Source: Prasinococcaceae sp. CCMP 1430
Lineage: Eukaryota; Plantae; Prasinodermophyta
NCBI GenBank assembly: GCA_013416795.1
Contig: RQSC01000010.1
Span: forward strand, 363,171 to 427,170
DNA length: 64,000 nucleotides
Direction of reading: 5' to 3'
Shown: positions 1-64,000 of the stretch, piece by piece
How the letters are laid out: the number at the start of each line of letters is the position of its first letter
How positions within the stretch are numbered: position 1 is the stretch's first letter
Position numbers and translations under genes: made by a program
Notes under the pieces: generated by a model
Told to the model about the DNA's origin: nothing
The model's input: only the letters and a program-made list of their open reading frames with translations
The model's database searches: none

Positions 1-347
<347 letters not shown>

Positions 348-382
348 TTACTCTCCCACTATTTAAATCAGCTTTAAGCACT

Positions 383-414
383 ATTCATTCATTCATTCAT
401 TCATTCATTCATTC
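383..414. repeat. (ATTC)8 microsatellite
   Basis: Eight perfect ATTC units just upstream of psbD. Confidence 0.95.
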
Positions 415-933
415 ACTTAAACACGAGTGAGCAGCCCTGATCACATCCACAGGCTGCTCACTTGTATTTAAGTAAATGAATAACGCAGGCTAGCGGTGCT
501 TTCTAACAAAGCCAAAAACTAGCCAAGGGCTGGGCAATATTGAAGTTGGATAGAAACACAGTTGGCTTTTCTTTTCTTCCTAGTCTCCAAGTTTTTTGGT
601 CTTGGAAAACCCACTTCTCGACAAAAACCTGGCTCAATTTGAGCACACGGTTAGATCTCCGTTTCTTCTCTAGTATAACTAGAGCTAAGGAGCAAAACAA
701 ATTAGCAATCTAGTGGTTAATACAGCACACATTTTCTAACCTTTGAAGTCAAGCAGGCCTGAAATGTCAACTCTAAACTGTTTAATACAGTTGGAGTTGC
801 AGAAAAAAAGTAGACATAACCTCAGATCTATCTTGCAGATTCATTCTATCTTTTGAAAATCCCAGACTGAAAATTGGAAATGAACATTGAAAAAACATGA
901 AGTGATCATCTGCATTTTTCAGGAAATAGTAAA

Positions 934-1005
934 AGCCCTTTATCGGACTTGAACCGATGACTTACGCCTTACCATGGCGTTACTCTACCGCTGAGTTAAA
1001 AGGGC
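934..1005 (-). tRNA. trnT-GGU: tRNA-Thr(GGU)
   Basis: GCCCTTTTAACTCAG...ACGCC-ATGGTAA-GGCGT...AAAGGGCT cloverleaf. Confidence 0.96.
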
Positions 1006-1477
1006 CACATGAACATTATCTAGCTTGTTTATAAAATACTTATGGAAAAAGCGGATGTCAAGTTTTACTTCCAATAAAGACAAGAAAAAGGAAGAAAAGA
1101 CAAGAACTTTATTCATAAAGTTCTACTAGCAGCAGGTTTTGTAGGAAAACACAAAGGGTAAAACCCAAAAATCTTTTTTATTGCAAGAAAGCTAATAAGA
1201 GCACTTTGTTTTTTATCCTATTTGCTGAGTGTACTAGCTAACAAAAAAGAAAAAAACATAACTCAAAAACAAATGAACTTTGTGTTTTTTAAACAGAAAG
1301 TCAATAAAAATGACAGATTCTAAATTAATGGATAAGCCATTTTGCATCTAATCATCTACCACACATATATTTTTGGATTTCTGCAGGTGACTCCCCCCAT
1401 AAAGAAAGGTCAAAAGCTTTCAAGATGTATCAAAAACAGTCACATTCGCTTGGCTTCTTTGGACAAACATTGTTCTC

Positions 1478-1506
1478 TTGACAATAGATCCATAAACCAA
1501 TACAAT
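1478..1506 (+). promoter_or_regulatory. Sigma70-type (PEP) promoter for trnE-trnY
   Basis: TTGACA-17nt-TACAAT, 19 nt upstream of trnE. Confidence 0.75.
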
Positions 1507-1525
1507 TAAGCTAGCTTGCTACAAA

Positions 1526-1598
1526 GCCCCCATCGTCTAGAGGCCCAGGACACCTCCCTTTCACGGAGGCGACGGGGATTCGAATTCCCCTGGGGGTA
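1526..1598 (+). tRNA. trnE-UUC: tRNA-Glu(UUC)
   Basis: GCCCCCATCGTCTAG...CTTTCAC...TGGGGGTA. Confidence 0.97.
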
Positions 1599-1763
1599 CA
1601 AGTGATCCTGGTCCATTTACCTCAAATGCTCAATGAAAACTGCTAGCCTTTAGTTCTAGCCGCTTGTGGAGTGACTTGTCAAACTCTTAGGAGTCTGTCG
1701 TCTTGGCACTTACTTCGGAACAAAAGCAGGCTTGCCAAATCAAATAAAAGGCTGATCTGTCGA

Positions 1764-1845
1764 GGGTCGATGTCCGAGTGGTTAAAGGAGGCGGATTGTA
1801 AATCCGCTGGCATTGCCTACGCTGGTTCGAATCCAGCTCGGCCCA
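1764..1845 (+). tRNA. trnY-GUA: tRNA-Tyr(GUA)
   Basis: GGGTCGATG...GCGGA-TTGTAAA-TCCGC, long variable arm. Confidence 0.97.
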
Positions 1846-2079
1846 TTTCAGTTTTAACCAGCACAAGTGCGCAAGCTGGACAAAAATATGTGTCAGATCC
1901 TTGCTTCTGGTAAAGCTCACAGACCTTTCCCATTCACACTAAATTTCAACTGAAAAAGGAAATAAACTTTGCTTGCCTGTTTATAATAGCTCAGGCTATT
2001 TTTGAGTTTTTTGCAGGATAAACTGCAAACCAAATGGTAGCTTAGCTGTGCAATTGCAAATCTAAAGGATGGTCCAGAT

Positions 2080-3402
<1,323 letters not shown>

Positions 3403-3592
3403 GTAGAAGCCAAATAGAAATATAGAAAAAAGCCTCAGGCCACTGGCATTCTGAAAATCATCTTAGGCATTTTTCGAAGATGGTTTACTGCTTTGGAACA
3501 TGCTCTCCAGGACTTGCGTGTTTTTGCCGCCCGGGCTTGTTGGCTTAACGCATCAACACCTTAGAAAAAAAAAAGAAAGAGGAGTTTTAACC

Positions 3593-4851
<1,259 letters not shown>

Positions 4852-4902
4852 TGTTTATCTGGTCAAAGACTTTGCTCGATCTTAAGTCCTAAGTATTTGT
4901 AT

Positions 4903-4926
4903 TTTTGGGGCCTGAAGGCCCCAAAA
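4903..4926 (+). terminator. petD 3' stem-loop
   Basis: TTTTGGGGCC-TGAA-GGCCCCAAAA. Confidence 0.7.
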
Positions 4927-4983
4927 GCACTCTCTGTATTGTGTTTTCCAAAGCGGCACCGACTACGGACTATTTCATTCCAT

Positions 4984-5180
4984 AGACTTTATGCAAGCAA
5001 ATGTATAAACAGTTTTATCCTCAGGCGAAAACCAGTCTAAAGTTTGTCTGCTGAGCTTTTTCAATCTGTAGCCATGTGCATAAAAAAGGTTAGTAAATTC
5101 TTCACAGTGCTCGAGTTCGGCATTGTTTTTGTTCTTACAATAAACAAAAAATTGTTTCTACATTTGCTTGCATAAAGTCT
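4984..5180. repeat. 28-bp inverted repeat pair (4984-5011 / 5153-5180) with 141-bp spacer
   Basis: AGACTTTATGCAAGCAAATGTATAAACA versus the reverse complement of the right arm, AGACTTTATGCAAGCAAATGTAGAAACA (27/28). Confidence 0.9.
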
Positions 5181-5551
5181 GACAGCCGTCTTGCCAATCC
5201 TATCTCTACTTGTCTTCAGCCAGTTTGAATTAACTATGAAAAATGTTCATGTCTATAATGACTTTTACCAGACAAACTTGGCTATTCAAGGAAAGATATC
5301 CACCTAATAGCTTGGAAACTTGATATTAGAAGAGTCTTTAGCATACATGTCGACGTGTTTTGAAAACACGATGAACACATGTTGCTAGAACTTCAAAAAA
5401 TTGATCATTGATTACATTTAATGTTGCAGTTTCATTCAGCCAAAAGATCATCACATGCTTGGCAGCCAGCTTGCATGTGGTTAAGAACATTCCATACGTC
5501 CAAAACATCAGTAGAGATAATTTCCTGAGCAAATTATAGCAAAATATTTTT

Positions 5552-5854
5552 ATGGCAAAAAAAAGCAGTATCGAACGAAACAAAAAACGGCAAAAACTTG
5601 CTCATGCATTCCAGCATCGTCGCACTGAACTTAAGCAATTATTAAGCAAGACTTTATCTGCAGAAGAAAAGTTGATTTTGCACAGACGGATGCAGTCTCT
5701 TCCCCGAAACAGTGCTCCCACTCGTATTCATCGGCGTTGTCTTGTCAGCGGACGGCCTCAGGCAGTCTACCGGGACTTCGCTCTTTCCAGACATATAGTG
5801 CGTGAGATGGCCCACGCTTGCTTACTGCCCGGAGTGACCAAATCTAGCTGGTAG
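5552..5854 (+). CDS. rps14: Ribosomal protein S14
   Basis: MAKKSSIER...LPRNSAPTR...[10 protein letters not shown]. Confidence 0.97.
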
Positions 5855-6175
5855 TTTAGTGTCCAAAGTTTGAGCTGAGAAAGAAAGAAAAAGCCAAAAT
5901 CCTGTTTCATGAGGTGAGCAGAGAGCATATTCTTTTTCCTCTTTTTTAAACAGCTCACTTTAGCCTGATGTAGGCTGAAGTAAATGAAAAGCATGTTTTT
6001 TTGGACTCACACAGTCCATGTAAATATGTTTACCAAGCAAGATTAAAAAGGATCAGTTTCGTAAAATTGCAGTAAAGGTGAAGATCGGAAAGCTAGATGC
6101 AGGTGCTTAGAAAGTGTACAATGACTATTAAGAGTAATTAGTTGGGACCCACCCCAATATGTTGGCGGGTTTGTT

Positions 6176-8248
6176 ATGCAATCAACACATCAGTACGCCT
6201 GGATTATACCAATTCTGCCATCCCTGGCGGCAGCCCTTTTGGGGTTAAGTTTGCTCTTTTTTCGAAGTGCAACTCGTAGCTTACGCAAAGTCTCGGCTTT
6301 AAGCTGTATAACCCTCCTAGGGGGAGCTATGTTGCTTTCCTTGGAGCTTCTTCAAGAGGAAGTGGCTGGAACATCTGCTCACCGTTATTTGTGGCATTGG
6401 CTTGCTAATCAGAGTGTTATACTGGAAATAGGCTATCTAGTGGACCCTTTAAGTACACTGATGCTGGTCTTGGTAACTACCGTGGGCGTGGCTGTGATGA
6501 TTTATACCGATGGTTACATGTGTCATGATCGCGGTTATGTGAGGTTTTTTGCTTATCTTAGTTTGTTTACTGCTTCGATGTTGGGTTTGGTACTGAGTCC
6601 CAACCTCATCCAGCTCTATGTGTTTTGGGAGTTGGTAGGTATGTGTTCCTATCTTTTAGTAGGTTTTTGGTTTGCTCGTCCTAGTGCGTCTTATGCTTGC
6701 CAAAAAGCTTTTGTGACCAATCGAGTCGGAGATTTTGGTCTACTGCTTGGGATATTGGGATTTTATTGGCTAACAGGAAGTTTTGAATTTGAAAATATCG
6801 CTAGCAGATGTGCTGAGCTCCTGGAAAATGATCCTGAAGCTTGTGGCTTAGCCACAGGCTGTGCATTACTCCTGCTGTTAGGACCTGTAGCTAAGTCAGC
6901 TCAATTCCCACTCCATGTTTGGTTACCTGACGCTATGGAGGGGCCCACGCCCATTTCAGCGCTAATTCATGCTGCTACTATGGTAGCTGCGGGTATTTTT
7001 TTGGTAGCACGACTCTTACCTTTGTTCGCCGAGCTGCCATTAGTGATGGACGTGATTGCTTGGATCGGGGGCCTGACTTCTCTATTAGGCGCGACTATGG
7101 CTTTAGCGCAAAAAGATTTGAAGAGATGCTTAGCTTACTCTACCATGTCACAACTTGGCTACATGATGCTAGGTTTGGGTCTTGGTTCCTACCAGGCTGG
7201 CATTTTCCATCTGATTACCCATGCTTATTCTAAGGCACTTCTGTTTCTAGGCTCTGGTTCGGTGATTCATGCTATGGAAAATGTAGTTGGCCCTCAGCCA
7301 CAGAAAAACCAGGACATGCGCTACATGGGAGGGTTAAGAAGGCACATGCCGATTACTGGATCTACTTTTTTGCTAGGTACCCTTTCGCTTTGTGGCATTC
7401 CTCCATTTGCTTGTTTTTGGTCCAAAGATGAGATCTTGGCTGACGCTTGGACTAATGTGCCTATGCTAGGATTCATTGCTTGGTTTACCGCAGGCCTGAC
7501 CGCTTTTTACATGACCCGAATGTACTTGCTAACTTTTGAAGGTGAATTTCGAGGTGCGCTTGTGCATACTAATGCAAAACATCAGACGCTTTCTTCCCAA
7601 GCAGTGAACGATATCAACCTTTTGCCTCAAGAATCTAGCCTAACCATGACCGCTCCCCTGGTTTTCTTATCAGTGCCTACGGTTTTGATCGGTTTTTTGG
7701 GAGCTCCTTGGCCTCATGGAATTCCTGGCTCTAGTTTATTCTCTCAATGGTTGAACCCAGAGCATGGGGCTCTACTTTTCTTTTCTGAGCAAATATCTAA
7801 TCAATGGGCGGAATTCTTAAGTACTGCTTTGCCCTCAGTGGGTATTGCTCTTATTGGGGCGGGAATAGCTTGGGTTTTCTATGGCCCTTGGAGTTCCTCG
7901 GATCGTGATTTAATCCACTTTTTAGATCCATTGCCGCAAGGAATCTTAGCTCCATTGGTACTCAGCATTTATAGCTGGTCTTTGCGACGAGCCTATATTG
8001 ATGAGATTTATGATCGTACGTTGATTCAAGGCACCCGAACTCTAGCAGGTCTGGCCGCTCTTGTAGATCAATGGCCCGTTGATGGCACCGTCAATGGGAC
8101 AGGCTTACTAGCCCTGTTTGGCGGAGAGAGTTTGAGATATACTGAAGGAGGCCGAGCCTCCGCTTACCTCTTTGTGCTTTTTATGGCCATGACATTAGCC
8201 GGGCTTTTTGTCACTGCCGTAAGCATAAGCTCTCTGAACCTTTCATAA
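6176..8248 (+). CDS. ndhF: NADH dehydrogenase-like subunit F
   Basis: [31 protein letters not shown]; [11 protein letters not shown]. Confidence 0.98.
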
Positions 8249-8697
8249 ACGTACTCTTCTTTTCATTAATAACCTTATCAAAATGCCTATTCAGTGACAC
8301 CATACTTTTTGAGTAAGCCATAGTTTGGCAGGCTCAGAAATCCTCCCCGCCGAGCTACTTAGAGAAGACTCTTTTTTTTTGAGCCTCGGCAGGGAAACAC
8401 ATATATAATCACTTGTTCTGACCGTCGTGATCGCCAATCAATATCAATAAAGTAACTGTTTCAATAGACAAGCTATGTGTTTTTAGGCTAAAAACGAGCA
8501 AACAAGTTGCAATGATAGACAATTTGCCCAAGTAGCCAATAACTAAGCGCACACAATTTCGATTTCATGTCCTTGCATATTTGGCTTACCCTTCAAAAGA
8601 CTGTGTTTTTGTCAAGCAAAGACTTGCATCCTTTGTCTCTAGAAGGCTATACTTAGGCTAAATTCTTTCTCTTTTTCCCACCAAGTAGCTTTTCTTA

Positions 8698-8769
8698 GTC
8701 TCAGTAGCTCAGTGGTAGAGCGGTCGGCTGTTAACCGATTGGTCGTAGGTTCAAGTCCTACCTGAGGAG
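8698..8769 (+). tRNA. trnN-GUU: tRNA-Asn(GUU) with G1:A72 acceptor mismatch
   Basis: GTCTCAGTAGCTCAG...GTCGG-CTGTTAA-CCGAT...CTGAGGAG; upstream TTGCAT-18-TATACT (8624-8653). Confidence 0.9.
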
Positions 8770-8984
8770 ATAAGAATTCAGAATAAAAGATTGCAGCCAG
8801 AAGGTTAATAGTATTGTAAAAAACATTCTAGGGTCCCCTCTCTTTGTTTTGCAAAAGAAGGAACAAAGAGGGAAGTTTTACTATTCAAATCAAAATGATG
8901 TAGATGGTGTAGATTGTGTACATCTATTTCTTTTTTTCTTTGTGCTTATCTCTTTACATTTTCAAAAAAGACATTATTGTCAGT

Positions 8985-9265
8985 NNNNNNNNNNNNNNNN
9001 NNNNNNNNNNNNNNNNNNNNNNNNNNNNNNNNNNNNNNNNNNNNNNNNNNNNNNNNNNNNNNNNNNNNNNNNNNNNNNNNNNNNNNNNNNNNNNNNNNNN
9101 NNNNNNNNNNNNNNNNNNNNNNNNNNNNNNNNNNNNNNNNNNNNNNNNNNNNNNNNNNNNNNNNNNNNNNNNNNNNNNNNNNNNNNNNNNNNNNNNNNNN
9201 NNNNNNNNNNNNNNNNNNNNNNNNNNNNNNNNNNNNNNNNNNNNNNNNNNNNNNNNNNNNNNNNN
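8985..9265. other. Assembly gap (N run)
   Basis: Run of N. Confidence 1.
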
Positions 9266-9469
9266 TGCTTACAAGAGACCAAATTAGATAAGCCTTGCAA
9301 TTGGAATTAGGTACATAATTATTTTTTTAGTCTGAACAGAATCTTTCAAATTGCTAGTAAAAAGCGAAAATAGAAAGTACTAGGCTACCAAAAAAAAGAT
9401 TATGAATCAAAGTCTAGATCGAAGAGAAAATATATTCATATTAGAAGAGCTAATTCTGAAGACTTGGAT

Positions 9470-9724
9470 CTAGGCTACTGATTGGAACTGTTCAAAGACC
9501 CCAGCTCTACGTAAAATATGCCTCACAGTGTCGCTAGGTTGAGCACCAGATCGCAGCAAGTCTAAGATAGCAGATATATCCAAGGAAGTTTGATCGCTCA
9601 TAGGATCATAAAAACCTACTTCTTTCAGGGCACGCCCTTCTCTGCGAGAACGAGCATCAATAGCAATAATTCTATAGGTGGGTTGTTGCTTTCTTCCATA
9701 ACGCTTTAGACGAATTTTCACCAT
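9470..9724 (-). CDS. rps16: Ribosomal protein S16, intronless
   Basis: [31 protein letters not shown]; uninterrupted ORF. Confidence 0.97.
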
Positions 9725-9808
9725 AGATAGATAGGGCCGATAGAAAGAATGACACTGGAATGCCAGTGACAGCCTGCAGGCTATGTTGAAGATCCATGCT
9801 TGACCCTA

Positions 9809-9856
9809 ATTCCGTGGATAGCTGGCGCAGATATCTGCGCCAGCTATCCACGGAAT
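9809..9856. repeat. Perfect 48-bp palindrome downstream of chlB
   Basis: ATTCCGTGGATAGCTGGCGCAGAT|ATCTGCGCCAGCTATCCACGGAAT. Confidence 0.95.
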
Positions 9857-9896
9857 ATCCACGAGGTCTGCTATTATTTAGCTTCTCAAATGCGTG

Positions 9897-11444
9897 TTAA
9901 GCGCTCAAGGCTTCTTTGGCTGCATACATAATTTCTACGGTAATCTTATCAACTTGTTTTTGTCGGGCGTATTTTTCAGTATTTCTCTTAATTTTACCTC
10001 GTACAAATCCTGGGATTTTGTTTAATTCTAATTGACTGTCAACGTCCCAGGCAAGGTCACTGTCAGTAGAAAGAGACTTAGTAATAACTTCTTTGGTATC
10101 ATGTCCGCCAAAGATTTCTAAAAGATGATCTTCCATGCCTAAAGTGAAAGAATTGTAAACTAAATCAGCAATCTGGTTAGTCCCTTCGTATCCCAAGAAA
10201 GGCCTGTAGCCAAGAGGAAAGTTTTGGATGTGTACGGGAGCAGAGATCACTCCGCAAGGAATGTCGAGACGTTTGCCAATGTGGCGTTCCATTTGCGTAC
10301 CAAAGATGGCTGCTGGTTCTACCCGAGCAATCATATCCCCAACCTCGGTATGATCATCGGTAACCAAGACCTCGTCACAATACCCGTGAACTTGCTCTTT
10401 AAACCAATCTGCATCATGTTTACAGTATGTGCCTGCGCAGACTACTTGAACTCCCATTTCTCGAGCCAAAATTTTTGTCATGGCTGCAGCATGAGTTGTA
10501 TCACCGAACACCACTGCTCTTTTTCCAGTTAGGTTTTGGCAGTCAATGGAGCGAGAAAACCAAGCAGCTTGAGAGACAAAACGTGTCTGGTAGTCGATGT
10601 AAGGCTCGTAATTGACCAGGGTTTCATTTATTGCGGGGGCAAAAAGATTAATACAGGCCTGCATTTCGCGAATGCATTCTGCAGTGGCTACTACTCCCAT
10701 AGGAGTAGTGGCCACATAGGGCATGCCATATTCCCGTTCTAGATACATGGCAGTCATCAGTCCGACTTCACGATAAGGCACAAAGTTAAACCAGGCTTTT
10801 GGGAGATTGCGGAGATGCTCTACGCAGCCCCCCTCAGGAATCACTTCATTAACCTGAATTCCAAGATCTTGAAAAAGACGTTTTAATTCCCGACAATCAT
10901 GCTGATTGTGAAACCCCAGGGTAAACATACCAATGATGTTCACTGAAGGTATTTTTGAGAGAGGTTCGCTTACAAAAGTAAATCTTTCGGCTTGTTCCTT
11001 TTCCAAATAATAGCGAACTATTTGTTCTAAAGTGCGGTCTGCAGCTTGTAGCTCATTGACGCGATAGTGATTAACATCAGCTAAAATAACATCAGAGTAG
11101 GAGTCTGTAGATGCTCTGTTAACAAAGTTTTGCAGGTCTTCTTGCAAAATACTCGAAGTGCAGGTGGGAGTAAGCACAATCAAGTCTGGGCGCTCTTCTT
11201 TATCCTTGCGAGCAATATTTTCGACTACCTTTTCTTGCGAGCCACGGGCAAGTACATGTCGATCTACTATGCTGGCAGTAACCGGAGTAAAGTCTCTTTC
11301 TCTTTCAAGCATAGAACGCATGACATTGAAATAGTCATCTCCTAGAGGAGCATGCATAATGGCGTGAACATTTTTGAAGGAGCTGGCAACACGTAGGGTC
11401 CCAATATGAGCAGGTCCGGCATACATCCAATAAGCTAGTTTCAT
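9897..11444 (-). CDS. chlB: Light-independent protochlorophyllide reductase subunit B
   Basis: [39 protein letters not shown]; C-terminal PCP_red motif IPGFVRGK. Confidence 0.99.
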
Positions 11445-11630
11445 GAGTTAAGTCCTCTCTTTTGTACAAAGAATGTGATCACCTGGCTACATTCTACCTC
11501 ACGGTGCCATAACTGGCTACCATAGTCAGGGTAGTAAGTGTGTGTTTTTTTGTCATAGAGATGATCTGTCAGAGCCTATTTGAATTTCCAGCTTCGATTG
11601 TTTCTAATTCTTAACGATACTCTTTACTCT

Positions 11631-11702
11631 CTCGGGCGGAAGGACTCGAACCTCCGAATGACAGGGCCAAAACCCGTTGCCTTACCACTTGGCCACGCCC
11701 GA
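11631..11702 (-). tRNA. trnQ-UUG: tRNA-Gln(UUG)
   Basis: TCGGGCGTGGCCAAGTGGTAAGGCAACGGG-TTTTGGC-CCTGT. Confidence 0.95.
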
Positions 11703-11931
11703 TTCAAACTATAGGAGATTACACCCTGATGACAGAGTATTGTCAAGAAAGAAAAATCTTAGCTTAGTTTTGCCTTCACACGTGCTAGGTAGAAAGAGAT
11801 TGAGGTCAGTTTTTAGCTCTTCCAAGCTAGCTCAAGCCATAGTAAGATGTTCTGCTAAGTTTGCTCTTTGCTATAGCGCGTGGCCTGAAAAGATCCATCC
11901 CAAATACAGTTGCACTTATTGGAGAATACCT

Positions 11932-12117
11932 ATGCCAACTATGCCCATTGTTCATCTAGATAGCTTATTCGACTTTGGGACTCACTGTGGCGCCATCCTT
12001 GGCAAGTTACCTGAAGCTTATGCTATCTTCGATCCCATTGTGGATGTCATGCCAATCATTCCTGTGCTCTTTTTACTTCTAGCTTTTGTCTGGCAGGCAG
12101 CTGTCAGTTTTCGATAA
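11932..12117 (+). CDS. psbK: Photosystem II protein K
   Basis: [37 protein letters not shown]; GGAG SD before ATG at 11932. Confidence 0.96.
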
Positions 12118-12249
12118 AATATGGCCCTTCAAAACGCCCATCTCCGATATTGTAATCCTCACCACTGTACACTGAAAAAGGTCATTAGCAAAGGGATGTT
12201 ATAAGGAGAGGCTATTCCCAGAAACTAAGTGAGCTATAACTGGCATTGT

Positions 12250-12334
12250 GGAGAAATGGCAGAGTGGTCGATTGCGGCGATCTCGAAAGTCGTTTTAGTC
12301 TTGGCTAACGAGGGTTCGAATCCCTCTTTCTCCA
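12250..12334 (+). tRNA. trnS-CGA: tRNA-Ser(CGA)
   Basis: GGAGAAATGGCAGAGTGG...GCGAT-CTCGAAA-GTCGT, long variable arm, ...TTTCTCCA. Confidence 0.9.
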
Positions 12335-12513
12335 CCGGGTGCCATATTTTTTTTGCCTTCATTTTACAAACACAGGGACGTTGAATTTTGTCCACTTAGG
12401 CCAGAGATATATTTATCTGCTATACAGTAGTCCTAAGTCATATCAATTTACTTGTAGTTCCAAGTCCAAGGGTTTAACCTATCAAAGTACTAACTCTGTA
12501 CTTACCGAACTGA

Positions 12514-12657
<144 letters not shown>

Positions 12658-12705
12658 ACTCTCCGGTGACCATGTCACTCTCACAATGCGGCTAGTTCTT
12701 ATTCA

Positions 12706-12793
12706 TGGAGAGAGAGGGATTCGAACCCTCGGTACGCTTTTGGCATACAACGGATTAGCAATCTGTCGCTTTCGACCACTCAGCCATCTCTCC
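12706..12793 (-). tRNA. trnS-GCU: tRNA-Ser(GCU)
   Basis: GGAGAGATGGCTGAGTGG...AGA-TTGCTAA-TCC. Confidence 0.96.
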
Positions 12794-13002
12794 TAAGGAT
12801 CCAGCTCATTAGTGTTAATCTAGCATAACACAGACCTGGAAGTCTATGTTTGCTAAGCATCTGTTCATTCCATCTAGTCAAGCAGTCTCTGGTTCAAAAA
12901 TCAACATACTATTTTTTTATGCCTATGTCTGCCATGTAAAAAAGACATACTTGGGGAGTAGGCATACCGTTACAAAAAGCCTCTCCCCAAGTACTGCACG
13001 AT

Positions 13003-13101
13003 TTATCGATATAATTCTCTTCCCAAGCGCAAAGCTAAAATGCCAGTTATAAATGCACTTACAAGAGCTACAAAGATTTGGCTATCCGAGATAAGTGTCA
13101 T
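13003..13101 (-). CDS. psaM: Photosystem I subunit XII
   Basis: [32 protein letters not shown]. Confidence 0.95.
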
Positions 13102-13445
13102 CTTGCTATTCTCCTTTACTTTCTTTAAATTTCATGTAGCAGACCATGTAGCAGACAGTGTCAGCAACCGATTCACGCCGAGCCCAAAACCGTCTCAGCA
13201 TGAGCAGGTAGGCCATCTCTTATTGTACAAATAAGATAGGCCTATAGCTAGAATTTTAAATGTAAGATTCGTATTCCTCAGGCTGCATTAGTAAGTAAGC
13301 CTTAAGCTTGGCCTGGTTAAATGTCAGAGCTCTATAAGATTCTAAATACAAAGTATAATCTATTTTATTTAGGAAGCTCGGAGTTTCGCTCGGAATGGTC
13401 CAGACACACGGCGCTACTAAAAGTTATTACCAAGTCAAAATTAGC

Positions 13446-13547
13446 ATGAACTTAGAAATTGTGGCCCAGCTAACCGTGTTAGCACTTATTGTCTTATCAG
13501 GTCCTTTGGTAATTGCTGTGCTAGCCACTCGCAAAGCCAATCTATAA
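13446..13547 (+). CDS. ycf12: Photosystem II protein Psb30 (Ycf12)
   Basis: [33 protein letters not shown]. Confidence 0.96.
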
Positions 13548-14262
13548 TTTTCAACTTCCAATATCACCCAGCAAGGCCTTTGTCATTCATACCACAATCA
13601 GATTGATAGCCTTGGAAAATTTCCAACACAAAAGTCATTAGCTTTTCGTTCTCCAGGTCATCCAGCTTTGCTTGGAGAACGGGAACTGCAACTCCATATC
13701 TTCTGATATATCCACATTTAGAGACACTATTTATAGACATAACCCTTCGTTTGTTTCATTTTATGCTTAGCAGATACAGCCATGCCATTTAAAAAAACAG
13801 TGCAAATCGCTCTTCCAAATACGTACATCGTTATCTGCCACATTTTGTTCTAATTTGAAAAGTACATATAAAAACATAGCTTTAATAAAAACATAGCTTT
13901 AACTTTACACAGAAAAGAGATCAATACAGATAACCAAAGTGCCAAAGCCAAAATGTAATACTAGCTGATCATAGAAATATATGCATCAATACTGTGTATG
14001 TATATAACTAGTCGTTATGTTCAATTCTGATGCCAGACAAAACCAATATTTTAAAAATCTAGTTTTCTAGATAAGAGTATTGACAGAATTTTTAAGTCTG
14101 TTTTAGAAGTCTAATTTATAATAGATACACAATAGTGCATAAGATCATTAACTTAATTTTGACTTAACGAATTGCACACTATCACTATATTGATAGCTTA
14201 GTTTGTTTGTGAATCACAAAATAGATGGCTAGCACAGAAATAAGGCTTGATCTCATAAAATT

Positions 14263-14472
14263 NNNNNNNNNNNNNNNNNNNNNNNNNNNNNNNNNNNNNN
14301 NNNNNNNNNNNNNNNNNNNNNNNNNNNNNNNNNNNNNNNNNNNNNNNNNNNNNNNNNNNNNNNNNNNNNNNNNNNNNNNNNNNNNNNNNNNNNNNNNNNN
14401 NNNNNNNNNNNNNNNNNNNNNNNNNNNNNNNNNNNNNNNNNNNNNNNNNNNNNNNNNNNNNNNNNNNNNNNN
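14263..14472. other. Assembly gap (N run)
   Basis: Run of N flanked on both sides by TCATAAAATT. Confidence 1.
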
Positions 14473-56878: not shown

Positions 56879-57655
56879 GGCGGGTAGCGGGAATCGAACC
56901 CGCACCATTAGCTTGGAAGGCTATGAGTTATAGTCGTTGCTCATGATCAGCAACTCTATTCCAGAACCGGACGTGAGAGATTTCTTCTCATCCGGCTCCT
57001 CTGTCAGAAGCCAGAGACTGCAATTAATGTCTAGTCGAAAAAAAACAGTTTCTAGTTCCTTACAGCATCTACGTTGGCTTATTTACTTCCTAAGTGCTGG
57101 AAATAGCTTGCCTCTTAGATGATCCCTGTACGGTTTAGATATTCTTAATAGTCCCTTGCAATAGGGCATGCATTTTAGAGCTCTGAAGACCGCACTTATT
57201 TCGTTCCTTGTCTCTGTAATTGACCGTCTTTAGGGATGCTGCTTTTTTCCGGGCTGATAAAGGATGCACGATAACTTGGTAGACCAAGCTATTCCTGGTG
57301 TATAGCCCTGTAGTCTCCTGAAAGCAATCCTGACAGAGAGAGCCTAGTTACGGAAAATACCGTATGGGCTTTTCTACCCATAGACTTATTGGCCGCTGAT
57401 CAAGTAGCTGTCTTGGCAAAAGACTAGCTGTCCATAATCTGAAATCTCGCTTTAGATTAGAGTAGTGCTTCAAGTTGTCTCCAAACTCTCACTCTTATTC
57501 TAGAGATTTGGCCTTTCCTGTGGCATTAGCAGGAGTAGGTGTAAACCTACACAGAGAAAAAATTTCCAGGACTTAGTCCTGGTCACACTACCAGAACCTC
57601 TAACTAGAAAAGGTAGTACGAACGAATCACACTTCTACCACTAAACTATACCCGC
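56879..57655 (-). tRNA. trnG-UCC: tRNA-Gly(UCC), join(57655..57633,56926..56879), with group II intron 56927-57632
   Basis: Exon 1 GCGGGTATAGTTTAGTGGTAGAA then GTGTG; domain V GAGCCGGATGAG...ACGTCCGGTTC; ends CTATAAC; exon 2 TAGC-CTTCCAA-GCTA. Confidence 0.95.
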
Positions 57656-58229
57656 TCAACAAAGTATATTACAGAATGGCTGTAGATGCAATTCTAAATC
57701 TTCCGACATATATATATATATATTGCTGAAAATTGGCTAGCCTAAATCTAAGCCCCGGGATTGCTTAGAAGAGCGGAGCAAAAAGCTTATTTCTTTTCAA
57801 AAGCCTTGGGAGGGATGCTTTTTGGCAGTAAAGAACCTACAAAATGGTTAAGTATTTACTCTCAACATCTTTTTAAAAAAAAAGATATTGAGATATCTTG
57901 AAAAAAAGCTAGGTTAGGTTTCTATGGCTTTTTAAAAGCCCAGAATTATGTGACTTATCAACTGAGACTGAGTTGTGAGAGAATGCGTATGAAGGTTTTT
58001 TATAAAACAAAACATTAAGTCTCAAATTCAGACTGGCAGGGACCTCCGAAAATGTTCTTGTCATCTGATAACCGTGGCAAAGTGGTGCGCAACGCCCGTA
58101 TCAACCCTGCCCTCTTTGCCACAGTCCGTTTCCCAGAAAGTGCAAGCGTAGGGCGACCTCAGCCACTTTCTCCTAAGCACGCTTTCTCGGCTCCAGCCCT
58201 GGCAGAAGATTTTTCAGGAGGCTATTATC

Positions 58230-58322
58230 ATGTTTGAAAGAATTAGGCTAAAGCTGGTAGCCCTTGAAAAGACGCTAATCTTTCTGTCCAAAGCCACGAG
58301 TAAGCCCCCCCATAGAGCCTAG
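58230..58322 (+). CDS. Small hypothetical ORF (30 aa) with strong SD
   Basis: AGGAGG (58216-58221) then ATG; MFERIRLKLVALEKTLIFLSKATSKPPHRA. Confidence 0.3.
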   Translation: MFERIRLKLVALEKTLIFLSKATSKPPHRA

Positions 58323-58350
58323 AATATTCTATTTACTTACTGGAGGTCCA

Positions 58351-58920
58351 ATGGCACAGAATAATATCATACCCGGTGCTAGAAATCAAATGGCGCCGGT
58401 TTTGCTGAGTATGCACGATTTCGAAAAATATGGGCCAGAGCTTCCTGCGGTGGCTAAGCCTGGGGAAAAAGGGATTGAAATATCGGCTAGATTGGATGGT
58501 CAAATCTGTTGCATGGTGGTGTTAGCGGTCCTTTCTTATCAGTGTGAGCTCTCTGAACAGAACTTCCAAGCTTGCCTTCGCAAGAACTATGGCAGTAACT
58601 CTGCCAAACAATGCTCTGATCTGGAAAAAGTGATGTATCGATCTCGACTGGTTTTTCATTCGCTTATTCAGTCCAAAGAATGGCAATCCACCATGGGGGC
58701 GGAGAAAGAACAGCTTTGGTCCCAGGGGGAACGCTGGCCGTTATCTAAGTATGAGAAGAAGCTCTCTATCCCACCTGAGGAGAGGGTGAAGGAGGATGAA
58801 AGCCAGGCAGTGTACGTGAAACTCGGTGACCGCTATTTAAGGACATACTGTAACTGGATTCAGCATTGTGATTGTTGGGCAGAGCTTCGCGAAGCATCTG
58901 CTCTTTCTGCTGGGCTATGA
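58351..58920 (+). CDS. Hypothetical protein, 189 aa, not a recognised plastid gene
   Basis: Intact ORF with GGAGG SD at 58342-58346 and soluble-protein-like composition. Confidence 0.6.
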   Translation: MAQNNIIPGARNQMAPVLLSMHDFEKYGPELPAVAKPGEKGIEISARLDGQICCMVVLAVLSYQCELSEQNFQACLRKNYGSNSAKQCSDLEKVMYRSRLVFHSLIQSKEWQSTMGAEKEQLWSQGERWPLSKYEKKLSIPPEERVKEDESQAVYVKLGDRYLRTYCNWIQHCDCWAELREASALSAGL

Positions 58921-58936
58921 CTTCAGACTTTCTGTG

Positions 58937-59607
58937 ATGCATGATTCATTTGCCCCTGGCGCTAAGGTCGATGTGCCGTGTGCGCTACGAATAGCTTTGT
59001 CTGTTTGTTTGCTCATCAACCAAGATTTTCGAGTCATTGAAGGACTTAAGAAAATGAATAGTAATAGTATGGATGACCGGAACGACTGGCGGCCAGAGCC
59101 TGTCTTTATCCCACACCCTATCGTGAAAGCTGCTCAGATTATAGAAGGAGCATAGAAGTGGAAGTGGTGTTAACCGCTGAATTGTTTTGGCTTGACTATA
59201 GCATCTAAGTTGGGACTTGGTCTTTAATGCGCGGAGTCTGGACTATAAAGAAGGTCAACAGTGGTCTGGCTTCGGTTTAACAGAATTGGAATTGTTCTTG
59301 GATAGCCTGACCCCAGACGAAAGGCTAAGAATCTACATGACCCGAGAAAGACTGTTGCACTTCCTAGCTATAAAGTCTGCCTGCTATCCATCGGTATCAT
59401 TCATCTCCTCAGGAAGACTAGAAATCTGTTTGGTCCATTTTGCTTGAAGGATCTATCCTGACAGAACCAGGACAAGAGATAGCTGAAGACATGTTGGGTC
59501 GCGAGAATACAGACTCCTATATCCAGATGGCTAAAAGCTACCTAGACAGTTTGCCGTGGTCAAAAACGGACCCAGAGCTCCAGATGACAGTTGTGACTTG
59601 CACATAA
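58937..59607 (+). pseudogene. Possible fragmented foreign ORF(s) downstream of ORF189
   Basis: Successive co-oriented protein-like frames broken by stops and frameshifts (…AAQIIEG / IEVEVVLTAELFWLDY / LVFNARSLDY…LVHFA / GSILTEPGQEIAEDMLG…VVTCT). Confidence 0.35.
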
Positions 59608-59645
59608 CCGCCTGGGTGGGTTTTGCCGGAGCGCTACCCGGGAAT

Positions 59646-59676
59646 CCAAACACGCCCAGATTGGGCGTGCGTTTGG
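59646..59676 (-). terminator. Stem-loop 3' of atpA (could act in both directions)
   Basis: CCAAACACGCCCA-GAT-TGGGCGTGCGTTTGG. Confidence 0.65.
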
Positions 59677-59699
59677 GGGAAAATAGTTTATTTAGCAGA

Positions 59700-61241
59700 T
59701 TAGGCTACTACAGTTTTTTCTGCTTCTGCTTGCTGTAAAAAAACTTTTGTATATTGCTGAATAGCGGCTTTTAATGTCGACTGAGCCTCTGGGGTGAGGG
59801 TTTTTGTGGAGCGAATGATCTCTCCAAACTCGGGTTGGCTGCTAGCTATGTGTTCTCGGAGCTGGGTTAGAAATTTTCTGACCTGTCCAACCTCCAAAAC
59901 ATCGAGGTAACCATTGACACCGGTAAAAATAGTAGCTACTTGAGCTTCAATCACTAAAGGAGCTGCTTGAGCTTGCTTTAAGAGTTCACGAAGACGTTGT
60001 CCTCGTGCTAATTGGTTTTGAGTAGTTTTGTCTAGATCAGAAGCGAACTGCGCAAAGGCTTCCAATTCCGCAAATTGAGCAAGCTCAAGTTTGAGCTTAC
60101 CAGCCACCTGCTTCATAGCTTTAATTTGAGCCGCGGATCCAACTCGAGAAACCGAAATGCCTACATTAATGGCCGGACGAATTCCAGCATTGAACAAATC
60201 TGCTGAAAGGAAAATTTGTCCATCGGTGATCGAAATAACATTGGTAGGAATATATGCCGAGACATCACCAGCTTGAGTTTCGACAATAGGTAAAGCAGTC
60301 ATGCTGCCCTCCCCTAGCTGAGTGCTTAACTTGGCAGCTCTTTCAAGTAAGCGAGAGTGGAGATAGAATACATCTCCCGGATAAGCTTCACGACCTGGTG
60401 GACGTCGCAAAAGCAAAGACATTTGACGGTATGCTTGAGCCTGTTTGGAAAGGTCATCATAAACGACCAAGGTGTGTTGGCCCCGATACATGAAATACTC
60501 GGCTAAAGCTGCTCCGGTGTAAGGAGCCAGGTATTGTAGGGTAGCTGGTGCATTTGCGGTCTCAGCTACGACAATTGTGTACTCCATGGCTCCACGTTCT
60601 TCGAAGGTATTGACTACTTGAGCCACAGAAGAAGCTTTTTGACCAATAGCTACATAAACACAAACTACTTGTTGCCCTTTTTGGTTTAAGATTGTATCTG
60701 TAGCTACTGCAGTTTTCCCAGTTTGCCTATCTCCAATAATGAGTTCACGCTGTCCGCGCCCAATTGGAATCATAGCATCAATAGCAATTAGACCTGTTTG
60801 CATAGGTTCATATACCGAGCGCCTGGAAATAATCCCAGGTGCAGGGGACTCGATGAGCCGGAATTCCGTTGCAGCAATGTCACCTTTGCCGTCAATGGGA
60901 CGAGCAAGAGCATTGACTACCCGTCCTAAGTATCCTTCGCTGACAGGAATTTGAGCAATTTTCCCAGTAGCCTTGACCGAGCTTCCCTCTTGAATGGTGA
61001 GGCCGTCACCCATTAGCACGGCGCCGACATTGTCTGATTCTAAGTTCAAAGCAATGCCCACTGTACCATCCGCAAACTCAAGCAGCTCTCCTGCCATGAC
61101 TTTATCAAGGCCGTAGATTCGAGCAATTCCATCTCCTACTTGTAGTACGGTACCAATATTAAGGACCTTCACTTCCTGGGTATATTGCTCAATTTGTTTG
61201 CGAATGATGCTGCTTATCTCATCGGGTCGGATGTTTACCAT
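59700..61241 (-). CDS. atpA: ATP synthase CF1 alpha subunit
   Basis: GDRQTGKT Walker A; [21 protein letters not shown]. Confidence 0.99.
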
Positions 61242-61285
61242 GTAGGTCCAGCGGCAAAGGGGGGGAAGGATAGCAGCTGAATTTA

Positions 61286-62497
61286 CTAATCAGCCTGACT
61301 CTGCATGGTCTTGAGAAGGCTAATATGATAGTCGATCATCTGTGTTTGCACTGATCCATGAAGGCGTGTGCTCAATGCATCCAAGGCTTCTTTCAGTGCT
61401 GAACGTGAGGCCTCTTGGCGCAGTTCCTCAATAATTCTTTGTTCATTCAAACAAAGCGTAGCATTCTTATAGTCATCCAAGCGCTTAGATTTTTCCGCAG
61501 CTTCTTCGATAAGCTCTTGTTTTGCTCGTTCCCTTTGCGAAAAGCCATTTAAACGAATTTCTTCAGCTTCGGCCTGAGCCTGCTGTAAAAAAGCTCGCTT
61601 CTGTTGAAGTTGTTCTATGGTTTCCTGATACCTTTTTTCGGCATTTTGAATCGTATTTAGAATTTCGTCTCTGCGGTTGTCTAAGAGAGTCGTCAATGAA
61701 AGTAGATGGTCTCGGCTCCCTGTCACCATCCTTGGGCCGGTCACCTCTTCCCGAACCGGACATGAGCTTTTCAACTCATCCGGCTCTCCTGTCCAGCGCT
61801 AGACCGAAATTAGGCCAAAGACCTGAACTGCTTGGTCGTTTTCTCGGTTTAGCGCTGGACCTGCCCTTCATACCAACAGAAGGGGCTCTTCTAACAATCC
61901 CTTAGGATTGCCAGACTGACCAGTAGCCTTGAATCACTTGCTTGGCGTCAAGGTCGCTTATTCAGTACGTGCCCAGCTCAAAGATGGGTATTGGAAGATC
62001 CTGGCTAGAGTCACACCGCTTTTCTTTTGAAGTGGCAGTAGTGACCGGCATAGCTGATGCGAGTGTTTAGCAGCAGCCAGATCTACGCCTATGCTTTAAG
62101 AATCCTAAAAAAGCATAGAGGGCTTCGGGAACCCCAGCAGTACTTAAGCTTTAGACAATTCAGTCTTGACCATGATAGCCTCTTTCTCTCACTAGGTATT
62201 GCAGAGCATCTACGCTCGGACCCAGCTGTCCCGACATGCGCATGTCCTCCCAAAAAAAATCTTTGCGAGTAAGTCGAAGCGATTATGCACTAGCCTGCCA
62301 GAGTGCAATCGGCTTGCTTGCCGATAATGTCATTCAAATCCTTAGCCCGCACACACTCCCCTACCAAAATAGACCAACACGCCAATTACGACTGCCAAAT
62401 TAAACAAATTGGTATCTAAAAGATTAGTGTTTAGGCCAAAGCCTGCTGCTAGACACTTCCAAGATAATGGCATCATCAAGCCAGACGTACTGTTCAT
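61286..62497 (-). CDS. atpF: ATP synthase CF0 subunit I, join(62497..62353,61695..61286), with group II intron 61696-62352
   Basis: 145-nt exon 1 ([29 protein letters not shown]) then GTGCG; domain V GAGCCGGATGAG...GTCCGGTTC; ends CTTTCAT. Confidence 0.95.
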
Positions 62498-62791
62498 ACT
62501 CTCCCTCCCATAGATTGTCCCTCTCCCGTTCAGCAGGGCCACTTTTGGCCCTGGATAGGGTTCTGTCTTTTAGCTATTAGCTCAAACATGTTTTTTTTGT
62601 TAGGGCAAATTGGCACGCTTACGGAAAGGCGTCCAACCTGCCCACATCTGCACTTCTTTTATACCAGTCATTAGCTTGATGCAATCATCACCATAACTAA
62701 ACAAAGGTGGTAGATAGATCTAGCCATACCAGGCTAGTGCTAAGAAAAAAGAGGTAGAAGCACCACGAATTATAAGGGTCTGTAATGCTAT

Positions 62792-63052
<261 letters not shown>

Positions 63053-63499
63053 CTAAAATTATAAATAGCAGCACTTGACTGGCCATCTGCCTCCTTAAAT
63101 ACCAGGAGGTGCAGAATTAGGCCTTTATGGATTCACATCAAAAACAGTTTTTTACATCACAAGAGCATTGCCCTTCAATCCATATGCTGCCTGGCATTGA
63201 TCGCATGGCCCCTAAGGAGGTCAAGACCACATTTTGACAAGCATCATCTCTTTCGAGCCAGTCTAAGAGAGAACAAGCCCTCGGCTTAAAGGGCTTGGGT
63301 TATTAACTGGGTACAGCGTTCAGAAAGAGTCAACCTCCGAGCACAATGAGCCAGGCATCATGAAGTATTTTAACTAACTCTGTGCTCACTCAAAACTTTT
63401 CTAATATAAGTGTATACAAGAAGCGACTTAACTGTAGAAACAGAAAACATTTTTTTCTATATTCATAGCTGGAGTCTAAAACATGTATTTGAGCTTAGG

Positions 63500-64000
63500 T
63501 TAATGATGTCCTTCCATAGACTCACCAATATACGCAGCAGCTAGAGTGGCAAAGATGAGAGCTTGAATACCGCTTGTAAACAGCCCCAAAAAGATCATCG
63601 GGATAGGCACTACGATAGGCACTAAAGAAATAAGTACGGCAACCACCAATTCATCTGCTAAAATATTTCCAAACAGTCGAAAACTTAAGGAGAGAGGTTT
63701 CGTAAAATCTTCTAAAATATTGATGGGCAGAAGGACTGGGGTAGGTTGAATGTATTTACCAAAGTAGCTTAGGCCTCTTTTGCGCAAACCAGCAGAAAAG
63801 TAAGCTGCCGACGTCATGAGTGCTAGGGCCACAGTGGTATTAATGTCATTGGTTGGTGCAGCCAACTCTCCGTGGGGGAGCTCAATCACTCTCCAAGGAA
63901 AAAGAGCTCCAGACCAGTTGGAAACAAAGATAAAAAGAAAAAGAGTTCCTACAAAGGGAACCCAGGGACGGTATTCTTTCTCTCCAATCTGGGTTTTAGC
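63500..64000 (-). CDS. atpI: ATP synthase CF0 subunit IV, 3' part (5' end off the window)
   Basis: [13 protein letters not shown]; [15 protein letters not shown]; [10 protein letters not shown]. Confidence 0.98.

What the first reader, a model, noticed from the sequence alone, without database searches (positions are those of the whole stretch)
57700..59640. Foreign-looking, operon-like ORF block inserted between trnG and atpA
Seen: about 1.6 kb of co-oriented plus-strand frames, comprising a 61-aa ORF, a 30-aa ORF behind a perfect AGGAGG, an intact 189-aa ORF behind GGAGG, and then frames broken by frameshifts. It looks more GC-balanced than the neighbouring spacers (not computed). None of the ORFs resembles a standard plastid gene I recognise. 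Established: in land-plant-type plastomes trnG and trnR-UCU lie next to atpA on the opposite strand; here they are inverted and displaced, so the block sits at a breakpoint. Phage- or plasmid-like insertions are reported in some zygnematophyte plastomes. Inference: this is a horizontally acquired virus, plasmid or mitochondrial-plasmid remnant whose upstream ORF is still intact.
Basis: partly seen in the sequence, partly recalled or inferred. Interest (0 to 1): 0.75.

Follow-up and report, generated by a model that had tools for sequence, protein, structure and literature searches.

The report
Decaying foreign genes in algal chloroplast
A green alga's chloroplast genome carries a real 1.6-kb stretch of gene-like DNA with no known relatives and almost no transcripts, most likely a decaying insertion from an unidentified phage, bacterium or mobile element, of a kind already reported in algal and fern chloroplasts.

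Summary
The 2,044-nt trnG–atpA spacer of this Mesotaenium-like plastome is the longest and most GC-rich of 25 spacers measured (block 46.9% GC, others 36.3%). It holds a 189-codon ORF behind GGAGGT (p≈0.001 against shuffles). A plus-strand coding signal runs through about four frameshifts to 59607 (z 5.2 plus strand, −0.6 minus). The block lies on the same contigs as trnG and atpA at plastid depth, with no differences, so it is not an artefact. ORF189's GC3 (0.46) is above native genes (0.34), which points to foreign origin. No homologue, domain, fold, RNA family or terminal repeat was found, so the virus/plasmid label is unproven. In the best RNA run ORF189 has about 1% of atpA's depth, and the block is covered equally on both strands; one shallow run shows a few sense reads. 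ORF189 may be the 5′ stub of a longer broken gene. Best reading: a near-silent, decaying foreign insertion at the trnG–trnR inversion end. It resembles fern MORFFOs in anatomy, with no homology shown. The scan noted a similar case in a Chlorella-family plastome (unchecked). Low to moderate interest.

The parts
58020..59607 (+). Gene-like block, likely a foreign insertion; ends approximate, set by composition
   Evidence: GC 46.9%, few A/T runs, CDS-like Markov score; frameshift-tolerant coding score z 5.2 on +, -0.6 on -
58052..58237 (+). ORF61, orphan, no clear Shine-Dalgarno; codon score favours this frame, but the 5' part as a whole is not significant (z 1.4)
   Evidence: no family at the curated cut-offs or E<0.01
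58216..58322 (+). AGGAGG (58216-58221) and ORF30 (58230-58322); probably chance
   Evidence: 10% of shuffles give such an ORF
58342..58920 (+). GGAGGT (58342-58347) and ORF189 (58351-58920), orphan; either a whole gene or the 5' stub of a longer broken gene
   Evidence: no homologue; exact sequence not in the protein collection; AlphaFold pLDDT 35 without alignment
58937..59607 (+). Pseudogene-like stretch; the best coding path changes frame near 59154, 59201, 59424 and perhaps 59537
   Evidence: (z 3.65, 0 of 300 shuffles as high); breaks identical in contigs of 4 runs
59610..59676 (.). Two GC-rich hairpins between the block's 3' end and the atpA 3' end; atpA read ends pile up at 59671-59676
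   Evidence: z -1.5 and -2.0, hairpins picked by eye; table 6
56879..57655 (-). trnG-UCC with group II intron; left neighbour, transcribed away from the block
56733..56805 (-). trnR-UCU
59700..61241 (-). atpA; right neighbour, convergent with the block's ORFs

Best explanation
The block is real plastid DNA with a plus-strand protein-coding signal and no detectable relatives, and it is most likely a foreign gene fragment that was captured at the trnG-trnR inversion end and is now decaying without function. Likely mechanism (inferred): a double-strand break at this rearrangement end was repaired by illegitimate end-joining that took in about 1.6 kb from a donor with bacterial-type translation signals (phage, bacterium or a plastid-resident element). 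It landed opposite to both neighbours, between the trnG promoter region and the atpA 3' hairpins, so it gets no read-through. It carries no mobility gene or terminal repeats and has since gathered about four frameshifts. ORF189 would be the stretch not yet hit, or the 5' stub of a gene of roughly 415 codons. Shown: presence, coding signal, composition, breaks, low RNA cover. Inferred: foreign origin, capture route, donor type, lack of function.
For: ORF length p 0.0005-0.002. Coding signal is strand-specific: ORF189 z 3.7, 3' part z 3.65, whole block z 5.2; minus strand -0.6 to 0.06. Highest GC and longest of 25 spacers. GC3 at synonymous codons 82 of 178 (0.46) against native 0.34, binomial p 0.0008; decay of native DNA would drift towards 36%. 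No blastn or tblastx match to window genes. Single contigs span trnG intron, block and atpA with 0 differences in X1, X4, X8 and X11; depth in the deep DNA run X20 is about 14,000-16,000 on the block, as on ycf2 and atpA. No second copy at 80% identity or more was laid on 58701-59900 in any of the 4 runs. RNA run X23: ORF189 sense depth about 0.7 against atpA about 74 and trnG intron about 26; block mean 1.7 on each strand (means of bins). Same kind reported in zygnematophyte plastomes (PMC4877394) and ferns (PMC13000998).
Against: No donor or homologue was found, so foreign origin rests on composition alone. Dinucleotide odds of the block are close to native CDS, and GC3 of the short frames is significant in only 1 of 4. 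In RNA run X24 (46 reads in all) sense depth on 57901-58500 is 2-3, above atpA (about 0.6) in that run. The libraries are poly-A selected, only 6-12% of each run was read, and the 5' end of ycf2, a real gene, also has depth under 3. No relative's locus was obtained, so timing relative to the inversion is untested.
Confidence: 0.68

Rival explanations
1. The block came from inside the cell (mitochondrion, nucleus) or is a native plastid or intron-encoded gene that has diverged beyond recognition.
For: Dinucleotide odds resemble native CDS. Mitochondrion-to-chloroplast transfer is reported in Gloeotilopsis (PMC5630911, abstract). Gene losses often sit at synteny breakpoints in charophyte plastomes (PMC4877394 passages). 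Small extra contigs lie on 57901-58700 in X20.
Against: No Pfam or NCBIfam family of any plastid, mitochondrial, maturase or RT protein. 0 hits among 1.84 billion representatives. No Rfam intron domain in 57600-59750. No second copy laid on 58701-59900. GC3 is above, not below, native level.
Confidence: 0.15
2. ORF189 is a maintained gene of a selfish, MORFFO-like plastid element, or a newly recruited plastid gene, expressed at low level or under particular conditions, while the downstream gene has died.
For: 570 nt without a break next to 670 nt with 3-4 breaks; a good Shine-Dalgarno motif that plastid ribosomes could read; a few sense reads over 57901-58500 in X24; terminator-like hairpins at the 3' end. 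MORFFOs show purifying selection with frequent pseudogenisation (PMC13000998 section 22).
Against: At 3 breaks per 670 nt, an unbroken 570 nt is expected about 8% of the time (Poisson arithmetic), so selection is not needed. Sense depth on ORF189 is under 1 in most bins of all three raw RNA runs. The one plus-strand promoter-like site found is at chance level (2 found on both strands, 2.6 expected). No copy elsewhere in the window.
Confidence: 0.12
3. Ordinary spacer DNA with a chance long ORF.
For: About 25 spacers were open to such a chance; language-model recognition score 2229 is below the 2300 that most known families reach; AlphaFold confidence is low.
Against: ORF length, Shine-Dalgarno motif, an independent coding signal in the 3' part and the composition all point the same way; the longest ATG ORF in the other 24 spacers is 66 aa.
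Confidence: 0.04
4. Assembly chimera or contaminant DNA.
For: This assembly has N gaps and a suspect ndhB/16S junction elsewhere.
Against: Four runs give single contigs across both junctions with 0 differences; depth in the deep DNA run equals that of plastid genes; 20 of 24 listed runs in 7 studies hold 0.99-1.00 of the words (8 are flagged as possible source of this DNA).
Confidence: 0.01

Closest known systems
MORFFO elements of fern plastomes and Roya orf230 (PMC13000998; PMC7338519; PMC4877394)
   Same: Orphan ORFs in an intergenic spacer, opposite to flanking operons, near a tRNA gene and an inversion end, codon usage unlike native genes, frequent pseudogenisation.
   Different: No sequence homology shown. 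The MORFFO paper's 3 supplement files name Roya plastomes and a Zygnema mitochondrion but Mesotaenium 0 times. Single locus; no evidence of mobility or selection.
Phage-type integrase (PF00589) and D5 primase (PF08706) ORFs of zygnematophyte plastomes: Spirogyra orf659, Netrium orf132, Roya orf268, Staurastrum orf108 (PMC4877394 Table 2)
   Same: Same algal class; free-standing non-standard ORFs in a heavily rearranged plastome, read as foreign gains.
   Different: No such domain here; for Mesotaenium that table lists only matK.
Unidentified ORFs in expanded spacers of the Klebsormidium flaccidum plastome (PMC4007539 passages)
   Same: Long ORFs without database matches in the largest spacers of a charophyte plastome.
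   Different: Those are 1.4-6 kb long; this one is 570 nt plus a frameshifted remnant.

Membership tests
MORFFO | Sequence homology to morffo1-5 or Roya orf230 | tested here: inconclusive
   No direct comparison was possible (sequences not retrievable by these tools). Indirect: 0 hits; Mesotaenium absent from the paper's supplement files.
MORFFO | Intergenic, opposite to flanking operons, near tRNA or inversion end | tested here: met
   ORFs on +, trnG and atpA on -; the inversion itself rests on recalled ancestral order
MORFFO | Codon usage unlike native plastid genes | tested here: met
   ORF189 GC3 0.46 against 0.34, p 0.0008; significant in 1 of 4 short frames
MORFFO | Variable position across relatives and purifying selection | not testable with these tools
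   All laid contigs are identical to the window over the block; no relative's locus was obtained
MORFFO | Transcribed | tested here: inconclusive
   Background-level, both-strand cover in X22 and X23; a few sense reads in X24; poly-A libraries only
Phage integrase / D5 primase ORFs of zygnematophyte plastomes | PF00589, PF00665 or PF08706 domain | tested here: not met
   Pfam and PHROGs scans of 10 frames and NCBIfam scan of 7: best E 0.073, 0.029 and 0.02, none of these families
Insertion sequence / transposon / linear organellar plasmid | Transposase, or PolB/RNA polymerase gene | tested here: not met
Insertion sequence / transposon / linear organellar plasmid | Terminal inverted repeats or target-site duplication at the block's ends | tested here: not met
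   no repeat pair of 12 nt or more joins the two ends (the 20-nt pair D5 has one copy inside atpA)
Group I/II intron remnant with maturase or endonuclease | Intron RNA domains or RT/maturase/homing-endonuclease domain | tested here: not met
   Rfam: 0 matches at E up to 1 in 57600-59750; no such protein family

The most novel reading that the evidence does not exclude
The block is the trace of an undescribed plastid-dwelling virus or selfish element of conjugating algae, an algal counterpart of MORFFO, with Shine-Dalgarno-led genes of a protein family absent from current databases; ORF189 may still be weakly expressed.
Probability: 0.15. Interest if true: 0.55.

Novelty: new member of a known kind. 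Interest (0 to 1): 0.25.

Why it matters
Plastomes rarely take up foreign DNA, and invading elements have been proposed as drivers of the heavy rearrangement of zygnematophyte plastomes (PMC4007539 passages; disputed in PMC4877394). [quoted passage not shown] The exact ORF189 protein is not in the 15-billion collection, whereas this genome's AtpA is. Without a donor, a homologue or expression, it is one more data point and does not test that idea. It would matter more if relatives turned up intact copies that define a new plastid-invading element.

Tried and rejected
No whole genome is held for this window, so the rest of the plastome, the mitochondrion and the nucleus could not be searched. 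ORF189: 158 candidates, none at E<=1; 0 hits at E<=0.001 among 1.84 billion; none in viral contigs, GTDB genomes, phage or plasmid records; PDB sequences best E 0.41. The 81-aa and 72-aa frames against longer proteins: none (weak searches). The 81-, 104- and 61-aa frames in viral contigs: none. blastn of the spacer against phages and plasmids: none. Two pattern-selected hits were rejected as chance. L001 is a 31-bit match around the search word, inside what looks like a TonB C-terminal-type protein (label recalled). L002 is a 26-bit match over 26 aa in a 79-codon frame. ESM Atlas gave CX9C/Cmc1/CHCH-type clusters at 0.78-0.83, under the 0.9 lead level; ORF189 has one CX9C spacing, not a twin motif, so this was rejected. 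The 72-aa frame gave no usable Atlas hit. The AlphaFold model is too poor (pLDDT 35); Foldseek on BFVD gave 0 at E<=0.001, which is uninformative; PDB fold searches were therefore not run. PADLOC: 0 of 7. No RNA holder listed by the run index. Poly-A loose ends at 57875-57883 sit on a genomic A-run and were taken as junk. Literature: 'MORFFO'+'Mesotaenium' 0 papers; 'Mesotaenium'+'endogenous'+'giant virus'+'Nucleocytoviricota' 0; one search listed 3 papers, of which I read passages of two, and these do not mention this spacer. PMC3087542 passages gave no gene-order support. One supplement file of PMC4007539 could not be searched, and figures with gene maps are not held, so an unlabelled ORF on a published map cannot be excluded.

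Full report
Context. The window is a streptophyte plastome (psbD, petB/D, ndh genes, chlB, rbcL, tilS, ycf2, atp operon; names from the translations, by recall). GC is 41.8%. It has group II introns in atpF, ndhA, ndhB, petB and trnG (with the ORF lists) and an intron-less trnA-UGC. This fits the published description of Mesotaenium endlicherianum (42% GC, same intron pattern; PMC4007539, Table 2 passage and section 12). It does not fit the Klebsormidiophyceae, which lost trnG-UCC and both trnT (PMC4877394 passage). The species is an inference. The exact AtpA is in UniRef/NCBI nr, but ORF189, ORF61 and the 72-aa frame are not in the collection. No whole genome is held.

Observation. The spacer 57656-59699 is the longest (2,044 nt) and most GC-rich (44.9%) of 25 spacers over 250 nt; feature limits were my approximate annotation. 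The block 57980-59640 is 46.9% GC against 36.3% for the other 24 pooled, and has 0.6 A/T runs per kb against 5.1. An order-2 Markov score puts ORF61, ORF189 and the 3' part with coding DNA and 57660-58020 with spacers. An ATG ORF of 189 aa or more arose in 0.05-0.2% of 2000 shuffles; the longest ATG ORF in other spacers is 66 aa. A frameshift-tolerant codon score gave z 3.7 for ORF189, 3.65 for 58937-59607, 1.4 for 58020-58350 and 5.2 for the whole block on +, and -1.05 to 0.06 on -. Of 8 control scores 7 were under 1.6 and one reached 2.7. The best path changes frame near 58912, 59154, 59201, 59424 and 59537. ORF30 is not supported.

Is it real DNA of this plastome? 20 of 24 listed runs in 7 studies hold 0.99-1.00 of the words; 8 are flagged as a possible source. 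Single contigs cover trnG intron, block and atpA with 0 differences in X1, X4, X8 and X11. In the deep DNA run X20 block contigs have depth about 14,000-16,000, like ycf2 and atpA. The frameshifts are therefore genomic. In X4, X8 and X11 this plastome is a minor component (depth 12-20 beside other plastid pieces in the thousands), and all are identical. They show presence, not strain diversity. On 58701-59900 no second contig at 80% identity or more was laid in any of the four runs, which argues against a recent mitochondrial or nuclear donor copy of that part. Contigs can drop such copies, and extra small contigs lie on 57901-58700 in X20.

Expression. All three raw RNA runs are poly-A selected and 6-12% of each was read. 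First-mate-plus reads cover atpA and trnG, fixing the orientation. Bin means for X23: atpA 74, trnG intron 26, ORF189 sense 0.7, block 1.7 sense and 1.7 antisense, opposite strand over atpA 2.9. For X22: atpA 2.3, trnG intron 15, block 0.33 and 0.23. For X24 (46 reads): atpA 0.6, block sense 1.2 (2-3 on 57901-58500), antisense 0.2. atpA read ends pile up at 59671-59676 and trnG reads stop near 57646, so neither neighbour reads through. Two runs show background only; X24 is a small hint the other way; ycf2's 5' end is also under depth 3, so silence is not proven.

Identity. Nothing names the proteins: Pfam and PHROGs (10 frames), NCBIfam and PADLOC (7 frames) gave nothing better than E 0.02. 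ORF189 had 0 hits in the 5.8-billion word search and among 1.84 billion representatives. Viral, metagenome, GTDB, phage and plasmid scans gave only two pattern-selected chance hits, rejected on inspection. Atlas and fold searches were uninformative. There is no Rfam match, no terminal repeat and no copy elsewhere in the window. Searches with the short frames are weak.

Mechanism. Shown: a one-strand coding signal, composition unlike spacers, ORF189 GC3 0.46 against native 0.34 (p 0.0008), breaks, and low RNA cover. Inferred: DNA that decayed in place would drift toward 36% GC and gain A/T runs, so this arrived from outside fairly recently, yet long enough ago to gather about four frameshifts. 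GGAGGT before the one long ORF (chance about 1% from block composition) suggests a donor using 70S-type initiation: phage, bacterium or plastid-resident element. In land-plant-type plastomes trnG and trnR point toward the atpA 3' end with trnR nearest (recalled). Here the pair is flipped, and ycf12, recalled as trnG's usual neighbour, lies near 13.5 kb, so the block sits at a rearrangement end. Capture during break repair is the simplest route, since no mobility gene or repeat is present. Whether capture and inversion were one event is untested. ORF189 need not be under selection: at 3 breaks per 670 nt an unbroken 570 nt has about 8% chance. The next frame opens within its last 26 codons and has no Shine-Dalgarno motif at its ATG, so ORF189 may be the 5' stub of one longer gene.

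Comparison. It resembles fern MORFFOs in anatomy: opposite orientation to flanking operons, deviant codon usage, pseudogenisation (PMC13000998 abstract and sections 22, 24, 29), and position near tRNAs and inversions (PMC7338519 passages). Membership is not shown; Mesotaenium occurs 0 times in that paper's three supplement files while Roya and Zygnema do. It is not one of the integrase or primase ORFs of zygnematophyte plastomes (PMC4877394 section 16). An earlier, unchecked note of this scan describes a like case in a Chlorella-family plastome; no look-alike sequence was noted.

Verdict. Observation confirmed; interpretation partly supported. It is most likely a near-silent, decaying foreign insertion of unknown donor (0.68), a new member of a known kind. 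Interest 0.25. The most novel reading, a trace of an undescribed plastid-invading element, has probability about 0.15 and interest 0.55 if true.

Noticed in passing
window 32322-32660: The 5' ~300 nt of 16S rRNA (minus strand, Rfam model positions 55-353) abuts ndhB exon 2, whose normal C-terminus is replaced by read-through into the 16S piece. The rest of 16S is not in the window. Probably a misjoin in this assembly, possibly a real deletion.
   Followed up: partly
window 49276: A single N with a frame change splits ycf2 into 2341-aa and 405-aa ORFs; short repeats follow. Likely an assembly artefact. Two further N gaps at 8985-9265 and 14263-14472.
   Followed up: partly
window 53300-54900 (minus strand): ycf2 carries a very long acidic low-complexity insert (E/D/T/I/K repeats, several hundred residues), giving long stop-free frames on the plus strand.
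   Followed up: no
window 24270-27590: rDNA operon is broken: intron-less trnA-UGC, 23S and 5S lie together without 16S or trnI upstream, as described for Zygnematophyceae.
   Followed up: partly
window 46712-47400 (minus strand): A control spacer (tilS-trnD) scored z 2.7 for coding signal; no frame there exceeds 68 codons. Chance or another faint remnant.
   Followed up: partly
window 56931-56964: RNA run X24 and DNA run X20 hold a short piece of the trnG intron joined to foreign letters on the flank(s), suggesting a nuclear plastid-derived insertion that is transcribed.
   Followed up: no
window 57723 to 56437: One contig of run X4 joins these places with 10 extra letters, at the end of the TA run (table 5c); seen once, perhaps a chimera.
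   Followed up: no
window 57660-57693 (minus strand): TTGCAT-17 nt-TATACT just upstream of trnG, read by eye; a likely trnG promoter missed by the scan's threshold.
   Followed up: no
window 58071-58125: A stem-loop inside ORF61 (arms 58071-58085 and 58111-58125; fold z -2.6, 3 of 200 shuffles as good; region picked from the repeat list).
   Followed up: partly
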